Positions 1 to 54,616 of a stretch of 54,616 nucleotides of DNA are shown one piece after another. Source of the DNA: Candidatus Micrarchaeota archaeon. GTDB taxonomy: Archaea > Micrarchaeota > Micrarchaeia > Anstonellales > Bilamarchaeaceae. Every line of letters starts with the position of its first letter. Positions within the stretch are counted from its first letter, which is position 1. The notes under the pieces are model-generated. The model was not told the DNA's origin. It saw nothing but the letters and a program-made list of their open reading frames with translations, and did no database searches. The position numbers and the translations under genes were made by a program. The DNA is taken from assembly GCA_040754495.1 (NCBI GenBank), contig JBFMCO010000041.1, positions 1 through 54,616 of the forward strand. Reading direction: 5' to 3'.

Positions 1-65
1 TGCCTTAACTCTTCAACGGATATTTTGGGGAGGAATTCATCTCCTTTTGGTAGATGCCAGACCAT
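1..65 (-). mobile_element. Possible N-terminus of an IS630-like transposase ORF (MVWHLPKGDEFLPKISVEELR...), running off the window edge
   Basis: Manual translation from the ATG at 65 gives an open frame to position 1. It resembles archaeal IS630-type transposase N-termini from recall only. A 13-bp palindrome TAGATA-G-TATCTA lies at 65-77 and the context is AT-rich. Confidence 0.3.
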
Positions 66-113
66 AGATAGTATCTACGGAGGACAATTTATAAAAGTTC
101 GTCTAATTTTGTC

Positions 114-653
114 CTAGACTATAAATATAAATGAACAATCCTCGTCATTAAATTCTACAGTTATTTCAGTTTCTTTATTTCTATAATCAATTTCAAAACT
201 ACCATAATATTTTAACGTGAATTTTTCAGTTGCCTCTAAGAATAACTCGGCAACATCTATCGCGGTTTCCACGTCATCTTTTTTTGGATATTCATAATCG
301 TGTTCTAAACGATTTCTTGTTCAATTAATCTTCTCTAAAATCTTAGGTCCTACTATATTGAGATTTTTTAAGAATGATATTTTAGTCGGAAAATTCCATC
401 TTTCCTTTTTAGCTTTTTTGTAATGGCCTAAAAAATAGAGTAATGTGTCAACTTGACACCCTATAGCCCTCTTTGTATTAGATAGGGCATTTATCGTATT
501 TCTTTTTGTTTTTAAATTTAAATCCGATTTTGCAAATCTTAAGAAATCGTATGGGGATATTTTGAAAACAGGACTACTCCAATTTCCTCCCCCTGTATCT
601 AACCAAAGCCCCTTCAGGGTTTGATTCAATACTCGTTCTTCATTTAACTCCAT
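114..653 (-). pseudogene. HEPN-like protein gene interrupted by an in-frame TGA at 321-323
   Basis: The track ORF 321..653 ends ...KILEKIN*. The same frame continues TRNRLEHDYEYPKKDDVETAIDVAELFLEATEKF... to a TAG at 114-116. RNRLEH is an RxxxxH HEPN-type motif. The region is AT-rich relative to the rest of the window. Confidence 0.7.
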
Positions 654-704
654 ATACTGATATTAATCAAAATAGCATTATTAACCTCAACGTGAGCTTT
701 AAAT

Positions 705-900
705 TCTCTGCCCATCAGAACCGCCCTCGGTTGCGAGGTCGAAGGGTTTCCCAGGACCTGAGCCTGAAGTTCAATGTAGTTTATGAGATTCGAACCCTTA
801 GCTCGGGATAGTAAATTCGTTCTGTTCCGAGCCCAAGGCTCGGTAGTCTTCCCCTGCATTTTTGTTCACACCCAGTGCAATGCGCTCGGCGTGAACACGT
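705..900. other. Densely structured intergenic element (candidate ncRNA or IS200/IS605-like palindromic remnant)
   Basis: Hairpins at 725-738, 801-832, 827-843 and 863-897, plus a long-range stem 742-748/793-799. Confidence 0.4.
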
Positions 901-945
901 TGTTTCAAAACCTGATTTTCCCGGATTGGGGCAGATTAATTAAAA

Positions 946-961
946 GTTAGGTGCACTTAAC
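946..961 (+). promoter_or_regulatory. DtxR/MntR-family operator GTTAGGTGCACTTAAC, just downstream of a TATA-like ATTAATTAAAA
   Basis: Near-perfect 16-bp palindrome resembling the TTAGGT-N2-ACCTAA box of DtxR-family regulators, 5 bp upstream of the dtxR ATG. Confidence 0.75.
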
Positions 962-966
962 AATAT

Positions 967-1572
967 ATGGCAGAAAAGCTCACCCCCGAGGCCGAAGAAT
1001 ACCTCGAAACCCTGGCAAGGATGAAAGAGCTGGACAAGGAGCCTACGGTGTCGGAGCTGGCCTCCGCGCTCAGCGTGTCAAAGGCGAGCGTGAGCCAGAT
1101 GCTCGGCAAGATGGCACAGAAGGGGCTGGTAAGATACCAGAGGTACGGGGAGATATCACTCACGCAAAGGGGCGCGGCCGAGGGCGCCAGGGTGCTGCGC
1201 AAGCATCGCCTGATAGAGCGGTTCCTGGCGTTCATCGGTTTGCGCAGGCACGTGCACGAGGAAGCATGCATCCTCGAGCACGCGGTGTCGGACCAGGTGG
1301 AGAAACAGATGCGCAATGCCATGCGCAACGCCCATCCGGCTGCGGTCCCGCTCACCAGCCTGGGCAGCGGGGAAAGCGCCAGCGTCGCGATTGTTGATGC
1401 TGGCGCAAAGGCGTCGCAGAGGCTTGCTGATATGGGCCTCACCAAAGGCACCCGGATCACGCTCTTAAAGGCGGCTCCGTTCAAGGGGCCGGTCAAAATC
1501 CTGGTCAGGGACACTACGCTGGCGCTGGGAAGGTCTGTGGCGGGAAGGATATTCGTCGAGGTGGCCCGGTGA
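967..1572 (+). CDS. DtxR/MntR-family metal-dependent repressor with C-terminal FeoA (SH3-like) domain
   Basis: [20 protein letters not shown] and EEACILEH metal-site motifs. The C-terminal RLADMGL..G..I...APFKGPV is FeoA-like. Confidence 0.93.
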
Positions 1573-3542
1573 GCATGGGATACTGCTGCAAACCTCGCTC
1601 AGGCAGCGGAAGTGCCCGGGACGGTGCGGAAAAGATACGGATAGCGCTCGCAGGCAATTCTAACGTCGGCAAGAGTGCGCTGTTCAACTGCCTCACCGGC
1701 ATGTCCCAGCACGTTGCGAACTGGCCCGGCAAGACGGTTGAGCTGGCAGAAGGCAGGTTGCGTTTCGGAAAATACGACATGGAGATAACCGACCTGCCAG
1801 GAATATACTCGTTCTCGACGTTCTCCATCGAGGAGCGGGTTTCTGAAGAGTACATAATGGAAGAGAAGCCAGACGTGGTGGTAAATGTCGTGGACAGCAC
1901 CGCGCTCGAGCGCAACCTGTTCTTCACCCTTCAGCTGCTCGAGCTTGGCGTTCCGGTTGTCATAGCATTGAACCAGACGGACGCAGCAAAGAAGAGGGGG
2001 ATAGCCATAGATGAGAAGAAGCTCGGCTCCCTGCTTGGTGTGCCCGTCGTATCCACTGTGGCGACCAAAGGACTCGGTGTGCAGAAGCTGGTCGTTTGCT
2101 GCATAGGGCTGGCAAAAAGCCGGAAGGCGTCGAAGGGCAAGATTAGATACGGGAAGGAGGTAGAGGCGGGGATAGGGAATCTGGAAGCGATGCTGGAAGG
2201 ACGCGAGCTTGGATACCCTGCAAGATACGCCGCCATAAGACTGCTCGAAAGCGGGGGGGCATCCATCGGCTATGCCGATAACAGGGATAAAGAGCTCGCT
2301 GAGAAGGCCAGGCGGCTCTCGGAAGAGGTCGGGCGTATCCATGGCGAGCCGGCTTCCATAGTGATGAGCAACGAGAGGTACACTGTCGCAAGCGAAACCG
2401 CTGCAGATGTGCAGTCCCTGACGAAAGGCGGCGAGGCGCTTGCCGAGAGGATAGACGAGTTGACAACTCATCGGGTGCTCGGCTATCTGATAATGCTCCT
2501 TGTGCTCGGGGGAGTATTCTACGCGATATTCGCGTTCGGGGGTTTTCTCTCGGCCTCGATATCGGATTTTTTCAACATGTTCAGGCCCGCAGGCGCGTCG
2601 CTCTCAGACAACCTGGTGTGGGAGGGGCTGGTGGGGGGTTTCGTGGCAGGACTCACGCTAGTGCTGCCTTATGTGCTGCCCTTCTATTTCCTGCTCTCGC
2701 TTCTGGAAGACACCGGATACATCACGAGGGTGGCGTACCTGCTGGACGGACTGGCGCACAGGATAGGCTTCCACGGCAAGGCCATAATCCCGCTGCTGCT
2801 CGGCTATGGCTGCAACGTGCCTGCATGCATAGGCTGCAGGATAATGGAATACGAGAGGGATAGGCTGATAACCGCCTTCGCGGTGACGCTTGTGCCATGC
2901 ACTGCAAGGATGGTCGTTATTCTGACGCTTGTCGCTGCGTTCCTCGGAATCTGGTGGGCAGCCGCGATTTACATCGGGAACCTCGTGCTGATAGCGATGC
3001 TGGCAAAGGTGGCGTTCAAGGTCCTGCCTGGAGAACCAGTAGGGCTGATAATGGAGATGCCCCGCTACCGGCTTCCATCGCTCAAGAGCGTGGCGAAGCA
3101 GACCGTGTTCAGGACCAAATCCCTGCTGACAATCGTTTTCCCCTATTACATTGGAGGTGGGCTCGTTCTCGCGCTGCTCCAGCTCTCAGGCGTGCTCGCC
3201 CTGCTGAACAACCTGTTTCAGCCAGTCATAGTCGGCTGGATGGGATTGCCCGCGATTACAGGCACGCTCCTAATTTTTGGCATTGTCCGGAAGGAATTCA
3301 TAGTCGTGCTCCCGTCCGTGCTCTACGGTACGGCCAACCTCGCGCTGATATTCACCCCGCTCCAGATGGTGGTCCTCGCCTCGGTCGCCATGCTCTACAT
3401 CCCCTGCTTCGCGACAATAGAGGCGCTAAGGCGGGAATTCGGCTGGAAAAAGGCGCTTTTCATAACCGGATTCGAGATTGTGCTCGCAATCGTGCTCGGG
3501 GGGTTGATTGCGAGGCTGCTGCCTGCGCTCGGCATTTTGTGA
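1569..3542 (+). CDS. feoB: Ferrous iron transporter FeoB
   Basis: G1 GNSNVGKS, G2 NWPGKTVE, G3 DLPG, then GYGCNVPA and PCTAR gate/core motifs with multiple TM helices. Overlaps the dtxR stop. Start is GTG 1569 or ATG 1575. Confidence 0.97.
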
Positions 3543-3687
3543 GCGGGTCGGGCTCGATTGATAACAGGCCGGCATCCCGCGTGATTCCCCGGAAACTCTT
3601 AGGTATCGTGTGAAAACCTACGTTGTTTCCCCACTTTTTTGGTTTCCTAAACATACATTTATATACACTTTTGGACAATTCCACGGC

Positions 3688-4833
3688 ATGGTCCGCGTGC
3701 CAGGCGATAAGCCCCCGCAGGAGTCGGCCAGGCCAGTCCCCAGGCGCTCGGACATACGCTCGTTCGGGCCCAAAAGCGCAACCTTCGACGATGAGAGCCG
3801 GGAAATGCGCGAGATATGCGACGCCCTTTTCGAGAGGTCCACAGATGCGGTCTTCATCTGCCAGCTCGACGGGACCTTCATAAGGGCGAACCCGGCGGCC
3901 CTCTCGCTCCTTGGCGTCAGCGTAGATGCGCTTCAGGAATCGCGCTTCCTCGATTTCATACCCAACGAAGAGCTGAGCGGCGCTGTGGAATCCATGCGCG
4001 AGATAATAGAAACCGGTTCGCAGGCCGAGATGCGCCGGTTCCATATCCGCTCCCGCTCAGGCTCCGAGGTCGCGGTCAATACGCGTGCCAGCCTCCTCAC
4101 GAACGAAGGGGAGCCGTATGCAATCCTCGCCATCGCGCGGGACGTCTCGGAATCCATGGGCGAGGTTTCGGGGAGGGCCGCGCATGACATAAGGAACCTG
4201 CTTACCCCCATAACGATGCTCGTGAACCATCTTTCCCACATGGACTTCTCCTCGCCGGAGGCGCTCGCCAGCCTGAGGTTCCTTCTTCCGGCATCCTCGG
4301 AGGCGCTCCAGAGGGTGGACCGGCTCCTCTTGGAGCTTTCCCATCTGACCTCGCCGGGCATGAGGGAGGTATCCAGAGTCCCCATGGAAGACCTGCTCAC
4401 CAGCCTCATAGTCCGCGCCAGGGCATCCATAAAGGATGAAGGCACGCGCCGCTACTCCTTCGCGGTGGATTTCTGCCCGGGCAGCCCGGTTATCCTTGGA
4501 GACAGGGCAAAACTGGACCGGGCGATATGGAACATAATCAGGAACGCCATTGATGCGATGCCGGAAGGCGGCGAGATAAGCGTATGCACGGGCATCCACG
4601 ATGGCAAGAGCCTCCTCATCGTCATCTCGGACACCGGCCCGGGAATGGATGAGGAGACCAGACCAATGGTGTTCAAGCCCTACTTCACGACAAAAGGGGA
4701 GCGCGGGACCGGGCTCGGCCTCGCGATAACGCAGAAAGTGATAAACGACCATGGGGGCTCGGTTTCAGTGGAAAGCGAGCCAGGGAAGGGGACTACCTTC
4801 CTGATTGCTCTCCCCCTTCCCTCTGAATCCTGA
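3688..4833 (+). CDS. Cytoplasmic PAS-domain sensor histidine kinase
   Basis: PAS (FIRANPAALSLLG), H-box HDIRNLLTPI, N-box NIIRNAIDAM, G1 DTGPGM, F-box FKPYFTTK and G2 GTGLGL. Start moved to ATG 3688, downstream of TTTATATA. Confidence 0.93.
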   Translation: MVRVPGDKPPQESARPVPRRSDIRSFGPKSATFDDESREMREICDALFERSTDAVFICQLDGTFIRANPAALSLLGVSVDALQESRFLDFIPNEELSGAVESMREIIETGSQAEMRRFHIRSRSGSEVAVNTRASLLTNEGEPYAILAIARDVSESMGEVSGRAAHDIRNLLTPITMLVNHLSHMDFSSPEALASLRFLLPASSEALQRVDRLLLELSHLTSPGMREVSRVPMEDLLTSLIVRARASIKDEGTRRYSFAVDFCPGSPVILGDRAKLDRAIWNIIRNAIDAMPEGGEISVCTGIHDGKSLLIVISDTGPGMDEETRPMVFKPYFTTKGERGTGLGLAITQKVINDHGGSVSVESEPGKGTTFLIALPLPSES

Positions 4834-5878
4834 TTTCCCCGCTTGCGACCGCCCGGATGAAATCCCTGAAAAGCTCGCCATGGACCTGCCAGGAGCCGTT
4901 GCATCTGGCCCACCCGCTTTCCTGCAGCGCCTGCAGGACCCCGGCATCCGCGGCCGCCTCGTTGAAAGTCCCCGTGGCGATTGCCTGGATCGCGTCGCTT
5001 TCGGCCGGAGTCATGGCCGTGAGGAGAATCCTCGCATAATTGTCCACGACCCATCTCCCGTGCTCGTCCTGGAGCAGGGCCCCCATATTCACTGATTCAT
5101 CCACCATGCCGGCCTCAAGCACGCCGGCCCCGGTGGTTTCCATGAATGAAGCGGCCATGTATGCGAACGTGAACGCCTCCCACGGCTTGTTCCCGGAAAG
5201 CGCTGCCAGCCTCTCGACGGCTTGGGGCGCCACTGAGATACCGTACTCCGATGCCGGGGCGCCGATGATGTGCTCCATCTCTTCGTCCGAGATGGGCGGC
5301 ACGAAAACGGTCTCGAATTTACCGTCCCGCACAAGCTCCCTCATGAAAACCCCGTCGACCTTCGCGTTCCTGTGGCACACAAGCATCAGGCCTATGTTCG
5401 GCGGGACCGATTTTATATGCCCCAGGACCTCAGCCATCGCCTGATCGCCGAGCGCGTTCAGGGCTATAAGCTCGTCTATCCCTATGATGAGCCTTCCCTG
5501 CAGGTTCTTCAGCACGTCCAGGGGGGCTTCCGGGTTGATGGGCACGCCGGAAGCGCCGGCCATCTCGAAGAACCCGCCAAGCTTATCCCGTATCTTCTCA
5601 AGAGCCTCCTCTTTGGATGCGGGCAGGCCGTCCGCGTTGTAGTCGCTCCTCAAATCAAATGAGAATCCGCTCGCCCCCGTCCTTTCACAGGCCTTTCCGA
5701 GCGAGGCCCTCATGAGCTCGGTCTTCCCTATCCTCCAGAAGCCCCGGATGACCACGTTCCTGCCTTCCTCCAGCTTCGCGGCGACGCCCTCGGCGAGCGG
5801 GTCCCGGACGCGAAGGGAATCCGGAAGCTGATAGACGGCCCTCAAATACCCGTGAGAAAGCTTAGGCTCGAGTTTCAT
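4793..5878 (-). CDS. Archaeal-type (AAA_16/STAND-like) P-loop ATPase with C-terminal helical/wHTH region
   Basis: Walker A GFWRIGKT and Walker B IIGIDE. The 3' end overlaps the kinase 3' end by 41 bp. Confidence 0.8.
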   Translation of the reverse strand: MKLEPKLSHGYLRAVYQLPDSLRVRDPLAEGVAAKLEEGRNVVIRGFWRIGKTELMRASLGKACERTGASGFSFDLRSDYNADGLPASKEEALEKIRDKLGGFFEMAGASGVPINPEAPLDVLKNLQGRLIIGIDELIALNALGDQAMAEVLGHIKSVPPNIGLMLVCHRNAKVDGVFMRELVRDGKFETVFVPPISDEEMEHIIGAPASEYGISVAPQAVERLAALSGNKPWEAFTFAYMAASFMETTGAGVLEAGMVDESVNMGALLQDEHGRWVVDNYARILLTAMTPAESDAIQAIATGTFNEAAADAGVLQALQESGWARCNGSWQVHGELFRDFIRAVASGEIRIQREGGEQSGR

Positions 5879-5939
5879 GTTGCAGTTATTGTTTAAATGT
5901 CTTTATAAACATAGAAGTTACCAAAAATAGGTGAATATG

Positions 5940-6062
5940 TCAGTAACAGCATGCGTCCTTGAAGCCGCAGTTCCTGCACCTTGCCCTGAAGCTGCCGCGT
6001 ACGGCAAACATGTCCTCGCCGCAGTTCGGGCAGGGCTGACAGGACGCCCCGGGTTCGTCCAT
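5940..6062 (-). CDS. 40-aa CPxCG-type zinc-ribbon micro-protein (MDEPGASCQPCPNCGEDMFAVRGSFRARCRNCGFKDACCY)
   Basis: Manual translation, below the ORF-track cutoff. Two CxxCG knuckles plus a terminal CC. Confidence 0.8.
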   Translation of the reverse strand: MDEPGASCQPCPNCGEDMFAVRGSFRARCRNCGFKDACCY

Positions 6063-6113
6063 GGCACTTTGGCATGCCGAAATCTTTTAAACCCTAGCAG
6101 GGGATTCACCAGC

Positions 6114-6458
6114 ATGGGGTTCACGATTCCGCTCTTCGCCGTGGACGCTCTGCTGGCCATATCCCTAGTGATAGAGGTGTTCGGCCTCATACTCGTTATT
6201 TTCGCGGTCGCCCACTCGGTCTATCGCATCATCAGGATAGAGGTCCTGCACGACAAGCGTTTCCACGAGTACGAGCACACTAAGCGCACGCTCATCCAGA
6301 AGATAATATTCGCGCTGGACTTTTTCGTGGCAGCCGATCTCATCCGGCTCGCAGTCCTATCGGATTTCATGGACATAATGAAAATCGCGATAATCGTGAC
6401 GATAAGGACCATGCTCAGCTGGTCGCTGAGCAAGGAGATCCACCTCCACAAGGAGTGA
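6114..6458 (+). CDS. DUF1622-family small membrane protein
   Basis: LIQKIIFALDFFVAADLIR and IVTIRTMLSWSLSKEI match the DUF1622 pattern. The true start is probably ATG 6114. Confidence 0.85.
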   Translation: MGFTIPLFAVDALLAISLVIEVFGLILVIFAVAHSVYRIIRIEVLHDKRFHEYEHTKRTLIQKIIFALDFFVAADLIRLAVLSDFMDIMKIAIIVTIRTMLSWSLSKEIHLHKE

Positions 6459-6462
6459 TAGA

Positions 6463-6906
6463 ATGAAGGTTGAGAGCCCGGCGTTCGGGAACGGCGCGCC
6501 GATACCCAAAAAATACACCTGCGAGGGGGGCAACATCAGCCCCCCGCTTGCAATTTCGGGCGTCCCGGAAAATGCGAAGAGCCTGGCGCTCGTCTGCGAC
6601 GACCGTGATGCGCCCATGGGGACATTCGTGCACTGGGTTGCGTGGAAGCTTCCCTCCTCGCTCAAGGGGATCATGGAAGGCGCGAAGCTTCCGGGCGTGG
6701 AAGGGACGAACGATTTCGGGCGGGCCGGCTACGGCGGGCCCTGCCCGCCGAGGGGCCACGGCCCGCACAGGTACTCATTCCGGCTCTACGCCCTGGACAC
6801 GCAGATGAACCTCCGCCCCGGAGCATCGAGGCACGAGCTTGAGAGGGCGATGGAGGGGCATGTCCTGGAAAATGCCGAGCTGATTGGCACCTACGAAAGA
6901 AAATAG
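6463..6906 (+). CDS. YbhB/YbcL family (PEBP/Raf kinase inhibitor-like) protein
   Basis: SPAFGNG..IP.KYTCEG, DxDAP, FVHW, GTNDFG, YGGPCPP and HRYSF motifs. Confidence 0.95.
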   Translation: MKVESPAFGNGAPIPKKYTCEGGNISPPLAISGVPENAKSLALVCDDRDAPMGTFVHWVAWKLPSSLKGIMEGAKLPGVEGTNDFGRAGYGGPCPPRGHGPHRYSFRLYALDTQMNLRPGASRHELERAMEGHVLENAELIGTYERK

Positions 6907-6924
6907 GGGCGTCCATACTCGATG

Positions 6925-6954
6925 CTGGAAACCCGGAACTGGAAACTGAAAACC
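6925..6954 (+). repeat. Intergenic heptamer array (CYGGAAA)n, copy 1
   Basis: CTGGAAA CCCGGAA CTGGAAA CTGAAAA CC. Confidence 0.8.
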
Positions 6955-6987
6955 ACATCAGTCAGGGCTGAGGCGAGCGGTCTATAA

Positions 6988-8292
6988 TCAGAGGTATCCC
7001 CACATTATGAGCCTGTCGCCGTCCTCTGTCCATCTGGTCCCTATGTCGGTCCTGTAGAACATGTTCGGTATTATGATGTTCCTTATCCTGTTGTAGGCGA
7101 CCTTCCTGGCCTCGTCCATCGTCGTGCCAGAGCCGGTCACGACGAGCGCGTAGCCGGAGTTCCCGGCAAGCCGCCAGTCGTTCTCAACCAGCTTGACATC
7201 GCCCAGGTGGATGCCCTCAAAGCTCGGCTTCTTGAAAATTATGGAGGCGTCCTCCGAGAAGCGCTTGAAAGCGTCCGGGTCGTGGAACGGGAACGGGGGG
7301 ACGGCCACCACGATGCCCACCTCGAAAGCCCGCTTGGTCCGGAGCTCCGGCTTCTCCTTCCTCGCGATTCCATTGAGGAACGTACCCCATTCCGAGAGCA
7401 CCCCTTCCATCGCTATGCTGATATGGGGGTAGCCGAACCTGGTCGTGAACTCCAGGGGGTAGATGCCCCGGGAGTTCGCTATGCAGTTGATGTCTATGTA
7501 GCCGACGTAGCCGGAAGCCGCGAGCTTCTCCTTCATCCTGGCAAGCGTGAGGTCGAATATCGGGCTCCTGTTCGTGAAGAACATCGTGGTGCCCATCTCC
7601 CCGGTGCTCGGGCCGATGTCGCCCGGGAACATCCTCTTGTGCTCGAAATTAACGTTTATGGGCATCAGGAAGTCCTCCCCGTTGAAGAACGCGCCGACGG
7701 CCACCTCCACGCCGGAGATGTATTTCTGTATCTGGAACTCCTTTATCTTCTTGCCCCAGTTTATCTTGTACCTCTCCAGCATCTCGAGGATGTCGCGGCC
7801 GTCCTCTTCCTGCCCCACAAAAAGCAGTTCCTTCTCGTTCTGGGCGAGGCCGCTCGGCTTTATGACGTACCGGTCCGGGTTCTTCCTGATGAAATCAATG
7901 GCCTCGTCGAAGTTCGAGAAGTTCCACCTGGGGATTATCGATATCCCGGCCGCCTTCATCTCGGCCTGCCCGAATTCGCGGTCCATCTCCAGCTTGTCGC
8001 TGTAAGCGCTGCCGCCAACGACCGGCTTTCCGGCCTTCCTCAGCCTGTCGGCTTCCTCCCCGAAGCCGAAATCGTCGAAAACGACGCAGTCGGCCCACTC
8101 GACCTGCTCCTTCCAGTTGTCGACCTTGTCTATGAATCCGTCGCACACGTCCTTCTGGTCCTTGGATTGTATGAAGTATCTGACCTCGTGCCCCTCTTTC
8201 TTCACGGCCCATGCCATATCGCCTATCAGCGCGTCTATGGATACGAATAGGAGCTTCAGCCTGGGCTTCGGCTGATTGTTTCCATTGGTCAT
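6988..8292 (-). CDS. PurD-like ATP-grasp ligase (phosphoribosylamine-glycine ligase family)
   Basis: LEMDREFG, YVIKPSG, FEHKR, TGEMG, LEFTTRFGYP and FYRTDIG are PurD-like. The N-terminal GxGGREHA motif is absent. Confidence 0.8.
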   Translation of the reverse strand: MTNGNNQPKPRLKLLFVSIDALIGDMAWAVKKEGHEVRYFIQSKDQKDVCDGFIDKVDNWKEQVEWADCVVFDDFGFGEEADRLRKAGKPVVGGSAYSDKLEMDREFGQAEMKAAGISIIPRWNFSNFDEAIDFIRKNPDRYVIKPSGLAQNEKELLFVGQEEDGRDILEMLERYKINWGKKIKEFQIQKYISGVEVAVGAFFNGEDFLMPINVNFEHKRMFPGDIGPSTGEMGTTMFFTNRSPIFDLTLARMKEKLAASGYVGYIDINCIANSRGIYPLEFTTRFGYPHISIAMEGVLSEWGTFLNGIARKEKPELRTKRAFEVGIVVAVPPFPFHDPDAFKRFSEDASIIFKKPSFEGIHLGDVKLVENDWRLAGNSGYALVVTGSGTTMDEARKVAYNRIRNIIIPNMFYRTDIGTRWTEDGDRLIMWGYL

Positions 8293-8431
8293 GTACTCAT
8301 ATCCCCGAAAAGGTTTATTTGCCTTTTCGCGGGTAAAAGTCGTAGAAAATGGCTATAGATAGCAAAAAATCAGGTTTTTAAAACGCGCGCCTCCATATAA
8401 CCTGCTGCGGCCGGCAGAGCCCCGGCAAACG

Positions 8432-9256
8432 ATGGTGGTTGATTTGGTAGGCGGAGTGAAAGGCATAGGCCGGAGGCCGTTCAATGGCGATACGCGACGC
8501 GGCCCTAGGCACCCCTATCTCATCAGCGAGCTGGAGAGGAGGGGTTGCAGCCCGAAGGTCGACCGCTACGGCAATATCTGGGTTGAGAAGGGCTCCGGCA
8601 AGCCGCTGATTCTCTATTCGTCGCATCTGGACGTGGACCCCCGCATCCGCCGTGTCGGAGTGAGCTGCAGGAAAAAAGGGAACAAGGTAGTGCTCAGCGG
8701 AATCCTGGACAATGCCGTCGGCTGCTACATCAACATGCTTCTTGCGGAACAGGGCCCGAAGAATGGGAGGGCAATTTACGTTTTCACGGCTTCCGAGGAG
8801 ATAGACCGGATTCACGGCCGCAAGTGGGCGCTTAGCGCCAGGGAGGTCGTGAAAGAGCTTAATAAGAGGGGCCTGAAGCCGGACCTCTGCATAGCCATAG
8901 ACGTGACCTACCCGCGCCTCCTCCACCCCCAGCACCGGCTCGACTGGAGCCGGGCCTACGGGGAGCTTTTCGACGTTCATGACAGGACGCACTGCTACCT
9001 TGATGGCTTCGCGAGGCCGTCCTCGAAGCGCATGGCCGAGACATGCCTCCGGAAAGCGCGCGATTCATCCGTGGGGATGAGGCGGTTCCACGGCCATGAC
9101 GAGGCGTTCATCTATGACCGCCTCTCGCCCTCGTTCGCCTTCGGGCCGGTCGTCTACGGGCATTTCGACCGGGCAGACCAGAGGATGCCGCTCACGCACC
9201 TCCGGACCGCGCTGCGGTTCCTCAGGAAAATAGCAGGAGCGAAGCACAGGGCATGA
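8432..9256 (+). CDS. M28/M42-like zinc metallopeptidase
   Basis: Metal-ligand motifs SSHLD, LDNAVG, ASEE, IDVT and a C-terminal H (YGHFD). Confidence 0.75.
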   Translation: MVVDLVGGVKGIGRRPFNGDTRRGPRHPYLISELERRGCSPKVDRYGNIWVEKGSGKPLILYSSHLDVDPRIRRVGVSCRKKGNKVVLSGILDNAVGCYINMLLAEQGPKNGRAIYVFTASEEIDRIHGRKWALSAREVVKELNKRGLKPDLCIAIDVTYPRLLHPQHRLDWSRAYGELFDVHDRTHCYLDGFARPSSKRMAETCLRKARDSSVGMRRFHGHDEAFIYDRLSPSFAFGPVVYGHFDRADQRMPLTHLRTALRFLRKIAGAKHRA

Positions 9257-9268
9257 CGCCTGTCCGCC

Positions 9269-10201
9269 CTAATCCTGCATGCGCATAACCTCTTCGACTG
9301 ATGCGGCCCTGCATATATTGTCCCTCATCATCGAGGCCCCCCTGATGCCGCTCATGAAGTTGACCGCTTTCAGCTTGACGTCTTTCAGCCTCGGCTCGCC
9401 CGCGTGCTTCCGGTGAAGCGACACGTAATCCCCGAGGAGCGCCATCCGCCCGGCTATCCCCTCCGGCTCCTTTCCCTCGAAAAACAGCGGGTTCCCCATT
9501 GCGGCCCGCGCCACCATGTACGAATCGCAATAGCCCTCTTCCACGAGGCGCTCCCCTTCCTCCCTGGAGCGGATGTCGCCGTTTCCCACAAGCGGCACGC
9601 GCAGCCTCTCCCTGAGGGACTTTATCATCCCCCAGTCCGCCTTTCCGGAATAGCCCTGGGCGGCGGTCCTTCCATGGATGATTATGAAATCAGCACCTGC
9701 TTCCTCGACGAGGCGGCAGAGGGCCGCCGTCTGCTCCAAATCCCCCTTTATCCTTATCTTTAAAGAGACCGGGACATCGCAGGCCCTTTTCATCTCGCGC
9801 ACGGATTCGGCGATCTTCCCGGGATGGGCGAGCATCGCGCTTCCCCCGCCGCACCCAATGGTCCGCGCCGAGGGGCAGCCGCAGTTGATGTTGAGCCAGG
9901 AGACGAACGGGAAGCGCTCCATCACGGCCCGGGCAGCCTTCCCCATGTGCGACGGCTCATTCCCCACGAGCTGGACGCCCGCGTTCCTCTCCTCCGGGTG
10001 CGCGTCCACGAGGGAGGTTTTGGATTCGTCGGACGCTATCGCCGTTGCGCTGACAAGCGGGACGCATACCGCATCAGCCTCATGGCGCTGGCACAGCAGC
10101 CGGAAGGGGAGGTCGGAATATCCGTCTATCGGTGAAAGGAAATTCCTGAATGCCACCACTACCAGACCCCGTCCTGAAATCACTGCCTTCCTTCGGCCCA
10201 T
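9269..10201 (-). CDS. dus: tRNA-dihydrouridine synthase
   Basis: NINCGCP, PVSLKIR, IIHGRT, GNGDI and MVARAAMGNP motifs. The start position is approximate. Confidence 0.93.
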   Translation of the reverse strand: MGRRKAVISGRGLVVVAFRNFLSPIDGYSDLPFRLLCQRHEADAVCVPLVSATAIASDESKTSLVDAHPEERNAGVQLVGNEPSHMGKAARAVMERFPFVSWLNINCGCPSARTIGCGGGSAMLAHPGKIAESVREMKRACDVPVSLKIRIKGDLEQTAALCRLVEEAGADFIIIHGRTAAQGYSGKADWGMIKSLRERLRVPLVGNGDIRSREEGERLVEEGYCDSYMVARAAMGNPLFFEGKEPEGIAGRMALLGDYVSLHRKHAGEPRLKDVKLKAVNFMSGIRGASMMRDNICRAASVEEVMRMQD

Positions 10202-10962
10202 CCGCGCACGCAGTCGCATCCCATCAGCGTGTCGAAAGGCACGGGGCTGCTCCGGAGGCCGGTGCCGTCCCATGTAAGCAGGTATCCGTTCTCCCAGGGG
10301 ATGCCGTTCCGGTCGCGGGCTATGAACGTCACGCCCTGCACGAGGTCGTATCCGACAAAAAGCGGGAACTGCATGCCCTCGTGCCGCCTTACCATGGCGC
10401 CCATGTCCACATAGACGGGTTCCCCGGCACGGCCCTCCGCGTAGGGCACGAGCGCCATGCGTGCATTTCCGGTGCCTGCAGCGTCCCTTATCAGCGCCAT
10501 GATGACCTTCCTGCCATCCCCGGTATCCGCCACCCTCAGGGCGTATCCGTACGGAAGCTCGCCGGGCGTCATGTCGAGCCGTATGCTCTGCTCGTATCTC
10601 CTGTTCCTGAAAATGTGGAGCACGGCCTGGTAGTCAGCAATCAGTGCGCCGACGCTGCCGCTCGCTCCGGAAACGTTCGTGTTCTCCACGACATGGGTGA
10701 GACCGCGCGACCGCATCATCTGCGCCGCTTCCTCTGGCATGGTGGCGCCCCTTGCGAATCCGAGCTGCTCTGCCGAAAGCTCGGTGCGGTTGTTTTCGTT
10801 GTATATCACGCTCTCGGGTTCCCTGGCGTAATATCCCCGGCCGCAGGCGGAAAATGAAAGCGAGGCCGCAATGACCGCCGCGGCAAGAATCCTGGCCGCC
10901 GGCCGGCGCGAGGCGACGCTGCCCTCATGGCAGAACCTGTCCTTCCCCCGCCTCAGTTCCAT
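10180..10962 (-). CDS. Putative secreted/lipoprotein of unknown function
   Basis: Basic N-region, hydrophobic stretch and lipobox-like SFSAC. Starts 1 nt after the HEAT gene stop. Confidence 0.65.
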   Translation of the reverse strand: MELRRGKDRFCHEGSVASRRPAARILAAAVIAASLSFSACGRGYYAREPESVIYNENNRTELSAEQLGFARGATMPEEAAQMMRSRGLTHVVENTNVSGASGSVGALIADYQAVLHIFRNRRYEQSIRLDMTPGELPYGYALRVADTGDGRKVIMALIRDAAGTGNARMALVPYAEGRAGEPVYVDMGAMVRRHEGMQFPLFVGYDLVQGVTFIARDRNGIPWENGYLLTWDGTGLRSSPVPFDTLMGCDCVRGWAEGRQ

Positions 10963-10963
10963 G

Positions 10964-12940
10964 TCATGCCGCCTTGTCCAGTCCCTTCCTGGCGAATGCC
11001 CGTATCTCCGGGTTCCTGTCCCTGGCGGCCGCCTGGAGCTCAGCCAAGGCGGGCTTTATGCTGGCGCCTTTTTCAGCAGCAAAGAACAGGGCTTTCGCGC
11101 AGACGAGAGCGACCTCACGGTCCTTGCCTCCCAGCGCGCGGCCAAGGGCAGGCACGGCGCTCGTCGTGTCCAGCCCTTTCTCGGTCCCCGTGAGAATCGC
11201 CATGGCCGCATTATACCTTATCGCCGCGTTCCTTGCTCCCAAGGCTCCGGCAAGCGCCTCTATGCCCGGGCTGATGTCGAACCCCTTCTCGCAGGCGCAA
11301 AGGAATGCCCAGGCCGACATCTCGCAGGCCCTCTCGTCCTTGGCGCCGAGCTTTTCGGAGAGGACGGATGCCGCACTCAGCCGGGACGGCTCGTACCCCA
11401 TCGCGCCGATGAACGCCTTTGCAGCGTAAGTCCTTATCTCCACATCGCGGTCGCCGATGATTCCGGCGAGTCCTGGGAGGGCGGGGCCCACGTCGGCTCC
11501 TTTCTCGGCGGCGCATGAGATGGCCCATGCTGCTGCCAGCCGGACGGAGGCGTCCTTGTCCGATGCCGCGGTGCCGAGCGCGCCTACTGCCGGGGAAACG
11601 CCTGCGCCACCCGTTGCAGAGTGCCCGAATGCAGAGACAGCGTTCATCCTCACCCTCTTTTCCCTGTCGGAAAGGGACTTCGCGAGGACTTCGAAAGCTG
11701 CGCTGACATCGATTCCCTGCGAGGCCGCGTCAGAGAGGGACTCTGATGCTAGCACCCTCACGTCCGGGCTCCCGTCCCTGAGGGCGTCTTTGAAGGCCGC
11801 GAGGCCCCGGGACCTGGTCTTTTCGTTAGTGACCGCGTTCCTGAGCGCAGAGGCGGCAAGCTCCCTCGCGTACCTTTTCTTGTTCTCGAGGGCGTTCTTC
11901 AGCACCTCGATTGCCATGTCGCTGGTCTTCTCGTTATCGACCGCGTATCCCAGCGCCTTGGAAGAATTGAGCCTCACGTCTTCGTTCGGGTCGGAAAGGG
12001 CGTGCTCCAGCATGGGAATGGCCGAGGAGATATGGACCCCCTTCGCTGCCGCGGCCTTAAGGGCCGAGCTGGAAGCCATTCGTATGGCCTCGATTCTGTC
12101 ATAGAGTGCATTCCCGAGGTACGGGATTGCGAGCGAAATATCGACATCCCTCCCTGCAGCGTCGCACAATGTCTGCGCTACAAGCAGCCTCACGCCGTCG
12201 TCTTTCTCGGAGAGCGCGTTCCTGAGGGCCGACACTGCCTCGTCCTTCGTGTTGGGATTGGCCGAAGCGTTAAGCAGGGCCCTTTTGGCTTCGAGCCTGA
12301 CCTCCTCGGAGCCGTCGGACAGCGCCCCCCCGAGGGCCCGGATGGCCGGGGTAATGTCCACGCCTTTCTCGGCGGCATCGGCCAGAGTCCTCGCCGCGTT
12401 CAGCCTGACGACATCACTGGAGCTTCCAAGGACGCTTCCGAGCAGGGACACCGCCTTCTCCCTGGTCTTCTCCTTCGACGCCGCGTTAAGGAGCGCGCGC
12501 ATCACGTTCTGCTGGACGTGCTCGTTCGTGTCGGCTATCGCGTTGCCGATTGCAGGCAGCGCGAACTCGATGCTCTGGCGCTCCGATATCTCCATCAGGT
12601 GGTACGACGAGGCGGCGCGCACGAGCGTCTGCGGGTTGCTCATAAGCTCGTCAATGCGCTTGCCGTCCCCGTTCTCGATGTAAAGCCTGGTGAGGACGGA
12701 AGCCGCCTCCTTGCAGACTACCTCGTCTCCCAGAAGGTGCTGGAGATATGCTGCTTCGTCCTGCGTCGCCTTCAGCTTCGTCAGCGCCCCATCGAGGTCG
12801 TTCTTTGCCAGGAACTCCTTGTACTGGCCGAGCACGTCCGGAGACAGCCTGTCCTCGAGCGGCGTCTTGCCGTTCCCGAGAACGGTGCCCGGGCGCCTGC
12901 CGCTGTCGCGTTTCCCAAATAGCGTTTCCCTGATACCCAT
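10964..12940 (-). CDS. HEAT/ARM-like repeat protein (658 aa)
   Basis: Many repeats of AA.KG.DIS.A+P.L..AL.D....VR..A..AL across most of the protein. Confidence 0.92.
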   Translation of the reverse strand: MGIRETLFGKRDSGRRPGTVLGNGKTPLEDRLSPDVLGQYKEFLAKNDLDGALTKLKATQDEAAYLQHLLGDEVVCKEAASVLTRLYIENGDGKRIDELMSNPQTLVRAASSYHLMEISERQSIEFALPAIGNAIADTNEHVQQNVMRALLNAASKEKTREKAVSLLGSVLGSSSDVVRLNAARTLADAAEKGVDITPAIRALGGALSDGSEEVRLEAKRALLNASANPNTKDEAVSALRNALSEKDDGVRLLVAQTLCDAAGRDVDISLAIPYLGNALYDRIEAIRMASSSALKAAAAKGVHISSAIPMLEHALSDPNEDVRLNSSKALGYAVDNEKTSDMAIEVLKNALENKKRYARELAASALRNAVTNEKTRSRGLAAFKDALRDGSPDVRVLASESLSDAASQGIDVSAAFEVLAKSLSDREKRVRMNAVSAFGHSATGGAGVSPAVGALGTAASDKDASVRLAAAWAISCAAEKGADVGPALPGLAGIIGDRDVEIRTYAAKAFIGAMGYEPSRLSAASVLSEKLGAKDERACEMSAWAFLCACEKGFDISPGIEALAGALGARNAAIRYNAAMAILTGTEKGLDTTSAVPALGRALGGKDREVALVCAKALFFAAEKGASIKPALAELQAAARDRNPEIRAFARKGLDKAA

Positions 12941-12991
12941 GTCTCCCGCCTTCTCTTTCTTCCATTTATCATATTTATTATTTAAATATAA

Positions 12992-14281
12992 CTATCGTCC
13001 GCCAGTGCCGGCGCCCTGCGGGGCATCCGTGCCGGCATCCGGCGCTTCGCGCTGGCTGAAGATGCCATGCATCCCGGATAGCGACCATCCAGAGGCCGCA
13101 GCGGCCGCGGTGATGATGAGCGCCCCTGCTATGAGCATGTTCCTTATCCTGCCCGCCCGCCGCGTCCTGGCCTCATCTTCCCTCCTTATCCGGCAGAGCC
13201 CCTCGCGGACCCTCTCTCCCCCCTCGCTCTTCTCGAGGGCGACCTTTTTCCTCGGAACGTATTTCGGAGCGCTTATGCGCTCGACCGCCCTCGCCATCTC
13301 CATCATGTCGGCGAAGCGCTCCGAGGGCGTTTTCCGAAGAGCCCTGAGGATGACCGCTTCGAGCTCCTCGGGTATGGCCGCATCGGGCCTTCTCTGCCTC
13401 GGCGGCTCGGGCGCCTGATTCTCGTGCATGTCAAGAATCCTGAGGGCGGTGGCCATGTCCATCGTGCTCCTCCCGGGTATGTCGAATGGAACCGTGCCCG
13501 TCAGCATTTCGTACATGATGATGCCGGTCGCATAAATGTCAGCCCGATGGTCCAGCTCCCTTCCGGGCACCTGCTCGGGTGCCATGTAGAACGGCGTGCC
13601 AAGGAGGGAATCGGCATTCGTCTTGTGGGGCGCAAGCCCGGTGATGGCTTCTGCCGCGGGTGCGCCTTCCTGCCTATCCTCGGCGCCGTTCTGAAGAAGC
13701 CGGGCAATCCCGAAATCGAGTATCTTCACGTACTCCTTCCCGTCCCTGCGCTCCACCAGGAAGACGTTCTCAGGCTTCATGTCCCGATGGACGACCCCTT
13801 TCTCGTGCGCCGCGGCGAGCGCGCTGCAGGCCTGGATGATGATGTCCCTCGACCTCTCGTCCCAGGGCGTGTATCCCTCGGTCGCGATAAGAGTGGCCAA
13901 ATCCCTCCCCTTCAGGAGCTCCATCACATAGAACGGCGGCGGGCTTACGACCAGGTCTGTTATCATGACTATGTGCTCGCTCTCAATCTGGGAGGTTATC
14001 CTCGCTTCCCTGGCGAATCTCTGCTGCAGCTCGACTCTTCCGGCGAAAATGGGCGGAAGCATCTTCACCGCGACGATTTTGCCGAGCCTCTGGTCCTCCG
14101 CCGCGTATATGCGGCCCATCCCGCCCTCGCCTATCTTCTCGACTATCTTGTAGCGGTCGCCGAGCAAGGTTCCCCTGGCCGGCTCCTCCAGCGGGTTTTT
14201 GATTGCCGGAGGCCGTTTCGAGATCGGTGCATCCAAGGTGGCTCCATGCTGGTCCTCCTTCGGCGCTTTCCTCCTGCTCAT
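12992..14281 (-). CDS. Hanks-type Ser/Thr protein kinase (PknB/myxobacterial Pkn-like) with C-terminal TM helix
   Basis: IGEGGMGRIY, VAVK, RFAREA, HRDMKPEN, DFG, GTPFYMAPE and DIYATG subdomains are all intact. A hydrophobic segment lies near the C-terminus. Confidence 0.97.
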   Translation of the reverse strand: MSRRKAPKEDQHGATLDAPISKRPPAIKNPLEEPARGTLLGDRYKIVEKIGEGGMGRIYAAEDQRLGKIVAVKMLPPIFAGRVELQQRFAREARITSQIESEHIVMITDLVVSPPPFYVMELLKGRDLATLIATEGYTPWDERSRDIIIQACSALAAAHEKGVVHRDMKPENVFLVERRDGKEYVKILDFGIARLLQNGAEDRQEGAPAAEAITGLAPHKTNADSLLGTPFYMAPEQVPGRELDHRADIYATGIIMYEMLTGTVPFDIPGRSTMDMATALRILDMHENQAPEPPRQRRPDAAIPEELEAVILRALRKTPSERFADMMEMARAVERISAPKYVPRKKVALEKSEGGERVREGLCRIRREDEARTRRAGRIRNMLIAGALIITAAAAASGWSLSGMHGIFSQREAPDAGTDAPQGAGTGGR

Positions 14282-14374
14282 GTCGTAAAGTATGGCTGCT
14301 AGTATTTTTAAGTATGCCTGAAAACGGATTTTTGTGGATTTTTACCAGGCGCATGTCCCCCAAAAGGAGCCCTC

Positions 14375-15190
14375 TTATTTCCCGGCGCTGCGCTCCATCT
14401 TCTGCAGGTCCTTCACGAATACCTCCAGTTTCGGCGTCGGCTTTATCATGGCCTCGGTCTCACGGAGCAGTTCCCTGAACCGGGGCTCATCGATGTTCCT
14501 CGGCTTCCCGCCCTCCAGGGTTATCACCTTCTCTACCCTGCCCTTGTTGACGATTATTGCGCGGTCGGAGAGCGAGAGGGCCTGCTCCACCAGGTGAGTC
14601 ACCAGTATCACGGTTATGCCGAGCTCGGCCTGTATCTGCAGAAGCTGCTCCTCGAGCTTCCGCCGGGTCTGGACGTCGAGCGCGGAGAACGCCTCGTCCA
14701 GCATGAGCACCTCGGGCTTGTTGACAAGGACTCTCGCTATGGCGACACGCTGCTGCATGCCGCCGGAAAGCTGCACCGGATACTTGTCCCGGTGCTCGAG
14801 TATCCCCATGAGGTCGAGGGCCTCCTCGGCAAGCTGCCGCTTTTCCTCGTTGGGGACACCCCGGATATCAAGTCCGAATTCCACGTTTCCGAGGGCTGTC
14901 CGCCACGGGAAGAGCGCGTAATCCTGGTAGACCAGCCCTATCCTGGCCGTGGGGCGCCTGAGCTCGCGGCCGTGCAGGTACACCCTGCCGTCTGCCGGGG
15001 CAAGGAGGCCCGCGAGCGCCTGGAGGAGCGTGGTCTTGCCTGCCCCGGAGCTGCCTATTATCGAGAGGAACTCGCCCCGGCGGACATCGAACGAGATGTG
15101 CTCGAGGATCCTCTCCTCCCCGCCCCTGCTGAGGGTCAGGTCCTCGACCCTCATGATGGTTCCTTCCTGCGCCTTCCGCTCCCTTGCCAT
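14375..15190 (-). CDS. NitT/TauT-family ABC transporter ATP-binding subunit
   Basis: GSSGAGKT, LSGGMQQR, LLMDE-like VLMLDEAFSALD and the H-loop VTH. Confidence 0.95.
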   Translation of the reverse strand: MARERKAQEGTIMRVEDLTLSRGGEERILEHISFDVRRGEFLSIIGSSGAGKTTLLQALAGLLAPADGRVYLHGRELRRPTARIGLVYQDYALFPWRTALGNVEFGLDIRGVPNEEKRQLAEEALDLMGILEHRDKYPVQLSGGMQQRVAIARVLVNKPEVLMLDEAFSALDVQTRRKLEEQLLQIQAELGITVILVTHLVEQALSLSDRAIIVNKGRVEKVITLEGGKPRNIDEPRFRELLRETEAMIKPTPKLEVFVKDLQKMERSAGK

Positions 15191-15191
15191 C

Positions 15192-15971
15192 TCAACCCTC
15201 CGTATCCGCTCCTCCTTTCCAGCGCTGTATCTTCCTGTCCATGGTGTCGAATATCACTTTCTCGAATATTATCATCATCACGCCCAGCGTTATCATGCTC
15301 ACGATGACGCTGTCGGTCTGCGCGGTGTTCTTGGCCTCTATGAGGAGCGCGCCGACGCCCCTCGGAAGCCCGATTATCTCGGCCGCGACGACAGTCCTCC
15401 ACGCGAATCCTGTGGCCACGCGCGAGCCCGTCACGATGTCCGGGAAGACGCCGGGCAGTATCACCCTGGCGAAGACCTGGAGCTCGCTCGCCCCGAGCGT
15501 CCTCGCGACGTTTATCAGGTCGCGGTCGAAGCGCTGGACCGCGTTCATGACGTTGATGTATATCGGGAAGAAGCAGGCGATGGAAATGACGAAGACCGCC
15601 GCGTTGTTGCTCAGCCCGAAAAGCAGGAACGCGAACGGCACCCATGCGATTCCGGGTATCGGCTGCATCAGCTGGACCCACGGCCGGAGGACGTTCCTGA
15701 GTATCTGGTTGCTCCCGGATATCAGGCCGAGGGGCACTGCGATGAGGAACGCGACGCTGAAGCCGAGGATTATCCTCGCCGTGCTGACCCATATGTCCAC
15801 GAACATCTGCCCGCTCGCTATCATGCGCTCGAACGTGAGAGCTATCTTGAGCGGGCTCGGCAGGACGAGCTCGCTGACCGCCCCGCTGCTTGACAGATAC
15901 TCCCAAACGACAAGCACCGCAAGTATGGAAACAATCCAGATGCCGTACCTCTCGTATCGCGTCAGCCCCAA
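15192..15971 (-). CDS. NitT/TauT-family ABC transporter permease
   Basis: LVLPSP, PIPGIAWVP and EAA-like ARTLGAS motifs with TM helices. Confidence 0.95.
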   Translation of the reverse strand: MGLTRYERYGIWIVSILAVLVVWEYLSSSGAVSELVLPSPLKIALTFERMIASGQMFVDIWVSTARIILGFSVAFLIAVPLGLISGSNQILRNVLRPWVQLMQPIPGIAWVPFAFLLFGLSNNAAVFVISIACFFPIYINVMNAVQRFDRDLINVARTLGASELQVFARVILPGVFPDIVTGSRVATGFAWRTVVAAEIIGLPRGVGALLIEAKNTAQTDSVIVSMITLGVMMIIFEKVIFDTMDRKIQRWKGGADTEG

Positions 15972-16853
15972 TCAACCACCATACAATATCTCGCTCTTTT
16001 CCGGTATCCTGGACAGGTAGCCGTTCTCCCGGGCCATTTCCCACAGCTCGGCCATGCTGTCCCAGTCCAGCGACGCGTTGTATTCGACCCTTTTCCGCAG
16101 GAGGGGCTCTATCCTCATCGCCTTCGCGACCGCAGCCTCCGAGCCCGGCTGGTTGAGGTAGCCTATCGTCCGGTTGTTTATCCTCATGAGCTTCCGGACG
16201 AGCTCCGGGTCCTTGGCAGCCTTCCCGCTCACCACCAGGACGTTGCGCTGGTACATGGTCCCCTTCTCTTTCTCCCACTCGGAACCCGTGTCGAATATGC
16301 ACTCCCCGCCCCCCTTCTCGATTGCGCTCGCGAAAGGCTCCCATACGAACGCTGCGTCCACGTCCCTGGTCACCAGGAGGGCGGTGGGCATGTCGGCCGG
16401 CTCGATGCCGTAGACGGGCTGGAAGTCGAACTTGTCCTCGACGTACAGGTCGTAGAGCGTCTGAGTGAACGTTCCCTTGTTGGATATCGCGACCGACCCG
16501 CTCAGCCTTCCGTCCCGGGTGCAGAGCATGTCGCCTCCCCTGCTCGCCCCGGCCAGTATCACTATGTCCGTGCCCTTCGCCTTCCAGATGCCGGCAGGGA
16601 CAGTGCTCATGTAGGCGACATCTATCTCGCCCGCGGCTATCGCCTCGGCAAGGGCAGGCGACGTCCCGAAGGAATGGACGCTTACGCTGAGGCCGTCGTC
16701 CTCGAAATAGCCCTGGTCCCTTGCGATGAGGGGATGTATGGTATCCACCGTCTTGAGCATCCCCACCCTGAGGTCGGCCTTCGGCTCGGTTTCGTAGAGG
16801 CTGAAGGCCGCGAGCCCAACCAGCATCGCCCATATGGCCATCAGCTTGTACAT
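15972..16853 (-). CDS. SsuA/TauA/NMT1-like substrate-binding protein
   Basis: N-terminal hydrophobic anchor, GYFEDDGL, AIAAGEID and WEPF motifs. First gene of the ABC operon. Confidence 0.88.
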   Translation of the reverse strand: MYKLMAIWAMLVGLAAFSLYETEPKADLRVGMLKTVDTIHPLIARDQGYFEDDGLSVSVHSFGTSPALAEAIAAGEIDVAYMSTVPAGIWKAKGTDIVILAGASRGGDMLCTRDGRLSGSVAISNKGTFTQTLYDLYVEDKFDFQPVYGIEPADMPTALLVTRDVDAAFVWEPFASAIEKGGGECIFDTGSEWEKEKGTMYQRNVLVVSGKAAKDPELVRKLMRINNRTIGYLNQPGSEAAVAKAMRIEPLLRKRVEYNASLDWDSMAELWEMARENGYLSRIPEKSEILYGG

Positions 16854-16942
16854 GAGCAGAAAATCCGAGGCAATTTATATAAATGCCCGCCCTTTTCGCC
16901 TCTGGATGCTAAGCCTGAAACCAGAAAAAAGGGGTGGCGGGG

Positions 16943-17104
16943 TCAGCCCACGGAAGCGTGGAAAAGCGGCTCATGCCTGAAGAACGGAGTCCGCTTGGTG
17001 CAAATCTCAAGCTCCCGGTAATCCAGTTCCCTGAAGAGTGGCCCCACGGAGAATATCTCCAGGTTGACCGGTCCATCCACATTCATGTGCCATCCCCCCA
17101 CCAT
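16943..17104 (-). CDS. Possible 47-53 aa small protein
   Basis: GGTGA upstream of ATG 17104, with an alternative ATG at 17086. An AT-rich promoter region lies upstream and a T-run follows the stop. No recognisable domain. Confidence 0.35.
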   Translation of the reverse strand: MVGGWHMNVDGPVNLEIFSVGPLFRELDYRELEICTKRTPFFRHEPLFHASVG

Positions 17105-17344
17105 TTCACCCGCAAACGCGGGGAACCCACATTCCAACCCCTTCCATCCCCGTTATCTTCTCTCAATGGTTGTATTTATATGTTTTCTCAAATTTATTGT
17201 CCATTTGACCATTTCTTTTATAATTTTTATGTAGTTTTTAACTATGTTTTTTCAGATTTCAGAGAAAAAAGCGAATCCGGGGCCATGTCCGCTCCGGGTG
17301 CAGCGGATGCGGCCCGTAATGGCTTTTAATTGGACGCGGCATTA

Positions 17345-18106
17345 ATGCGCCTCATGGACAAAAAGCTCTCTTTCGCTTCATGCGGCGATGAAATCGCCGC
17401 GGTGCTCGGGGAGCCTGAGGAGCCTAACGGGAGGGGAGTCCTCCTTCTCCACTGCTTCACGTGCACCAAGCACCACCGGGTGATGCGGGCCCTCTCCGAG
17501 TGCCTGGTTTCCTCCGGATTCACGACGCTGCGCTTCGACTTCTCCGGAAACGGGGAGAGCGGCGGGAAGCTCGAGGATTCGACTTACACCAAGATGCTTT
17601 CAGAGTCTTACGAGGCGGTTTCGGTCCTGGAGCGGCGCGGCATAAAAAGAATCGGCATCGCAGGCCACAGCATGGGGGCGATGCTCGCCCTTCTCGCGGC
17701 TTCCGGCGATTCGCGCATCCGGGCCGTCGCGTTCATCTCAGGCAGCTCGCAGGCGGCCAGGGTGCGGGAGGTATTCCCGGCAGAGGCCATTGAGAAGGCG
17801 GAGCGGGAGGGCTCTGCCATGGCGTTCGTTTACGGGCGGGACATGCTGCTCAAGAGGGAATTCCTGCAGGATGTGGAGAAATACAACGTCGGCCACGCGG
17901 TCGCGACGCTGGAGAGGCCCCTCCTGATAATGCACGGGACGGCGGACGAAATCATCCCCCCGGTCCACGCCCGCCAGCTCTTCAACTGGGCCTCCGGGCG
18001 AAAAAGGCTCGACCTCATGGAGGGCGCCGACCATCTCTTCAGGAAGGAAGAGCACCTGGGCGCAGTGCGGGAGCATATGTGCGAGTGGTTCGGCGAGGTG
18101 CTCTGA
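17345..18106 (+). CDS. Alpha/beta hydrolase (OsmC N-terminal-like/YqkD-like)
   Basis: LRFDFSGNGES, nucleophile elbow GHSMG, HGTAD and GADH give a complete triad. Confidence 0.93.
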   Translation: MRLMDKKLSFASCGDEIAAVLGEPEEPNGRGVLLLHCFTCTKHHRVMRALSECLVSSGFTTLRFDFSGNGESGGKLEDSTYTKMLSESYEAVSVLERRGIKRIGIAGHSMGAMLALLAASGDSRIRAVAFISGSSQAARVREVFPAEAIEKAEREGSAMAFVYGRDMLLKREFLQDVEKYNVGHAVATLERPLLIMHGTADEIIPPVHARQLFNWASGRKRLDLMEGADHLFRKEEHLGAVREHMCEWFGEVL

Positions 18107-19720
18107 TTACCCGAGCTTACTCGAGAGGAACTCGGAAACCAGCCTCGCATCCTCTGCGAACTCCGCAGGCTCAGCGACCATCACCGGCCTGAACGCGATG
18201 CGCCGGGGGGCGGTTCCGAGCTTGTAGAACCTCTCTGCCGGGGCGAAAGCCACTCCTGTTTCCATGACAAGGTCCAGGCAGAAGATGTCCGAAGCGGCGG
18301 TATCCTCCGGTGCGACGAGGCCGACGTAGTAGCTGAAAGCGTTCATGGCCTCCGCGCGCCTGTCAGGGTCCTCGATTGCTGAAATCACGCCCCTTAGCCT
18401 GCCCAATACCCCTCTCTTGTAATCAGGCTTCATCCACGGGGGGTCAGGATGGTCTATGAAGAACATATTGTACCCGCTGCTCTCGATTTTCAGGTCCGGG
18501 TGGAGGGTTTTCACATGGGGAAGCGAGCACATGAGCGCCTGATTGCCCCCTTCGCCGTCCTCCCCTATGAACCTCCTCCTGCCTTCCATGCGGATGGCTT
18601 CAAGCTCCGGGTCGGGCTTCAACTCGTCATGCCCCAGCATCTCATGGCCTGCGACAAGCGCGGCCATGGATACGTTGGATATCCCGTTCAGGGCCCTGTA
18701 GAATATGGACTGCAGGTCGCGTATCATCCCGCCCTCGGCATATCGGAGGAGCGGCTTCGGGACATAGGCCGCCACGACCGCGGCCCGCTTGTTCGGCTCC
18801 AGGAAGACCTTCGAGAGGCTGTTCAGGAATATCAGGATGTTCTTCTCGTCGCCAAGGTCGATGAGCTCTTTTATGCGCACATGCCTCTCCGGCCATGAGA
18901 ACGACTGGTATATCATGTCGAGCACGACCGGCCGGATGACGCCGTCTTTTTTGAACGCCTCCTCGTTCAGGTCGAATACGCCGGTGCCCTTGTCGTTGCG
19001 GAAGAACCCGGGCGGATAGACGACCGGATTGGGGTTGTCATAAGGTATGAAGCTTGAGAATCCGACGAGCTCGAACGGGTTCACCGCTTCAGACGCGTGG
19101 CCGTTCGTGAATCTTGTCAGGTCGGGTATCCCGGTCTCGGGGTCGCGGTCTACTGTAACTATGAGGTCCTTCCCTCCGTGCGTTATCGCGGTCGAGAAAT
19201 GGGTGGGGTAGCTCTCGTTCGGTATGAGGACCCTTCCCTTGGTGTTGTGGAGGAAAACCTCGTGAATGTCCTTTATGCCTCCGCTTATGCCCGCGCTGAA
19301 GAACAGGTGGTGCGGCGACACGCCGTAATACGCGGCGATGATTTCCCGCGCGGCCTCGGTCCCTGCCATGTACGCCCCGGTCTCGTCCACCGCCCTGTGC
19401 ATCGCCCCGGTTATCCTGCCGATGCGGGTGTCCCCGAAGTACGTCGGGAAATTGCCCGAGCTCCGGTTCCTGAGCGGCCTTCCGTCATGAAGCTTCCCTC
19501 CGTGGCAGCAGTACTCCTGGTAGAACACGAACCACGTGTCCTTGAGGGACTGCTCCCGGGCAGCTATGAAATGCGGGTTCGTGGGTATCGCGCACCCGTT
19601 CTCCAGCAGCCTTTCGAAAAACGGGTCCTTCTTCCTGAACGCTTCGCGCTCCGCGGCGCTCGGCGTGCCTCTCTCGATGGGGCTTGCGCTCTTCATGAAC
19701 CCGTTCTGGCCGCGCAACAT
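18107..19720 (-). CDS. Divergent class I/II PLP-dependent aminotransferase
   Basis: NPNPVVY, LDMIYQ, the Schiff-base motif NSLSK and a C-terminal Arg (IAFR). Longer than typical, with insertions. Confidence 0.75.
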   Translation of the reverse strand: MLRGQNGFMKSASPIERGTPSAAEREAFRKKDPFFERLLENGCAIPTNPHFIAAREQSLKDTWFVFYQEYCCHGGKLHDGRPLRNRSSGNFPTYFGDTRIGRITGAMHRAVDETGAYMAGTEAAREIIAAYYGVSPHHLFFSAGISGGIKDIHEVFLHNTKGRVLIPNESYPTHFSTAITHGGKDLIVTVDRDPETGIPDLTRFTNGHASEAVNPFELVGFSSFIPYDNPNPVVYPPGFFRNDKGTGVFDLNEEAFKKDGVIRPVVLDMIYQSFSWPERHVRIKELIDLGDEKNILIFLNSLSKVFLEPNKRAAVVAAYVPKPLLRYAEGGMIRDLQSIFYRALNGISNVSMAALVAGHEMLGHDELKPDPELEAIRMEGRRRFIGEDGEGGNQALMCSLPHVKTLHPDLKIESSGYNMFFIDHPDPPWMKPDYKRGVLGRLRGVISAIEDPDRRAEAMNAFSYYVGLVAPEDTAASDIFCLDLVMETGVAFAPAERFYKLGTAPRRIAFRPVMVAEPAEFAEDARLVSEFLSSKLG

Positions 19721-19856
19721 TTAAAAAACAACTGTGGCTCAAAGCCAAAAATTCTGCAAATGACGTATCCGCCGCCCTGCGATTTAGGCGCAACGAAAAC
19801 ATTTAAATTATTTTACGGACTCTAACTTGACAGTCCTAAAGCGAGAGGTGGAACCT

Positions 19857-20189
19857 ATGGAAGAACCGACAGAAGAGATGGAACCCAGCCAAGTGCAGAG
19901 CGCGCCAGTGCAGATGAGGAGGGACGACAACACCGTATATGTCGGCAAGAAGGGCACCATGGGCTACGTCCTTGCTGTGGTCACGCAGTTCAACAACGGG
20001 GCTAGCGAGGTCACGGTGAAAGCCCGGGGCAAGCTCATCTCTCGCGCGGTTGATGTCGTAGAAATAGTCCGGCACAGGTTCATGCCGAGCGCGAAAGTGC
20101 AGGACATCGCAATCGCGACCGAGGAACTAACGTCAGAGGACGGCTCGAAGAACAAGGTGTCATCGATAGAGATAAAGATACAGAAGTAG
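19857..20189 (+). CDS. albA: DNA/RNA-binding protein Alba
   Basis: [28 protein letters not shown] and VSSIEI. A GAGGTG SD sits before ATG 19857. Confidence 0.97.
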
Positions 20190-20199
20190 CAGTGTCCTC

Positions 20200-20820
20200 A
20201 TGAAGGGAGTCCTCGACACCAGGGGGGTGCTGCTCGCCCTGCTTTTCGGCGCCGTGCTTTTCTTCTACGGCGGCGCTTCCTATCTAATCCTCATGCTCGT
20301 CTTTTTCGCCCTTGCCGTAGCGGTCACCAAATATGAGTACGAAGTGAAAAAAGAGATGGGCCTCTACGAGCATGAGCGCGGCTGGGAAAACGTCCTCTCG
20401 AACGGCCTGCTCCCCTCCGCCCTCGCCGTCGCGAGCCCGCAGCTCGGCCCGATTCCCTTCATAGCATGCGTCGCCTCCGTCACTGCAGATAAGTTCGGCT
20501 CCGAGCTCGGCGTCCTGGACGCATCCGACCCGGTTTCGCTCCTTGGCCTCAAGCCAGTGCGGCCCGGGACAAGCGGGGCCATGAGCCGCATAGGGACGCT
20601 CGGCTCGCTGGCCGGCTCGTGCTCCATCGGCTTAGCGGCCATGTTCGTCTTCGGGCTGAACCCGACGCAGGGCCTGCTCATCGGCATTGCGGGGCTTGCC
20701 GGCTCTGTGGTTGACACCCTGTTCGGCGTTTTCGAGGAGCGGGGGCTCGGCACCAAGGGCACGACGAACTTCATATGCTCGCTTGCCGGCGCCATCGTGG
20801 GCTATTATTTAATAAGCTGA
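20200..20820 (+). CDS. DUF92/TMEM19 membrane protein
   Basis: RGWENVLSNG, ADKFGSELG, PGTSGAMS..GT, DTLFG and TNFIC motifs. Confidence 0.9.
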   Translation: MKGVLDTRGVLLALLFGAVLFFYGGASYLILMLVFFALAVAVTKYEYEVKKEMGLYEHERGWENVLSNGLLPSALAVASPQLGPIPFIACVASVTADKFGSELGVLDASDPVSLLGLKPVRPGTSGAMSRIGTLGSLAGSCSIGLAAMFVFGLNPTQGLLIGIAGLAGSVVDTLFGVFEERGLGTKGTTNFICSLAGAIVGYYLIS

Positions 20821-20862
20821 GCCGGTGATATGGAGCAGACCAGTTGCACAGGGGATTGACAC

Positions 20863-21573
20863 ATGCGAGCATTCGTTCTTGCCGGAGGAGAAGGGACCAG
20901 GCTGCGGCCATACACCTATTCCGTGCCCAAGCCCATGCTCATGCTCGGGGGCAAGCCTATACTCCAGTACGTGATAGAGAACCTCAAGCGCTGCGGCATC
21001 AAGGACATAATACTCACGGTCGGCTACAAGCACGAGCAGATAACCGGATACTTCGGGGACGGGCGGAAATTCGGCGTGGACATCGAATACTCCATCGAGA
21101 AGGAGCGGATGAATACGGCCGGCTCCATAACCCCGTTCAAAGGAAAGGTGAATGAGACGTTCGCGGTCGTGATGGGCGACCATCTCACCAACATCGACCT
21201 CTCGGACATGCTCAGGCACCACAAGAAGAGCGGCGCCCTCGCAACTATCGCGCTCTATCCCGACAGGGTCACGCTCGAATACGGCGTCGCTGACATAGGG
21301 AAGGACGGCAAGGTGAGCGGCTTCCGCGAGAAGCCCCTCGTCCAGCACCTCTACAACACCGCAATCTACATGCTCGAGCCCGAGATATTCGGCTACATAA
21401 AAGGGAAGGAGGACTTCGCCAAGGACGTCTTCCCGCGCCTCCTCTCGTCCGGGAAGAAAATCGAGGGCTACGTGTTCGAAGGCGTGTGGTTCGACATAGG
21501 CCGCGTGAGCGACTACGAGCGCTTCGTGGAGCAATTCAGCCTGCTGCGCCTCCTGAAAGACCTCGGCGACTAG
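20863..21573 (+). CDS. NDP-sugar pyrophosphorylase family nucleotidyltransferase
   Basis: LAGGEGTRLRPYT..PKPM, FREKP and WFDIG motifs. Confidence 0.95.
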   Translation: MRAFVLAGGEGTRLRPYTYSVPKPMLMLGGKPILQYVIENLKRCGIKDIILTVGYKHEQITGYFGDGRKFGVDIEYSIEKERMNTAGSITPFKGKVNETFAVVMGDHLTNIDLSDMLRHHKKSGALATIALYPDRVTLEYGVADIGKDGKVSGFREKPLVQHLYNTAIYMLEPEIFGYIKGKEDFAKDVFPRLLSSGKKIEGYVFEGVWFDIGRVSDYERFVEQFSLLRLLKDLGD

Positions 21574-22535
21574 CGCTTGAGGTAAAGGGCGAGAACGACC
21601 AGTGCGAAGGCCGCCTCGAGAGCGACGAAGAAGAGCACCAGCCCGCGCTCGCTCAAGCCCCCGAATGCCTTCATCGCAAGGTGCACGAACCCCTTTACCT
21701 TTCCGCCCTTGGGAAGCAGCCTGCCGCCTTTTTGCTCCTGGTGCGTGTGCGGGAAGCCGTTCGCAGCTTTTATGAAGAAGTCGATTATGTACGGGACCAT
21801 GAGTATGGCGCCGGCGCTTTCCAGGTTCCCGATGATGACCGTCCCGGCAAGCACGCAGCCTATCGTAAGCGTGCCGACGTCGCCGGGGAACACGCCCGCA
21901 GGATACCTGTTGAACACGAGGAATCCAAGGAGGGCCCCGAGCATGGAGAGCGACAGGACGGACATCTCCGCCGAGCCCGTGGCGAGGGCCACGAGCGCAA
22001 GGGCCCCGAACATCACCGAGCCCATGCCGGCCTCGAGGCCGTTGAACCCGGCGAGCATGTTCGTCAGGTTCGAGCACACGGCTATCGCGAGCGGCACCAG
22101 CGCGACGATGTATATCATCCCGAAGTCGACGACTCCCAGGAAGGGAAGCAGTATGGCCGTGCTCCCCGCGGCCTTGACCGCCACAAGCGGCACTGCGGCG
22201 AAAAGCGGGAGCACCGCCTTGAGCCATTGCGGGATGCTGAGCAGGTCGTCCACTATCCCGATGAACGCTATGGTGTGGATTGTGATGACCGCCGCGAGGA
22301 TATACACCAGGTTCAGCTCGAGCGAGAGGAATGAGTGGAACGCTATCGCGAGCAGGAGGCCGGCGCTGAACCCCGCGACAATCGCGATGCCGCCCATCTC
22401 GGCGACCTGCGGGCTTCCGCTCTTGTTCTCATCGGCCCCGGTGATTCCGGCCCCAATCAGCCTTGGTATCAGGAGCTTCGTGAGGATTAAGGAAACGAGG
22501 AATGCGATTGCAAGCGAGGCGAGGTATTCCATCAT
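21570..22535 (-). CDS. Glycosyltransferase family 4 (AglH/GPT/MraY-like polyprenyl-phosphate GlcNAc-1-P transferase)
   Basis: EMGGI, GIVDD, NLTNMLAGFNGLEAG, FNRYPA.VFPGDVG and multiple TM helices. The ATG overlaps the HMGR stop. Confidence 0.92.
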   Translation of the reverse strand: MMEYLASLAIAFLVSLILTKLLIPRLIGAGITGADENKSGSPQVAEMGGIAIVAGFSAGLLLAIAFHSFLSLELNLVYILAAVITIHTIAFIGIVDDLLSIPQWLKAVLPLFAAVPLVAVKAAGSTAILLPFLGVVDFGMIYIVALVPLAIAVCSNLTNMLAGFNGLEAGMGSVMFGALALVALATGSAEMSVLSLSMLGALLGFLVFNRYPAGVFPGDVGTLTIGCVLAGTVIIGNLESAGAILMVPYIIDFFIKAANGFPHTHQEQKGGRLLPKGGKVKGFVHLAMKAFGGLSERGLVLFFVALEAAFALVVLALYLKR

Positions 22536-23788
22536 CCCTTGCGCACCCTCTCCAAGACCTCCTTCGCGCGCTCTATGTTGAAATTCTTCTCGCCCGAGAG
22601 CGCCTCTGCCACGGCCTCTATCTCCTTTGGCGTGGCGGCCCCGGCGTACATGGCGATGTTGCGGGCATGGAGCTTCATATGCCCCTTCTGGATGCCAACG
22701 GTCGCCAGCGCAGAGAGCGCCGCGAAGTTGTTCGCAAGGCCCACGCACGCCATTGCCATCGCAAGCTCGCGCGAGCCCTTCACCCCCATTATCTTCAGGG
22801 CGATTCTCGCGGTCGGGCTGCTGTTCAGCGCCGGCCCGACAGTAGCGAGGGCGAGGGGAAGCTCTATCCTCCCGACCAGGTCCCCGTTCTCGTTCTTGTA
22901 GTAATGGGTGAGCGGCTTGTAGTGGCCGAGCGCGGCATACGCGTGCGCGCCCGCCTCGACCGAGCGCCAGTCGTTGCCCGTCGCAAGGGCCACGGCGTCT
23001 ATGCCGTTCATTATGCCCTTGTTGTGCGTGGCGCAGCGGTAGACGTCGTGCTTCGCGAATTCGTACGCGTCAAGGACGCCTTCGACGGCATCCTCCCCTA
23101 TGGCCTCCTTCTTCCAGAGGGCGGTCGCCCTCGCCTTCCTCTTCACCGCGAGGTTGCTCACGATGCGCAGCCTGGCCCTGCCTCCGGAGAGCTGGGCGAG
23201 CGTGGGCGCGACGTTCTCCAGGACCGTGTTCACCATGTTCGCCCCCTGCGCATCCCCGACCGCGATGTGGAAGTCCACCACCATCATCTGGCCCCTGTCC
23301 GTGTCGAGCAGTTTCGCCTCGAAATCCCTCACGCCGCAACCGTATTTCTCGTGCTGCTTCATGTGGGCGGAAGCCACGCCGAGTATCTCCTTCCTGTTCA
23401 GGGAGACGTTTTTCATCGCCTCGCTGGGGTCATCCAGGCCGGTGAGCTGGATTTGGCCTATCATTATGGGCTCGTCCGCCTCGGCCTTGAAGCCCTCCGG
23501 GAGGGCCTGCTTGGCGGCCCTGCAGGCGGCCGCAATCACCGAGGCCTCCTCCACGGCCATTGGTATGACCATGCTCCTGCCGTTTATCACGAAATTGGTA
23601 GCGAGCCCGAGGGGCAGGTGCACCGCCCCGATGACGTTCTCGACCATCTTGTCCGCTTTCGCAAGTTCAAGGGAGCCGCTCTCGCGGAGCGTCTTCACCT
23701 CGAGGTCGGTGAGGCCCCCGTGCTTTTTGACCTTCTCGAGCCGCTCATCCACGCTGAGTTTGTAGAATCCTGAAAAGTCCTCTTCCAT
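22532..23788 (-). CDS. mvaA: HMG-CoA reductase, class II (bacterial type)
   Basis: ENVIG, EEASVIAA, DAQGANMVN, THNKGIMNGIDA, GNDWR and the catalytic His motif GIQKGHM. Confidence 0.97.
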   Translation of the reverse strand: MEEDFSGFYKLSVDERLEKVKKHGGLTDLEVKTLRESGSLELAKADKMVENVIGAVHLPLGLATNFVINGRSMVIPMAVEEASVIAAACRAAKQALPEGFKAEADEPIMIGQIQLTGLDDPSEAMKNVSLNRKEILGVASAHMKQHEKYGCGVRDFEAKLLDTDRGQMMVVDFHIAVGDAQGANMVNTVLENVAPTLAQLSGGRARLRIVSNLAVKRKARATALWKKEAIGEDAVEGVLDAYEFAKHDVYRCATHNKGIMNGIDAVALATGNDWRSVEAGAHAYAALGHYKPLTHYYKNENGDLVGRIELPLALATVGPALNSSPTARIALKIMGVKGSRELAMAMACVGLANNFAALSALATVGIQKGHMKLHARNIAMYAGAATPKEIEAVAEALSGEKNFNIERAKEVLERVRKG

Positions 23789-23796
23789 GAGCCCAA

Positions 23797-24249
23797 TCAC
23801 CTGTAGCTGTGCTCGAGCTTCTCAAGCGCCCTGTCTATGTTCGAGAAGGCGGCATCGGCCTTCCTCATGTAGAATCCCCGGAATATCTCCCGCAGGCTCC
23901 TGCCATCCCCCTCGCCGAGCGTATACCTCCCCTTCTTCCTGCAGAGCACGCCGAGCGTCTTGAGCCTCTGCAGGTGGTAATACACCGCCTTCGGGTTCTG
24001 TTTCCCCTTCGTCGCCTCCTCGAGCCTCGATATTATATGTTTCGTCGTCGGCGACTCGCCTTTCACGTGGAACTCGAAGAGGACCTCGAGGATGTCCAGC
24101 AGCAGCCTGCGGCTCTCGTTCGGCAGTATCATCCCGAGCGAGAGCGCGAGCCAGCGGACCAGGGATTTCCGCGCAAGGAGCACATCGTCCGGAAGCGCCA
24201 GCTCCCGTATGGTCAGCTCTGAGCGGATGAGCCTGGACTCGGGAATCAT
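23797..24249 (-). CDS. Winged-helix domain protein of unknown function
   Basis: KAVYYHLQRLKTLGVL..KKGRY is a wHTH pattern. Co-oriented with and upstream of HMGR. Confidence 0.7.
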   Translation of the reverse strand: MIPESRLIRSELTIRELALPDDVLLARKSLVRWLALSLGMILPNESRRLLLDILEVLFEFHVKGESPTTKHIISRLEEATKGKQNPKAVYYHLQRLKTLGVLCRKKGRYTLGEGDGRSLREIFRGFYMRKADAAFSNIDRALEKLEHSYR

Positions 24250-24308
24250 GATGCGATTTCCAGGACAAAGATTATAATATTGCTTGTGCATTTAGGAGCG
24301 GTGAGCGT

Positions 24309-24680
24309 TTGGTAAAGCTCAGTCTCCGCACCCATCCTGACGTCCTGTTCGGCTTCTCCAACAACTACGTGGAGCTCATCCTGCGCGTGGAGAACCCGGG
24401 CGAGCATTCCGTCTGGACGGAGGCCGACGTCGCCGTGCCGGAGCACATATCCCTTGCGCCCAACAACGCCCTCCGGAAAGGGCGCATCCGCGTCGGGATA
24501 GTGGCGAAGAACGAATTCCTCGAGAAGGCCGTGCGCGTGTACGGGAACTCCTACACCCAGCCACAGATGTACAAGTGCGACATCACGCTCTATTCCTTCA
24601 ACAGGGACGGCGTGATAGAGAACCGGATGGAGAAGTCGTTCAACCTCCGGTGCGAGATGAAGAAAGAGGCCTCGCTCTGA
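24309..24680 (+). CDS. Hypothetical beta-rich protein
   Basis: Open 123-aa frame with host-like codon use and a TTG start after GGTGA. No family recognised. Confidence 0.65.
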   Translation: MVKLSLRTHPDVLFGFSNNYVELILRVENPGEHSVWTEADVAVPEHISLAPNNALRKGRIRVGIVAKNEFLEKAVRVYGNSYTQPQMYKCDITLYSFNRDGVIENRMEKSFNLRCEMKKEASL

Positions 24681-24727
24681 ACGGGCGGGGCATGCAAGAC
24701 TGCTGCAAAGCCAGAAGGTAGAGGCAC

Positions 24728-25384
24728 ATGAAAAGGATAAAGGATTTCTTCCTGCTGAAAGACGACGCTTTTTTCGACATGCTCGTGAACCTGGCCGAAG
24801 TAACCCAGAAGTGCTCGGTCGAGTTCGAGCGCTTCGTGTCCGATTACGAGAGGCTGGACGCCGGTCAGAGGGGGGTGCGCCTCAAGGCGCTCAACGGCTA
24901 CGAGAAGGACGGCGACGTTCTTGTGCGCACTATATCCGAGGAGCTCTACAGGAACTTCATAACGCCGATAGACCGGGAAGACATTCACGCGCTCGCATCG
25001 GACCTGGACACAGCCATAGACATGATGGAGGACATCGGCAAGAAATTCGTCTACTACCGCATCGACACGACGACGCCGACAATGAGGGAGCTGGCCCACA
25101 TAATCGCAGAGCAGGTTCTGGAGATAAAGGCGGCTGTGGGGAGCCTGAACCGCGGCAAGAGCATGAAAACCCAGTACCAGCGGGTGTTCGAGCTTGAGGA
25201 CCACGCCGACGTGATTTACGAGAAGGCCATGACCGAGCTTTTCGACCCGGCTAACGAACGCCTCGCCGCAAGCCCCCTCCACGTCATCAAGCTAAAGGAC
25301 CTCTATGACGAGATGGAGGAGCTGGCCGACCTGAACCAGCGCCTTGCAGCCATCGTGGAAGGCATTCTGATAAAGCACGTGTGA
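24728..25384 (+). CDS. DUF47 family phosphate transport regulator (PhoU-like)
   Basis: YEKDGD, FITPIDREDI..L...LD and LEDHAD. Immediately upstream of PiT. Confidence 0.93.
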   Translation: MKRIKDFFLLKDDAFFDMLVNLAEVTQKCSVEFERFVSDYERLDAGQRGVRLKALNGYEKDGDVLVRTISEELYRNFITPIDREDIHALASDLDTAIDMMEDIGKKFVYYRIDTTTPTMRELAHIIAEQVLEIKAAVGSLNRGKSMKTQYQRVFELEDHADVIYEKAMTELFDPANERLAASPLHVIKLKDLYDEMEELADLNQRLAAIVEGILIKHV

Positions 25385-25395
25385 GGCAGGGCCTG

Positions 25396-26397
25396 ATGAT
25401 AGAAACCCCCATCCTGGTGGCATTCGGCATCTTCCTTGCGCTGGCCTTCGATTTCGGCAACGGCCTCAACGACGCCGCGAACGCCATCTCGACCATCGTC
25501 GCCACGCGGGTGCTTTCCCTGCGGGCCGCCGTGGTCCTTTCCGCGTTCTTCAATTTCGTGGCCGCTTTCACATTCTCCACGGCTGTCGCCGAGACCATGG
25601 GCAGGGGCGTGGTTGACCCGGCTGCCATAAACGCCTACGTTGTCATCGCCGGCCTCGTGTCCGCGGTCATATGGGTCTATGGCCTGAGCTGGCTTGGGAT
25701 GCCCATATCCGCGAGCCATGCGCTCATCGGGGGGCTGGTAGGGGCCGCAGTTGCCGCAGCAGGCTGGGACGTCGTAAAGCTGGAAGGCCTCGTGAAGATA
25801 GTCGTATTCATCTTCCTCGCCCCTATTCTCGGCATGGTTTTCGGCTACCTGTTCTCGCTGCTCGTGCTCATCGCAGTCAAGCGCATGCCGCCCGAGAAGG
25901 TGCAGAAGCATTTCAAGAAACTGCAGCTCCTCTCGGTCTCGGTCTACAGCCTTGGCCATGGCGCGAACGACGCCCAGAAGACGATGGGAATAATCACCCT
26001 CCTGCTCTTCATCGGCGGCTTCATCACCGACTTCCACGTTCCCGCGTGGGTCGTGCTCGCATCCCACAGCACGATAGCCATAGGCACCCTGGCCGGCGGC
26101 TGGGCCGTCGTGAAGACGATGGGCACGCAGATAACGAAGCTGCGGCCGATAGACGGCTTCTGCGCAGAGACCGCCGGGGCAGGCGTGATAATCGGCAGCA
26201 GCGCCTTCGGCATACCGGTAAGCACCACCCACGTCATAACCGGCTCCATAAGCGGCGTCGGGGTGATGAACCGCACCACTGCCGTGAACTGGAGCATCGC
26301 GAAAAGAATCGTCTACGCGTGGTTCCTGACCATCCCGCTTACGGCGCTCGTGGCCGCTGTCGTATATCTTGTGCTGGGTGCGGTCCTCGGTTTCTGA
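25396..26397 (+). CDS. pitA: Inorganic phosphate transporter, PiT family
   Basis: Signature motifs GLNDAANAI, HGANDAQK and GIPVSTTH. Confidence 0.96.
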   Translation: MIETPILVAFGIFLALAFDFGNGLNDAANAISTIVATRVLSLRAAVVLSAFFNFVAAFTFSTAVAETMGRGVVDPAAINAYVVIAGLVSAVIWVYGLSWLGMPISASHALIGGLVGAAVAAAGWDVVKLEGLVKIVVFIFLAPILGMVFGYLFSLLVLIAVKRMPPEKVQKHFKKLQLLSVSVYSLGHGANDAQKTMGIITLLLFIGGFITDFHVPAWVVLASHSTIAIGTLAGGWAVVKTMGTQITKLRPIDGFCAETAGAGVIIGSSAFGIPVSTTHVITGSISGVGVMNRTTAVNWSIAKRIVYAWFLTIPLTALVAAVVYLVLGAVLGF

Positions 26398-26449
26398 GCG
26401 GAGAGGCCTCTTTGGTTCGCATGTCCGGCTGGAGGTGCTTCCGTCACTC

Positions 26450-26917
26450 CTATACCAGCTTCACGTGCCCGTCCGCCACGAGATGGGAGAAATATCCCGC
26501 CAGCCCCGCGATTGCCAGCTCCTTCCCGGCGATGGCATAGACCAAAACACCAAACACAAAACACGCAACCAGCGTATGCGTTATCCCCCTGTGCCTCGGC
26601 TTGAAGAACCTGAAAAGGATGAAGTAGGCGCCGACCATCGCAAGGAACGCGACAGCCATGGCCGCGAGGCCGCCCGGCCCCGGAAGGCATATCATTGCCC
26701 CGCATGCCGAGCCGTAGGCCATCATGAAGGCGAAGGCCGCGAACCCCAAATCCAGCCATTTCCTGCCCTTGCTGGAATCGTGGTCAAGGTCCGGGACAAG
26801 GGCGCTCAGGCCAGCGAATGCGGCCCCTATGGCCACGGAAACGACGCCCTCCCCCAGCAGGAAGAATGCCGCGGCTCCGAGCATCGCGCCGATGAATATA
26901 TGGGAACGCCAGTCCAT
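26450..26917 (-). CDS. YdjM/DUF457-like membrane metal-dependent hydrolase
   Basis: H (WRSH), PDLDH, HRGITHT and SHLVAD motifs. Confidence 0.9.
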   Translation of the reverse strand: MDWRSHIFIGAMLGAAAFFLLGEGVVSVAIGAAFAGLSALVPDLDHDSSKGRKWLDLGFAAFAFMMAYGSACGAMICLPGPGGLAAMAVAFLAMVGAYFILFRFFKPRHRGITHTLVACFVFGVLVYAIAGKELAIAGLAGYFSHLVADGHVKLV

Positions 26918-26921
26918 ATGG

Positions 26922-26948
26922 GGTTTCCGGTCTCCGGTTTCCAGTTTT
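26922..26948 (-). repeat. Intergenic heptamer array, copy 2
   Basis: The minus strand reads AAAA CTGGAAA CCGGAGA CCGGAAA CC. Confidence 0.8.
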
Positions 26949-26973
26949 GCGAAAAATAATGAAGAAAAAAAAA

Positions 26974-27831
26974 TTACTCTATCTGGAAGCTTGCCGATAC
27001 TGTCGCGCTCACGTCCACCTGGCCGGGCGAAAGCTCGGTCTTGGGCGCGCCAGCGCCGGCCTCAGCGGCATAGAGGTAGCTGCGGTCGTAGTAATACGGG
27101 TAGCTGAACGACTCGCTCGATGAGAGCACGTCGCCAAGGCTCACGCCGAGGCCGGCCGCCATGCTCTGGGCCTTGGACTTGGCTTCCGAAGCGGCGTCCT
27201 GCAGCAGGGACTTCTCCATGCTTCTCCTCGTCTCGTCCTTCAGGGTGAACTGGACGTAATCGACGAACGTCTGGTTCTCCCCGGCCGTGGATGCGGCATC
27301 TATAACGTCGCCGCCCTTGGCCAGATCGCTCAGCTTCACGCTCAGGCTGTGCGTCGTCCTGTAGCCGGTGAGGGTGGACTTGTAGCGGCAGTTGTACCCG
27401 CTCTTGTCGCACACGTATTCGCTGTCATAGACCGGGTCCACGCTGTAGTACGCGGTCTGGATGTCCTCGTCCTTGATGCCGAGGGCCTTCAGCTTCGCGC
27501 GCAAATCAGCGCTGACATTGGCGTTGTCCTGCTGGGACTGCTTCGCGTTCGCGGATTCTGTCTGCACGCGCAGCTGGATGTTGAGCAGGTCCGGCTCGAC
27601 CTTCTCCGATGCCGTCGCGCTGACCGATATCGCATGGTCCGGCGGCAAGCTGGAGACGTAAACCGTCGGGTTCGTCGGCCCGCTCGTGACATTGACCTTC
27701 GGCGAATAGTCCACCTGGGCAAGCATGTACGCGCTTCCCAGCATGCCCAGGGCAAGGAGCAGGGCCGCGAGGGCGACCATTTTTCCCTTGCCGGATTGGG
27801 CCATCATCATCTCTTCCTCTTTAGCCATCAT
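26974..27831 (-). CDS. SIMPL (DUF541) domain protein
   Basis: N-terminal TM, ISVSATASEKVEPD, AKSKAQSMAAGLGVSLG and the terminal GQVDVSATVSASF. Confidence 0.92.
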   Translation of the reverse strand: MMAKEEEMMMAQSGKGKMVALAALLLALGMLGSAYMLAQVDYSPKVNVTSGPTNPTVYVSSLPPDHAISVSATASEKVEPDLLNIQLRVQTESANAKQSQQDNANVSADLRAKLKALGIKDEDIQTAYYSVDPVYDSEYVCDKSGYNCRYKSTLTGYRTTHSLSVKLSDLAKGGDVIDAASTAGENQTFVDYVQFTLKDETRRSMEKSLLQDAASEAKSKAQSMAAGLGVSLGDVLSSSESFSYPYYYDRSYLYAAEAGAGAPKTELSPGQVDVSATVSASFQIE

Positions 27832-27944
27832 ACCACCTGGCGCACCGCGCCACGAAGCCTTCCGCCATATTGCGGCAGGCCATGGAGAGAATCAGGAGGG
27901 ATTTATTTAAACGGATGGTTTTTTGCTTCGGCGCAAACCGAAAA

Positions 27945-28400
27945 TCAGCAGTCCAGCGACGCGAGGCGGGCCCCGGTCCTGACATCCCCGTCTCCATGCG
28001 TTTCGAGGGCCGCAAGGCCTGCCGTATCGCCCCTGGCCCGGCAGTGGTGGCATAGTGCATAGGCGCAGGCGACCCTGACCTCTGCCTCGGGCCTCGCGAG
28101 GCCGTCATTCAGCATCCCCTCCGCAACGGAAATGTCGCAGCCTTTGGCCGCAGCATGGCCGAGCGTCCATGCCGCCTTTGATGCCACCTGCGGGCAGTGG
28201 TCCGCTATCAGGCCCGAAAAAGCCAGCGGCTTCTCTGCTTCCCGGAGGAGGAGCGCAGTGGCCTCAAGGACTCCCATCGGCCGCTCCATCATCCGCCTCA
28301 CCCTCCGCTCATCGTTGTCGCGGAGGCAGGCTTCGATAGGCTCGGCACTAAAAGCCCTTTTCCCGCGGAGGTCCTCCGGCGCGCATTTGCAAGCCCTCAT
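27945..28400 (-). CDS. Short HEAT-repeat protein related to 10964..12940
   Basis: AAWTLGHAAAKGCDISVAEGML...EVRVACAYAL matches the repeat unit of the large HEAT protein. Confidence 0.7.
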   Translation of the reverse strand: MRACKCAPEDLRGKRAFSAEPIEACLRDNDERRVRRMMERPMGVLEATALLLREAEKPLAFSGLIADHCPQVASKAAWTLGHAAAKGCDISVAEGMLNDGLARPEAEVRVACAYALCHHCRARGDTAGLAALETHGDGDVRTGARLASLDC

Positions 28401-28482
28401 CAGATGCTTATTGCGCCGCTTGATTTATAATCCTCCATCATTTTGTTAATCTTTTTATAACCTATCCACGATAATCCAGCAC

Positions 28483-29637
28483 ATGGGCAGGTCATTATTC
28501 GTTCTTAACTCCGGGAAGGGGCCGGCGCTGCGCGCGCAGTTCCGGAAGCTCAGGGACGACCTTGCCGGCCTCGGCCCTGCCGCGGACGGGCCCTTCAGGG
28601 ACTCAGGGAACGCTGTAGCAGAGCTTTCGGAGCATGTGCGCGTGCGGATGCAGAAGGGATGCCACCTGCATCCCGTAGGGGCCGCCCTGACGACTCTTGC
28701 GCCGCAGAATCTTCCGCTGACCGAATCATCGTGGCTGGAGGTCCCTTTCATGCTGAGCCAGAACCCGGCCATCCACTGCGATTCCGCCGGGGCGGTGGCC
28801 TCCGCTGAGCCTGTCCGGCTCAAAGACCAGCAGGTCCGGGCGGTGGACCTGGAGGGCATCACCCTCCTCGGGGCCGCAGTCCTGCGCAGGATGGGTACGC
28901 CCGCTTTCTACGGGTACCTCCACTTCGACGAGCGCAGCCCCGGCTTCGTCCTCTCCAGGGCGCTCAGCGCCATGTCGGGCATGCCCCTCATCCAGCCATT
29001 CACCCCGTGCCTGGCGGTCCCCAACCGGGAGATGGAGCTTTACAGCCTGATTCCGCCGTTCGTGTTCTCGCTCCGCGACCACCGGAGCATCACCCATCTC
29101 GAGGTGCTGGACGATGCCGCCCTGCTCTTCGTGCTCCGCACCAAGACCGTTTATCTGGATTCCGCGTCCCTGATGCGGGACGTTTCCGCTAAGGCGCATG
29201 CATTCACGCATGCCGAAGCGCGCATCCGCGCCATCAGCATAGGGCATGCCGCGTACGGGTGCGGCGCGCTCTGGACCGAGGACGAGCTGGAGCGGGACCA
29301 GGCCGCCGTCGCGGCCATGCTCGGAAAAAGCGGCGCGGAGGGCCCCCGGAGCGTGCGCTCGGCATACGACGCCCTCATGCTCCACCGGCTCAGCTGTCCC
29401 CTGCACCACCGCGTCATGGCCGCAGAGGCGCTCCTTTGCGCAAGGGCAAAATCGGAGCTCGGCATTGGCCTCCGGGAGGTGTCCGACATGTCGCCCGGGC
29501 GCTTCTATGCCGCCCTCTCATCGCTCCGCGGGCACCCCTGCCTGGAAAAGCTGAACGATTACATGGGGCACGCCGGCACGATGGAGATGCACCTCCACGA
29601 CATTTCCGGATGCCCTGGCTGGAAAGGCTTCAACTAG
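28483..29637 (+). CDS. Hypothetical protein (384 aa)
   Basis: Long ORF divergent from the short HEAT gene. A weak transglutaminase-like segment (DLEG..LLGAAVLRRMGTPA) lacks the catalytic Cys. Confidence 0.6.
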   Translation: MGRSLFVLNSGKGPALRAQFRKLRDDLAGLGPAADGPFRDSGNAVAELSEHVRVRMQKGCHLHPVGAALTTLAPQNLPLTESSWLEVPFMLSQNPAIHCDSAGAVASAEPVRLKDQQVRAVDLEGITLLGAAVLRRMGTPAFYGYLHFDERSPGFVLSRALSAMSGMPLIQPFTPCLAVPNREMELYSLIPPFVFSLRDHRSITHLEVLDDAALLFVLRTKTVYLDSASLMRDVSAKAHAFTHAEARIRAISIGHAAYGCGALWTEDELERDQAAVAAMLGKSGAEGPRSVRSAYDALMLHRLSCPLHHRVMAAEALLCARAKSELGIGLREVSDMSPGRFYAALSSLRGHPCLEKLNDYMGHAGTMEMHLHDISGCPGWKGFN

Positions 29638-30280
29638 CCCTCTTTTCCTTCTCCAGCTTCCTCTTGATGGTCTTGAGGCTGACGAAGGAGTCCCTTTCCA
29701 TCTCCTCGAGCCGGAACGCAATCATCTTCTGCTGCTCCTCCAGCCTGGGTATGAGGACGAACTCGAGCGCGTTCACGCGCCTCTTGGTCTTCTCTATCTC
29801 GATGATGAGCCTTTTCATGGCCGTCTCGGTCTCGGCCAGCTTTATCACCATGGCCAGAATCTCGTTGAAATCCTCGACGGCCTGGTCTATCTTGGCGCTC
29901 GTCCCTGCCACCGAATAGGTCGGCAGCGTCAAAAAGTGCCTGCTCTCCATCTGCGTGGTGATGTTCGGAATCTTCACGCCCATGACATTGCGGACCTCGA
30001 TGTCTATGTCTATTTCCTTCCGCAGGTCCAGCGACACCTTCGTGAGCTCCTGCATGTTGTGGTACGTCTCGGCAAGCGCGAGGGAGCGGTATCCGAGCGC
30101 CATCTTCTTCGCCAATTGGCCGCGGAGGTCCTGCGCCTTCTTCAGTATCTTGAAGAACTCGAGGATGAGGGCGTCCCTCTTCTGCTTCAGGAGCTTGTGC
30201 CCCTTGCCAGCGAGCTTGATGCGCTCCTTGGTCTTGATGAGCTCCATCCTCGTGGGATTTACGTCAGTCGCTCCAGCCAT
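29630..30280 (-). CDS. atpD: A/V-type ATP synthase subunit D
   Basis: NPTRMEL, GHKLLKQKRDAL, RNVMGV and KTKRRVNALE motifs. Confidence 0.98.
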   Translation of the reverse strand: MAGATDVNPTRMELIKTKERIKLAGKGHKLLKQKRDALILEFFKILKKAQDLRGQLAKKMALGYRSLALAETYHNMQELTKVSLDLRKEIDIDIEVRNVMGVKIPNITTQMESRHFLTLPTYSVAGTSAKIDQAVEDFNEILAMVIKLAETETAMKRLIIEIEKTKRRVNALEFVLIPRLEEQQKMIAFRLEEMERDSFVSLKTIKRKLEKEKRAS

Positions 30281-30297
30281 GTCGGTTTCACCATAGT

Positions 30298-30358
30298 TGT
30301 TTCCGGCCTCCTGTTTCCAGCCCCCGGTTTCAAAACCGGGAACGGGAAACTGGAAACC
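30298..30358. repeat. Intergenic heptamer arrays in both orientations (copy 3), between atpB and atpD
   Basis: Minus strand: CCGGGGG CTGGAAA CAGGAGG CCGGAAA. Plus strand: CCGGGAA CGGGAAA CTGGAAA. Confidence 0.75.
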
Positions 30359-30365
30359 ATCCCAT

Positions 30366-31745
30366 TCAAACCGCAAGTTTCTTCTTCATGTATTTCGGTA
30401 TGTGCTCCCTCTTCACCCTCTTGAGCTCCTCCTCGGGCAGTATCGAGAGCAGCTCCCAGCCCAGGTCCAGCGTCGTCTCGATGTCGCGGTTCTCGTAGGG
30501 CCCCTGCTGGACGAACCTCTTCTCGAACTCGTCCGCCAGCCTCAAGAAGCGCCTGTCCGTCGCGGAAAGCGCCTCCTCTCCGACGACCGCGCTCAGGCTG
30601 CGCAGATCCCTGCCGTTCGCGTACGCCGCGTAAAGCTGGTCCGAGACGCCCTTGTGGTCCTCCCTCGTCTTCTTGTCCCCTATCCCTGAGTTCATGAGCC
30701 TGGAAAGAGACGGGAGCGGGTCCACGGGCGGGTAGATGTTCTTCCTGTGCAGGTCCCTTGAGAGCAGTATCTGGCCCTCCGTGATGTAGCCCGTGAGGTC
30801 CGGAATCGGGTGCGTCTTGTCGTCGCCGGGCATCGTGAGCACCGGAATCTGCGTCACCGAGCCCGTGCTCCCCTTCACGCGGCCCGCCCTCTCGTATATC
30901 ATGGAGAGGTCCGTGTACATGTAGCCCGGGTAGCCGCGCCGCCCCGGCACCTCCTGCCTTGCAGACGAAATCTCGCGCAGGGCTTCGCAGTAGTTGGTCA
31001 TGTCCGTGATGAGGGTGAGGACGTGCATGCCCTGCTCGTATGCCAGGTATTCGGCCGTAGTCAGCGCGAGCCTGGGCGTGATGATTCGCTCGACCGACGG
31101 GTCGTCTGCGAGGTTCAGGAAGAGCACCGCGTTCTCGAGGGCGCCCGTCTTCTCGAAGTCCCTCATGAAATACGAGGCCTCCTCGTGCGTGATGCCGATT
31201 GCCGCGAACACGACTGCGAACTTCTCGCCCGTGCCGCGCACCTTCGCCTGCCTCGCTATCTGGACCGTGAGCTGGTTGTGGGGCAGGCCCGCGCCCGAGA
31301 ATATGGGCAGCTTCTGGCCACGGACAAGCGTGTTCATGGCATCCACCGTCGAGATGCCGGTCTGGATGAATTCGTTCGGCATCTCGCGCGAATACGGGTT
31401 GATGGGAAGGCCCGTGATGTCCACCCTCTCCTTCGGGATGACCCTTGGCCCCTTGTCCCTCGGCTCGCCGAGGCCCGTGAATACGCGGCCAAGCATCTCC
31501 GTCGTGAGCCCGAGCCTCATCGTCTCGCCAAGGAACCTTACCGTCGTCTGGTCGGTGCTGATGCCCGCGGTCGGGCCGAACACCTGGACCACGGCCATGT
31601 TCTTGCTCACATCCAGCACCTGGCCCTTGCGCCTCTCCCCGCTCGGGAGCATGATTTCGACCATCTCGTTGTATCCCACGCCGCTTACGTCCGATACGAA
31701 GACAAGCGGGCCCGCTATCTCAGTGATCGTCCTGTATTCTTTCAT
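30366..31745 (-). CDS. atpB: A/V-type ATP synthase subunit B
   Basis: [26 protein letters not shown] and [15 protein letters not shown]. No intein. Confidence 0.99.
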
Positions 31746-31750
31746 CGGAA

Positions 31751-33505
31751 TCACCTCTTGAGGAGCTCGTCGAAGCCGGAATCGATGTCCTTCTGGAGCC
31801 TCTCGAACTCCTTATCGTCCTTGATTTCCTTCATCCTGCCGATTGCGCCCCTGACTTTGAGCTCCATTATCCTCTTGAGCTGGACCCCGAGGTCGAGCGC
31901 TCCGTTGGTCCTCTCGTTGAACTTCATGATGGTTCTCAGCATCTGGTACTGCTTCTTCAGCTCGCAGCGGGCGTCCAGGTCGCTGTACGCGTTCTGCTGG
32001 AGGTAGTCCTCCCTGATCATCCTCGTGACCATGAGCACGGCCTGCTCCTTCTCCGGAAGGGCGTCAGGCCCGACGAGCTGGACGACCTCCTGCAGCTCTG
32101 CCTCCTTCTGCAGCAGAACCATCGAGTGCTTTATCATCCTCGTGAAGTCGCTCGATATCTTCTCCCCGTACCATTCCTCGAGGCCGTCGGAATAGAGCGT
32201 GTAGCTTTTCAGCCAGTTTATTGCCGGGAAGTGCCTCCGATAAGCGAGCGACGCGTCGAGGGCGAGGAACACCTTGGTGACGCGCAGCGTGTTCTGCGAC
32301 ACCGGTTCTGAAATGTCTCCGCCGGGCGGGGAAACTGCGCCGATGATGGAAACCGAGCCGTACCTCTCGTCCGTGGCGAGGCAGCGCACGCGGCCTGCCC
32401 TCTCGTAGAACTCTGCAAGCCTCCTGGCAAGGTATGCCGGATACCCCTCCTCGCCGGGCATCTCCTCCAGCCTTCCGCCGATTTCGCGCATGGCTTCTGC
32501 CCATCTCGAGGTCGAGTCCGCCATCAGCGCGACATCATATCCCATGTCCCTGAAATACTCGGCAATCGTCACGCCCGTGTATATGCTCGCCTCGCGGGCG
32601 GCTACCGGCATGTTGGACGTGTTCGCTATCAGCACCGTCCTCTGCATGAGCGGCTTGCCGCTCTTGGGGTCTATCAGGTGCGGGAATTCGGTGAGCACGT
32701 CGGTCATCTCGTTGCCGCGCTCCCCGCATCCGATGTAAACGACTATCTGGGTGTCGGAATACTTCGCGAGGCTCTGCTGCGTGACCGTCTTTCCGGAGCC
32801 GAACGGGCCCGGGATGCAGGCCGTCCCTCCCTTCGCTATCGGGAAGAACGTGTCGATTACGCGCTGGCCGGTGATGAGCGGTATCGTGGGCGGGAACTTC
32901 TCTATGACCGGCCTGGACTTCCTCACGAACCACCTCTGCATCAGCTTCAGCGGGTATCTCTTCCCCTCGAAAGACAGGGAGCCTACGTCCTCCTCGACCG
33001 TGTATGCGCCGGATTTTATGGCTTCTATCCTGCCCTCGTAGGGGGACATGATGCGGTGCTCGATTAGCTCGGTCTCCTGGACGGTCCCGATGACGTCGCC
33101 GACCTTGACCTTGTCCCCTTTCTTGACCGTGGCCTTGAAATCCCACTTCCTCTCCCGGCTGATGGCCGGCACCTCGATGCCCCTCGTTATGAATACGCCG
33201 CCCGCTTTCTCTTCTATGACCTTGAGAGGCCTCTGGATGCCGTCGTAGATGCTGGTGAGTATGCCTGGCCCGAGCTCGACCGAAAGGGGCTGGCCGGTGG
33301 ATGCTACCGGCTCACCCGGCCGGAGGCCTGATGTGTCCTCGTACACCTGGATGACTGAAGTGGTGCCGGTTATCTTGATTATCTCCCCGAGGAGCCTGGA
33401 CTCCCCGACCTTCACGACGTCGTACAGCCTCGCGCCGGGCAAGTAGGCGTTCACGACCGGGCCGCTTATCCTTTCAATGTGACCTTCTTCCTTTGCCATC
33501 TCCAT
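31751..33505 (-). CDS. atpA: A/V-type ATP synthase subunit A
   Basis: P-loop [25 protein letters not shown] and [10 protein letters not shown]. No intein. Confidence 0.99.
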
Positions 33506-33542
33506 CTTCCTCCATAAGTGTTTTGTGTTCCGGGTCCTGCGT

Positions 33543-33866
33543 TTATTTCTTGGCGCCCAGGTCGAACCCCAGCGCCCTCTTGATGAGCGTCCTTATCTCG
33601 TCGCCCTCCGCGCTCTTGCCGGTATAGTCCGGCATCGGGATTATCACCGGATAGGCGATGGTATCGAGCTTCTTCTTGAGCCTCCAGTCCATCTTTCCGA
33701 GCATGTTCTCGTTCGTGATGATTATGCCCCATGTCTTATCCGCAAGGGCCTTCTCCAGCTCCTGCTGTATGGTCTTCTCGTCCGCCTGCACGGCATTCTC
33801 TATGCCGGCAAGCTGGAAGCCCATGACAAGGGGCGCGTCTCCGATGACTAAAATCTTCGACTTCAT
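33543..33866 (-). CDS. atpF: A/V-type ATP synthase subunit F
   Basis: [14 protein letters not shown] and IKRALGFDL, plus operon position. Confidence 0.95.
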
Positions 33867-33881
33867 ATCCACAACCCAGAT

Positions 33882-33907
33882 GGTTTCCAGTTTTGGGTCT
33901 CCAGTTC
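33882..33907 (-). repeat. Intergenic heptamer array, copy 4
   Basis: The minus strand reads GAA CTGGAGA CCCAAAA CTGGAAA CC. Confidence 0.7.
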
Positions 33908-33912
33908 TGCTA

Positions 33913-35025
33913 TCATACCACTACCAGCATCTCCATTACTTCCGCCTCGGGAATCCTGAACTCCTTGCCCTTGGCGATTTTCCTGAGGTTGTTCAGCTCC
34001 TCCTCCTTCAGAAGGAGGAAGCCTATTATCACGCCGATTGACAGCATGGCCCTGTGGAAGGAAAGCACCTTCTGGGCAGCAATCGACTTCTCGAACGCTA
34101 TCTCAAGGTCCGCAAGGCCCGTGCCTCTCAGCTCCAGCTTCTGGAACTTCGGCCGCGCAAGCGCGGCCACGGCCTGCAGGTCCTTGGCGTCGATTATCCT
34201 GCCGATAAGCGAATCGGGCAGCGTCCCTCCGCGGATGAGGCTGCCGGTTATCTTCTCCCTCGGCACGCTGTGCCTTTTCAGCCTCTCTACTATCATTATG
34301 TTCTTCGCGTCTATCTCGCGCCGGAGGATTTCCCTGATGGACGCCGCCTCCTTGCCGCCGATTGCCGCGAGCGCCTCGTCCATGAACACATAGATGTAGG
34401 CGTCTATCACGGCCTCCATCTGCATGAACGTATCGAGGCTCCGGAGCGCGTTCGTGAACGTCTCCTTCATCTGCCGGTTCAGCTGGCCGGTGCCCATCAT
34501 CAGCATCTTCTGGCCGATGTCCGTCCTGCGCAGCTCCCGGGTAAGGCTGCCCTCGTCCGCTTTCATGATGCGCCTGAAGTCGTCCTCGCTGAGGCCCCCG
34601 ACCTCGAAAAGGTAGGGCCGCACGTCATCGTAGGATTTTTTCGCCCTCTTGGCGTGCATCAGCGTCTTCAGGTTGAGGAGGTCGTACCGGATCAGCAGCG
34701 CCTGGAGCGCGCCGCGGTCGCTTTTCGGGGTTATGCGGATGAGCTTCCTGACCGTCCTCGAGAAGTTCTTCGAGGCCGCGGTCTCTATGAGTGCCGAGCC
34801 CCCATAGCTCACCGAAGCGCCGGACAGGTCCGCCTTGTAGCCCGTCCTCTGGAGGAGCTCGACCATGGACTCTATCGTGCCGACGCGTATCATCTCGTCC
34901 AGGAACCCGCTTTTCAGCAGGAGGCCTTTCATGGCCTTGACCCTGGCGTTAGAGTAGCCGTATTTGAGGGCGCGGCTCTCCAGCTTGGGCAGCGCCGCCG
35001 CAACGCCTTTCATATAGCCCAGCAT
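33913..35025 (-). CDS. atpC: A/V-type ATP synthase subunit C
   Basis: YGYSNARVKAM, RYDLLNLK and KEEELNNLRKIAKG, plus operon position. Confidence 0.95.
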   Translation of the reverse strand: MLGYMKGVAAALPKLESRALKYGYSNARVKAMKGLLLKSGFLDEMIRVGTIESMVELLQRTGYKADLSGASVSYGGSALIETAASKNFSRTVRKLIRITPKSDRGALQALLIRYDLLNLKTLMHAKRAKKSYDDVRPYLFEVGGLSEDDFRRIMKADEGSLTRELRRTDIGQKMLMMGTGQLNRQMKETFTNALRSLDTFMQMEAVIDAYIYVFMDEALAAIGGKEAASIREILRREIDAKNIMIVERLKRHSVPREKITGSLIRGGTLPDSLIGRIIDAKDLQAVAALARPKFQKLELRGTGLADLEIAFEKSIAAQKVLSFHRAMLSIGVIIGFLLLKEEELNNLRKIAKGKEFRIPEAEVMEMLVVV

Positions 35026-35639
35026 CACACGCCTCCTGGCCCGGCCGGGCTCTGCTCTCCTTTCCTGCGGCCGGTCTTCTCGCCGAAAAGCCTCTCGTAT
35101 ATCTGCTTCCTTATGTCGTCCCTCCTGCTCTCGAAAAGGGTCTCCAGGGTGATGTCCACCCTTATCTTCCCGTCCGGGCTCTCCACTATCGCGCCCCCCA
35201 TGGAATCGAGGTCTTCCACGACTTTCGCCTTGAGCGGCCCGATGAGCGCCTTGTCGCCCTTCACGACGCGGATTGTCACGTCGCCGCCAAGCTCGGCCGC
35301 AGCGGCAGCCACCGCCTTCGAGAGGAACCTCTTGTACTCCGGCGTCTTCCTGACGCCCCTGAGCTCATCGAAGAATTCCTCCAGGACGCTCTTTATCGCG
35401 TCCTCCCTGGCTTCGGCTACAATGCGCTTGGACTCCAGCCTGGCCCAAGCTATGCGCTCGTTGCGCTGCTCCCCAAGGAGCCTCTCCACTTCAGCCTCGG
35501 CATCCTTCTTCATCTGCGCCCTGCGGGAGCGCTCCTCCTCGAGCATCCCCGCAACGTGCGCTTCTGCCGCCTGGACTATCTTCTGCGCGTCCTCGTTGGC
35601 TTCGGTGAGAAGCGAGCCTTTCAGCCTCTCTATTCCCAT
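35025..35639 (-). CDS. atpE: A/V-type ATP synthase subunit E
   Basis: MGIERLK, a coiled coil and GGAIVES..G.IRVD.T.E, plus operon position. Confidence 0.94.
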   Translation of the reverse strand: MGIERLKGSLLTEANEDAQKIVQAAEAHVAGMLEEERSRRAQMKKDAEAEVERLLGEQRNERIAWARLESKRIVAEAREDAIKSVLEEFFDELRGVRKTPEYKRFLSKAVAAAAAELGGDVTIRVVKGDKALIGPLKAKVVEDLDSMGGAIVESPDGKIRVDITLETLFESRRDDIRKQIYERLFGEKTGRRKGEQSPAGPGGV

Positions 35640-35719
35640 GTCAGCACCCTGGCAGTCTCCGTCACCCGGCCACCCGCCGTTGGTTCCGCGTTCAGTGTTT
35701 TACGTTTTGGAACCCTGGA

Positions 35720-35742
35720 CTGGAAACCGGAAACAGGAAACT
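35720..35742 (+). repeat. Intergenic heptamer array, copy 5
   Basis: CTGGAAA CCGGAAA CAGGAAA CT, abutting the atpK stop. Confidence 0.85.
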
Positions 35743-36000
35743 TTATGCCCCGCCGCCTATCTTAAGCCACAGGAGCACAGCCACCAGGAAGCCGAACACG
35801 GCCAGCACTTCGGGCAGCACGATATATATCAGGATGTTCTTCTCCAGCTCGGGCCTCTCGGCCACGGCGCCCATCGCTGACGAACCAAGCGTCCCCTGCG
35901 ACCAGGCCGCGCTCAGGGCGCTGAGTCCCATCGCGATGCCTGCACCGATGGCGAGTGCGCCCTCGGAAGTCAAAAACGATCCAGCTACTGCTTCTGCCAT
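35743..36000 (-). CDS. atpK: A/V-type ATP synthase proteolipid subunit K (single hairpin)
   Basis: Two TM helices, loop AERPE and the ion-binding Glu in LPEV. Confidence 0.96.
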   Translation of the reverse strand: MAEAVAGSFLTSEGALAIGAGIAMGLSALSAAWSQGTLGSSAMGAVAERPELEKNILIYIVLPEVLAVFGFLVAVLLWLKIGGGA

Positions 36001-36016
36001 TTCATTTCACCTCATC

Positions 36017-37930
36017 TCATAACTTTCTCGAATACAGGGAGAAGGGGATGAATACGTCCCCTCCGCCATGCATGAACTTCGAGCGGAACTCAACTATGTT
36101 AAGACGGCCCCCCTGCACGAGCGATTCGAACATCGCGACGAAGCAGTTGAGCACATGGAGCACAAGGAAAACCGGGAGCAGGACGAGTGCCATGATGCCC
36201 TGCTCCGGAAGCGGCACTATGAACTCGTTGAGGAGCTCGGCTATGACTACGCCCACTATGCCGATTGCGGCGATACGGCTGTATGAAAGGATGTTGCCGA
36301 CCAGCCCGGGTATCTCTATGATGCCGAGCACGCCCTCGGTGGCCGCAAGCAGCACAACCGAGACGCCGAGCACCGCGACGCCAATCGGCGTCAGGCTGGT
36401 GTCTATCTTCCCAAGCTCCGGAAGCATTCCGGGCATGAACGGCAGGAGCGAAAGCAGCATGCCTACCTCCACTCCCAGCCATGCGATTTTGGCGAACGCG
36501 TGCTTCTTGTGGTGCCCCCACTCGTTTATGGCGCCGAATACGAATCCAAGCCCCAGGTGTATCATCCCGACCAGGGCACTCAGGCCGATGAGCGCGAGCA
36601 CGTTCTCAATCCTGTGGAATCCGCTGTATATCGGTTCGTGTATCAGCTCTGTGCCGAGCCATCTCCCGAGCAGCTCCAGCAGGTGCAAGTGCGACATGCC
36701 CCCCCACTCGTCGAACAGGACCCCGAAGATGATGGCCGGCACCGCGGAATACAGCCATATCCTGGACACGTTGCTCATGATATAGCTCTTCTCGAACTTC
36801 TTCATGAACCAGAGCGCCAGGCCGGCTGATACCACGCCGTATAATACGTCGCCCACTATCATCCCGTATATTATGGGGAGCGCGAAGAAATACGCGAGCG
36901 TCGGGTCCAGCTCGAAGTAGTTCGGGAGCGAGTAATTCTTCGTGATGAATTCCATCGGGCCCACGATTTTGGGGTTGTCGAGCACGGTCGGCGGAGTCTC
37001 GTGGTGTGTGAACTCGACCTCCTCGAGCAGGGCGTCATTGTATTTCCCGATGATTTTGCCGAGCGCGTCCATCTGCTCGTCCAGCACCCAGCCCTCGACG
37101 ACATATGCGCGCTTGGATGATGCGAACCTCTCCGCCACTTCTGCCCTCTCGCCTTCCACTTCCAGCGAGAGTATGAGCGTCCTGACCTTCCTTATATTCT
37201 CCTTCGAGACGTCCGCCATCTCCTTCCTCATCCCCCTGAGGCTGGCCTTGAGGGCCTCGTTCTCGGAGTTTATCCTGTTCATGTGCTCCATCGGCGTCGT
37301 AATGCCTGATGGCAGCTCGATGTCGCTGAACCCGGACTCCGAGAGCAGCGCGTCCACCGCGGTCTGGCTCTTCCGGTCGTATATGACAAGCGCCACGCTG
37401 AAGCCGCTCTCGGCTACCAGCGTGTTGTGGCCGGCCGCCTTCTCCAGGCTCTCCCTCAGCTTCCCGAGCTTGGCCGGGCTTATCTCCCCGACCCGGTAAT
37501 CCAGCGAGCGGGTGCGGAGCCTGCTGAAATCGACGTTCTTGAACTGCAGGACCTTCTCGACAATAAGCGACTCGGCCTCGAGGGCCTTCTCGCGCTCGAG
37601 GAGCGCCATGCACTCCCGGTTCAGCCTCATGAGGCGCTCGCCCGAATCGAGCGCGCGCGACTCGGCGAGGGCCTTGCGGCCCTCCATGTGCCCGACCGCC
37701 GTGCCTTCTTTCCCTATGACGGATTCCATCAGGGACAGCACCGTGCGCAGCCTGAGAAGCTCGGCCGAGAGCTCCTCGAAAGACGCCAGCGGCCTGCCCT
37801 CCTCCAGGCCCTCGTGCCTGGTCTTCCTGATATCGACAAGCCCGGCTTCGTGCAGGTCCTTCACAAGGTCGCCGACGTGGGACTTCAGTACGATTAGCCT
37901 GACCTTCCTCATCTTTTTGGGCCTTAACAT
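36017..37930 (-). CDS. atpI: A/V-type ATP synthase subunit I
   Basis: MLRPKKM, ELDPT, GMIVGDVLYG, the essential Arg in LSYSRI, and GRLNIVEFRSKF. Confidence 0.97.
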   Translation of the reverse strand: MLRPKKMRKVRLIVLKSHVGDLVKDLHEAGLVDIRKTRHEGLEEGRPLASFEELSAELLRLRTVLSLMESVIGKEGTAVGHMEGRKALAESRALDSGERLMRLNRECMALLEREKALEAESLIVEKVLQFKNVDFSRLRTRSLDYRVGEISPAKLGKLRESLEKAAGHNTLVAESGFSVALVIYDRKSQTAVDALLSESGFSDIELPSGITTPMEHMNRINSENEALKASLRGMRKEMADVSKENIRKVRTLILSLEVEGERAEVAERFASSKRAYVVEGWVLDEQMDALGKIIGKYNDALLEEVEFTHHETPPTVLDNPKIVGPMEFITKNYSLPNYFELDPTLAYFFALPIIYGMIVGDVLYGVVSAGLALWFMKKFEKSYIMSNVSRIWLYSAVPAIIFGVLFDEWGGMSHLHLLELLGRWLGTELIHEPIYSGFHRIENVLALIGLSALVGMIHLGLGFVFGAINEWGHHKKHAFAKIAWLGVEVGMLLSLLPFMPGMLPELGKIDTSLTPIGVAVLGVSVVLLAATEGVLGIIEIPGLVGNILSYSRIAAIGIVGVVIAELLNEFIVPLPEQGIMALVLLPVFLVLHVLNCFVAMFESLVQGGRLNIVEFRSKFMHGGGDVFIPFSLYSRKL

Positions 37931-37940
37931 TCGAATACCC

Positions 37941-38276
37941 TTACAGGCTGCCAAGGAACTCCTTCAGGAGCCTGGATACCGCCGACGCTTCCGGCTTCTT
38001 CTTGCCGACCCTGGCGCCCTCATCCTTGGCCTTGGCCACGATGCTCTCGACCTCGGCCTCGATGTCCTTGCTGCCTTTGCGGAGGCGCTCGTTCCTGTAT
38101 CCTACGAGCTCCTCCTCGCCTTTCATGCGCGCCTCGAGGGTTTTCTCCTTGGCTTCGCGCATGGTTTTGTCAGCCTTCTCCTTGGCTGCGTTAATAAGAC
38201 GGTCGTACTCCTCCTCCGCCTCCCTTATCTCCTTAATCGTCTTCATGAACTCTGGGTGCTCGGAAGTTTGATGCAT
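37941..38276 (-). CDS. atpH: A/V-type ATP synthase subunit H/G (peripheral stalk)
   Basis: Charged coiled coil (IKEIREAEEE...AKEKA) and first position in the operon. Confidence 0.88.
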   Translation of the reverse strand: MHQTSEHPEFMKTIKEIREAEEEYDRLINAAKEKADKTMREAKEKTLEARMKGEEELVGYRNERLRKGSKDIEAEVESIVAKAKDEGARVGKKKPEASAVSRLLKEFLGSL

Positions 38277-38392
38277 GCTGCCACCAAAACAAGTTGCACA
38301 TATATGAAAAAGAAAACTTTAAAAGGTTGTGCCAACGAATCTCTTCTGCCGTTTTCTATACGACAGGAAAAACGCACAGCGAGGATGATGGA

Positions 38393-39178
38393 ATGGGCGC
38401 TTACAAATACATAGCAGAAACCCTGCAGAAGCAGTACAAGGAGAGGGACGCCGTTTACAGGCAGAAGGTCATCGCATGGAGGGCCGGCCCCGCGATAGCC
38501 CGCGTCGAGCGGCCGACTAACATCGCCCGCGCCCGCAGGCTCGGCTACCAGGCCAAGCAGGGATACGTGGTCGTCCGCGCCCGCGTGGACAAGGGCAGGC
38601 GGACGAGGCGCAAGCCCATGGGCGGCCGCAAGCACAAGAACTACTACCGGTTCGTGCAGCCGCAGCTCTCACACCAGGCAATCGCCGAGCAGAGGGTGAA
38701 CCGCCTCTACCGGAACCTGGAGGTCCTCAACTCGTACTGGGTGGGCGAGGACGGCAACTACAAGTTCTTCGAAGTTATACTCGCGGACCCGTCCAAGCCG
38801 AGCGTCAATATCAGCTCGGCAATCAGGCAGGGCAAGGCCTTCAGGGGCCTTACGTCCGCCGGCAACTCGAGGGGCCCGAGCAAGAAGAAGGGCCTGAACA
38901 AGAGGCTGCTCCGGAAGGCGCTCCAGTCGAAGCCCTTCCACTACGAGCCTTACGTGAAGAGGGAGCCGAAACCCGAAACCGCTAAACCCCAAACCGCCGC
39001 TCCCCCGCGCCATCCCAAGCCCCACGGCGGCGAGGCGAAGAAGGCGGAGCCGGCCCACGGGCACCAAGAGCACAAGGCCCACGAAGAGCACAGACCCGAG
39101 CACAAGGCCCCCGTCCACGAGGCGAAACACGAAACGCACCACGCGAAACCCGCGCCTGCCCACGAGCACAAGAAATAA
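38393..39178 (+). CDS. rpl15e: 50S ribosomal protein eL15 with a His/Pro/Lys-rich C-terminal extension
   Basis: MGAYKY, ERPT..ARARRLGYQAKQGYVVVR, IAEQR, LEVLNSYWVGEDGNYKFFEVILAD and FRGLTSAG, followed by a low-complexity tail. Confidence 0.98.
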   Translation: MGAYKYIAETLQKQYKERDAVYRQKVIAWRAGPAIARVERPTNIARARRLGYQAKQGYVVVRARVDKGRRTRRKPMGGRKHKNYYRFVQPQLSHQAIAEQRVNRLYRNLEVLNSYWVGEDGNYKFFEVILADPSKPSVNISSAIRQGKAFRGLTSAGNSRGPSKKKGLNKRLLRKALQSKPFHYEPYVKREPKPETAKPQTAAPPRHPKPHGGEAKKAEPAHGHQEHKAHEEHRPEHKAPVHEAKHETHHAKPAPAHEHKK

Positions 39179-39183
39179 TCCTC

Positions 39184-39636
39184 ATGTTCGACATAATCGG
39201 GTGCCAGGCCGAGCCCTCGCGGTTCGGCTTCGAGCGCTTCTTTTTTTTCCCAGAGGCCCGGGGCAGAATCATCGAGGCCGGGAACGTCACTGCCGCAGCG
39301 GAGCAGAGGAACAGGAAATCCCTCATAATGCTGAAGGATTACGCCTTCGACGAGGGCGCGATAAAGCTCATAGCCGAGAAGAAGAGCCTCTGCTTCCTTA
39401 TCGACCTCGGAAGGCTGATTCGCACGCGCGGCGTGCCAAGGGCAATCGCCCTCTCGAAGCTCCGTACGTTCCTTTCGATGTGCAACCGCTTCGGCGCATA
39501 CTACTCGTTCGCATCCTTCGCAGCCGGCGAAAGCCAGATAAGGACGCCGGACGAGCTCCTGCACATCGCCATGCTGCTCGGCATCAACCGCGGCCAGGCG
39601 AAATTCGCATTGAAGATGCTGAAGCACTACCTTTAG
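39184..39636 (+). CDS. rnp3: Short RNase P subunit Rpp30-like protein
   Basis: PHP-like C-terminal motifs (ASFA.....IRTPDELL.IAMLLG) and the conserved position next to rpl15e. Only 150 aa. Confidence 0.75.
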   Translation: MFDIIGCQAEPSRFGFERFFFFPEARGRIIEAGNVTAAAEQRNRKSLIMLKDYAFDEGAIKLIAEKKSLCFLIDLGRLIRTRGVPRAIALSKLRTFLSMCNRFGAYYSFASFAAGESQIRTPDELLHIAMLLGINRGQAKFALKMLKHYL

Positions 39637-40169
39637 CCGCCGATGGTGAGGGTGAAGGACACCTTTTCGTTGGATATGGGGCACACGCCATCCACGGGGT
39701 CGCCGACGTCCTGCTCGACCTCGACGTCGTGGATTGCGATGCACTTCTCCATCACTGAATAGCACATGCTCGAATGCACGCCGACCTCCTGCATATAAGG
39801 CGGGTCGGATTCGATTGTGAGCCTGATTGTCGCGGCCCCGGAGGTGACGGTGCAGACGCCGCTGCCCTCTATCCTGGTCTCCTGGTAGATGCTCAGCACC
39901 TCGACATGGATGACTTCGTCCTGCATGGTTACGGCGCCCGTCTCCTCGTTCCTGTGGACCGCTTTGGTAACGGTGTTCTTCGACTCTCCCTCCCCCAGGG
40001 TGATGTGATACTCCTTCGCGTTGCATTCAGAGTCTACCGGGCACGGCTCGCAGGCCGTCTGGCCCATCGCCCCGGCGAAAAGAAGCGCTGAAAAAGCCCG
40101 CGCGGGACTTGATTGCCGCACCCTGCTTTCCGGCCTCCTGGCTTTCCCCCTTTCCTCGTGGACTATCAT
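39633..40169 (-). CDS. Putative secreted Cys-rich protein of unknown function
   Basis: Basic N-region, hydrophobic segment, TAC lipobox-like site and several Cys pairs. Confidence 0.6.
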   Translation of the reverse strand: MIVHEERGKARRPESRVRQSSPARAFSALLFAGAMGQTACEPCPVDSECNAKEYHITLGEGESKNTVTKAVHRNEETGAVTMQDEVIHVEVLSIYQETRIEGSGVCTVTSGAATIRLTIESDPPYMQEVGVHSSMCYSVMEKCIAIHDVEVEQDVGDPVDGVCPISNEKVSFTLTIGG

Positions 40170-40206
40170 GTCCTCTCATATGTGTGGTTCGATTTAAAAA
40201 CTTGTG

Positions 40207-41067
40207 TCACAAGTCCTTCCCGGTAAGCATCCTGAACGCCTGCAGGTACCTCTCGGTCGTCCTCTTCACAACGTCCGGCGGCAGCGGGGGCGGCGGGGGG
40301 CTCTTGTTCCATCCGCTTCTCTCCAGGTAATCCCGGACGAACTGCTTGTCGAGGCTCTCGAGCGCGCCCTGCTCGTACCTGTCTTTCAGCCAGTAGCGGC
40401 TCGAATCAGGCGTGAGCGCCTCGTCTATGAGTATGGTTTTTCCCTCAAGCATACCGAACTCGAATTTGGTGTCAGCAAGGACCAGGCCGCTCTTCCAGGC
40501 GTGCTTCTTTCCCGCCTGATAGAGCGCGATGCTCTTCTCCTTCACTGTTTCGTAGACCTCCTTCCCGACGATGAGCGCCGCATCGCTTTCGCTGATATTC
40601 ATGTCGTGGCCCTTCTCGGCCTTGGTCGAAGGAGTGAAAATCGGCTCGGGGAGCTCGCTCCCGTTCTTCAGCCCCGGCGGCAGTTTTATCCCGCAGACCG
40701 TGCCGCCCTGCCGGTACTCCTTCCACGCGCTCCCGGTTATATAGCCCCGCACCACGCACTCCAGCATGACCGGCTGGCATCTTTTGACCACCATGCTCCT
40801 GCCTTTGAGGAATCCCGGCAGGCCTTCCGGGGGCTTGTCGCTGAGCATGTGGTTCTCGATTATCTTTTTTGTCTTCCTGAACCAGAAGGCCGACAGCCGG
40901 TTCAACACCTCCCCCTTGCGAGGTATGCCCTCGTTGAATACGACGTCGAAAGCGCTCAGCCTGTCGGTCGCCACCATGAGCAGCGAATCATCGAGCGCGT
41001 AGGTGTCGCGCACCTTCCCCTTCTTCACGAGCTGGAGCGAAAGTGCCGTAGAAGTAATGGGTTCCAT
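40207..41067 (-). CDS. purC: SAICAR synthetase
   Basis: GKVRD, TDRLSAFD, ECVVRGY, IFTPSTKA, DTKFEFG, DEALTPDSSR and DKQFVR motifs. Confidence 0.98.
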   Translation of the reverse strand: MEPITSTALSLQLVKKGKVRDTYALDDSLLMVATDRLSAFDVVFNEGIPRKGEVLNRLSAFWFRKTKKIIENHMLSDKPPEGLPGFLKGRSMVVKRCQPVMLECVVRGYITGSAWKEYRQGGTVCGIKLPPGLKNGSELPEPIFTPSTKAEKGHDMNISESDAALIVGKEVYETVKEKSIALYQAGKKHAWKSGLVLADTKFEFGMLEGKTILIDEALTPDSSRYWLKDRYEQGALESLDKQFVRDYLERSGWNKSPPPPPLPPDVVKRTTERYLQAFRMLTGKDL

Positions 41068-41152
41068 GCTTCCAAATCTTTTGCAAGATTTAAAACCCCA
41101 GCCCCCGGGTTACGCTGTTTTATAATTATTATGTTGTAATTGTGTGAGATAT

Positions 41153-41977
41153 ATGCACAAGCAAATGGGTCCCGGAAAAAGCAGCGAGCGACCTGAGGGG
41201 AGATTCAGCTCCTCCAAGCCGCCGCCGAGCGGCCCCCAGGCCGAGCTGAGGGGCGCATTGCGCCTCATGGACCAGGGGAAATTCTACGAGGCCGAGAGGA
41301 AGCTCAACTCGATTCTCGCTGAGAATCCCAAGGACCGGGCGGCGCTGGGGGTGCTCATCCGGCTCTATTCGAAGGCAGGCAAGCTCGCTGCGGCCGAGGA
41401 CGTCTTCGAGTATGTCGAGGACCACGATATCACGGACGCCCCGCTCTGCACAATCATGATAAGCGCCTTCGGCAGGTTCAACCAGTGCGAGGCCGCCCGG
41501 GAGGTATTTGACATGGCGGTGGAACACGGCCTCGCGGATGTCCTGCTCTATAGCGCGATGATAAATGCCTACAAGCAGGCGGGCGGGATGGAGAAAGCGT
41601 GCGAGGTTTTCACGATGGCGGTCCGGGCCGGCATGGCAGACCTTATCACCTACACCTCGATGATAGACGCCTACGGGCGGGAGGGGGATTCGGAGAGCGC
41701 CGAAACGCTTTTCCGCGAGGCGCTGCAGAAGTTCGAGCCCGACGGGCACCTCTACACCGCGATGATAGGCGCCCTCGGCCGCTCGGGGCGCGTTCAGGAG
41801 GCGCGCAGGCTTTTCGACGAGGCCGTCCGTAGCGGGAATGCCGATACGCTGACCTACACCTCGATGCTTACGACCTACAAGAGGCGGGGGCTCATGGCAG
41901 AGGCGCGCGAGCTGTTCCTGGAAGCCAAGCGCGCAGGCTTCGCGGATGACCACATGCACTCGGTATTCTACGGCTGA
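41153..41977 (+). CDS. Pentatricopeptide-repeat (PPR) protein: one TPR-like hairpin plus six 34-aa PPR motifs
   Basis: Repeats such as VLLYSAMINAYKQAGGMEKACEVFTMAVRAGMAD and LITYTSMIDAYGREGDSESAETLFREALQKFEPD follow the PPR consensus (Y.S/T.MI.AY...G....A..+F). Confidence 0.9.
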   Translation: MHKQMGPGKSSERPEGRFSSSKPPPSGPQAELRGALRLMDQGKFYEAERKLNSILAENPKDRAALGVLIRLYSKAGKLAAAEDVFEYVEDHDITDAPLCTIMISAFGRFNQCEAAREVFDMAVEHGLADVLLYSAMINAYKQAGGMEKACEVFTMAVRAGMADLITYTSMIDAYGREGDSESAETLFREALQKFEPDGHLYTAMIGALGRSGRVQEARRLFDEAVRSGNADTLTYTSMLTTYKRRGLMAEARELFLEAKRAGFADDHMHSVFYG

Positions 41978-42885
41978 GGCGCTTTGCCAGCATCCAGTAT
42001 CTGCAACAGGTCCTTCAGCATGTCTATGTTCAGCACCGGCTTGCCGAACTCTTCCTGGTCGTCGACCATCCTGGGGCATGCGGTGTTGATGAAGCAGTCG
42101 AAAACCATGAAATTGTTGAGCGTTATCGGCTCCAGCTCGTTCGCGGCGAGGATTGCCGCCTCGTAGCCCCTCGATTCGAGCTCCTTCTTGGCCCACTTCG
42201 CGTGGATGAGGTTGAACTGGCCGACCTTCGTGCTCACCATTATGCCGAACCTCCTGCACGAGAAGGCCCTTGCTATCGCGCCCTTCCTCCTCCTCTTCAG
42301 CCTCTCTATCTCGTCATTGACCTTCTTGACGCTGGAATCATAGGTGTTGAAGACGAATACGGGCTTCTTCACGTCTATGGCGAGAGGATGGAACATCCCG
42401 TTTCCTACGAACACGATGGCCTCTACCTTCTTCTCAACTTTCTGCACGGAGAGAGCGTCGCACCCGAGGACCTGCCCCTCCTTCGCGGCGAAGTAGCCGC
42501 TTTCCGCGAAAACCTTCTTGCCATGCTTCTCGAAAAACGCCTTCATCTCGTTGAACTGGTGGATGTGCTGTACCGTCGTCGCGAGGCCGATGCTCCCGAA
42601 CCCTTCGATGTGGGGCAGGACCGCGGCAAGCGCCTCGATATCGATGTCGATGTTGTATTCGACGTACTCGACCCGCACGGGGAGGTCGTTCTTCACGAAC
42701 CTGTTGTGCCCGACATGCACGATCTTGTCCGCCTGCAGCCATCTCGCCTCATCCAGCGCTATGTCGCACGCGCCGTAGCAGGGGGAGGCCGAGAGGAACA
42801 CTTCGTGCCCCTCTGATTCGTATTTTTTCGCAAGCTCGAGGCCTCTGCGTTTTAGGCCCTCCGGAAACTGCAGAAGTATCCTCAT
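41968..42885 (-). CDS. dph2: Diphthamide biosynthesis radical-SAM-like enzyme Dph2
   Basis: LQFPEGLK, CYGACD, GQVLGCD and NTACPR supply the three Fe-S Cys. Confidence 0.98.
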   Translation of the reverse strand: MRILLQFPEGLKRRGLELAKKYESEGHEVFLSASPCYGACDIALDEARWLQADKIVHVGHNRFVKNDLPVRVEYVEYNIDIDIEALAAVLPHIEGFGSIGLATTVQHIHQFNEMKAFFEKHGKKVFAESGYFAAKEGQVLGCDALSVQKVEKKVEAIVFVGNGMFHPLAIDVKKPVFVFNTYDSSVKKVNDEIERLKRRRKGAIARAFSCRRFGIMVSTKVGQFNLIHAKWAKKELESRGYEAAILAANELEPITLNNFMVFDCFINTACPRMVDDQEEFGKPVLNIDMLKDLLQILDAGKAPQP

Positions 42886-42974
42886 GAGCTGCACCTGTTT
42901 GCCTCAGGCAGTTGAGGAGCTTTGAACGGAGCGCCGTTCAAACGCTCCGGAAACTGCAACAGGATGCGCATGCC

Positions 42975-43286
42975 CTAACCCCTCTTGAAGAACGTGAAAA
43001 TCTTCGCCCCGGAAAGAATCTTCTTCAGCTCCCCCTCGAGCGCGCCCTCGCCGGTCTCCTTTCCCTTGCGCCTGAGGAGGGCCTCGAGGTTCCTCTTCTG
43101 TATGCGGAGAATCCTCTCGTTCTTGCCGATTTCGACGAAGTCCGGCACCTTCCCGCCCTTGAGGCCGCCGAGCGCGCGGTTGATTATCGCGAGTTCCAGC
43201 TGGTTGATGTCGAAAAACGATACTGCCTCGCCGGCCGTTTCGCGGACCTCGCCGCCTTCCTCGCGCCGCCTTGCCGTTGCCCTCAC
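42975..43286 (-). CDS. Hypothetical protein (103 aa)
   Basis: GTG start after a GGAG SD. Co-oriented with neighbours. No family recognised. Confidence 0.55.
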   Translation of the reverse strand: MRATARRREEGGEVRETAGEAVSFFDINQLELAIINRALGGLKGGKVPDFVEIGKNERILRIQKRNLEALLRRKGKETGEGALEGELKKILSGAKIFTFFKRG

Positions 43287-43321
43287 GTTATTTCCTCTCC
43301 TTCGCGCCTTTTTAACCTTTC

Positions 43322-43578
43322 ATGATGCTCTCAGGCTCGTTCCTGTCTGCGAAATGGTTGTCCCGGACCGCCCTCACGATGCGGTTGTCGCCCGAGAGGC
43401 CGCTTTTCACGACGGCGCTTATGACGGTAAGCCTCTCCTGCCTGCTGAGCGAGCCGTATGCCAGCGCGAGGCTGTCCGCGAATGCAGCATCCGTCCTAAT
43501 CGTCTGGGCGAGCCTATCCGTCCCCTCCCTTATCCTTGCCGATATATCGGCGTTCCTGGCCAATTCCCTCATGGTCAT
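43322..43578 (-). CDS. Hypothetical helical protein (~85 aa)
   Basis: Frame MTMRELARNADISARIREG...; the start has been trimmed from the track ORF. Confidence 0.5.
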
Positions 43579-43652
43579 GGAAAACCCTCCAGCAATAGTG
43601 CTGGTGTGTCTTTTGGTAACTGTTTGCGGATTCGGCTTTTTTTTAATACTTC

Positions 43653-44594
43653 CTAAATCTCCTGCCCTCCCATCCTGGCGAACACCATATCCCCGCTGTT
43701 CTCCAGTATGTCCTCGGCATAGCGGACGATTTTGTTGCATTTCTCCATCAGCGAGCGCAGGCCGAGCATCCTCGCCGCCGTCTTTTCCTTCCTGAGGCCT
43801 GCCTCAAGGCGAGAGAACTCCTCCTGGAAGTCCTTTCTCGCTTCCCCGAACTCCCCGCGGTCGAGTTCGCAGCCCGCGAACGCCTTGTACGCAGACGAAT
43901 ACGCCTTTTGCGCCTTCTCCAGAAGGACGGCGATGCGGGCATCCGGCCCCTCCCTCGCCAGCACGCTCAGCTCCACCAGGTGGTCGCTCACCTTCTCCAT
44001 GCTCTTTGCCGTTATCGCCTTGAAGACCGATTCGCTGCTCTTGTAGCTCCCGATGCAGAGGTTACGGAGGACGAGCAGGTACAGCCGGTCCACCTCGCTC
44101 TCCTTCCTGGATATCTCGGTATGGGTGTCTGCCCCGTCCCTCAGCGCGCCCATTACAAGGGCGAACATGGATTGGGTGACGTTGAACTCCCTCTTTATTA
44201 TGTTGTCCGTCTGGACGTCCTCGAAGGCGAGTATCCTCAGCGTTACCTTCTCCCCCTCTTCGTCCGTGATTTCGACGCCCGAGAGCACCCTCCTCGCCTC
44301 CTCCGCGATTGTGTGAGTCCCCTTGCCGCTCAGGACAATCCTGCCGGCGCCCCCGACATAGGCAGAGACGATATTCCTCATCCCGGTCGCGGGCGATTCG
44401 GCCGACACCTCCAGGGCGACGGTCTTGAGCTCGCGCTCAGCCTTCTTGAGAGACAGCGTCAGCGTGCCGTCCTCGTTCTGGTTCAGGAACACCCCGTCCC
44501 CCTTCGACACCCCGCTTTTCTGCACCCATTCGTGGGGCAGGGATACGATGTACGTGTTCCTACCCGTGAGCTGAATCCTTCTTGGAATTTCCAT
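43653..44594 (-). CDS. AbrB/SpoVT-PhoU phosphate uptake regulator
   Basis: RRIQLTGRNTYIVSLP..W N-terminal AbrB domain, SAYVGG, and PhoU-like EVDRLY and MEKVSDH. Start ATG 44594. Confidence 0.92.
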   Translation of the reverse strand: MEIPRRIQLTGRNTYIVSLPHEWVQKSGVSKGDGVFLNQNEDGTLTLSLKKAERELKTVALEVSAESPATGMRNIVSAYVGGAGRIVLSGKGTHTIAEEARRVLSGVEITDEEGEKVTLRILAFEDVQTDNIIKREFNVTQSMFALVMGALRDGADTHTEISRKESEVDRLYLLVLRNLCIGSYKSSESVFKAITAKSMEKVSDHLVELSVLAREGPDARIAVLLEKAQKAYSSAYKAFAGCELDRGEFGEARKDFQEEFSRLEAGLRKEKTAARMLGLRSLMEKCNKIVRYAEDILENSGDMVFARMGGQEI

Positions 44595-44605
44595 AGAACC
44601 AACTT

Positions 44606-44657
44606 TGGTATATACCATTTTGTGTTGTATATATACATTTTGCGCAAGATATATAAA
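44606..44657 (+). promoter_or_regulatory. Promoter/operator module copy A
   Basis: TGGTATATACCA-N12-TATATACA-TTTTGCGCAA-GA-TATATAAA, located between the divergent regulator and micro-ORF A. Confidence 0.8.
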
Positions 44658-44695
44658 CGGTCCTGATTCTTCCATGTGCAACAGGAGGTGTGAAT

Positions 44696-44830
44696 ATGTC
44701 GAAAGTGAGCTATCCGAGGGAAAAGAGGCTGAAGGAAGAGGGCATGGACAGCTACTCGTCTGTCAGCTACGCGAGGAACCAGAGGACGAGGCAGTTCGGC
44801 AAATCTTTGCTTGAGGGCTCGAAATCCTGA
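44696..44830 (+). CDS. 44-aa micro-protein A (MSKVSYPREKRLKEEGMDSYSSVSYARNQRTRQFGKSLLEGSKS)
   Basis: Manual translation, with a strong SD AGGAGGTG. Paralog of 44917..45060. Confidence 0.85.
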   Translation: MSKVSYPREKRLKEEGMDSYSSVSYARNQRTRQFGKSLLEGSKS

Positions 44831-44831
44831 A

Positions 44832-44883
44832 TGGTATATACCAAATATACCACCATATATACAATTTGCGCAATGTATATAAA
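44832..44883 (+). promoter_or_regulatory. Promoter/operator module copy B
   Basis: TGGTATATACCA-N12-TATATACA-ATTTGCGCAA-TG-TATATAAA, gap-free and colinear with copy A. Confidence 0.8.
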
Positions 44884-44916
44884 TAAAGAAAAAGGGAAGA
44901 AAACAGAGTGAGTCGA

Positions 44917-45060
44917 ATGCACTTGAATTTCAAAACTCATAACCCGAGAGACAAATACCACAAGGAAGTTGGTAATGACTCTTTCTCGTCTGTGAACTAT
45001 GCGAGGGCTTACAAGAACAGGAAGTTCAGCCTCCCGAACTCAGAGTGCATCATGAAGTAA
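44917..45060 (+). CDS. 47-aa micro-protein B (MHLNFKTHNPRDKYHKEVGNDSFSSVNYARAYKNRKFSLPNSECIMK)
   Basis: Manual translation. Shares PR.K..KE.G.DS.SSV.YAR....R.F with micro-protein A. Confidence 0.85.
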   Translation: MHLNFKTHNPRDKYHKEVGNDSFSSVNYARAYKNRKFSLPNSECIMK

Positions 45061-45077
45061 CGCTCATCCCCAAATTC

Positions 45078-45108
45078 GAGGAGTGGCCCCCGCCCTCCTC
45101 TATTTTTT
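45078..45108 (+). terminator. Hairpin plus T-run after micro-protein B
   Basis: GAGGAG...CTCCTC stem followed by TATTTTTT. Confidence 0.55.
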
Positions 45109-45139
45109 GTAAACTCCAGTCGTAACTGTTTTCTACGGT

Positions 45140-45168
45140 GGTTTCCGGTTTCCAGTTTACGGTTTTGG
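45140..45168 (-). repeat. Intergenic heptamer array, copy 6
   Basis: The minus strand reads CCAAAA CCGTAAA CTGGAAA CCGGAAA CC. Confidence 0.8.
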
Positions 45169-45222
45169 GGAGGATTGATAACGGCTGGAAAAATGGAAAA
45201 GGGAAAATAGAAAGAGCCGCGG

Positions 45223-47634
45223 TCAATCATCGCCGAAAGAGCCTGCGTCCTCGTCCTTGTCGGCTTTCTGCAGGCTGGAGAGGCGGTGCAGTATTATCTT
45301 CTGCTCCGCGCTCGCAACTATCTTCCTTGTCCGCTCCACAGCGTCGGGATTGACCGACATGCTCGTTATGCCGAACTCGACGAGCTTCTCGGCGAACTCC
45401 GGATAGACCGAAGGGGCCTGGCCGCACAGCGAGCTCGTCACGCCATATTTGTTGCACGTCGTGACGACGCGCTTGAGGGCCCGGAGCACCGCCTCGTTCC
45501 TCTCGTCGAATCCCTTGGCCATCGTCGCGTTGTCCCTGTCGATGCCCAGAATCAGCTGGGTGAGGTCGTTCGTGCCTATGGAGACGCCGTCGATGCCCTC
45601 CTTGCAGAACTGGTCTATGAGCATCACGGTGCTCGGCACCTCCACCATTATCCAGAGCTTGAAGTCCCTCGTGCGGTAGAGCTCGACCTCCTCCATGGTG
45701 TCCTTGATGGCGCGCAGCTCCCCTATCCTCCGGATGAACGGTATCATCAGCCAGAGGTTCTTCAGGTGGTACTCCTCGCGCACCTTCTTTATGGCCTCGA
45801 GCTCCATCTTGAAGAGCTCCGGCTCGCGGATGTACCTGGAGGCGCCCCGGTAGCCCATCATGGGGTTCTCCTCGTGCGGCTCGTACTTGTCCCCGCCCTC
45901 GAGGTTCCGGTATTCGTTCGTCTTGAAATCCGTGGCGCGGTACACCACTGGCCTCGGATAAAATGCCGCCGCGAACTTGCGCAAGTCGTCCGCAAGCATG
46001 TCTATGAACTCCTGCTGCTTCCCTTCCTCGAGCATCTTCCTCGGGTGCTTGCCGATCTCGGCTATCATGAACTCGGCGCGAAGCAGGCCAACGCCGTCGC
46101 AGGGGAGCCTGGACACCTTCTCGGCCTGGTCCACGTCGGCCAGGTTCACGTAAATCTTCGTCCCGGTTATGGGCGCCGCGGCGGCGGCGACCGCCTGGAC
46201 TGCCGCCCCGGCCGCGCCCGGCTTCGCCGCAGCCTCCGGCGCGGAGACTAAGCCCTCGTAGATTATGCCGTGGCTCCCGTCCACGCTGATGTCCATCCCG
46301 TCCTTGAGGGTGGCGGTCGCGTTTCCTGTGCCGACGACGCATGGTACGCCCAGCTCGCGGCTGACTATGGCCGCGTGGCTGGTCATGCCGCCGGTGTCTG
46401 TTACGATGGCGGAAGCCTTCTTCATGCCCGGCACGAAGTCCGGCGTTGTCATCTCGGTGACAAGCACGTCCCCGCGCTCCATGTTCTTGATTTCCTTCGC
46501 GCTCCGCACTATCTTGACCTTGCCCATGCCCATGCCTGGCGAGGCGCCGAGCCCGCGCACGATTATCTTAGCCCCGCTCACGCCTCCGGACGCGCCGGGC
46601 GCGGCTGGCCTCGCCTGCGCTGATGCGCCTCCCTTCACAAGCTCGCCTCCGGTGCCTTTCTCAAGCCCCTTCTTGTCGGCCAGCGTGGTTATCGGCCTGG
46701 CCTGGACTATGTAGAGGTTGTCCTTCTCGAATGCGTATTCTATGTCCTGAGGGTATTCGTAGTGCTCCTCGATTTTCTTGCATATCTTCGCGAGGTCGCG
46801 TATCTCGGTGTCCGACAGCTTCTGCCTTCCCTGCGCCTCGTCCTTGATGTCGACCCTCTTGTTCTTCCCTTCCATCTTTATGAGCATCCAGGGCTGCTTC
46901 ACGACGCTCTTGTCGATAATGCGGAAATCCCTCTTGTCCACCCTGTAGGTGTCGGGCGTCACCTGGCCGCTCACCACGACCTCTCCGAGCCCGTATGCGG
47001 TCTCGACGGACATGATTTCCGGGTCCTGGTACAGGGGGTCCACCGTGAATACGACGCCGGCCTTCTCGCTCTGGACCATCATCTGCACGACGGCGGCGAG
47101 GCCGACCTTCATGTGCTCGAACTTGTTCTCCACCCTGTAGAATATGGCCCTTGGCTCGAAGAGCGACGCCCAGCACTCCTTGACCGCCTTGACGACGTCC
47201 TCGGGCCCGATGATATTGAGGTACGTCGATTGCTGTCCCGCGAAGCTCGCGGTGGGAAGGTCCTCTGCGGTGGCGCTGCTCCGGACGGCCACGTATACCT
47301 GCCGGCCCGCCATCTCGCACAGCTGCTTGTATGAGGAGAGCACGTCGTTCTGCACGTCCACCGGCATGCTGCCCTTTATTATCATCTCCTTTATCTGCTC
47401 GGATGCCTTCATGAGCGCGTCGTTGTCGCTGACATCCAGGGCATCGAGGATGCGCTTTACCGGCTCGCGGAGGTTGTTCGCATCAAGATGCTTGTAGTAC
47501 GAGCCTGCGGTAACCACGAAACCGTTCGGTATGGGGAACCCGTTCCCGAGCATCTCGCCAAGATTTGCCCCCTTCCCGCCAGCCTCTGCCAGGCTCTTCC
47601 TGCTGAGCTCCTTGAACCACATGACGTTTTTCAT
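45223..47634 (-). CDS. ppsA: Phosphoenolpyruvate synthase (pyruvate,water dikinase)
   Basis: GGKGANLGE, AVRSSATAEDL..ASFAGQ, the phospho-His motif GGMTSHAAIVSRE, EENPMMGYRG and SIGTNDLTQ. Confidence 0.98.
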   Translation of the reverse strand: MKNVMWFKELSRKSLAEAGGKGANLGEMLGNGFPIPNGFVVTAGSYYKHLDANNLREPVKRILDALDVSDNDALMKASEQIKEMIIKGSMPVDVQNDVLSSYKQLCEMAGRQVYVAVRSSATAEDLPTASFAGQQSTYLNIIGPEDVVKAVKECWASLFEPRAIFYRVENKFEHMKVGLAAVVQMMVQSEKAGVVFTVDPLYQDPEIMSVETAYGLGEVVVSGQVTPDTYRVDKRDFRIIDKSVVKQPWMLIKMEGKNKRVDIKDEAQGRQKLSDTEIRDLAKICKKIEEHYEYPQDIEYAFEKDNLYIVQARPITTLADKKGLEKGTGGELVKGGASAQARPAAPGASGGVSGAKIIVRGLGASPGMGMGKVKIVRSAKEIKNMERGDVLVTEMTTPDFVPGMKKASAIVTDTGGMTSHAAIVSRELGVPCVVGTGNATATLKDGMDISVDGSHGIIYEGLVSAPEAAAKPGAAGAAVQAVAAAAAPITGTKIYVNLADVDQAEKVSRLPCDGVGLLRAEFMIAEIGKHPRKMLEEGKQQEFIDMLADDLRKFAAAFYPRPVVYRATDFKTNEYRNLEGGDKYEPHEENPMMGYRGASRYIREPELFKMELEAIKKVREEYHLKNLWLMIPFIRRIGELRAIKDTMEEVELYRTRDFKLWIMVEVPSTVMLIDQFCKEGIDGVSIGTNDLTQLILGIDRDNATMAKGFDERNEAVLRALKRVVTTCNKYGVTSSLCGQAPSVYPEFAEKLVEFGITSMSVNPDAVERTRKIVASAEQKIILHRLSSLQKADKDEDAGSFGDD

Positions 47635-47697
47635 AAATTGCTCACCGCCGAGATTTGAGCTTAAATCGCATATATCGTTTATAAAACTTGGCCGGCG

Positions 47698-48795
47698 TCA
47701 TCTGGCATCGGAGACCTTTTCGAATAGCTCGAGCGGATTCTGGTAAATAATCCTGCCGTCGATGAGCCTGTACGTCTCGAAATGCAGGTGGGGCGTTATC
47801 GTCCCGGTCATCCCGACCGTGCCTATCCTCTGGCCCCTCGCGATATGCTGGCCTTCCGAGACCTCGATGGAATTCAGGTGGACGAACCGCATGCGCAGGC
47901 CGTTTTCGCACCTGACTTCAAGGGTGTTCCCTCCCCTCTCCGACCGGGAGATTGTGGCGACCTCGCCCTCAAGCGGGGCTATTATGCCGGTCCCTATGGG
48001 TGCGTGTATGTCCAGGGCGTAATGCCTGTATCCACCTGCCCTCACCTCGCCATAGCTTTTCGGGAGGAAGCCGAGCGGCACCTTCTGGAGGCCGCGCTTC
48101 ACATAGACGTCTTCCGCCCGCTCAGCCCTCCGGTTCGCCTCCGGCACAGGGAAGGCGATGGCAGGCATCCCCTCCCTCCTTGGCACTGCGAGCATCCCAT
48201 CGGGCCGCCCCTGCCGGGCAGGCGCTCCCGTGGCATAGGAAAAAAGCGCGAAAAGGGCCGCGCCATCCACGCCACCTTCGGTGCCGATGGGCCGCCCTGA
48301 GAAATCAGTGAAGCCGGCGGCGTTAAGGGTAGCGCGCAGCTCCCCGGCATCTGCGAACCCGGAATACCTCAAGACAGCCCGGAGGGCATCAAGATACGCC
48401 ATGTCTTCCTGATTCACCCTCAGGATGGGGTAAATAGCAGCCCTCAGGCCCTCGAGGGCATGTGAGTTCGCTCCCCGCGCGCCGTTTAGCTCTTCCCTGA
48501 ACTCGCCCTCCTGCAGAAACCTGAAAAGCGCGCATACCGTGTCCGCCCCGAGCGTCCCGGTGGACTCGATTTCCCTTCCGCTGAAGCTCCGTATCCCCCT
48601 CTGCCGGAGAAACGTCTGGAGACCATTGACGTCGGAAACGCCCAGGACCGGGCCGGCTATCCGCATGACCTGGGGCGCCGCTCCGGATAGATTCCCAAGC
48701 CCGTTCTGCAGAAGCAGGAGCTCCATGTACTGGGCGAAGGGCAGGACGTCGCCCGGCCTCTCCTCCCTCCTCTGCGCCTGTGCCGGGCCTGTCAT
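47698..48795 (-). CDS. M23 (LytM-type) endopeptidase with two peptidoglycan-binding-like repeats
   Basis: C-terminal HYALD...HLN...TPHLHFE gives the HxxxD/HxH zinc motifs. Upstream repeats are FL..RG...FSG..I...G.LG..T..ALF and LNAAGF.DFSG..I...G.VD...LFALF. Start trimmed to ATG 48795. Confidence 0.88.
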   Translation of the reverse strand: MTGPAQAQRREERPGDVLPFAQYMELLLLQNGLGNLSGAAPQVMRIAGPVLGVSDVNGLQTFLRQRGIRSFSGREIESTGTLGADTVCALFRFLQEGEFREELNGARGANSHALEGLRAAIYPILRVNQEDMAYLDALRAVLRYSGFADAGELRATLNAAGFTDFSGRPIGTEGGVDGAALFALFSYATGAPARQGRPDGMLAVPRREGMPAIAFPVPEANRRAERAEDVYVKRGLQKVPLGFLPKSYGEVRAGGYRHYALDIHAPIGTGIIAPLEGEVATISRSERGGNTLEVRCENGLRMRFVHLNSIEVSEGQHIARGQRIGTVGMTGTITPHLHFETYRLIDGRIIYQNPLELFEKVSDAR

Positions 48796-49145
48796 GGCAT
48801 CATCAATCCTTATTAGGCATTTTAAACCATCCGGCTGCGACGCCTGGATCCGGTTGAAGCGCGGACAGCGCTCTGCCCGCAGCGGGTTAAAAACCGGCGA
48901 ACGAAGGTAGGGGGTTCCCGAGTGGGAGGGTGACGTCCGCCGGTTTAGTGGATACTGGTCAGCATGAGGCTCTCCGGGGCCCGAACCCCGCGACCAATCC
49001 AAAAAAGTGGAATCGCCGCTTCAGGCCATGCTTCCCGCATCTCACGTATGGGACGCTGCTCCGGCGTATAAAAACGTTTTCCCCGGTTTCCGGAAATTAT
49101 TACACGAATTCGCCGGATTAGCTGCTCAAAACTGGAAAATTTCTG

Positions 49146-50012
49146 TCAATGCTTCCTGCGGAGGAGCTCGCCCAGCTGCCCTATCGTTTCCCGGAGCGGG
49201 CCGGCAAGGTCAGAGCCGAGGACGGATACGAGCTGGTCCAGGAATCCTATGGCATCGGCAGCCGAGCCGCTCCTGAAGGGAGCATCGAAATGGGCAAGCT
49301 CCTTCCCGAGGAAAACCCTGAGGTCGCCGTCGATATCCGACGTGTCCATTTTGAAGAATGCCTTCCGCACTTCCCGCTCGCCAAAGCCCTGCGCGAGGAC
49401 GTTCACGAGCAGGTTGGGGTAGAATATCGGGGCGAAGCTCATCCTGATGGCCGCTTCGTCATACTCCAGGATGTGCGGGACCTCGTCGCTCTCATGCCCT
49501 GCAGCCTGCAGGGAATACCGGCAGAACCCTTCCTCGAATGCGCCCGGGAGGCCCTTCACGGCCGCGTGCAGATGCTCGTGCATCGTCGTGGCAAGCTCCC
49601 TGCCGGTTCCGGACCTGATGATTATCATCGGCGGCTTGTTGTCGAACTTCATCGTCTGGCCGAGGATTTCCGAGGTAGGGTCCTCGCTGAATCTTATGAA
49701 CGGGAGGAAGGCGACGGGATTGTCAAGCACCGGCTGGAGGCTTCCGGCATGCTCCGGAAATGTCTCCAGGAGCTTCATTCTCGACATAATGGTGAGATTC
49801 ACGAAACCTTCGGGGTCATCAAGCGACGTCACGGCCCCGCTTTTCTGCCCGTGCCTGAGGAGCCGGGAATAGAAGATGCCCTTGAAAACCCGGAACCGGA
49901 TGAGGGAGTCCACCAGCTTCTCGTCCGGAGGCTTGTTCGAGAGCAGATTCGTCACGAATTCGCAATAGCTGGCCTCGTACATCCCGTACCATTCCTTGAG
50001 CTCCTTGGCCAT
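49146..50012 (-). CDS. HExxH zincin-like metalloprotease candidate
   Basis: TMHEHLHA followed by AFEEGF, a gluzincin-like third ligand. Start ATG 50012. Confidence 0.6.
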   Translation of the reverse strand: MAKELKEWYGMYEASYCEFVTNLLSNKPPDEKLVDSLIRFRVFKGIFYSRLLRHGQKSGAVTSLDDPEGFVNLTIMSRMKLLETFPEHAGSLQPVLDNPVAFLPFIRFSEDPTSEILGQTMKFDNKPPMIIIRSGTGRELATTMHEHLHAAVKGLPGAFEEGFCRYSLQAAGHESDEVPHILEYDEAAIRMSFAPIFYPNLLVNVLAQGFGEREVRKAFFKMDTSDIDGDLRVFLGKELAHFDAPFRSGSAADAIGFLDQLVSVLGSDLAGPLRETIGQLGELLRRKH

Positions 50013-50190
50013 CGGAGCGTGCCTTGCCTGTATCCTGCATTGGGGGCCTGTTGTTTGCAGAGCGGGCTGCATCTTACACCTCTCTCGTGGATAGCGTCCG
50101 CGCCTGCTTTATAGAGATATTCTCTTTTTTTGAAGAATTTTTACAAACATGATACATATAGATAAAAACTGTTTTAGAAATATTCTATGC

Positions 50191-50625
50191 ATGGACGAGG
50201 TGGATGAGGACATCCTCGGGGAGCTCAGGAAAGACGCGAAGGTCAGCCTGAAGCTCCTCGCAAGGCGGTTCGGCATTCCTCTCTCGACCCTGTACCAGAG
50301 GATAAAGAAGCTGGAGGAAGGCGGGATCATAAGGAACTACACGGTGAATCTCGACTGGCGCAAGCTCGGCTTCGGCATCACGGCGTTCGTGATGGTGTTC
50401 GTCGACACCACGAAGCTCCGCGAGCTGCGCAAATCGCAGGACGAGATTCTCGTGGAGCTCTCGCGGCTGCCGTTCGTATACGACGCCACGATGGTGACCG
50501 GCGAGTCCGACTTGCTCCTCAAGGTGCGGGCGAGAGACACGGACCATCTTGGGAAGCTCATAACCGAGAAAATCCAGAGCGTCCCGGGGATCGTGAACAC
50601 GAAGACCATGGTGTCTATAAGTTAA
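50191..50625 (+). CDS. Lrp/AsnC family transcriptional regulator
   Basis: MDEVDEDIL.EL..DA, RIKKLEEGGII..YT and VTGESDLL motifs. Confidence 0.96.
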   Translation: MDEVDEDILGELRKDAKVSLKLLARRFGIPLSTLYQRIKKLEEGGIIRNYTVNLDWRKLGFGITAFVMVFVDTTKLRELRKSQDEILVELSRLPFVYDATMVTGESDLLLKVRARDTDHLGKLITEKIQSVPGIVNTKTMVSIS

Positions 50626-50650
50626 AAACCTGCCATGATAGTACTTGCTT

Positions 50651-51433
50651 ATGGCGGAGATCCAGCTTAATTCCTGCTGCGGCGGCATCTTCTTTTTCGG
50701 CTTCGGCCTCCTTCTCATCTACGGGGCAGTGCAGAGGTACATGCTTGCCCAGAAGATACGCAACACGCCGACATCGAAAGTCCGCTCGGCCGCGGTCGGG
50801 CTCGCCGAGCTTTTCGGCAAGGCCTCATGCAGGGCGGACATGCAGAGCCCGGTATCGAAGGCAAAGTGCGCCTACTACCGCCTGACCGGCGAATACTACT
50901 ACCAGACGCGGAAAAGCAGCGGCTGGAAGCAGTTCTTCAGGCGCGAGTCGTCCCAGCAGTTCTTCCTTGAAGACGACACCGGGAAGATGCTGGTCGAGCC
51001 CGCAGGCGCCGAGATAGACATCCCGAGCGATTTCCAGTGCACGGGCCATCTCAGCGAGGGCGGCATCCTCGGCATGTTCAAGGCCACGCTTCTGGACAAG
51101 AAGGTCATGGATTTCCTCGCCTCGGATGATGCTGCGAAGAACTCTTTCAACCAGTATTCCAGCCGCAACCTGCGCGTGACGGAGTACTACATCGCGGACG
51201 GCGACCCGCTCTACGTGCTTGGCACCGCCACGCCGCTTTCCGGCTCATCCAGCGCGGTCGCGCACGAGAACCTCATCATGAAGAAGGGTGCGGACCAGCT
51301 CATGTACGTCAGCGACTCCCACGAGAAGAAGGCGCTAGAGAAGGTGCAGGGCGGCATATGGTGGATGCTCGGCCTCGGCTTCGTGCTCGGCGCGATAGGT
51401 TTATTTGTCCTGCTTACGACTTTCGGGGTGTGA
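50651..51433 (+). CDS. GIDE-domain membrane protein (E3 ubiquitin ligase MUL1/SP1 intermembrane-domain-like, no RING)
   Basis: TM, TPTSKVRS, FFLEDDTGK.LV, EYYI..GD.LYVLG, YVSDSHE and a terminal TM. Confidence 0.8.
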   Translation: MAEIQLNSCCGGIFFFGFGLLLIYGAVQRYMLAQKIRNTPTSKVRSAAVGLAELFGKASCRADMQSPVSKAKCAYYRLTGEYYYQTRKSSGWKQFFRRESSQQFFLEDDTGKMLVEPAGAEIDIPSDFQCTGHLSEGGILGMFKATLLDKKVMDFLASDDAAKNSFNQYSSRNLRVTEYYIADGDPLYVLGTATPLSGSSSAVAHENLIMKKGADQLMYVSDSHEKKALEKVQGGIWWMLGLGFVLGAIGLFVLLTTFGV

Positions 51434-51437
51434 TGAA

Positions 51438-52025
51438 ATGGCCGAGTTCGCACTAATCGCCTGCTGCGGTTTCTTCCTGTTCGTGCTTGCCCTGCTTGCA
51501 GGGTTCTACGTGCTTTCCATCTACAACGGGCTCGTGTCATTGCGCAACAACATGGACAAGGCATGGGCGAACATAGACGTGCTGCTCAAGCAGCGCTCGG
51601 ACCTCATCCCGAACCTTGTGGAGGCCGTGAAGGGCTACATGAAATACGAGAAGGGCACCCTCGAGGAGCTGACGAAGCTCCGCACGGCCATGATGGGAGC
51701 GAAGTCGCCCCACGAGAAGGCAGCGGCCAGCGAAGGCATCAGCGCGGCCCTGAAGACGATATTTGCAGTTTCCGAGAACTACCCAAAGCTCCAGGCGAGC
51801 GAGAACTTCATGGAATTGCAGAAGCAGCTCTCGGCGATAGAGAACCAGATAGCGGACCGGAGGGAGTTCTACAACGATTCCGTGATGCTCTTCAACACCC
51901 GCATCCACTCCCTCCCGGACATGCTTTTCGCCTCGATGATGGGCATGAAGGACAGGGATTACTTCAAGGTCGCGGAAGAGGAGAAGAAGGTCGTTGAAGT
52001 CAAGCTCGAGGAGAAAAAGAGCTAG
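51438..52025 (+). CDS. lemA: LemA family protein
   Basis: YNGLV.LRN....AWANIDV.LKQR.DLIPNLV, ENYPKL.A..NF and RREFYN motifs. Confidence 0.97.
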   Translation: MAEFALIACCGFFLFVLALLAGFYVLSIYNGLVSLRNNMDKAWANIDVLLKQRSDLIPNLVEAVKGYMKYEKGTLEELTKLRTAMMGAKSPHEKAAASEGISAALKTIFAVSENYPKLQASENFMELQKQLSAIENQIADRREFYNDSVMLFNTRIHSLPDMLFASMMGMKDRDYFKVAEEEKKVVEVKLEEKKS

Positions 52026-52966
52026 CCACCGCTTGCCGCGAACCTTCTTGTCTCGACGTCGTAGCTTACTCTCTCTATGCTTCCGTCGGCCCCCAGATGG
52101 AATACTGTGCGCGAGCTGGGCGTCACCGGTGCGAAGAGGTCGGCGTTCCACGAGCGCGAAATCAGCGCGCCTACCGCCTTGTCGCTCTGTCCGGTCGAGC
52201 ACGATACGAGGACGACTAGCGGATGCGCGATAAGCGTGCCTCTCACGCCTTCCAGCTCGGTCCCGTCGCTGGTGTCTATCCTGCCAGCCTCGTCCTGCGC
52301 GCCGAGCTGGATTGATTCCGGCAGGCCGTGCCCGCCTATCACCATCGCGCTTATCCTGCCGTGTGCGGCCGAGATGTCGCGCATCCTCGAATAAAGCTGG
52401 CCCTCGTTCTCGACTTCCACGAGCAGGACCTTGTAGTGCGGAAGCAGGGCCTCCAGGTTCATCCCCTCCCTGTAGAACGCCCCGTTCCAGTCGCTCTTGT
52501 TGAAAGCGACCAGAAGAAGCGGGTCCGGAGAGCTGCTGGCGAGGCTTGCATGGACCTCAAGGAGGGTGCGTCTCGAATACCTCATGAAGAACCTGATGCC
52601 AAGCTCCCGGTTCAGGCTTCTTGTCATCCCTTCCCCGACGCTCGATATGGCATACCCGAAATTCAGGGCATCGACGTCATTCCCTTCCAGCCCCAGCTCC
52701 CTGGCGAGCCTGCGCCCGGCTTCGAGGTTTTCCGGCAGTCGCTCGAATGCCCCCCTGCTGTCCGGCGGGGCATGGTCCATAGCGCTCGTGAGCGCCTTTT
52801 CGGCAGTCTCCCTTCCGGAGGCATCGAGCATGCTGACTATCCGGCTCTGGACGGCAGTGGTATTCATCGTCGCGCATCCCCAGACGGGTTCAACTGCAAG
52901 GAACGCGCCTAGCGCTGCCACAGCGAGCCTGCTTTTCACGCCACCGGAAAGGAGTCGGTGTGCCAT
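52022..52966 (-). CDS. Putative secreted protein with a caspase/clan CD-like His-Cys dyad
   Basis: Signal/lipobox-like AVWGC, IGGHG and VLVSCSTG. The TATA TTTATATA lies about 25 nt upstream of ATG 52966. Confidence 0.55.
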   Translation of the reverse strand: MAHRLLSGGVKSRLAVAALGAFLAVEPVWGCATMNTTAVQSRIVSMLDASGRETAEKALTSAMDHAPPDSRGAFERLPENLEAGRRLARELGLEGNDVDALNFGYAISSVGEGMTRSLNRELGIRFFMRYSRRTLLEVHASLASSSPDPLLLVAFNKSDWNGAFYREGMNLEALLPHYKVLLVEVENEGQLYSRMRDISAAHGRISAMVIGGHGLPESIQLGAQDEAGRIDTSDGTELEGVRGTLIAHPLVVLVSCSTGQSDKAVGALISRSWNADLFAPVTPSSRTVFHLGADGSIERVSYDVETRRFAASGG

Positions 52967-53201
52967 GTCTTTCGTGGGAACCCAGCCTATATAAATTTTT
53001 ATTGAAAATATCAGGAATTTTTCTGCAAATTTTCTTCTTTCCGAGCCGGAAGCGGGAAAATTTTCATGCATGTCCCGTTGCCGCTCCCCGGGCGCGGCAG
53101 GATTCTTCCCTGGCGGCGGCGTTGCACCTGGAACATCCATGCCTAAAAGTGTAACAAATTTCACGCAACGAATAAATACGCGCCCCCGGCCCTATATTAG
53201 C

Positions 53202-54002
53202 ATGCGATTACAGCCAGCACCACCCATATGCGAAAAACCCGAGGCGAACCTGAGAGGCTGGGAGAGCGTCGCATCCAAATGGGAAAAGGTCCGCTGGCCG
53301 CGGCGCCCCAGATGGGCCGGGGAGTTCCAGAAAGCCGGGCCCCTGCTGTCCTTGGCGAAGGAGAAGGATGCGCTCGTCCTCGGGGCCACGCCCGAGTTCC
53401 GCGCCTGGCTTCATAAAAGCGGCGCGCGCGTTACGCTGTATGAGAAATCCCCCCTTTCCCTTTCCGCGATGAGCGCGATTCTCGAGGGCCAGCTGCGCGT
53501 CCGGCCGCCCCGGAGCGAGATTGTGATTCCGCACGACTGGGAAACCCCTGTCTATCCGCGGGAAGGGTATTCGCTCATCATGGGCGACATAGTGACGGGC
53601 TATATGGAAACTAAGGAGCGCTTTGCAGGATTCCTTGCCAAGGTCCATGACATGCTGAAGGACGGCGGGGTGTTCCTGCTTCGGGAATTCGTTTTCGAGC
53701 CGTGCCTCTGCCCGCCCGATGCAATAGCCAACGTGGATTTGCGCAGGTGGGCGTACATCCTCACGCCAGGCTTTGCGGTCGAAGGAAAAACCTTCTACGA
53801 GGAGAAGCTCGCGGCGAATCTCAGGCGGCTTGGGGATGCGGCCGCGCTTGCGACCTGCGCCAATCCCCCGAGGACGCGGCTCATGCTCACATACAAGGAT
53901 TTCAGCGACATGTTCCTGGAAGCCGGCTTCCGCGAGCAGGTGCTTGTCGCGCCCGAATCAAGAGACGGGCCGAAGCCTGCCCTATGGGCGCTTTGGAAAT
54001 GA
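53202..54002 (+). CDS. Class I SAM-dependent methyltransferase-like protein
   Basis: LVLGATPE motif I-like, YSLIMGD and LKDGGVF. Confidence 0.65.
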   Translation: MRLQPAPPICEKPEANLRGWESVASKWEKVRWPRRPRWAGEFQKAGPLLSLAKEKDALVLGATPEFRAWLHKSGARVTLYEKSPLSLSAMSAILEGQLRVRPPRSEIVIPHDWETPVYPREGYSLIMGDIVTGYMETKERFAGFLAKVHDMLKDGGVFLLREFVFEPCLCPPDAIANVDLRRWAYILTPGFAVEGKTFYEEKLAANLRRLGDAAALATCANPPRTRLMLTYKDFSDMFLEAGFREQVLVAPESRDGPKPALWALWK

Positions 54003-54132
54003 ACCTGGCTCGCGCTGGAGCATTGGAACATAAAGAAAAATAGAAAAGCGGTGTAGAAAGTGACGGCAAGATGCGCGCGACGGCCCGATATACGGGACGG
54101 AACGCGCAAGAGATAATCTTGGAGTGTTAGCC

Positions 54133-54616
54133 ACATGTTATTAGGCCGTTAGTAACCGCAGGCTGAACAGCTCGGTTTCCCTAGCCGCTTACACCTCGGT
54201 CCTATCAAACGGATCTGCTATCCGTGGCATTTGCCCCCTCGTTTTAAGAGACGCTTCGACCTTAGATGCTTTCAGGTCTTATCGTCGTGGCGCGTGGCTG
54301 CCCGGCAATGCAATTCACAACCGGTCGACTAGAGGCGCCGCATCCCCGTTCCTCTCGTACTCAAGGATGCTTTCTCTCAAGAGGCAACACTCCCAGGAGA
54401 TACTACCGTACTGTCTCGCGACGTACTGAACCCAGCTCATGTGGGACTTTAATGGATGAACAACCCAACCCTTGGCCGCTCCTACACGGCCAGGATGTCC
54501 CAAGCCGACAGCGATGTACCAAACCGCGGGGTCGATGTGTACTCTCACCCGCGACGAGCCTGTTACCTCCAGGGTAGCTTGTCTGACAGCTTGAATCCTC
54601 ATCAAAGGGATTTCAA
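54133..54616 (-). rRNA. rrl: 23S rRNA, 3' part (domains V-VI), continuing beyond the window
   Basis: The minus strand contains TAACAGG, TGTCGGC, the A-loop TGTTC, GAGCTGGGTT, GAGACAG and the sarcin-ricin loop AGTACGAGAGGAAC. The 3' end is approximate. Confidence 0.98.

What the first reader, a model, noticed from the sequence alone, without database searches (positions are those of the whole stretch)
41153..41977. Stand-alone archaeal PPR protein whose code residues predict a G-run RNA target
Seen: six tandem 34-aa repeats (nt ~41336-41947) follow one TPR-like hairpin, with no catalytic domain. Position-5/last residues are G/D, T/D, S/D, T/D, T/D and T/D. Knowledge: PPRs are mainly eukaryotic organellar RNA-binding proteins and are rare in prokaryotes. 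In the plant code, T or S at position 5 with D at the last position specifies G. Inference: the protein binds about five consecutive G, for example G-rich tRNA or rRNA ends or G-quadruplex-prone RNA, or acts on a host or neighbour. The repeats are one residue shorter than the canonical 35.
Basis: partly seen in the sequence, partly recalled or inferred. Interest (0 to 1): 0.8.

Follow-up and report, generated by a model that had tools for sequence, protein, structure and literature searches.

The report
Archaeal 34-residue PPR protein, G-type code
A tiny symbiont-type archaeon (Micrarchaeota) carries its own gene for a pentatricopeptide-repeat (PPR) protein, a kind of RNA reader the literature treats as essentially eukaryotic. 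Its base-reading residues predict a G-rich target, but no target has been found or tested.

Summary
ORF 41153-41977 (+) encodes about 274 aa: a disordered tail, one TPR-like capping hairpin, six tandem repeats of exactly 34 aa and a short capping helix. No catalytic domain was detected.

- **Family:** Pfam PPR scores 128 bits; the best TPR model scores 51. The AlphaFold model superposes on nucleic-acid-bound designer PPRs (Z 22-24).
- **Not a contaminant:** GC3 and codon usage match the neighbours. Seven congeneric genomes carry a full-length homologue in the same purC|PPR|dph2 slot, with dN/dS 0.12-0.26. Three PPR-less congeners have dph2 and purC directly adjacent.
- **34-residue period:** shared with other Micrarchaeota PPRs and with bacterial giant PPRs. 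Eukaryotic hits have 35 residues and form a separate branch.
- **G-run target:** a legitimate code-based prediction, but untested. Only the last two T/D repeats are invariant, and one sub-clade reads GGUAGG. No covarying site was found in 16S, RNase P RNA or the 23S 3' end. G5 runs are too common (about 1,400 per strand) to define a target.

This scan found the same family before on other DNA. I found no paper describing it.

The parts
41118..41125 (+). TATA-like box (ttttataa) in the 85-nt purC/PPR divergent intergenic region, about 28 nt upstream of ATG 41153; suggests a leaderless or near-leaderless mRNA
   Evidence: Read directly from the sequence. Promoter function is inferred, not tested.
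41153..41977 (+). PPR gene (ATG start; an in-frame GTG at 41144 is the alternative), 274/277 aa, stop at 41975-41977
   Evidence: dN/dS is 0.12-0.26 between close orthologues.
41144..41233 (+). Residues 1-30: disordered Pro/Ser/Lys-rich N-terminal tail with no hydrophobic signal segment
   Evidence: pLDDT is below 50 for residues 1-26; sequence.
41234..41335 (+). Residues 31-64: TPR-like capping hairpin (helices 31-43 and 47-60)
41336..41437 (+). Repeat 1 (residues 65-98), degenerate, code G/D
   Evidence: 5 bits; helices 65-77 and 81-93.
41438..41539 (+). Repeat 2 (residues 99-132), code T/D
41540..41641 (+). Repeat 3 (residues 133-166), code S/D
41642..41743 (+). Repeat 4 (residues 167-200), code T/D; T171 is invariant in orthologues, and the last residue is D, or N in one sub-clade
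41744..41845 (+). Repeat 5 (residues 201-234), code T/D; T205, R213 and D234 are invariant
41846..41947 (+). Repeat 6 (residues 235-268), code T/D; T239 and D268 are invariant
41948..41974 (+). Residues 269-277: short C-terminal capping helix
   Evidence: Helix 269-276 in the model.
40207..41067 (-). purC (SAICAR synthetase), the divergent left neighbour; conserved flank of the PPR slot
   Evidence: PF01259, 251 bits; synteny.
41968..42894 (-). dph2 (diphthamide synthesis), the convergent right neighbour; its 3' end overlaps the PPR 3' end by 10 nt
   Evidence: PF01866, 230 bits; synteny; adjacent to purC in PPR-less congeners.

Best explanation
This is a native, selected, accessory gene of a Micrarchaeota (DPANN) archaeon. 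It encodes a small cytoplasmic alpha-solenoid of the PPR type, built from 34-residue rather than 35-residue repeats.

The most likely mechanism is that of P-class PPR proteins. Six helix-turn-helix repeats are capped by a TPR-like hairpin and a C-terminal helix, and they wrap one single strand of RNA, one nucleotide per repeat. The small polar residue at position 5 and the Asp at the last position read the base, and Arg/Lys at position 13 holds the phosphate. The uniform T/S/G + D ladder predicts a G-rich hexamer, with GG at the 3' end conserved in the orthologue group.

Without a catalytic domain it would act passively. It could keep G-rich segments single-stranded, or shield them from RNases or ribosomes in a subset of transcripts.

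- **Shown:** gene reality, PPR-type sequence and predicted fold, the 34-aa period, conservation of positions 5, 13 and 34, and the native, accessory status of the gene.
- **Inferred:** RNA binding, G specificity and the biological role.
For: - **Family scores:** PPR HMMs score far above the TPR models (128 vs 51 bits; 112 bits).
- **Sequence match to solved PPRs:** phmmer against PDB gives cPPR-Telo1 262 bits, dPPRs 180-220 and maize PPR10 176, against 57 for the OGT TPR.
- **Fold:** the AF2 model has pLDDT 88.7. Its eight best structural matches are all nucleic-acid-bound PPRs, with Z 22-24.5 and rmsd 2.5-3.4 A over about 250 residues. Apo PPRs give about 19.5 and TPRs about 17.
- **Conserved reading positions:** over 48 repeat instances in 8 homologues that are only 29-41% identical to this protein, position 34 is D in 44 and N in 4. 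Position 5 is T28/S8/G4/A3/N3. Position 13 is R or K in 39. This is as conserved as the core positions I8, A20, F24 and A27. Seven of the 25 invariant residues are code positions.
- **Code:** TD and SD specify G; GD, AD and CD bind G (PMC6468296).
- **A relative shows code-like variation:** a protein in genome G032 has seven DNA-near-identical 34-aa repeats whose amino-acid differences include positions 5 and 34 (N/T, D/N).
- **Native gene:** GC3 is 0.83 against 0.82 for the neighbours, and codon-usage cosine is 0.93. Synteny holds in seven full-length homologues. dN/dS is 0.12-0.26.
Against: - No binding data exist.
- The repeat is one residue shorter exactly in the loop that carries the last-position Asp, so the code may not transfer.
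- An all-T/D ladder could be inherited from a founder repeat rather than reflect G reading.
- The protein is acidic overall (pI 5.6).
- Six repeats, one of them degenerate, is few for tight binding. This point rests on general knowledge of designer PPRs.
- The predicted site differs between ortholog sub-clades (GGGGGG vs GGUAGG), and no covarying site was found in 16S, RNase P RNA or the 23S 3' end.
- G runs of 5 or more are neither enriched nor depleted in the genome.
- AlphaFold may be biased toward the PPR structures it was trained on.
Confidence: 0.5

Rival explanations
1. It binds RNA with the PPR fold but not through the plant two-residue code. It would recognise a shape or a mixed sequence, as the PPR domain of PRORP does with the tRNA elbow, so the G-run prediction would be wrong.
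For: The 34-aa period puts the deletion right before the code Asp. Code positions at repeats 1-4 drift among orthologues. No G-run target emerged from the stable RNAs compared.
Against: T5, D34 and R/K13 are conserved at core-like levels. The G032 relative varies at exactly positions 5 and 34 among near-identical repeats. The genome has an RNase P RNA and no PRORP nuclease, so a split-PRORP role has no support.
Confidence: 0.2
2. It is a protein-protein interaction scaffold of the TPR kind that only resembles PPRs in sequence.
For: The 34-residue period is the TPR period. The N-terminal hairpin scores as TPR. The pI is acidic. No RNA target was identified.
Against: PPR models outscore TPR models by more than 75 bits. 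The superhelix matches RNA-bound PPRs (rmsd 2.5-3.4 A) much better than TPRs (rmsd 7-9 A). The TPR signature residues G8 and P32 are replaced by I8 and L/A32. The conserved basic position 13 and the polar 5/34 pair are PPR hallmarks.
Confidence: 0.17
3. It binds G-rich single-stranded DNA (replication or transcription intermediates, R-loops, G4-prone DNA) rather than RNA.
For: The best sequence match in PDB is cPPR-Telo1, crystallised on ssDNA (5ORQ). This shows that the fold can read ssDNA.
Against: Nothing in the context points to DNA metabolism: the neighbours are purC and dph2. Natural PPRs act on RNA, by established knowledge.
Confidence: 0.08
4. It is an assembly artefact or eukaryotic contamination.
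For: PPRs are overwhelmingly eukaryotic, and the top summed-score hit is a charophyte protein.
Against: - The gene lies 41 kb inside a 54.6-kb contig among archaeal genes (eL15, Rpp30-like, dph2, 23S rRNA).
- GC3 and codon usage equal those of the neighbours.
- The same slot is filled in seven other genomes of the genus.
- The 34-aa period is that of the prokaryotic hits, not the eukaryotic ones.
Confidence: 0.01

Closest known systems
P-class pentatricopeptide repeat proteins of eukaryotic organelles (e.g. maize PPR10, PDB 4M57/4M59) and consensus/designer PPRs (dPPR 5I9F/5I9G/5I9H, 6EEN; cPPR-polyG 4PJQ; cPPR-Telo1 5ORQ)
   Same: It shares the helix-turn-helix repeat with the PPR consensus (Y4, polar 5, I8, basic 13, G15, A20, F24, A27, G31, D last). 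It forms a tandem array with capping elements and has no catalytic domain. The predicted superhelix superposes on RNA-bound forms (Z 22-24.5). The T/D code pair is the one used in cPPR-polyG.
   Different: The repeat is strictly 34 residues, with one residue missing in the helix B to helix A loop. The host is an archaeon without organelles. The array is only six repeats with a nearly homopolymeric code. Binding is untested.
Other Micrarchaeota PPR proteins of the same order, e.g. the 525-aa protein of genome G032 with seven near-identical repeats plus a roughly 170-aa helical C-terminal domain
   Same: They share the 34-aa period, an N-terminal TPR-like hairpin and the ...TY[NT]xMIDAYGK.G... 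consensus. This protein is 49% identical to the G032 protein over four repeats.
   Different: Those proteins carry a conserved C-terminal domain (HY[PA]RI(L/I)CG motif), mixed N/T and D/N codes, and lie in other genomic contexts. This one is a short stand-alone form fixed in the purC/dph2 slot.
Bacterial giant 34-residue PPR proteins from MAGs (Burkholderiaceae MFN7835243.1, Polyangia HEX2570940.1, Terriglobia MGB7591080.1 and unnamed metagenomic ones)
   Same: They share the 34-aa period, the IDAYGKAG-type consensus and varied 5/last residues. They are 38-39% identical to this protein. In a four-repeat tree they fall on the same side as the archaeal proteins, apart from the 35-residue eukaryotic ones.
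   Different: They are 600-1,800 aa long with 8-17 or more repeats and large non-repeat regions. They are bacterial, and one lies next to transposases.
Tetratricopeptide repeat (TPR) proteins
   Same: They share the 34-residue period and the helix-turn-helix solenoid. The N-terminal hairpin matches TPR_16/19/14.
   Different: TPR HMM scores are much lower. TPR signature positions are not kept. The superhelix geometry differs: rmsd is 7-9 A to CTPR and OGT.

Membership tests
PPR (Pfam PF01535 / NCBIfam TIGR00756) | Scores above the curated HMM cut-off, in several tandem copies | tested here: met
   PF01535 scores 128.2 bits against a cut-off of 25, with 6 stretches. PPR_2 scores 97.5 and PPR_1 88.4. 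TIGR00756 scores 111.8 bits against a cut-off of 20.
PPR (Pfam PF01535 / NCBIfam TIGR00756) | 35-residue repeat unit | tested here: not met
   The step is exactly 34 aa between all six units, here and in all Micrarchaeota homologues. There is one gap per repeat against cPPR and dPPR.
PPR (Pfam PF01535 / NCBIfam TIGR00756) | Antiparallel two-helix units forming a right-handed superhelix like that of solved PPRs | tested here: met
   The AF2 model has pLDDT 88.7 and 15 helices. Foldseek gives TM 0.77-0.80. VIA-align gives Z 22-24.5 and rmsd 2.5-3.4 A to RNA- or ssDNA-bound PPRs. This rests on a predicted model only.
PPR (Pfam PF01535 / NCBIfam TIGR00756) | Polar specificity residues at position 5 and the last position, and a basic residue at position 13 | tested here: met
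   Position 5 is T/S/G/A/N in 46 of 48 repeat instances. The last position is D or N in 48 of 48. Position 13 is R or K in 39 of 48.
PPR (Pfam PF01535 / NCBIfam TIGR00756) | Sequence-specific binding of single-stranded RNA | not testable with these tools
   This needs EMSA, Bind-n-Seq or a co-crystal structure.
TPR (Pfam clan CL0020, TPR_1/2/16/19) | 34-residue unit with the TPR signature (small residues at 8, 20 and 27; P32) and the best HMM score among helical-repeat families | tested here: not met
   The period of 34 is met. The best TPR model (TPR_16) scores only 51.5 bits, and its best stretch is residues 37-91. TPR_1 and TPR_2 fall below their cut-offs. Position 8 is I in 40 of 48 instances, and position 32 is L or A rather than P.
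PRORP-type protein-only RNase P (PPR + NYN nuclease) | A metallonuclease domain fused to, or encoded with, the PPR domain | tested here: not met
   The protein has no nuclease domain. PF16953 was not found in the 80%-complete genome, although the control genomes were also silent. A full-length RNase P RNA match of 71 bits is present.

The most novel reading that the evidence does not exclude
Prokaryotes may hold their own class of 34-residue PPR proteins that read RNA with the same two-residue code as plant PPRs. On this reading, the Micrarchaeota protein is a natural, minimal poly-G/G-rich RNA reader. The class evolves fast by repeat duplication and code-position change, as plant restorer-of-fertility-like PPRs do, and it is gained and lost between congeners. 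That pattern would fit an accessory RNA-targeting role, for example against selfish, viral or host RNAs. The class could also bear on the unexplained origin of eukaryotic PPRs.
Probability: 0.22. Interest if true: 0.8.

Novelty: new variant of a known kind. Interest (0 to 1): 0.6.

Why it matters
PPR proteins are the programmable RNA readers of plant and other eukaryotic organelles. The literature held here states that prokaryotes do not typically possess them and calls the motif exclusively eukaryotic (PMC4029402). No paper in the library links PPRs with Micrarchaeota or DPANN.

A vertically maintained archaeal PPR gene belongs to a 34-residue class shared with bacteria. That shows the fold and its code-like residues exist outside eukaryotes. 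It also gives the question of PPR origin a concrete comparison set.

This member is small (about 31 kDa), has a nearly uniform T/D ladder and therefore makes one sharp prediction: G-tract binding. A few days of biochemistry could test it. If the code holds, 34-residue PPRs are a new scaffold for RNA-binding design. If it fails, that limits how far the plant code can be transferred.

Tried and rejected
- **Target search by covariation.** Clade A orthologues read GGGGG(G) and clade B reads GGUAGG. I aligned 16S rRNA (G000 partial, G021, G014), RNase P RNA (six genomes) and the last 490 nt of 23S. No homologous site switches between the two motifs. RNase P RNA has no G5 run or GUAGG at all. This is a negative for those RNAs only.
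- **Cis target.** The purC-PPR intergenic regions and the PPR/dph2 tails of seven loci share only AT-rich TATA-like boxes. There is no conserved G-run.
- **Genome-wide G-run statistics.** GGGGG occurs 1,832 times against 1,817-1,975 expected, and GGGGGG 397 times against 428-485 expected. There is no enrichment, so this is uninformative.
- **Split-PRORP idea**, prompted by the Rpp30-like gene 1.5 kb upstream. No PRORP nuclease was found, and an RNase P RNA is present.
- **Defence-system link.** There is no PADLOC hit for this protein or for the bacterial giants.
- **Catalytic partner domains in relatives.** Pfam finds none in the Micrarchaeota PPR+CTD proteins or the bacterial giants.
- **Single versus multiple gain in the genus.** The Dph2 tree is unresolved, and one origin is neither shown nor excluded.
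- **Word-indexed protein search.** It returned only three plant-like hits. The exhaustive search was needed.
- **Not attempted:** Complex prediction, because no protein partner is claimed.

Full report
**What is there**

The window is a whole 54.6-kb contig (C41) of a 1.63-Mb metagenome-assembled genome. The genome is 80% complete with 1.5% contamination.

On the + strand, an ORF runs from GTG 41144 (or ATG 41153) to the stop at 41975-41977. The ESM Atlas record of the same protein starts at the ATG. A TATA-like box (ttttataa, 41118-41125) lies about 28 nt upstream of that ATG in the short divergent intergenic region. That is inference.

The protein has these parts:
- a disordered Pro/Ser/Lys-rich tail (pLDDT below 50 for residues 1-26);
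- one TPR-like hairpin (residues 31-64);
- six repeats at residues 65-98, 99-132, 133-166, 167-200, 201-234 and 235-268;
- a short capping helix (residues 269-276).

The repeat step is exactly 34 residues each time. Repeat 1 is degenerate.

**PPR or TPR**

| Test | PPR | TPR |
|---|---|---|
| Pfam | PPR 128.2 bits (E 2.4e-38, six stretches); PPR_2 97.5; PPR_1 88.4 | best TPR model (TPR_16) 51.5, mostly on the N-terminal hairpin |
| NCBIfam | TIGR00756 111.8 bits | - |
| phmmer vs PDB sequences | cPPR-Telo1 262 bits; dPPRs 183-220; maize PPR10 176 | O-GlcNAc transferase TPR domain 57 |
| VIA-align on the AF2 model | nucleic-acid-bound PPRs Z 22-24.5, rmsd 2.5-3.4 A over about 250 residues; apo designer PPRs about 19.5 | about 17, rmsd 7-9 A |

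The phmmer alignments place one gap per repeat, in the loop just before the final Asp. An AlphaFold2 model built from eight orthologues has mean pLDDT 88.7. By Foldseek it matches designer PPRs at TM 0.77-0.80. The model is a prediction and may lean on PPR structures that AlphaFold was trained on.

The protein is therefore PPR-type in sequence and predicted shape, but with a 34-residue unit.

**Native gene, not contamination**

- The neighbours are archaeal: eL15, a short Rpp30-like ORF, purC and dph2, with a 23S rRNA at the contig end.
- GC3 of the PPR gene is 0.83 against 0.78-0.82 for four neighbouring genes. Its codon-usage cosine to 14 long ORFs of the window is 0.93, in the neighbours' range.
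- Seven other genomes of the same genus hold a full-length homologue of 270-286 aa, 29-41% identical, always in the slot purC(-) | PPR(+) | dph2(-). An eighth genome (G012) holds a divergent 431-aa PPR-like protein in the same slot.
- Record titles name these genomes Candidatus Micrarchaeota or Micrarchaeia, and one Ca. Bilamarchaeum sp. (lineage).
- Between close pairs, dN/dS is 0.12-0.26.
- It is the only PPR-matching gene in this genome.

**Accessory gene**

With this protein as query, 12 of 24 other genomes of the genus gave any match. Five PPR-less genomes with at least 90% completeness were inspected. In three of them (G005, G022, G003), dph2 and purC lie directly adjacent on the same strand, which is an 'empty site'. 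A Dph2 tree cannot tell one gain from several gains or losses. A gene missing from many congeners is unlikely to serve a core tRNA or rRNA function.

**Wider family**

PF01535 was searched in 301 genomes of the phylum and matched 17 of them. The matches fall in only two families of one order (12 of 65 and 3 of 14), plus one weak hit elsewhere. The two largest other families gave 0 of 74 and 0 of 54. The 14 control genomes gave none.

Some relatives are striking. The 525-aa protein of G032 has seven 34-aa repeats whose DNA units are 88-100% identical. Its amino-acid differences fall at positions 5, 6, 14, 16, 30, 31 and 34. It is followed by a conserved helical C-terminal domain without a Pfam catalytic match.

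An exhaustive search of 1.84 billion representative proteins gave 18,066 hits. Among the best 150:
- Proteins with a 34-residue period that carry a taxon name are prokaryotic: Micrarchaeia, Burkholderiaceae, Polyangia and Terriglobia. One more lies on a 582-kb bacterial contig.
- Named proteins with a 35-residue period are streptophytes: Closterium, Spirogloea, Chara and Psilotum.

In a quick maximum-likelihood tree of four-repeat windows, the 35-residue rows form one side of a branch (SH-aLRT 97). Archaeal and bacterial 34-residue rows intermingle on the other side. Two caveats apply. The groups were defined partly by the period itself. Trees of repeat proteins are also weak.

So there is no sign of a recent import from eukaryotes. 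The gene belongs to a prokaryotic 34-residue PPR class.

**The code and the G-run prediction**

Over 48 repeat instances (8 homologues x 6 repeats), the counts are as follows:

| Position | Residues |
|---|---|
| 34 (last) | D in 44, N in 4 |
| 5 | T 28, S 8, G 4, A 3, N 3 |
| 13 | R or K in 39 |

This is as conserved as the hydrophobic core (I8, A20, F24, A27). Seven of the 25 residues invariant across orthologues are code positions: T171, T205, T239, D132, D166, D234 and D268. In solved PPR-RNA complexes these positions face the RNA, by established knowledge of PPR10 and dPPR structures. So their conservation argues for a ligand on the concave face.

By the published code, TD and SD specify G, GD/AD/CD also bind G, ND specifies U and TN specifies A (PMC6468296). 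This protein therefore reads G-G-G-G-G-G. Its nearest sub-clade (G021, G006, G011) reads the same. The G014/G002/G001 sub-clade reads G-G-U-A-G-G. G020 reads GG?GG. Only the 3' GG is invariant.

**Attempts to find a target**

- No homologous site switches between G5-6 and GGUAGG in 16S rRNA, RNase P RNA or the 23S 3' end.
- The flanking intergenic regions share no G-run.
- G runs of 5 or more occur 1,435 and 1,361 times on the two strands, as expected from composition.
- The genome has an RNase P RNA and no PRORP nuclease.
- There is no PADLOC match.
- Read-level checks were unavailable.

**Verdict**

The 'stand-alone archaeal PPR' reading is supported, with the refinement that this is a 34-residue prokaryotic variant and an accessory gene. 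The G-run target is a reasonable prediction but untested and only partly conserved.

My best explanation, at about 0.5, is a passive ssRNA binder for G-rich segments that uses the PPR mode. The rivals are:
- RNA binding that does not follow the plant code (0.2);
- a TPR-like protein scaffold (0.17);
- ssDNA binding (0.08);
- an artefact (about 0.01).

**Prior knowledge**

The held literature says prokaryotes do not typically possess PPRs (PMC4029402). It holds no paper linking PPRs to Micrarchaeota or DPANN. The description of Ca. Bilamarchaeum does not mention them.

Earlier reports of this scan described the same Micrarchaeota family on other DNA. My independent results agree with them. This report adds:
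- the syntenic orthologue group and its empty sites;
- the code comparison across orthologues;
- the negative target searches.

Noticed in passing
L025:892-2466 (-), genome G032: A 525-aa Micrarchaeota PPR protein has seven 34-aa repeats encoded by 102-nt units that are 88-100% identical. Amino-acid differences fall only at positions 5, 6, 14, 16, 30, 31 and 34, giving the code ND ND TD ND TD TN ND. A roughly 170-aa helical C-terminal domain follows (motif HY[PA]RI(L/I)CG), shared with proteins of G086, G097 and G307. No Pfam catalytic domain was found.
   Followed up: partly
P0006, P0007, P0011, P0028, P0032, P0060, P0084 (bacterial MAG proteins; L038, L039): Giant bacterial proteins of 600-1,800 aa from Burkholderiaceae, Polyangia, Terriglobia and unnamed MAGs carry 8-17 PPR repeats of exactly 34 aa with varied position-5/last residues. 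One sits beside transposase genes on a 582-kb contig. The ESM Atlas also lists a 77-member Actinomycetota PPR cluster.
   Followed up: partly
L043, L045, L047 (genomes G005, G022, G003): In congeners without the PPR gene, dph2 and purC are directly adjacent on the same strand. The PPR gene therefore sits, in antisense orientation, in what is otherwise a tight dph2-purC junction.
   Followed up: yes
window 41968-41977: The PPR and dph2 genes converge and their 3' ends overlap by 10 nt. Overlaps of 0-20 nt occur in the orthologous loci. Transcripts probably overlap as antisense, and there is no room for a terminator.
   Followed up: no
window 38294-39178 (+): The ribosomal protein eL15 ORF has 294 aa. 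The Pfam L15e match ends near residue 199, and a His/Pro/Lys/Glu-rich tail of about 90 aa follows.
   Followed up: no
window 39184-39636 (+): A short 150-aa ORF matches only the C-terminal third of RNase P subunit p30 (23.6 bits, below the cut-off of 35). Similar ORFs occur upstream of purC in related loci.
   Followed up: no
G000:C61:336-643 (-) (L048) and L054-L058: RNase P RNA candidates of this genus cover the whole archaeal model, but all score below Rfam's gathering score (44-80 bits against 84). This suggests a divergent RNase P RNA.
   Followed up: no
window 54129-54616 (-); G001:C23; G002:C3: The 23S rRNA gene lies 8-12 kb from the PPR gene in this genome and in G001 and G002, which is long-range conserved synteny. 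In the 23S 3' region, this genome has GAGGGGGC where clade B has GAGGGAGC.
   Followed up: partly
window 39633-40169 (-): A 178-aa ORF without a Pfam match has an N-terminal hydrophobic segment and a Cys-rich stretch. It is conserved next to purC in related loci (for example L007) and may be a lipoprotein or secreted protein.
   Followed up: no

What the first reader, a model, noticed from the sequence alone, without database searches (positions are those of the whole stretch)
44594..45108. Tandem duplicated 'operator + micro-protein' units divergent from an AbrB-PhoU regulator
Seen: two ORFs below the track cutoff (44 aa at 44696-44830 and 47 aa at 44917-45060) align over 28 residues with 17 identities (PREKRLKEEGMDSYSSVSYARNQRTRQF vs PRDKYHKEVGNDSFSSVNYARAYKNRKF). 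Each follows a gap-free 52-bp module, with a 226-bp period. The boxes TGGTATATACCA, TATATACA, TTTGCGCAA and TATATAAA are kept while the 12-bp spacer has diverged. A terminator-like hairpin closes the pair. Knowledge: AbrB-PhoU fusions are archaeal phosphate-responsive regulators, and AbrB domains bind AT-rich repeats. Inference: this is an undescribed regulated micro-protein family, possibly phosphate-starvation effectors, enzyme or ribosome modulators, or Ser/Tyr-rich modification substrates or peptide precursors. I recognise no family for it.
Basis: partly seen in the sequence, partly recalled or inferred. Interest (0 to 1): 0.85.

Follow-up and report, generated by a model that had tools for sequence, protein, structure and literature searches.

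The report
Regulator-linked orphan micro-protein gene pair
Two real genes for tiny (44 and 47 aa) basic proteins of an undescribed family, each behind its own copy of a strictly conserved three-box promoter, sit next to an AbrB-PhoU transcription regulator in one group of Micrarchaeota (DPANN archaea); they very likely form that regulator's private regulon, but what the proteins do is still unknown.

Summary
Two 52-bp modules (44606-44657, 44832-44883; 39/52 identical, no gaps, 226 bp apart) each precede a small ORF (44696-44830, 44917-45060). The ORFs are real genes. Relatives of 41-51 aa occur in 21 of 40 genomes of the same Micrarchaeota genus. They always lie beside the ortholog of the divergent AbrB-PhoU regulator and were not found in the 19 genomes that lack it. 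Ortholog dN/dS is 0.03-0.19. Most have a conserved Shine-Dalgarno-like leader. A profile search of 1.84 billion proteins found only 14 proteins, all 43-51 aa, and no Pfam, NCBIfam or PDB family matches. The promoter module is gap-free in 37 copies from 21 genomes: GGTATATACC, 12 nt, ATATATAC, BRE-like TTTGCGAAAG, TATATAAA. The composite occurs only at this locus in the genome. In metagenomes it occurs only next to this regulator. TATATAC-type boxes are also enriched upstream of distant AbrB-PhoU paralogs that lack these micro-proteins, so the boxes go with the regulator. Best reading: a dedicated AbrB-PhoU-controlled cassette encoding fast-evolving, basic, helix-loop-helix micro-proteins. Copy number changes by duplication, conversion and loss. 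Phosphate responsiveness, modification-substrate and peptide-precursor ideas are untested or unsupported. Interest is moderate.

The parts
43653..44594 (-). AbrB-PhoU transcription regulator (313 aa): N-terminal AbrB-type beta domain, a middle alpha/beta domain (about residues 57-121), and a C-terminal six-helix PhoU bundle
   Evidence: Pfam PF04014 and PF01895 both pass their gathering scores. AF2 model has pLDDT 83. The C-terminal part matches PhoU crystal structures, TM 0.74-0.75 to 1t72/1t8b. Orthologs were found in 21/40 genus genomes.
44606..44617 (.). Palindrome TGGTATATACCA of module a. Candidate operator. It lies 11 nt upstream of the regulator's start codon and about 65 nt upstream of the inferred start of the ORF1 transcript.
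   Evidence: 92% mean column conservation across 37 modules, and it was not part of the regex used to collect them. Its distance to the regulator ATG is 9-16 nt in nearly all of the 21 genomes (G004 and G034 farther), with a GGTGA-type SD in between in most.
44629..44636 (.). Box 2, ATATATAC, of module a. Its TATATA core starts 21 bp after that of the palindrome and 20 bp before that of the TATA box. It is also correctly placed to serve as the TATA box of the divergent regulator gene.
   Evidence: The spacing is invariant in all 37 modules.
44638..44657 (+). Core promoter of ORF1: BRE-like TTTTGCGCAAG followed by TATA box TATATAAA (44650-44657)
   Evidence: The transcription start near 44680 is inferred from the usual archaeal TATA-to-start distance (my knowledge, not measured).
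44683..44690 (+). Shine-Dalgarno sequence AGGAGGTG, 5 nt before the ORF1 ATG
   Evidence: An equivalent CAGAG-N-GTGA motif is conserved 5-8 nt before the ATG in most orthologs.
44696..44830 (+). Micro-protein gene a (44 aa, pI 10.0, net charge +5)
   Evidence: (dN/dS 0.19 against the 89%-identical ortholog in L021).
44832..44883 (+). Module b: palindrome 44832-44843, ATATACC half-site, ATATATAC 44855-44862, BRE-like ATTTGCGCAAT, TATA box 44876-44883
   Evidence: It is conserved although no divergent gene uses it.
44917..45060 (+). Micro-protein gene b (47 aa, pI 9.7, net charge +5). AF2 predicts helices at 11-17 and 24-37.
   Evidence: (dN/dS 0.04 against L021).
45078..45108 (+). Hairpin (45078-45100) plus T run (45103-45108) closing the pair. 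The oligo-T is the likely archaeal terminator.
   Evidence: z = -3.5. The same GAGGAG...CTCCTC hairpin plus T run is present in G022 and G062.

Best explanation
This is a self-contained regulatory cassette of one Micrarchaeota lineage. It comprises an AbrB-PhoU transcription factor gene and, divergent from it, one or two genes for 41-51-aa basic proteins of an orphan family.

Shown:
- The micro-ORFs are genuine protein-coding genes under purifying selection.
- Each has its own near-consensus BRE/TATA promoter and, in most genomes, an SD-bearing short leader. In four AT-rich genomes the mRNA appears leaderless.
- Every promoter copy is preceded, at an invariant distance, by GGTATATACC and ATATATAC. 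Together with the TATA box this gives three TATATA cores 21 and 20 bp apart, i.e. on one face of the helix.
- Regulator, boxes and micro-protein genes are present or missing together.

Inferred mechanism:
- The AbrB domain dimer of the regulator binds the palindrome and the phased TATATAC boxes cooperatively.
- At module a this overlaps the regulator's own promoter and transcript start, giving autoregulation.
- At both modules it sits just upstream of BRE/TATA and so tunes TBP/TFB recruitment to the micro-protein promoters.
- The PhoU six-helix bundle (and the middle alpha/beta domain) is the signal-sensing part. The signal could be phosphate or a metal, by analogy only.
- The products are small, cationic helix-loop-helix peptides with little hydrophobic core. 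They probably act by binding a macromolecular partner (nucleic acid, ribosome or an enzyme) when the regulator switches.
- Copy number evolves by tandem duplication, gene conversion and loss, and one copy suffices.

My odds: real translated genes 0.95; boxes are functional cis-regulatory sites 0.85; the adjacent AbrB-PhoU protein is what binds them 0.65; the signal is phosphate 0.25; any specific molecular function of the peptides below 0.2 each.
For: Coding:
- Relatives were found by six-frame search in same-genus genomes, often as tandem pairs. The profile search hits 17/40 genomes.
- The 4 further genomes that have the regulator carry the module plus a diverged 42-45-aa ORF.
- dN/dS is 0.03-0.19 for ortholog pairs. 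Amino-acid identity is retained where dS is saturated.
- Third codon positions are the least conserved between the two window copies: 23, 18 and 14 of 28 at positions 1, 2 and 3.
- An SD-like motif is conserved before the ATG.
- Gene callers already list these ORFs, one named 'hypothetical protein' by its source.

Orphan status:
- 14 hits among 1.84e9 representatives, all 43-51 aa.
- No hit in Pfam, NCBIfam, PDB or the Atlas.

Linkage to the regulator:
- Every micro-protein hit is adjacent to the regulator ortholog.
- 21/21 genomes with the regulator have the cassette. 0/19 without it gave a micro-protein hit.
- Six regulator-less genomes keep the flanking genes (dph2 in five, up2 in five), but other ORFs lie between them and pps and there are no boxes.

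Cis-module:
- 37 gap-free copies in 21 genomes. The palindrome scores 1.62 bits per column against 0.23 in the flank.
- The composite is unique to this locus in the genome.
- The usual TATA box of this genome is TTTATAAA, not TATATAC.
- A metagenome scan found 6 hits carrying the full module in its normal context, all 6 next to the regulator; two further regex matches lie in repetitive DNA.

Boxes go with the regulator family:
- 24 TATATAC/GTATATA boxes lie in 2.47 kb upstream of 19 distant AbrB-PhoU homologues in other Micrarchaeota families. The other 67 kb of those loci hold 6.

Regulator architecture.

Birth and death: promoter-only remnants occur in G022, G062, G036, G010, G018 and G028. 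Paralogs cluster by lineage in the tree.
Against: - No binding, transcription or translation data exist.
- The boxes are TATA-like. Some could be alternative or divergent TBP sites rather than operator sites. Box 2 is well placed to be the regulator gene's own TATA box.
- The enrichment background mixes coding and intergenic DNA.
- ATATATAC and the TATA box were part of the regex used to collect modules, so only the palindrome, the BRE-like stretch and the spacing are independent observations.
- All genomes are MAGs of 53-94% completeness and are phylogenetically related. The 21/21 vs 0/19 co-occurrence reflects few independent events.
- The AF2 model of the micro-protein is only moderately confident (pLDDT 67).
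- Nothing ties the cassette to phosphate. The two PiT transporter genes of the genome are elsewhere and show no box.
Confidence: 0.62

Rival explanations
1. The conserved TATATA-type boxes are not operator sites. They are stacked or back-to-back core promoters bound by TBP/TFB. Box 2 would drive the regulator gene (and, in module b, an antisense RNA across gene a), and the palindrome would be a further TBP site. The regulator's link to the micro-proteins would then be mere neighbourhood.
For: All three boxes contain TATATA. In the window the stretch between box 2 and the TATA box is a palindrome (TTGCGCAA) that could act as BRE in both directions (pair I5). Box 2 lies about 40 nt upstream of the regulator ATG, with an SD in between in most genomes. 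That fits a TATA box for a short-leader regulator mRNA.
Against: The palindrome and box 2 are equally conserved in b modules, which have no divergent gene. The flanking G/C (GGTATATACC) is conserved and differs from the genome's usual TATA box, TTTATAAA. The palindromic BRE is not conserved in other species, where it reads TTTGCGAAAG. Regulator, boxes and micro-protein genes are gained and lost together. Similar boxes sit upstream of distant AbrB-PhoU paralogs.
Confidence: 0.15
2. The micro-proteins are themselves small dimeric DNA-binding proteins (ribbon-helix-helix-like). They recognise the repeated TATATAC boxes and act as auto- or co-regulators with the AbrB-PhoU protein.
For: They are about 45 aa with net charge +4 to +6. 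Two predicted helices are joined by a conserved G-x-D-S turn with a Ser at the N-cap of helix 2. This resembles the G-x-S/T turn of CopG/Arc-type proteins (from my memory, a lead only). Two paralogs could form heterodimers.
Against: No RHH Pfam family is hit by any of 29 members, even at E <= 1. No N-terminal strand is predicted and the first helix is only 7 residues. Hydrophobic core positions are few. TATATAC boxes also occur upstream of distant AbrB-PhoU paralogs that lack these micro-proteins, so the boxes track the regulator.
Confidence: 0.1
3. A toxin-antitoxin-like pair: the MazE/AbrB-fold protein is an antitoxin-regulator and the small basic peptides are toxins.
For: The N-terminal domain hits PF04014 (named MazE_antitoxin) and, weakly and below cut-off, TIGR02609 'doc_partner'. 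The partner genes are small and evolve fast.
Against: The genes are divergent with separate promoters, not co-transcribed. The 313-aa protein carries a full PhoU bundle. The cassette has a fixed chromosomal position between dph2 and pps with no mobile-element context. The peptides are hydrophilic and under purifying selection, and they persist as one or two copies.
Confidence: 0.04
4. The small ORFs are not translated. The units produce regulatory RNAs, or are promoter duplicates with chance ORFs.
For: The ORFs are short, and no expression data are available.
Against: dN/dS is 0.03-0.19 and the frame is preserved at 41-51 codons. This holds across genomes of very different GC content whose synonymous sites are saturated. 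The SD is conserved. There is no Rfam match.
Confidence: 0.04

Closest known systems
Archaeal 'SpoVT/AbrB family regulator containing a PhoU domain' (e.g. TK2245 of Thermococcus kodakarensis, listed among chromatin-associated proteins in PMC7325993; PhoU-family TFs counted in Pyrococcus furiosus in PMC6316755)
   Same: Same two Pfam domains in the same order. The PhoU six-helix bundle is confirmed by fold comparison.
   Different: I found no operator, regulon or signal described for any member. Here a candidate operator and a two-gene private regulon can be read from comparative sequence. The protein also has a middle alpha/beta domain (about residues 57-121) that I did not identify.
Bacillus subtilis AbrB and its small anti-repressor AbbA (from my knowledge, not tested here)
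   Same: An AbrB-fold DNA-binding domain that recognises AT-rich, phased sites with TGGNA-like half-sites; the palindrome here is TGGTA-TA-TACCA. A small protein is functionally coupled to it.
   Different: AbbA is acidic and mimics DNA, whereas these micro-proteins are strongly basic. There is no sequence relation. A direct regulator-micro-protein contact is not shown.
Small stress-induced basic proteins such as E. coli Sra/RpsV (45 aa, stationary-phase ribosome-associated; from my knowledge)
   Same: Similar size and charge, and the gene has its own promoter. They offer a plausible mode of action: binding a large nucleic-acid-containing machine.
   Different: No detectable homology. No evidence of ribosome association here.
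Ribbon-helix-helix (CopG/Arc/MetJ) proteins
   Same: About 45 aa, two helices, and a conserved Gly-x-(Asp)-Ser turn before helix 2.
   Different: No Pfam match. No predicted N-terminal strand, a short first helix and a weak hydrophobic core.

Membership tests
AbrB-PhoU (SpoVT/AbrB + PhoU) archaeal regulators - for gene 43653-44594(-) | N-terminal SpoVT/AbrB (swapped-hairpin) domain | tested here: met
   PF04014: 33.0 bits against cut-off 24.7, residues 8-52. AF2 shows four short strands plus a helix at residues 6-48, but with low pLDDT of 55-70, as expected for an obligate dimer fold modelled as a monomer.
AbrB-PhoU (SpoVT/AbrB + PhoU) archaeal regulators - for gene 43653-44594(-) | PhoU six-helix bundle with conserved acidic motifs | tested here: met
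   PF01895: 24.6 bits against cut-off 23.5. Six helices span residues 129-309. TM 0.74-0.75 and rmsd 2.6-2.8 A to Aquifex PhoU 1t72/1t8b. Invariant E160, K164, E165, D169, R170 and Y292, D295, E298, D302 in 18 orthologs.
AbrB-PhoU (SpoVT/AbrB + PhoU) archaeal regulators - for gene 43653-44594(-) | Sequence-specific DNA binding and response to phosphate | not testable with these tools
   Only comparative inference is available. I found no experimental paper on the fusion family.
Any described protein family - for the micro-proteins | Significant match to a Pfam, NCBIfam or PDB sequence, or to a longer protein | tested here: not met
   Pfam: 0 families for both ORFs, and 0 credible families for 29 members. 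NCBIfam: 0. PDB best E = 1.2. In the 1.84e9-protein library only 14 hits, all 43-51 aa. Atlas: no usable hit.
Ribbon-helix-helix DNA-binding proteins | N-terminal beta strand followed by two helices forming an intertwined dimer, with RHH profile match | tested here: inconclusive
   No RHH profile hit. The monomer AF2 model has two helices and no strand, pLDDT 67. Dimer modelling could not be run.
Type II toxin-antitoxin module | Co-transcribed adjacent antitoxin and toxin genes under one autoregulated promoter | tested here: not met
   The genes are divergent, and each micro-protein gene has its own BRE/TATA.
RiPP or modified-peptide precursor locus | Adjacent modifying, processing or export genes | tested here: not met
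   The conserved neighbours are Dph2, two small unknown ORFs and PEP synthase.
Archaeal BRE/TATA core promoter | 8-bp TATA box preceded by a purine-rich BRE, about 24 nt upstream of the transcript start | tested here: inconclusive
   The sequence fits (gcGaAAgg + TaTATAAA, 37 copies) and the distance to the SD/ATG is consistent. The transcription start was not measured.

The most novel reading that the evidence does not exclude
The GGTATATACC / ATATATAC array is the first readable operator of the uncharacterised archaeal AbrB-PhoU regulator class. TATATAC-type boxes recur upstream of paralogs across Micrarchaeota. The micro-proteins are the sole effectors of this switch in a reduced DPANN genome. 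They would be a new class of small cationic starvation or stress factors that dock onto a core machine (ribosome, chromatin or a central enzyme) when the PhoU domain senses phosphate or metal status.
Probability: 0.25. Interest if true: 0.7.

Novelty: new variant of a known kind. Interest (0 to 1): 0.5.

Why it matters
AbrB-PhoU fusions are annotated in many archaea, but I found no operator, regulon or signal described for them. This locus offers a minimal, comparatively defined system: one regulator, one conserved 52-bp module present in two copies, and two tiny target genes. That makes the regulator's DNA recognition directly testable by EMSA, footprinting or in-vitro transcription. It also adds a well-supported orphan micro-protein family. 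These genes are shorter than the cut-offs many analyses apply (here they fell below the first-stage ORF track's cut-off). The family lies in DPANN archaea, whose reduced genomes make a dedicated regulator-effector cassette unlikely to be dispensable. The scope is narrow, about half of one Micrarchaeota genus, and the biochemical function is unknown. That limits the immediate impact.

Tried and rejected
- Complex prediction of regulator plus micro-protein b, both as alignments: no verdict (score 0.00, controls not run). This is not evidence either way.
- The search for related loci with the micro-protein alignment failed in viral and metagenome collections, because no stretch is conserved enough.
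- Foldseek of the micro-protein model against the PDB: nothing (best E = 8.8). Protein Atlas: no usable hit.
- Rfam on 44300-45400: only a sub-threshold snoRNA match inside the regulator gene.
- The bacterial-type promoter/terminator scan is not informative for an archaeon.
- PEP synthase as functional partner: rejected as a specific link. pps is present in 38/40 genus genomes, including those without the cassette.
- The C-terminal 'ESIMKG' of the upstream 88-aa ORF resembles the micro-protein C-terminal E-S-I-x-K motif. Orthologs of that ORF extend past it, so I treat the resemblance as chance.
- Other GTATATAC sites in the genome: 7 further sites, 6 of them inside long open frames and one AT-rich site, probably intergenic, on contig C5. 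None has the composite module.
- Metagenome scan with GGTATATACC-N12-ATATATAC: 69 hits. About 61 are unrelated low-complexity or other sequences. Six carry the full module in its normal context, all beside the regulator; two more regex matches are in repetitive DNA.
- A first regex for the module returned nothing because the spacer limit was too tight. This was corrected.
It was redone from references.
- The search of earlier findings gave nothing bearing on this locus.
Full report
**1. Observation**

The region was read.
- TGGTATATACCA occurs at 44606-44617 and 44832-44843. That is 2 matches in the window against 0.02 expected by chance. They are the only two sites in the 1.63-Mb, 80%-complete assembly.
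- The two 52-bp modules (44606-44657 and 44832-44883) align without gaps at a 226-bp period, with 39/52 identities. The differences cluster in the stretch between the palindrome and ATATATAC.
- ORF1 (44696-44830, 44 aa) has AGGAGGTG 5 nt before its ATG. ORF2 (44917-45060, 47 aa) has AGAGTGA.
- The quoted 28-residue cores share 16 identities; tblastn gives 17/32. In a six-frame search of the whole genome ORF2 is the only other hit to ORF1, at E = 6.6e-5.
- A hairpin (45078-45100, -15.4 kcal/mol, z = -3.5) followed by TTTTTT closes the pair.
- The divergent gene 43653-44594(-) passes the Pfam gathering scores for an AbrB-type domain (PF04014, MazE_antitoxin) and for PhoU.

**2. Organism**

Record titles of the regulator's relatives name Candidatus Micrarchaeota, and one names Ca. 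Bilamarchaeum sp.. The DPANN guess was right. The genome is 59.5% G+C.

**3. The ORFs are real genes of an orphan family**

- A six-frame search of relatives found matches in 9 of 36 same-genus genomes, six of them as tandem pairs.
- A profile of 19 sequences (A1) raised this to 17 of 40 genus genomes.
- Every hit lies next to the ortholog of the regulator.
- The regulator ortholog (E < 1e-90) is present in 21 of 40 genomes. The four that have the regulator but no profile hit (G010, G030, G061, G009) carry the same promoter module followed by diverged 42-45-aa ORFs.
- None of the 19 genomes without the regulator gave a micro-protein hit.
- Six regulator-less genomes examined at the locus keep the flanking genes (dph2 in five, up2 in five). 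Between these and pps they carry other ORFs and no TATATAC boxes. Regulator, boxes and micro-protein genes therefore behave as one unit.
- dN/dS between orthologs is 0.19 and 0.04 (window vs the 89-98%-identical L021), 0.03 and 0.19 (G017 vs G029), and about 0.15 (vs G034). In more distant pairs dS is saturated while 50-60% amino-acid identity persists.
- Between the two window copies, codon positions 1, 2 and 3 keep 23, 18 and 14 of 28 identities.
- The frame length stays at 41-51 codons in genomes ranging from AT-rich to 60% G+C.
- A profile search of 1.84 billion representative proteins, with no length filter, found only 14 proteins, all 43-51 aa.
- Pfam (29 members scanned), NCBIfam, PDB sequences and the Atlas gave nothing.
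- Gene callers already list these ORFs; one carries the name 'hypothetical protein'.

**4. The proteins**

- Consensus: x5-P-R-D/E-K-x3-E-x-G-x-D-S-F-S-S/A-V-x-Y/F-A-R-x-Y-x2-R-x-F-x4-E-x-I-x-K/R.
- One Lys and one Glu are invariant, and one Ser is more than 90% conserved.
- Median pI is 10.0 and net charge about +5, with almost no Cys.
- AF2 with a 29-row alignment gives pLDDT 67 and two helices, 11-17 and 24-37. The conserved Ser sits at the N-cap of helix 2.
- The low hydrophobicity and the conserved charged residues suggest folding on a partner.

**5. The cis-module**

- Anchoring on the TATA box, 37 modules from 21 genomes align without a single gap. The consensus is tTGGTATATACC-aaatATacc-..-aATATATAC-..-TTTgcGaAAgg-TaTATAAA.
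- The palindrome was not used to collect the modules. It has 0.92 majority frequency and 1.62 bits per column, against 0.23 bits in the 5' flank and 0.40 downstream.
- The three TATATA cores start 21 and 20 bp apart, that is two helical turns. A weaker ATATACC half-site sits between the first two.
- gcGaAAgg + TaTATAAA reads as a strong archaeal BRE/TATA (my knowledge). The genome's commonest TATA-like octamer is TTTATAAA, not TATATAC.
- The composite (TATATAC ... TTGCG, or TTGCGMA ... TATAWAA) occurs only at these two places in the genome. Of 7 other GTATATAC sites, 6 are inside long open frames.
- In metagenomes, an 18-base pattern gave 69 hits. Six have the full module in its normal context and all six are next to the regulator; four of them are followed by a recognisable family member.

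**6. Link between boxes and regulator**

- The regulator's ATG lies 9-16 nt from the palindrome in nearly all of the 21 genomes (G004 and G034 are farther). Most have a GGTGA-type SD in between.
- Box 2 is thus about 40 nt upstream of the ATG, the right place for the regulator's own TATA box. The palindrome then falls at the inferred transcript start. This is the classic geometry for autoregulation.
- The same palindrome and box 2 are equally conserved in b modules, which have no divergent gene. They must therefore matter for the micro-protein promoters too.
- 19 distant AbrB-PhoU homologues from other Micrarchaeota families lack these micro-proteins. They carry 24 TATATAC/GTATATA boxes in the 2.47 kb upstream of their starts, against 6 in the remaining 67 kb of those loci. 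The background there is mixed DNA, so the ratio is generous, but the association is clear.
- This is the best available argument that the boxes belong to the regulator family and not to the micro-proteins.
- The regulator model (pLDDT 83) shows an N-terminal beta domain, an unidentified alpha/beta domain (57-121) and a six-helix bundle. The bundle superposes on PhoU structures at TM 0.74-0.75.

**7. Evolution of copy number**

- Two intact genes occur in G000, L021, G017, G029, G034, G021, G033, G006 and G030. Elsewhere there is one.
- In G022 and G062 the second module, the SD and the terminator hairpin remain but the ORF is gone.
- In G036, G010, G018, G028 and G006 the regulator-proximal module is followed by a short remnant.
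- In a tree with few columns and weak resolution, paralogs group by lineage: G033 a+b at 89/90, G006 a+b at 93/90, and the G017/G029/G034 set at 90/98. This points to repeated duplication or gene conversion.

**8. What it most likely is**

- It is a dedicated AbrB-PhoU-controlled cassette.
- Shown: real genes, an orphan family, a conserved promoter with fixed-phase boxes, and strict co-occurrence.
- Inferred: the regulator binds the boxes cooperatively, autoregulates, and tunes both micro-protein promoters in response to whatever the PhoU and middle domains sense.
- Phosphate is only an analogy. I found no experimental work on the fusion family. The genome's two PiT genes, one of them at about 25400-26400 in this window, carry no box.
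- The peptides probably act by binding a macromolecule. Nothing tested here tells which one.

**9. Rivals**

- Stacked or bidirectional core promoters without a specific factor (0.15).
- Micro-proteins as RHH-like DNA binders (0.10).
- A toxin-antitoxin-like pair (0.04).
- Untranslated RNAs (0.04).

The reasons are given in the rival entries.

**10. Novelty and score**

The regulatory logic, a transcription factor with divergent small targets, is a known kind. The micro-protein family, the module and the readable candidate operator for an uncharacterised archaeal regulator class are new. The family is confined to about half of one genus and has no assigned function. Interest is 0.5.

Noticed in passing
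L076, L078, L082, L083, L084 (other Micrarchaeota families; regulator homologues): Distant AbrB-PhoU paralogs are divergently paired with two families of two-TM small ORFs (59-65 aa; a longer TM ORF in L082). TATATAC-type boxes lie in the shared intergenic region. 'AbrB-PhoU + divergent small protein' may be a wider architecture.
   Followed up: partly
L088 (G187:C5): An AbrB-domain homologue lies directly next to what looks like the C-terminus of a PiT-type phosphate transporter read on the opposite strand. This would give a phosphate link for that paralog only. It is my reading of the translation, not verified.
   Followed up: no
window 42975-43286 (-) and 43312-43578 (-): Two small ORFs (103 and 88 aa) lie between dph2 and the regulator and have no Pfam family. 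The 103-aa one is conserved (44-76% identity) across the genus, including in genomes without the cassette. The 88-aa one is conserved in some genomes.
   Followed up: partly
window 43653-44594 (-), residues about 57-121 of the regulator: An alpha/beta domain (beta-alpha-beta-alpha-beta-beta, pLDDT about 87-89) sits between the AbrB and PhoU domains. It has no Pfam match. It may be a ligand-binding module.
   Followed up: no
G027:C48:669-4304 (same genus): PEP synthase matches residues 1-420 and 417-802 inside one 1268-aa open frame. This implies an in-frame insertion of about 400 aa, possibly an intein.
   Followed up: no
own genome, contig C42 around 45492: A stop-free frame of 6659 codons covers this site, so a giant protein gene lies there.
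   Followed up: no
own genome, contig C5 around 20940-20990: This is the only other AT-rich, probably intergenic GTATATAC site. It sits in an AT-rich palindromic stretch (GTGTATAC ... TATACGTATATAC) and lacks the composite module.
   Followed up: no
window 24728-26397 (+): A 218-aa ORF is immediately followed by a PiT (PHO4, PF01384) phosphate transporter. A second PiT lies on contig C51, and a 667-aa open frame with a PhoU domain on C50.
   Followed up: no
L046-L048 (G030, G061, G009): In these AT-rich genomes the micro-protein ATG lies only 22 nt after the TATA box, with no SD. The mRNAs are probably leaderless, unlike the SD-bearing leaders in the GC-rich genomes.
   Followed up: partly

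Follow-up and report, generated by a model that had tools for sequence, protein, structure and literature searches.

A leaderless modular M23 murein endopeptidase candidate in a Micrarchaeota archaeon

The gene at positions 47,698 to 48,795 on the reverse strand of the window (the whole stretch of DNA analysed here, 54,616 nt) encodes a small protein, P0001, which is probably a murein endopeptidase that docks on bacterial walls, cuts them and is released by a non-classical route. The first-pass annotation of this DNA had pictured a weapon or feeding enzyme; this picture is something that we infer, and so are what P0001 cuts, how it is exported and what ecological role it plays. The idea of an archaeal murein hydrolase is already published (Strock 2025; Castelle 2021; Vazquez-Campos 2021). 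Useful additions made here are a hidden PG_binding_1 module, three exchangeable catalytic heads on that module and the consistent absence of a leader.

Start site and promoter of the M23 gene

The gene and its putative promoter were placed as follows.

47698..48795, reverse strand: whole M23 gene (P0001), an open frame of 365 codons plus stop; candidate leaderless modular M23 murein endopeptidase
48820..48826, reverse strand: TATA-like box TTTAAAA, about 28 nt 5′ of the ATG at 48795, read directly from the sequence; putative promoter

All full-length homologues begin at a methionine equivalent to the ATG at 48795. Because of this shared methionine, and because of the TATA-like box upstream, we take this ATG as the start, giving a protein of 365 amino acids. 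The short distance between TTTAAAA and the ATG implies an mRNA that would be leaderless or nearly so. A longer reading from TTG 49002 (434 aa) was rejected, since the methionine of the homologues corresponds to ATG 48795 and the TATA-like box would fall inside the extension. On the other side of the gene, 63 nt separate the M23 stop codon from the ppsA start (47635-47697), and the coding strand of this spacer carries TATA-like boxes rich in A and T (TTTATAAA, ATATAT). Probably ppsA has a promoter of its own, and the M23 gene is probably monocistronic.

The catalytic domain

The C-terminal part of P0001 is an M23 domain with the following features.

47719..48084, reverse strand: M23 catalytic domain, residues ~238-359 (Pfam core, residues 257-343, at 47767-48027)
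48010..48024, reverse strand: HxxxD zinc-ligand motif (H258, D262), invariant in the family and aligned to the HxxxD of 2gu1
47878..47880, reverse strand: catalytic His306 ('HLN'), from the family alignment and the 2gu1 alignment
47782..47790, reverse strand: HxH motif (H336 catalytic, H338 zinc ligand), from the family alignment and the 2gu1 alignment

Residues 257-343 matched Pfam Peptidase_M23 (PF01551) with an E value of 7.8e-22 and 77.7 bits (cut-off 28.7), and the protein has the beta-sheet core fold of the M23 peptidases. Zinc motifs that looked intact at first reading, HYALD, HLN and PHLH, proved to be H258..D262, H306 and H336/H338, and these five residues are invariant in all ten family members compared. 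The HxxxD, H and HxH positions line up with the active site of the solved Vibrio zinc peptidase 2gu1. Because the zinc and catalytic residues are both invariant and aligned to this active site, the M23 domain looks catalytically competent. A degenerate LytM-type activator (EnvC, NlpD, DipM) was ruled out, as all five zinc and catalytic residues are kept in P0001; when aligned with P0001 and 2gu1, the inactive activator DipM deviates at HxxxD and at the first HxH position. P0001 also differs from the bacterial M23 endopeptidases (V. cholerae 2gu1/ShyA, E. coli MepM, S. aureus LytM, lysostaphin) in having another accessory module and no periplasmic targeting. All NCBIfam equivalogs of that kind (ShyA, MepM and others) scored far under their cut-offs on P0001, with at most 54 bits against cut-offs of 341-700.

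A divergent module of PG_binding_1 type

The N-terminal half of the protein comprises a helical module, joined to the catalytic domain by a linker.

48211..48795, reverse strand: N-terminal all-helical module, residues 1-195, with both repeats inside (AlphaFold2 model of residues 1-200; homologous modules in L035, L030, L045 and L154)
48484..48648, reverse strand: repeat 1, residues ~50-104, PG_binding_1-like by internal alignment and hhalign; [DT]G-x-L-x-x-x-T as remnant of DGxFGxxT
48220..48366, reverse strand: repeat 2, residues ~144-192, PG_binding_1-like by internal alignment and hhalign, more degenerate than repeat 1
48166..48213, reverse strand: flexible linker, residues ~195-210, with pLDDT <50 in the full-length model

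The first-pass annotation had described two repeats resembling PG_binding_1 ahead of the M23 domain and had proposed AlphaFold as a check. The description was borne out, although Pfam itself is silent: neither Pfam nor NCBIfam matched the N-terminus of P0001, PF01471 was absent from ten of ten close members even at E<=10, and no Pfam PG_binding_1 match was found in the host genome, which is 80% complete. The two repeats are 33% identical over 42 residues (E 5e-6), indicating a true internal duplication, and the two-repeat pattern is well conserved across the family. For residues 1-200, AlphaFold2 predicted one compact helical domain (pLDDT 86.6, pTM 0.83), in which each repeat consists of a helix, a long loop with a short hairpin and a second helix. 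Foldseek and VIA-align searches with this model gave noise-level helical matches alone, and no fold assignment was based on them.

To compare the repeats with the canonical domain, hhalign was used to align a profile of 16 family repeats with one built from 15 canonical PG_binding_1 domains of Micrarchaeota genomes. The probability was 78.5, with a P value of 1.7e-5 and a score of 26.8; the best score among 400 column shuffles was 15.2. The profile of the P0001 family also matched a 403-aa protein from G262 (L035), with an E value of 2.7e-17 and a probability of 98.9 across 324 aligned columns. The G262 protein scores 29.4 bits on PF01471 (cut-off 23), keeps the canonical DGxFGxxT and carries M23 at its C-terminus. 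A further relative, L154 of G374, reached 23.8 bits against the same cut-off of 23. In the ESM Atlas, residues 1-200 had PG_binding_1/PG_binding_3 clusters as the top three feature rows and as eight of the ten structure rows, which we use as a lead only. Because the hhalign score lies beyond the shuffles, the G262 intermediate passes PF01471 and the ESM Atlas neighbours point the same way, the repeats are, as judged from sequence, divergent relatives of PG_binding_1. In the window's genus, repeat 1 retains only [DT]G-x-L-x-x-x-T of the DGxFGxxT motif and repeat 2 has lost still more of it; the motif is preceded by a five-residue insertion. Since the motif is degenerate, especially in repeat 2, wall binding by it may be weakened or retargeted.

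Relatives and exchange of catalytic heads

The full architecture of P0001 was found in only some seven clusters among ~15 billion proteins, and the named hosts are all Micrarchaeota ('Ca. Micrarchaeia archaeon STL-MIC1', 'Ca. Bilamarchaeum sp.'). A profile search with the N-terminal module alone matched 8 of 401 Micrarchaeota genomes, one of the matches being marginal (E 4.1e-4). Module-carrying genomes comprise three in the window's genus, the host genome included, and four of the six genomes of one other Micrarchaeota family. In the latter, the same module is fused to an M23 head in G262, to an NlpC/P60 head in G195 and G077, and to an Amidase_2 (N-acetylmuramoyl-L-alanine amidase) head in G374 (E 3.3e-34). 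The genes with heads other than M23 lie as follows.

L030:961-2115, reverse strand, and L045:578-1729, forward strand: module genes with NlpC/P60 head (G195, G077), convergent to a W/Y tRNA-synthetase gene
L154:928-2178, reverse strand: module gene with Amidase_2 head (G374), convergent to a W/Y tRNA-synthetase gene

In these three genomes the gene is each time convergent to the same class I W/Y tRNA-synthetase gene. The catalytic head has therefore been swapped in place at one conserved locus among these relatives. As the module is fused to M23, NlpC/P60 and Amidase_2 alike, murein is the most economical common substrate, and the presence of three classical murein-hydrolase heads on one module is the strongest argument here for murein as the shared substrate. 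The proteins of the module family are small (350-405 aa), soluble by sequence and all without a leader. Many of the nearest matches outside the family are long (551-1,970 aa) and have between two and four successive M23 domains (P0126, P0138, P0143, P0168, P0176, P0177 and P0189).

M23 domains of any architecture were present in 70 of 401 Micrarchaeota genomes, belonging to 48 of 155 genera, in open frames of 146 to 2,907 aa; canonical PG_binding_1 was present in 13 of 201. Full-length matches to P0001 occurred in only two genomes (G006 and G021) of a first draw of 24 from the same genus, and a later draw added G183. The G183 orthologue occupies the same site (gene order dph2, phoU, ppsA, M23, Lrp, GIDE, LemA), and its M23 gene is 43% identical to that of the window, as against 71-84% for the flanking genes. 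In G010, G004 and G022, ppsA directly adjoins GIDE/LemA and the M23 gene is absent between them. A second subclade (G021, G006 and a G183 paralogue) adjoins Elp3 and HerA. Patchy presence at a syntenic site, fast divergence, exchange of heads and the occurrence of three heads are marks of an interaction or conflict gene.

A search for the donor by phylogeny, suggested at first pass, was run on 104 M23 domains (125 columns). The P0001 family formed a single clade (SH-aLRT 90) with two subclades, and Micrarchaeota M23 domains were scattered among bacterial ones. The family had no supported sister group in this tree, and no donor could be named. Sphingomonadales were not accepted as donors: the contig scan used a single peptide pattern and was biased towards this group.

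Absence of a leader and proposed function

No signal peptide had been seen behind the ATG at 48795, and closer inspection agrees: the start methionine is shared, no hydrophobic segment follows it, and the AlphaFold2 model places the first helix (residues 14-32) within the folded domain. The same holds throughout the family. On inspection by hand, none of the 13 module-carrying proteins has a hydrophobic N-terminal or transmembrane segment or a pilin-like leader, and the highest Kyte-Doolittle 19-residue window among them is 1.31. In this respect P0001 is typical of published archaeal peptidoglycan hydrolase homologues, only 32% of which have a signal peptide (PMC12352652). The family-wide lack of a leader sharpens an open question in the literature, namely how signal-less archaeal wall hydrolases reach bacteria.

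In our proposal, P0001 would be a soluble murein hydrolase with two parts. Its N-terminal module, with the two degenerate PG_binding_1-type repeats, would dock the protein on peptidoglycan; the flexible linker would connect this docking module to the M23 part, a zinc-dependent endopeptidase that would cut peptide cross-links. Searches of the host genome (80% complete) found no Mur ligase, SLT, NlpC/P60, Amidase_2, AnmK or GH3, and the lack of a Mur ligase argues against a role in remodelling a murein wall of the archaeon's own. In an archaeon without murein synthesis the substrate would thus most likely be bacterial walls, whether those of living cells nearby or those in debris. As there is no Sec, Tat or pilin-type leader, this substrate would be reached by a non-classical route, for example cell lysis, vesicles or a contact structure.

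In a more specific form of this proposal, which we think rather unlikely, the leaderless module proteins would be effectors that pass from the cytoplasm into bacterial cells or the periplasm, either by way of a contact structure or in a programmed release. No contractile-injection sheath gene was found in the host genome at its 80% completeness. If the effector reading were true, Micrarchaeota so far assumed to be free-living or to have archaea as their only partners would attach to or prey on bacteria, and the route, which would need no signal peptide, would be one not yet described in archaea.

The missing leader would also suit an enzyme that stays in the cytoplasm and trims imported, cross-linked muropeptides of bacterial debris for their amino acids and amino sugars, the repeats binding soluble fragments. 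Every family member is without a leader, and the Amidase_2 and NlpC/P60 heads of the relatives belong to folds that include cytoplasmic murein-recycling enzymes such as AmpD. However, AnmK, GH3 (NagZ-type) and Amidase_2 are among the domains not found in the host genome, which is only 80% complete, and PG_binding_1 modules are typical of enzymes that work on polymeric walls. The patchy distribution and fast divergence described above are also more what one would expect of an interaction gene than of a metabolic gene. Scavenging of this kind is therefore an unlikely role for P0001.

We consider it a little less probable still that the target is something other than murein, with the degenerate repeats retargeted to the envelope of an archaeal partner or of the host itself (pseudomurein, S-layer or another protein). 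Cultivated Micrarchaeota have archaea as partners, certain M23 enzymes cleave proteins other than murein, and the PG_binding_1 motif is degenerate in the window's clade. Against this, sister proteins join the same module to an N-acetylmuramoyl-L-alanine amidase head, which cuts a murein-specific bond, and the less degenerate relatives exceed the PG_binding_1 cut-off. Moreover, the known pseudomurein-binding domains and pseudomurein endoisopeptidases fall in other families. A murein endopeptidase acting on bacterial walls thus remains the reading that we prefer.

Comparison with known archaeal hydrolases

The closest described counterpart is Woldo (UniProt J2ZZK6) from Halogranum salarium B-1. 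This zoocin-A-like peptidoglycan hydrolase of an archaeon has M23 and two PG_binding_1 domains and kills bacteria (PMC12352652). Like Woldo, P0001 is an archaeal protein that combines M23 with two tandem domains of PG_binding_1 type; both are patchy among close relatives and have both domain types from bacteria. The order of domains is reversed: in Woldo the N-terminal part is M23 and the C-terminal part is formed by the binding domains. In addition, Woldo has a Tat signal and was detected in a supernatant with bactericidal activity, whereas P0001 is without a leader, and its repeats, unlike those of Woldo, lie below Pfam detection.

Small wall-less archaea with domains that cut bacterial walls have been described before among the DPANN, and P0001 resembles them in this respect. 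Woese- and Pacearchaeota encode giant murein-like lytic transglycosylase proteins (PMC8204110), and an M23B enzyme occurs in the Micrarchaeota MAG 'Ca. Norongarragalina' (PMC8561730). A role as tools against bacteria has been discussed for murein-cutting proteins of DPANN (PMC8204110, PMC10936187), which were read as means to attach to, attack or feed on bacterial cells (PMC8204110, PMC8561730). In contrast to these proteins, for which an extracellular location is predicted and which in many cases are very large, members of the P0001 family are soluble, leaderless proteins of 350-405 aa with a conserved two-repeat module of their own.

Measured against the features used by Strock et al. (2025) to define archaeal modular hydrolases, P0001 has the catalytic peptidoglycan hydrolase domain and lacks a wall-binding domain recognised by Pfam. 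A Pfam-based screen would thus miss the window's clade, while the relatives L035 and L154 would pass it. Because the binding module of this clade lies below the PF01471 threshold, Pfam-based censuses under-count archaeal murein hydrolases. With P0001, the short list of such enzymes gains a family specific to Micrarchaeota, and the small size and solubility of the protein make it an easy candidate for expression and sacculus assays.

Genomic context and origin of the gene

The host genome comprises 1.63 Mb in 72 contigs, and its completeness is put at 80% and its contamination at 1.5%; synteny and the named relatives place it among the Micrarchaeota of the Anstonellales type, a group described in the literature as DPANN with a fuller metabolism (PMC8561730). 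At its end the window contains the 3′ portion of a 23S rRNA of archaeal type, and the flanks of the M23 gene encode diphthamide synthase, an AbrB-PhoU regulator, PEP synthase, Lrp/AsnC, GIDE and LemA. The contig is syntenic with other Micrarchaeota genomes of the same genus, and the neighbouring proteins are 71-86% identical to theirs. The M23 gene thus has an archaeal chromosomal location.

This location bears on the further possibility that P0001 derives from a captured gene of phage-endolysin type which now has hardly any function or none, or that an integrated element encodes it. In its layout P0001 matches the modular endolysins of phages that infect Gram-negative bacteria (for example phiKZ gp144): an N-terminal PG_binding_1 module, a C-terminal catalytic domain, no signal peptide and interchangeable heads. 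Several of the ESM Atlas structure rows were also viral. However, the frame is open, with catalytic residues invariant over ten diverged members, and its GC content (0.63) and GC3 (0.76) are near the values of the adjoining genes. Modular phage endolysins are encoded in a virus or provirus beside lysis genes; P0001, unlike them, has no virus context or holin and sits among archaeal housekeeping genes, without integrase or virus genes in its flanks. Searches of IMG/VR and GenBank phages found no relatives of P0001. Such an origin without present function, or within an element, is therefore very unlikely.

The first-pass annotation had held that its reading would fail if the contig binned with bacteria; both domains of P0001 are bacterial in type, but the archaeal 23S rRNA, diphthamide synthase and other archaeal genes on the same contig, the synteny with several Micrarchaeota genomes and the named homologues, all from Micrarchaeota, already refute bacterial contamination or mis-binning, which is almost certainly not the explanation.

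Three neighbouring or related genes deserve mention. Directly upstream of the M23 gene and on the same strand, an ORF of 308 aa at 49146-50072 (reverse strand) contains an HExxH motif (HEHLH); it has no Pfam match, and its nearest ESM Atlas neighbours are 'Peptidase MA-like' clusters at 0.93. We rejected this ORF as a conserved partner because neither the syntenic G183 locus, where a GIDE paralogue occupies its place, nor any of the other homologue loci contains it. The GIDE-domain membrane protein itself (50645-51433, forward strand; L137, L143, L146), encoded upstream of LemA, varies from a single copy to three tandem paralogues among the genomes of the genus. Elsewhere in the host genome, contig C34 encodes a second M23-like protein (L002:487-1212, reverse strand), a stand-alone protein of 241 aa with intact HNGID, HL and HVH motifs. 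It scored 25.4 bits with Pfam, slightly under the cut-off, and is without a binding module or obvious leader; its gene adjoins a putative adenylosuccinate-lyase gene, identified by reading rather than by a profile scan.
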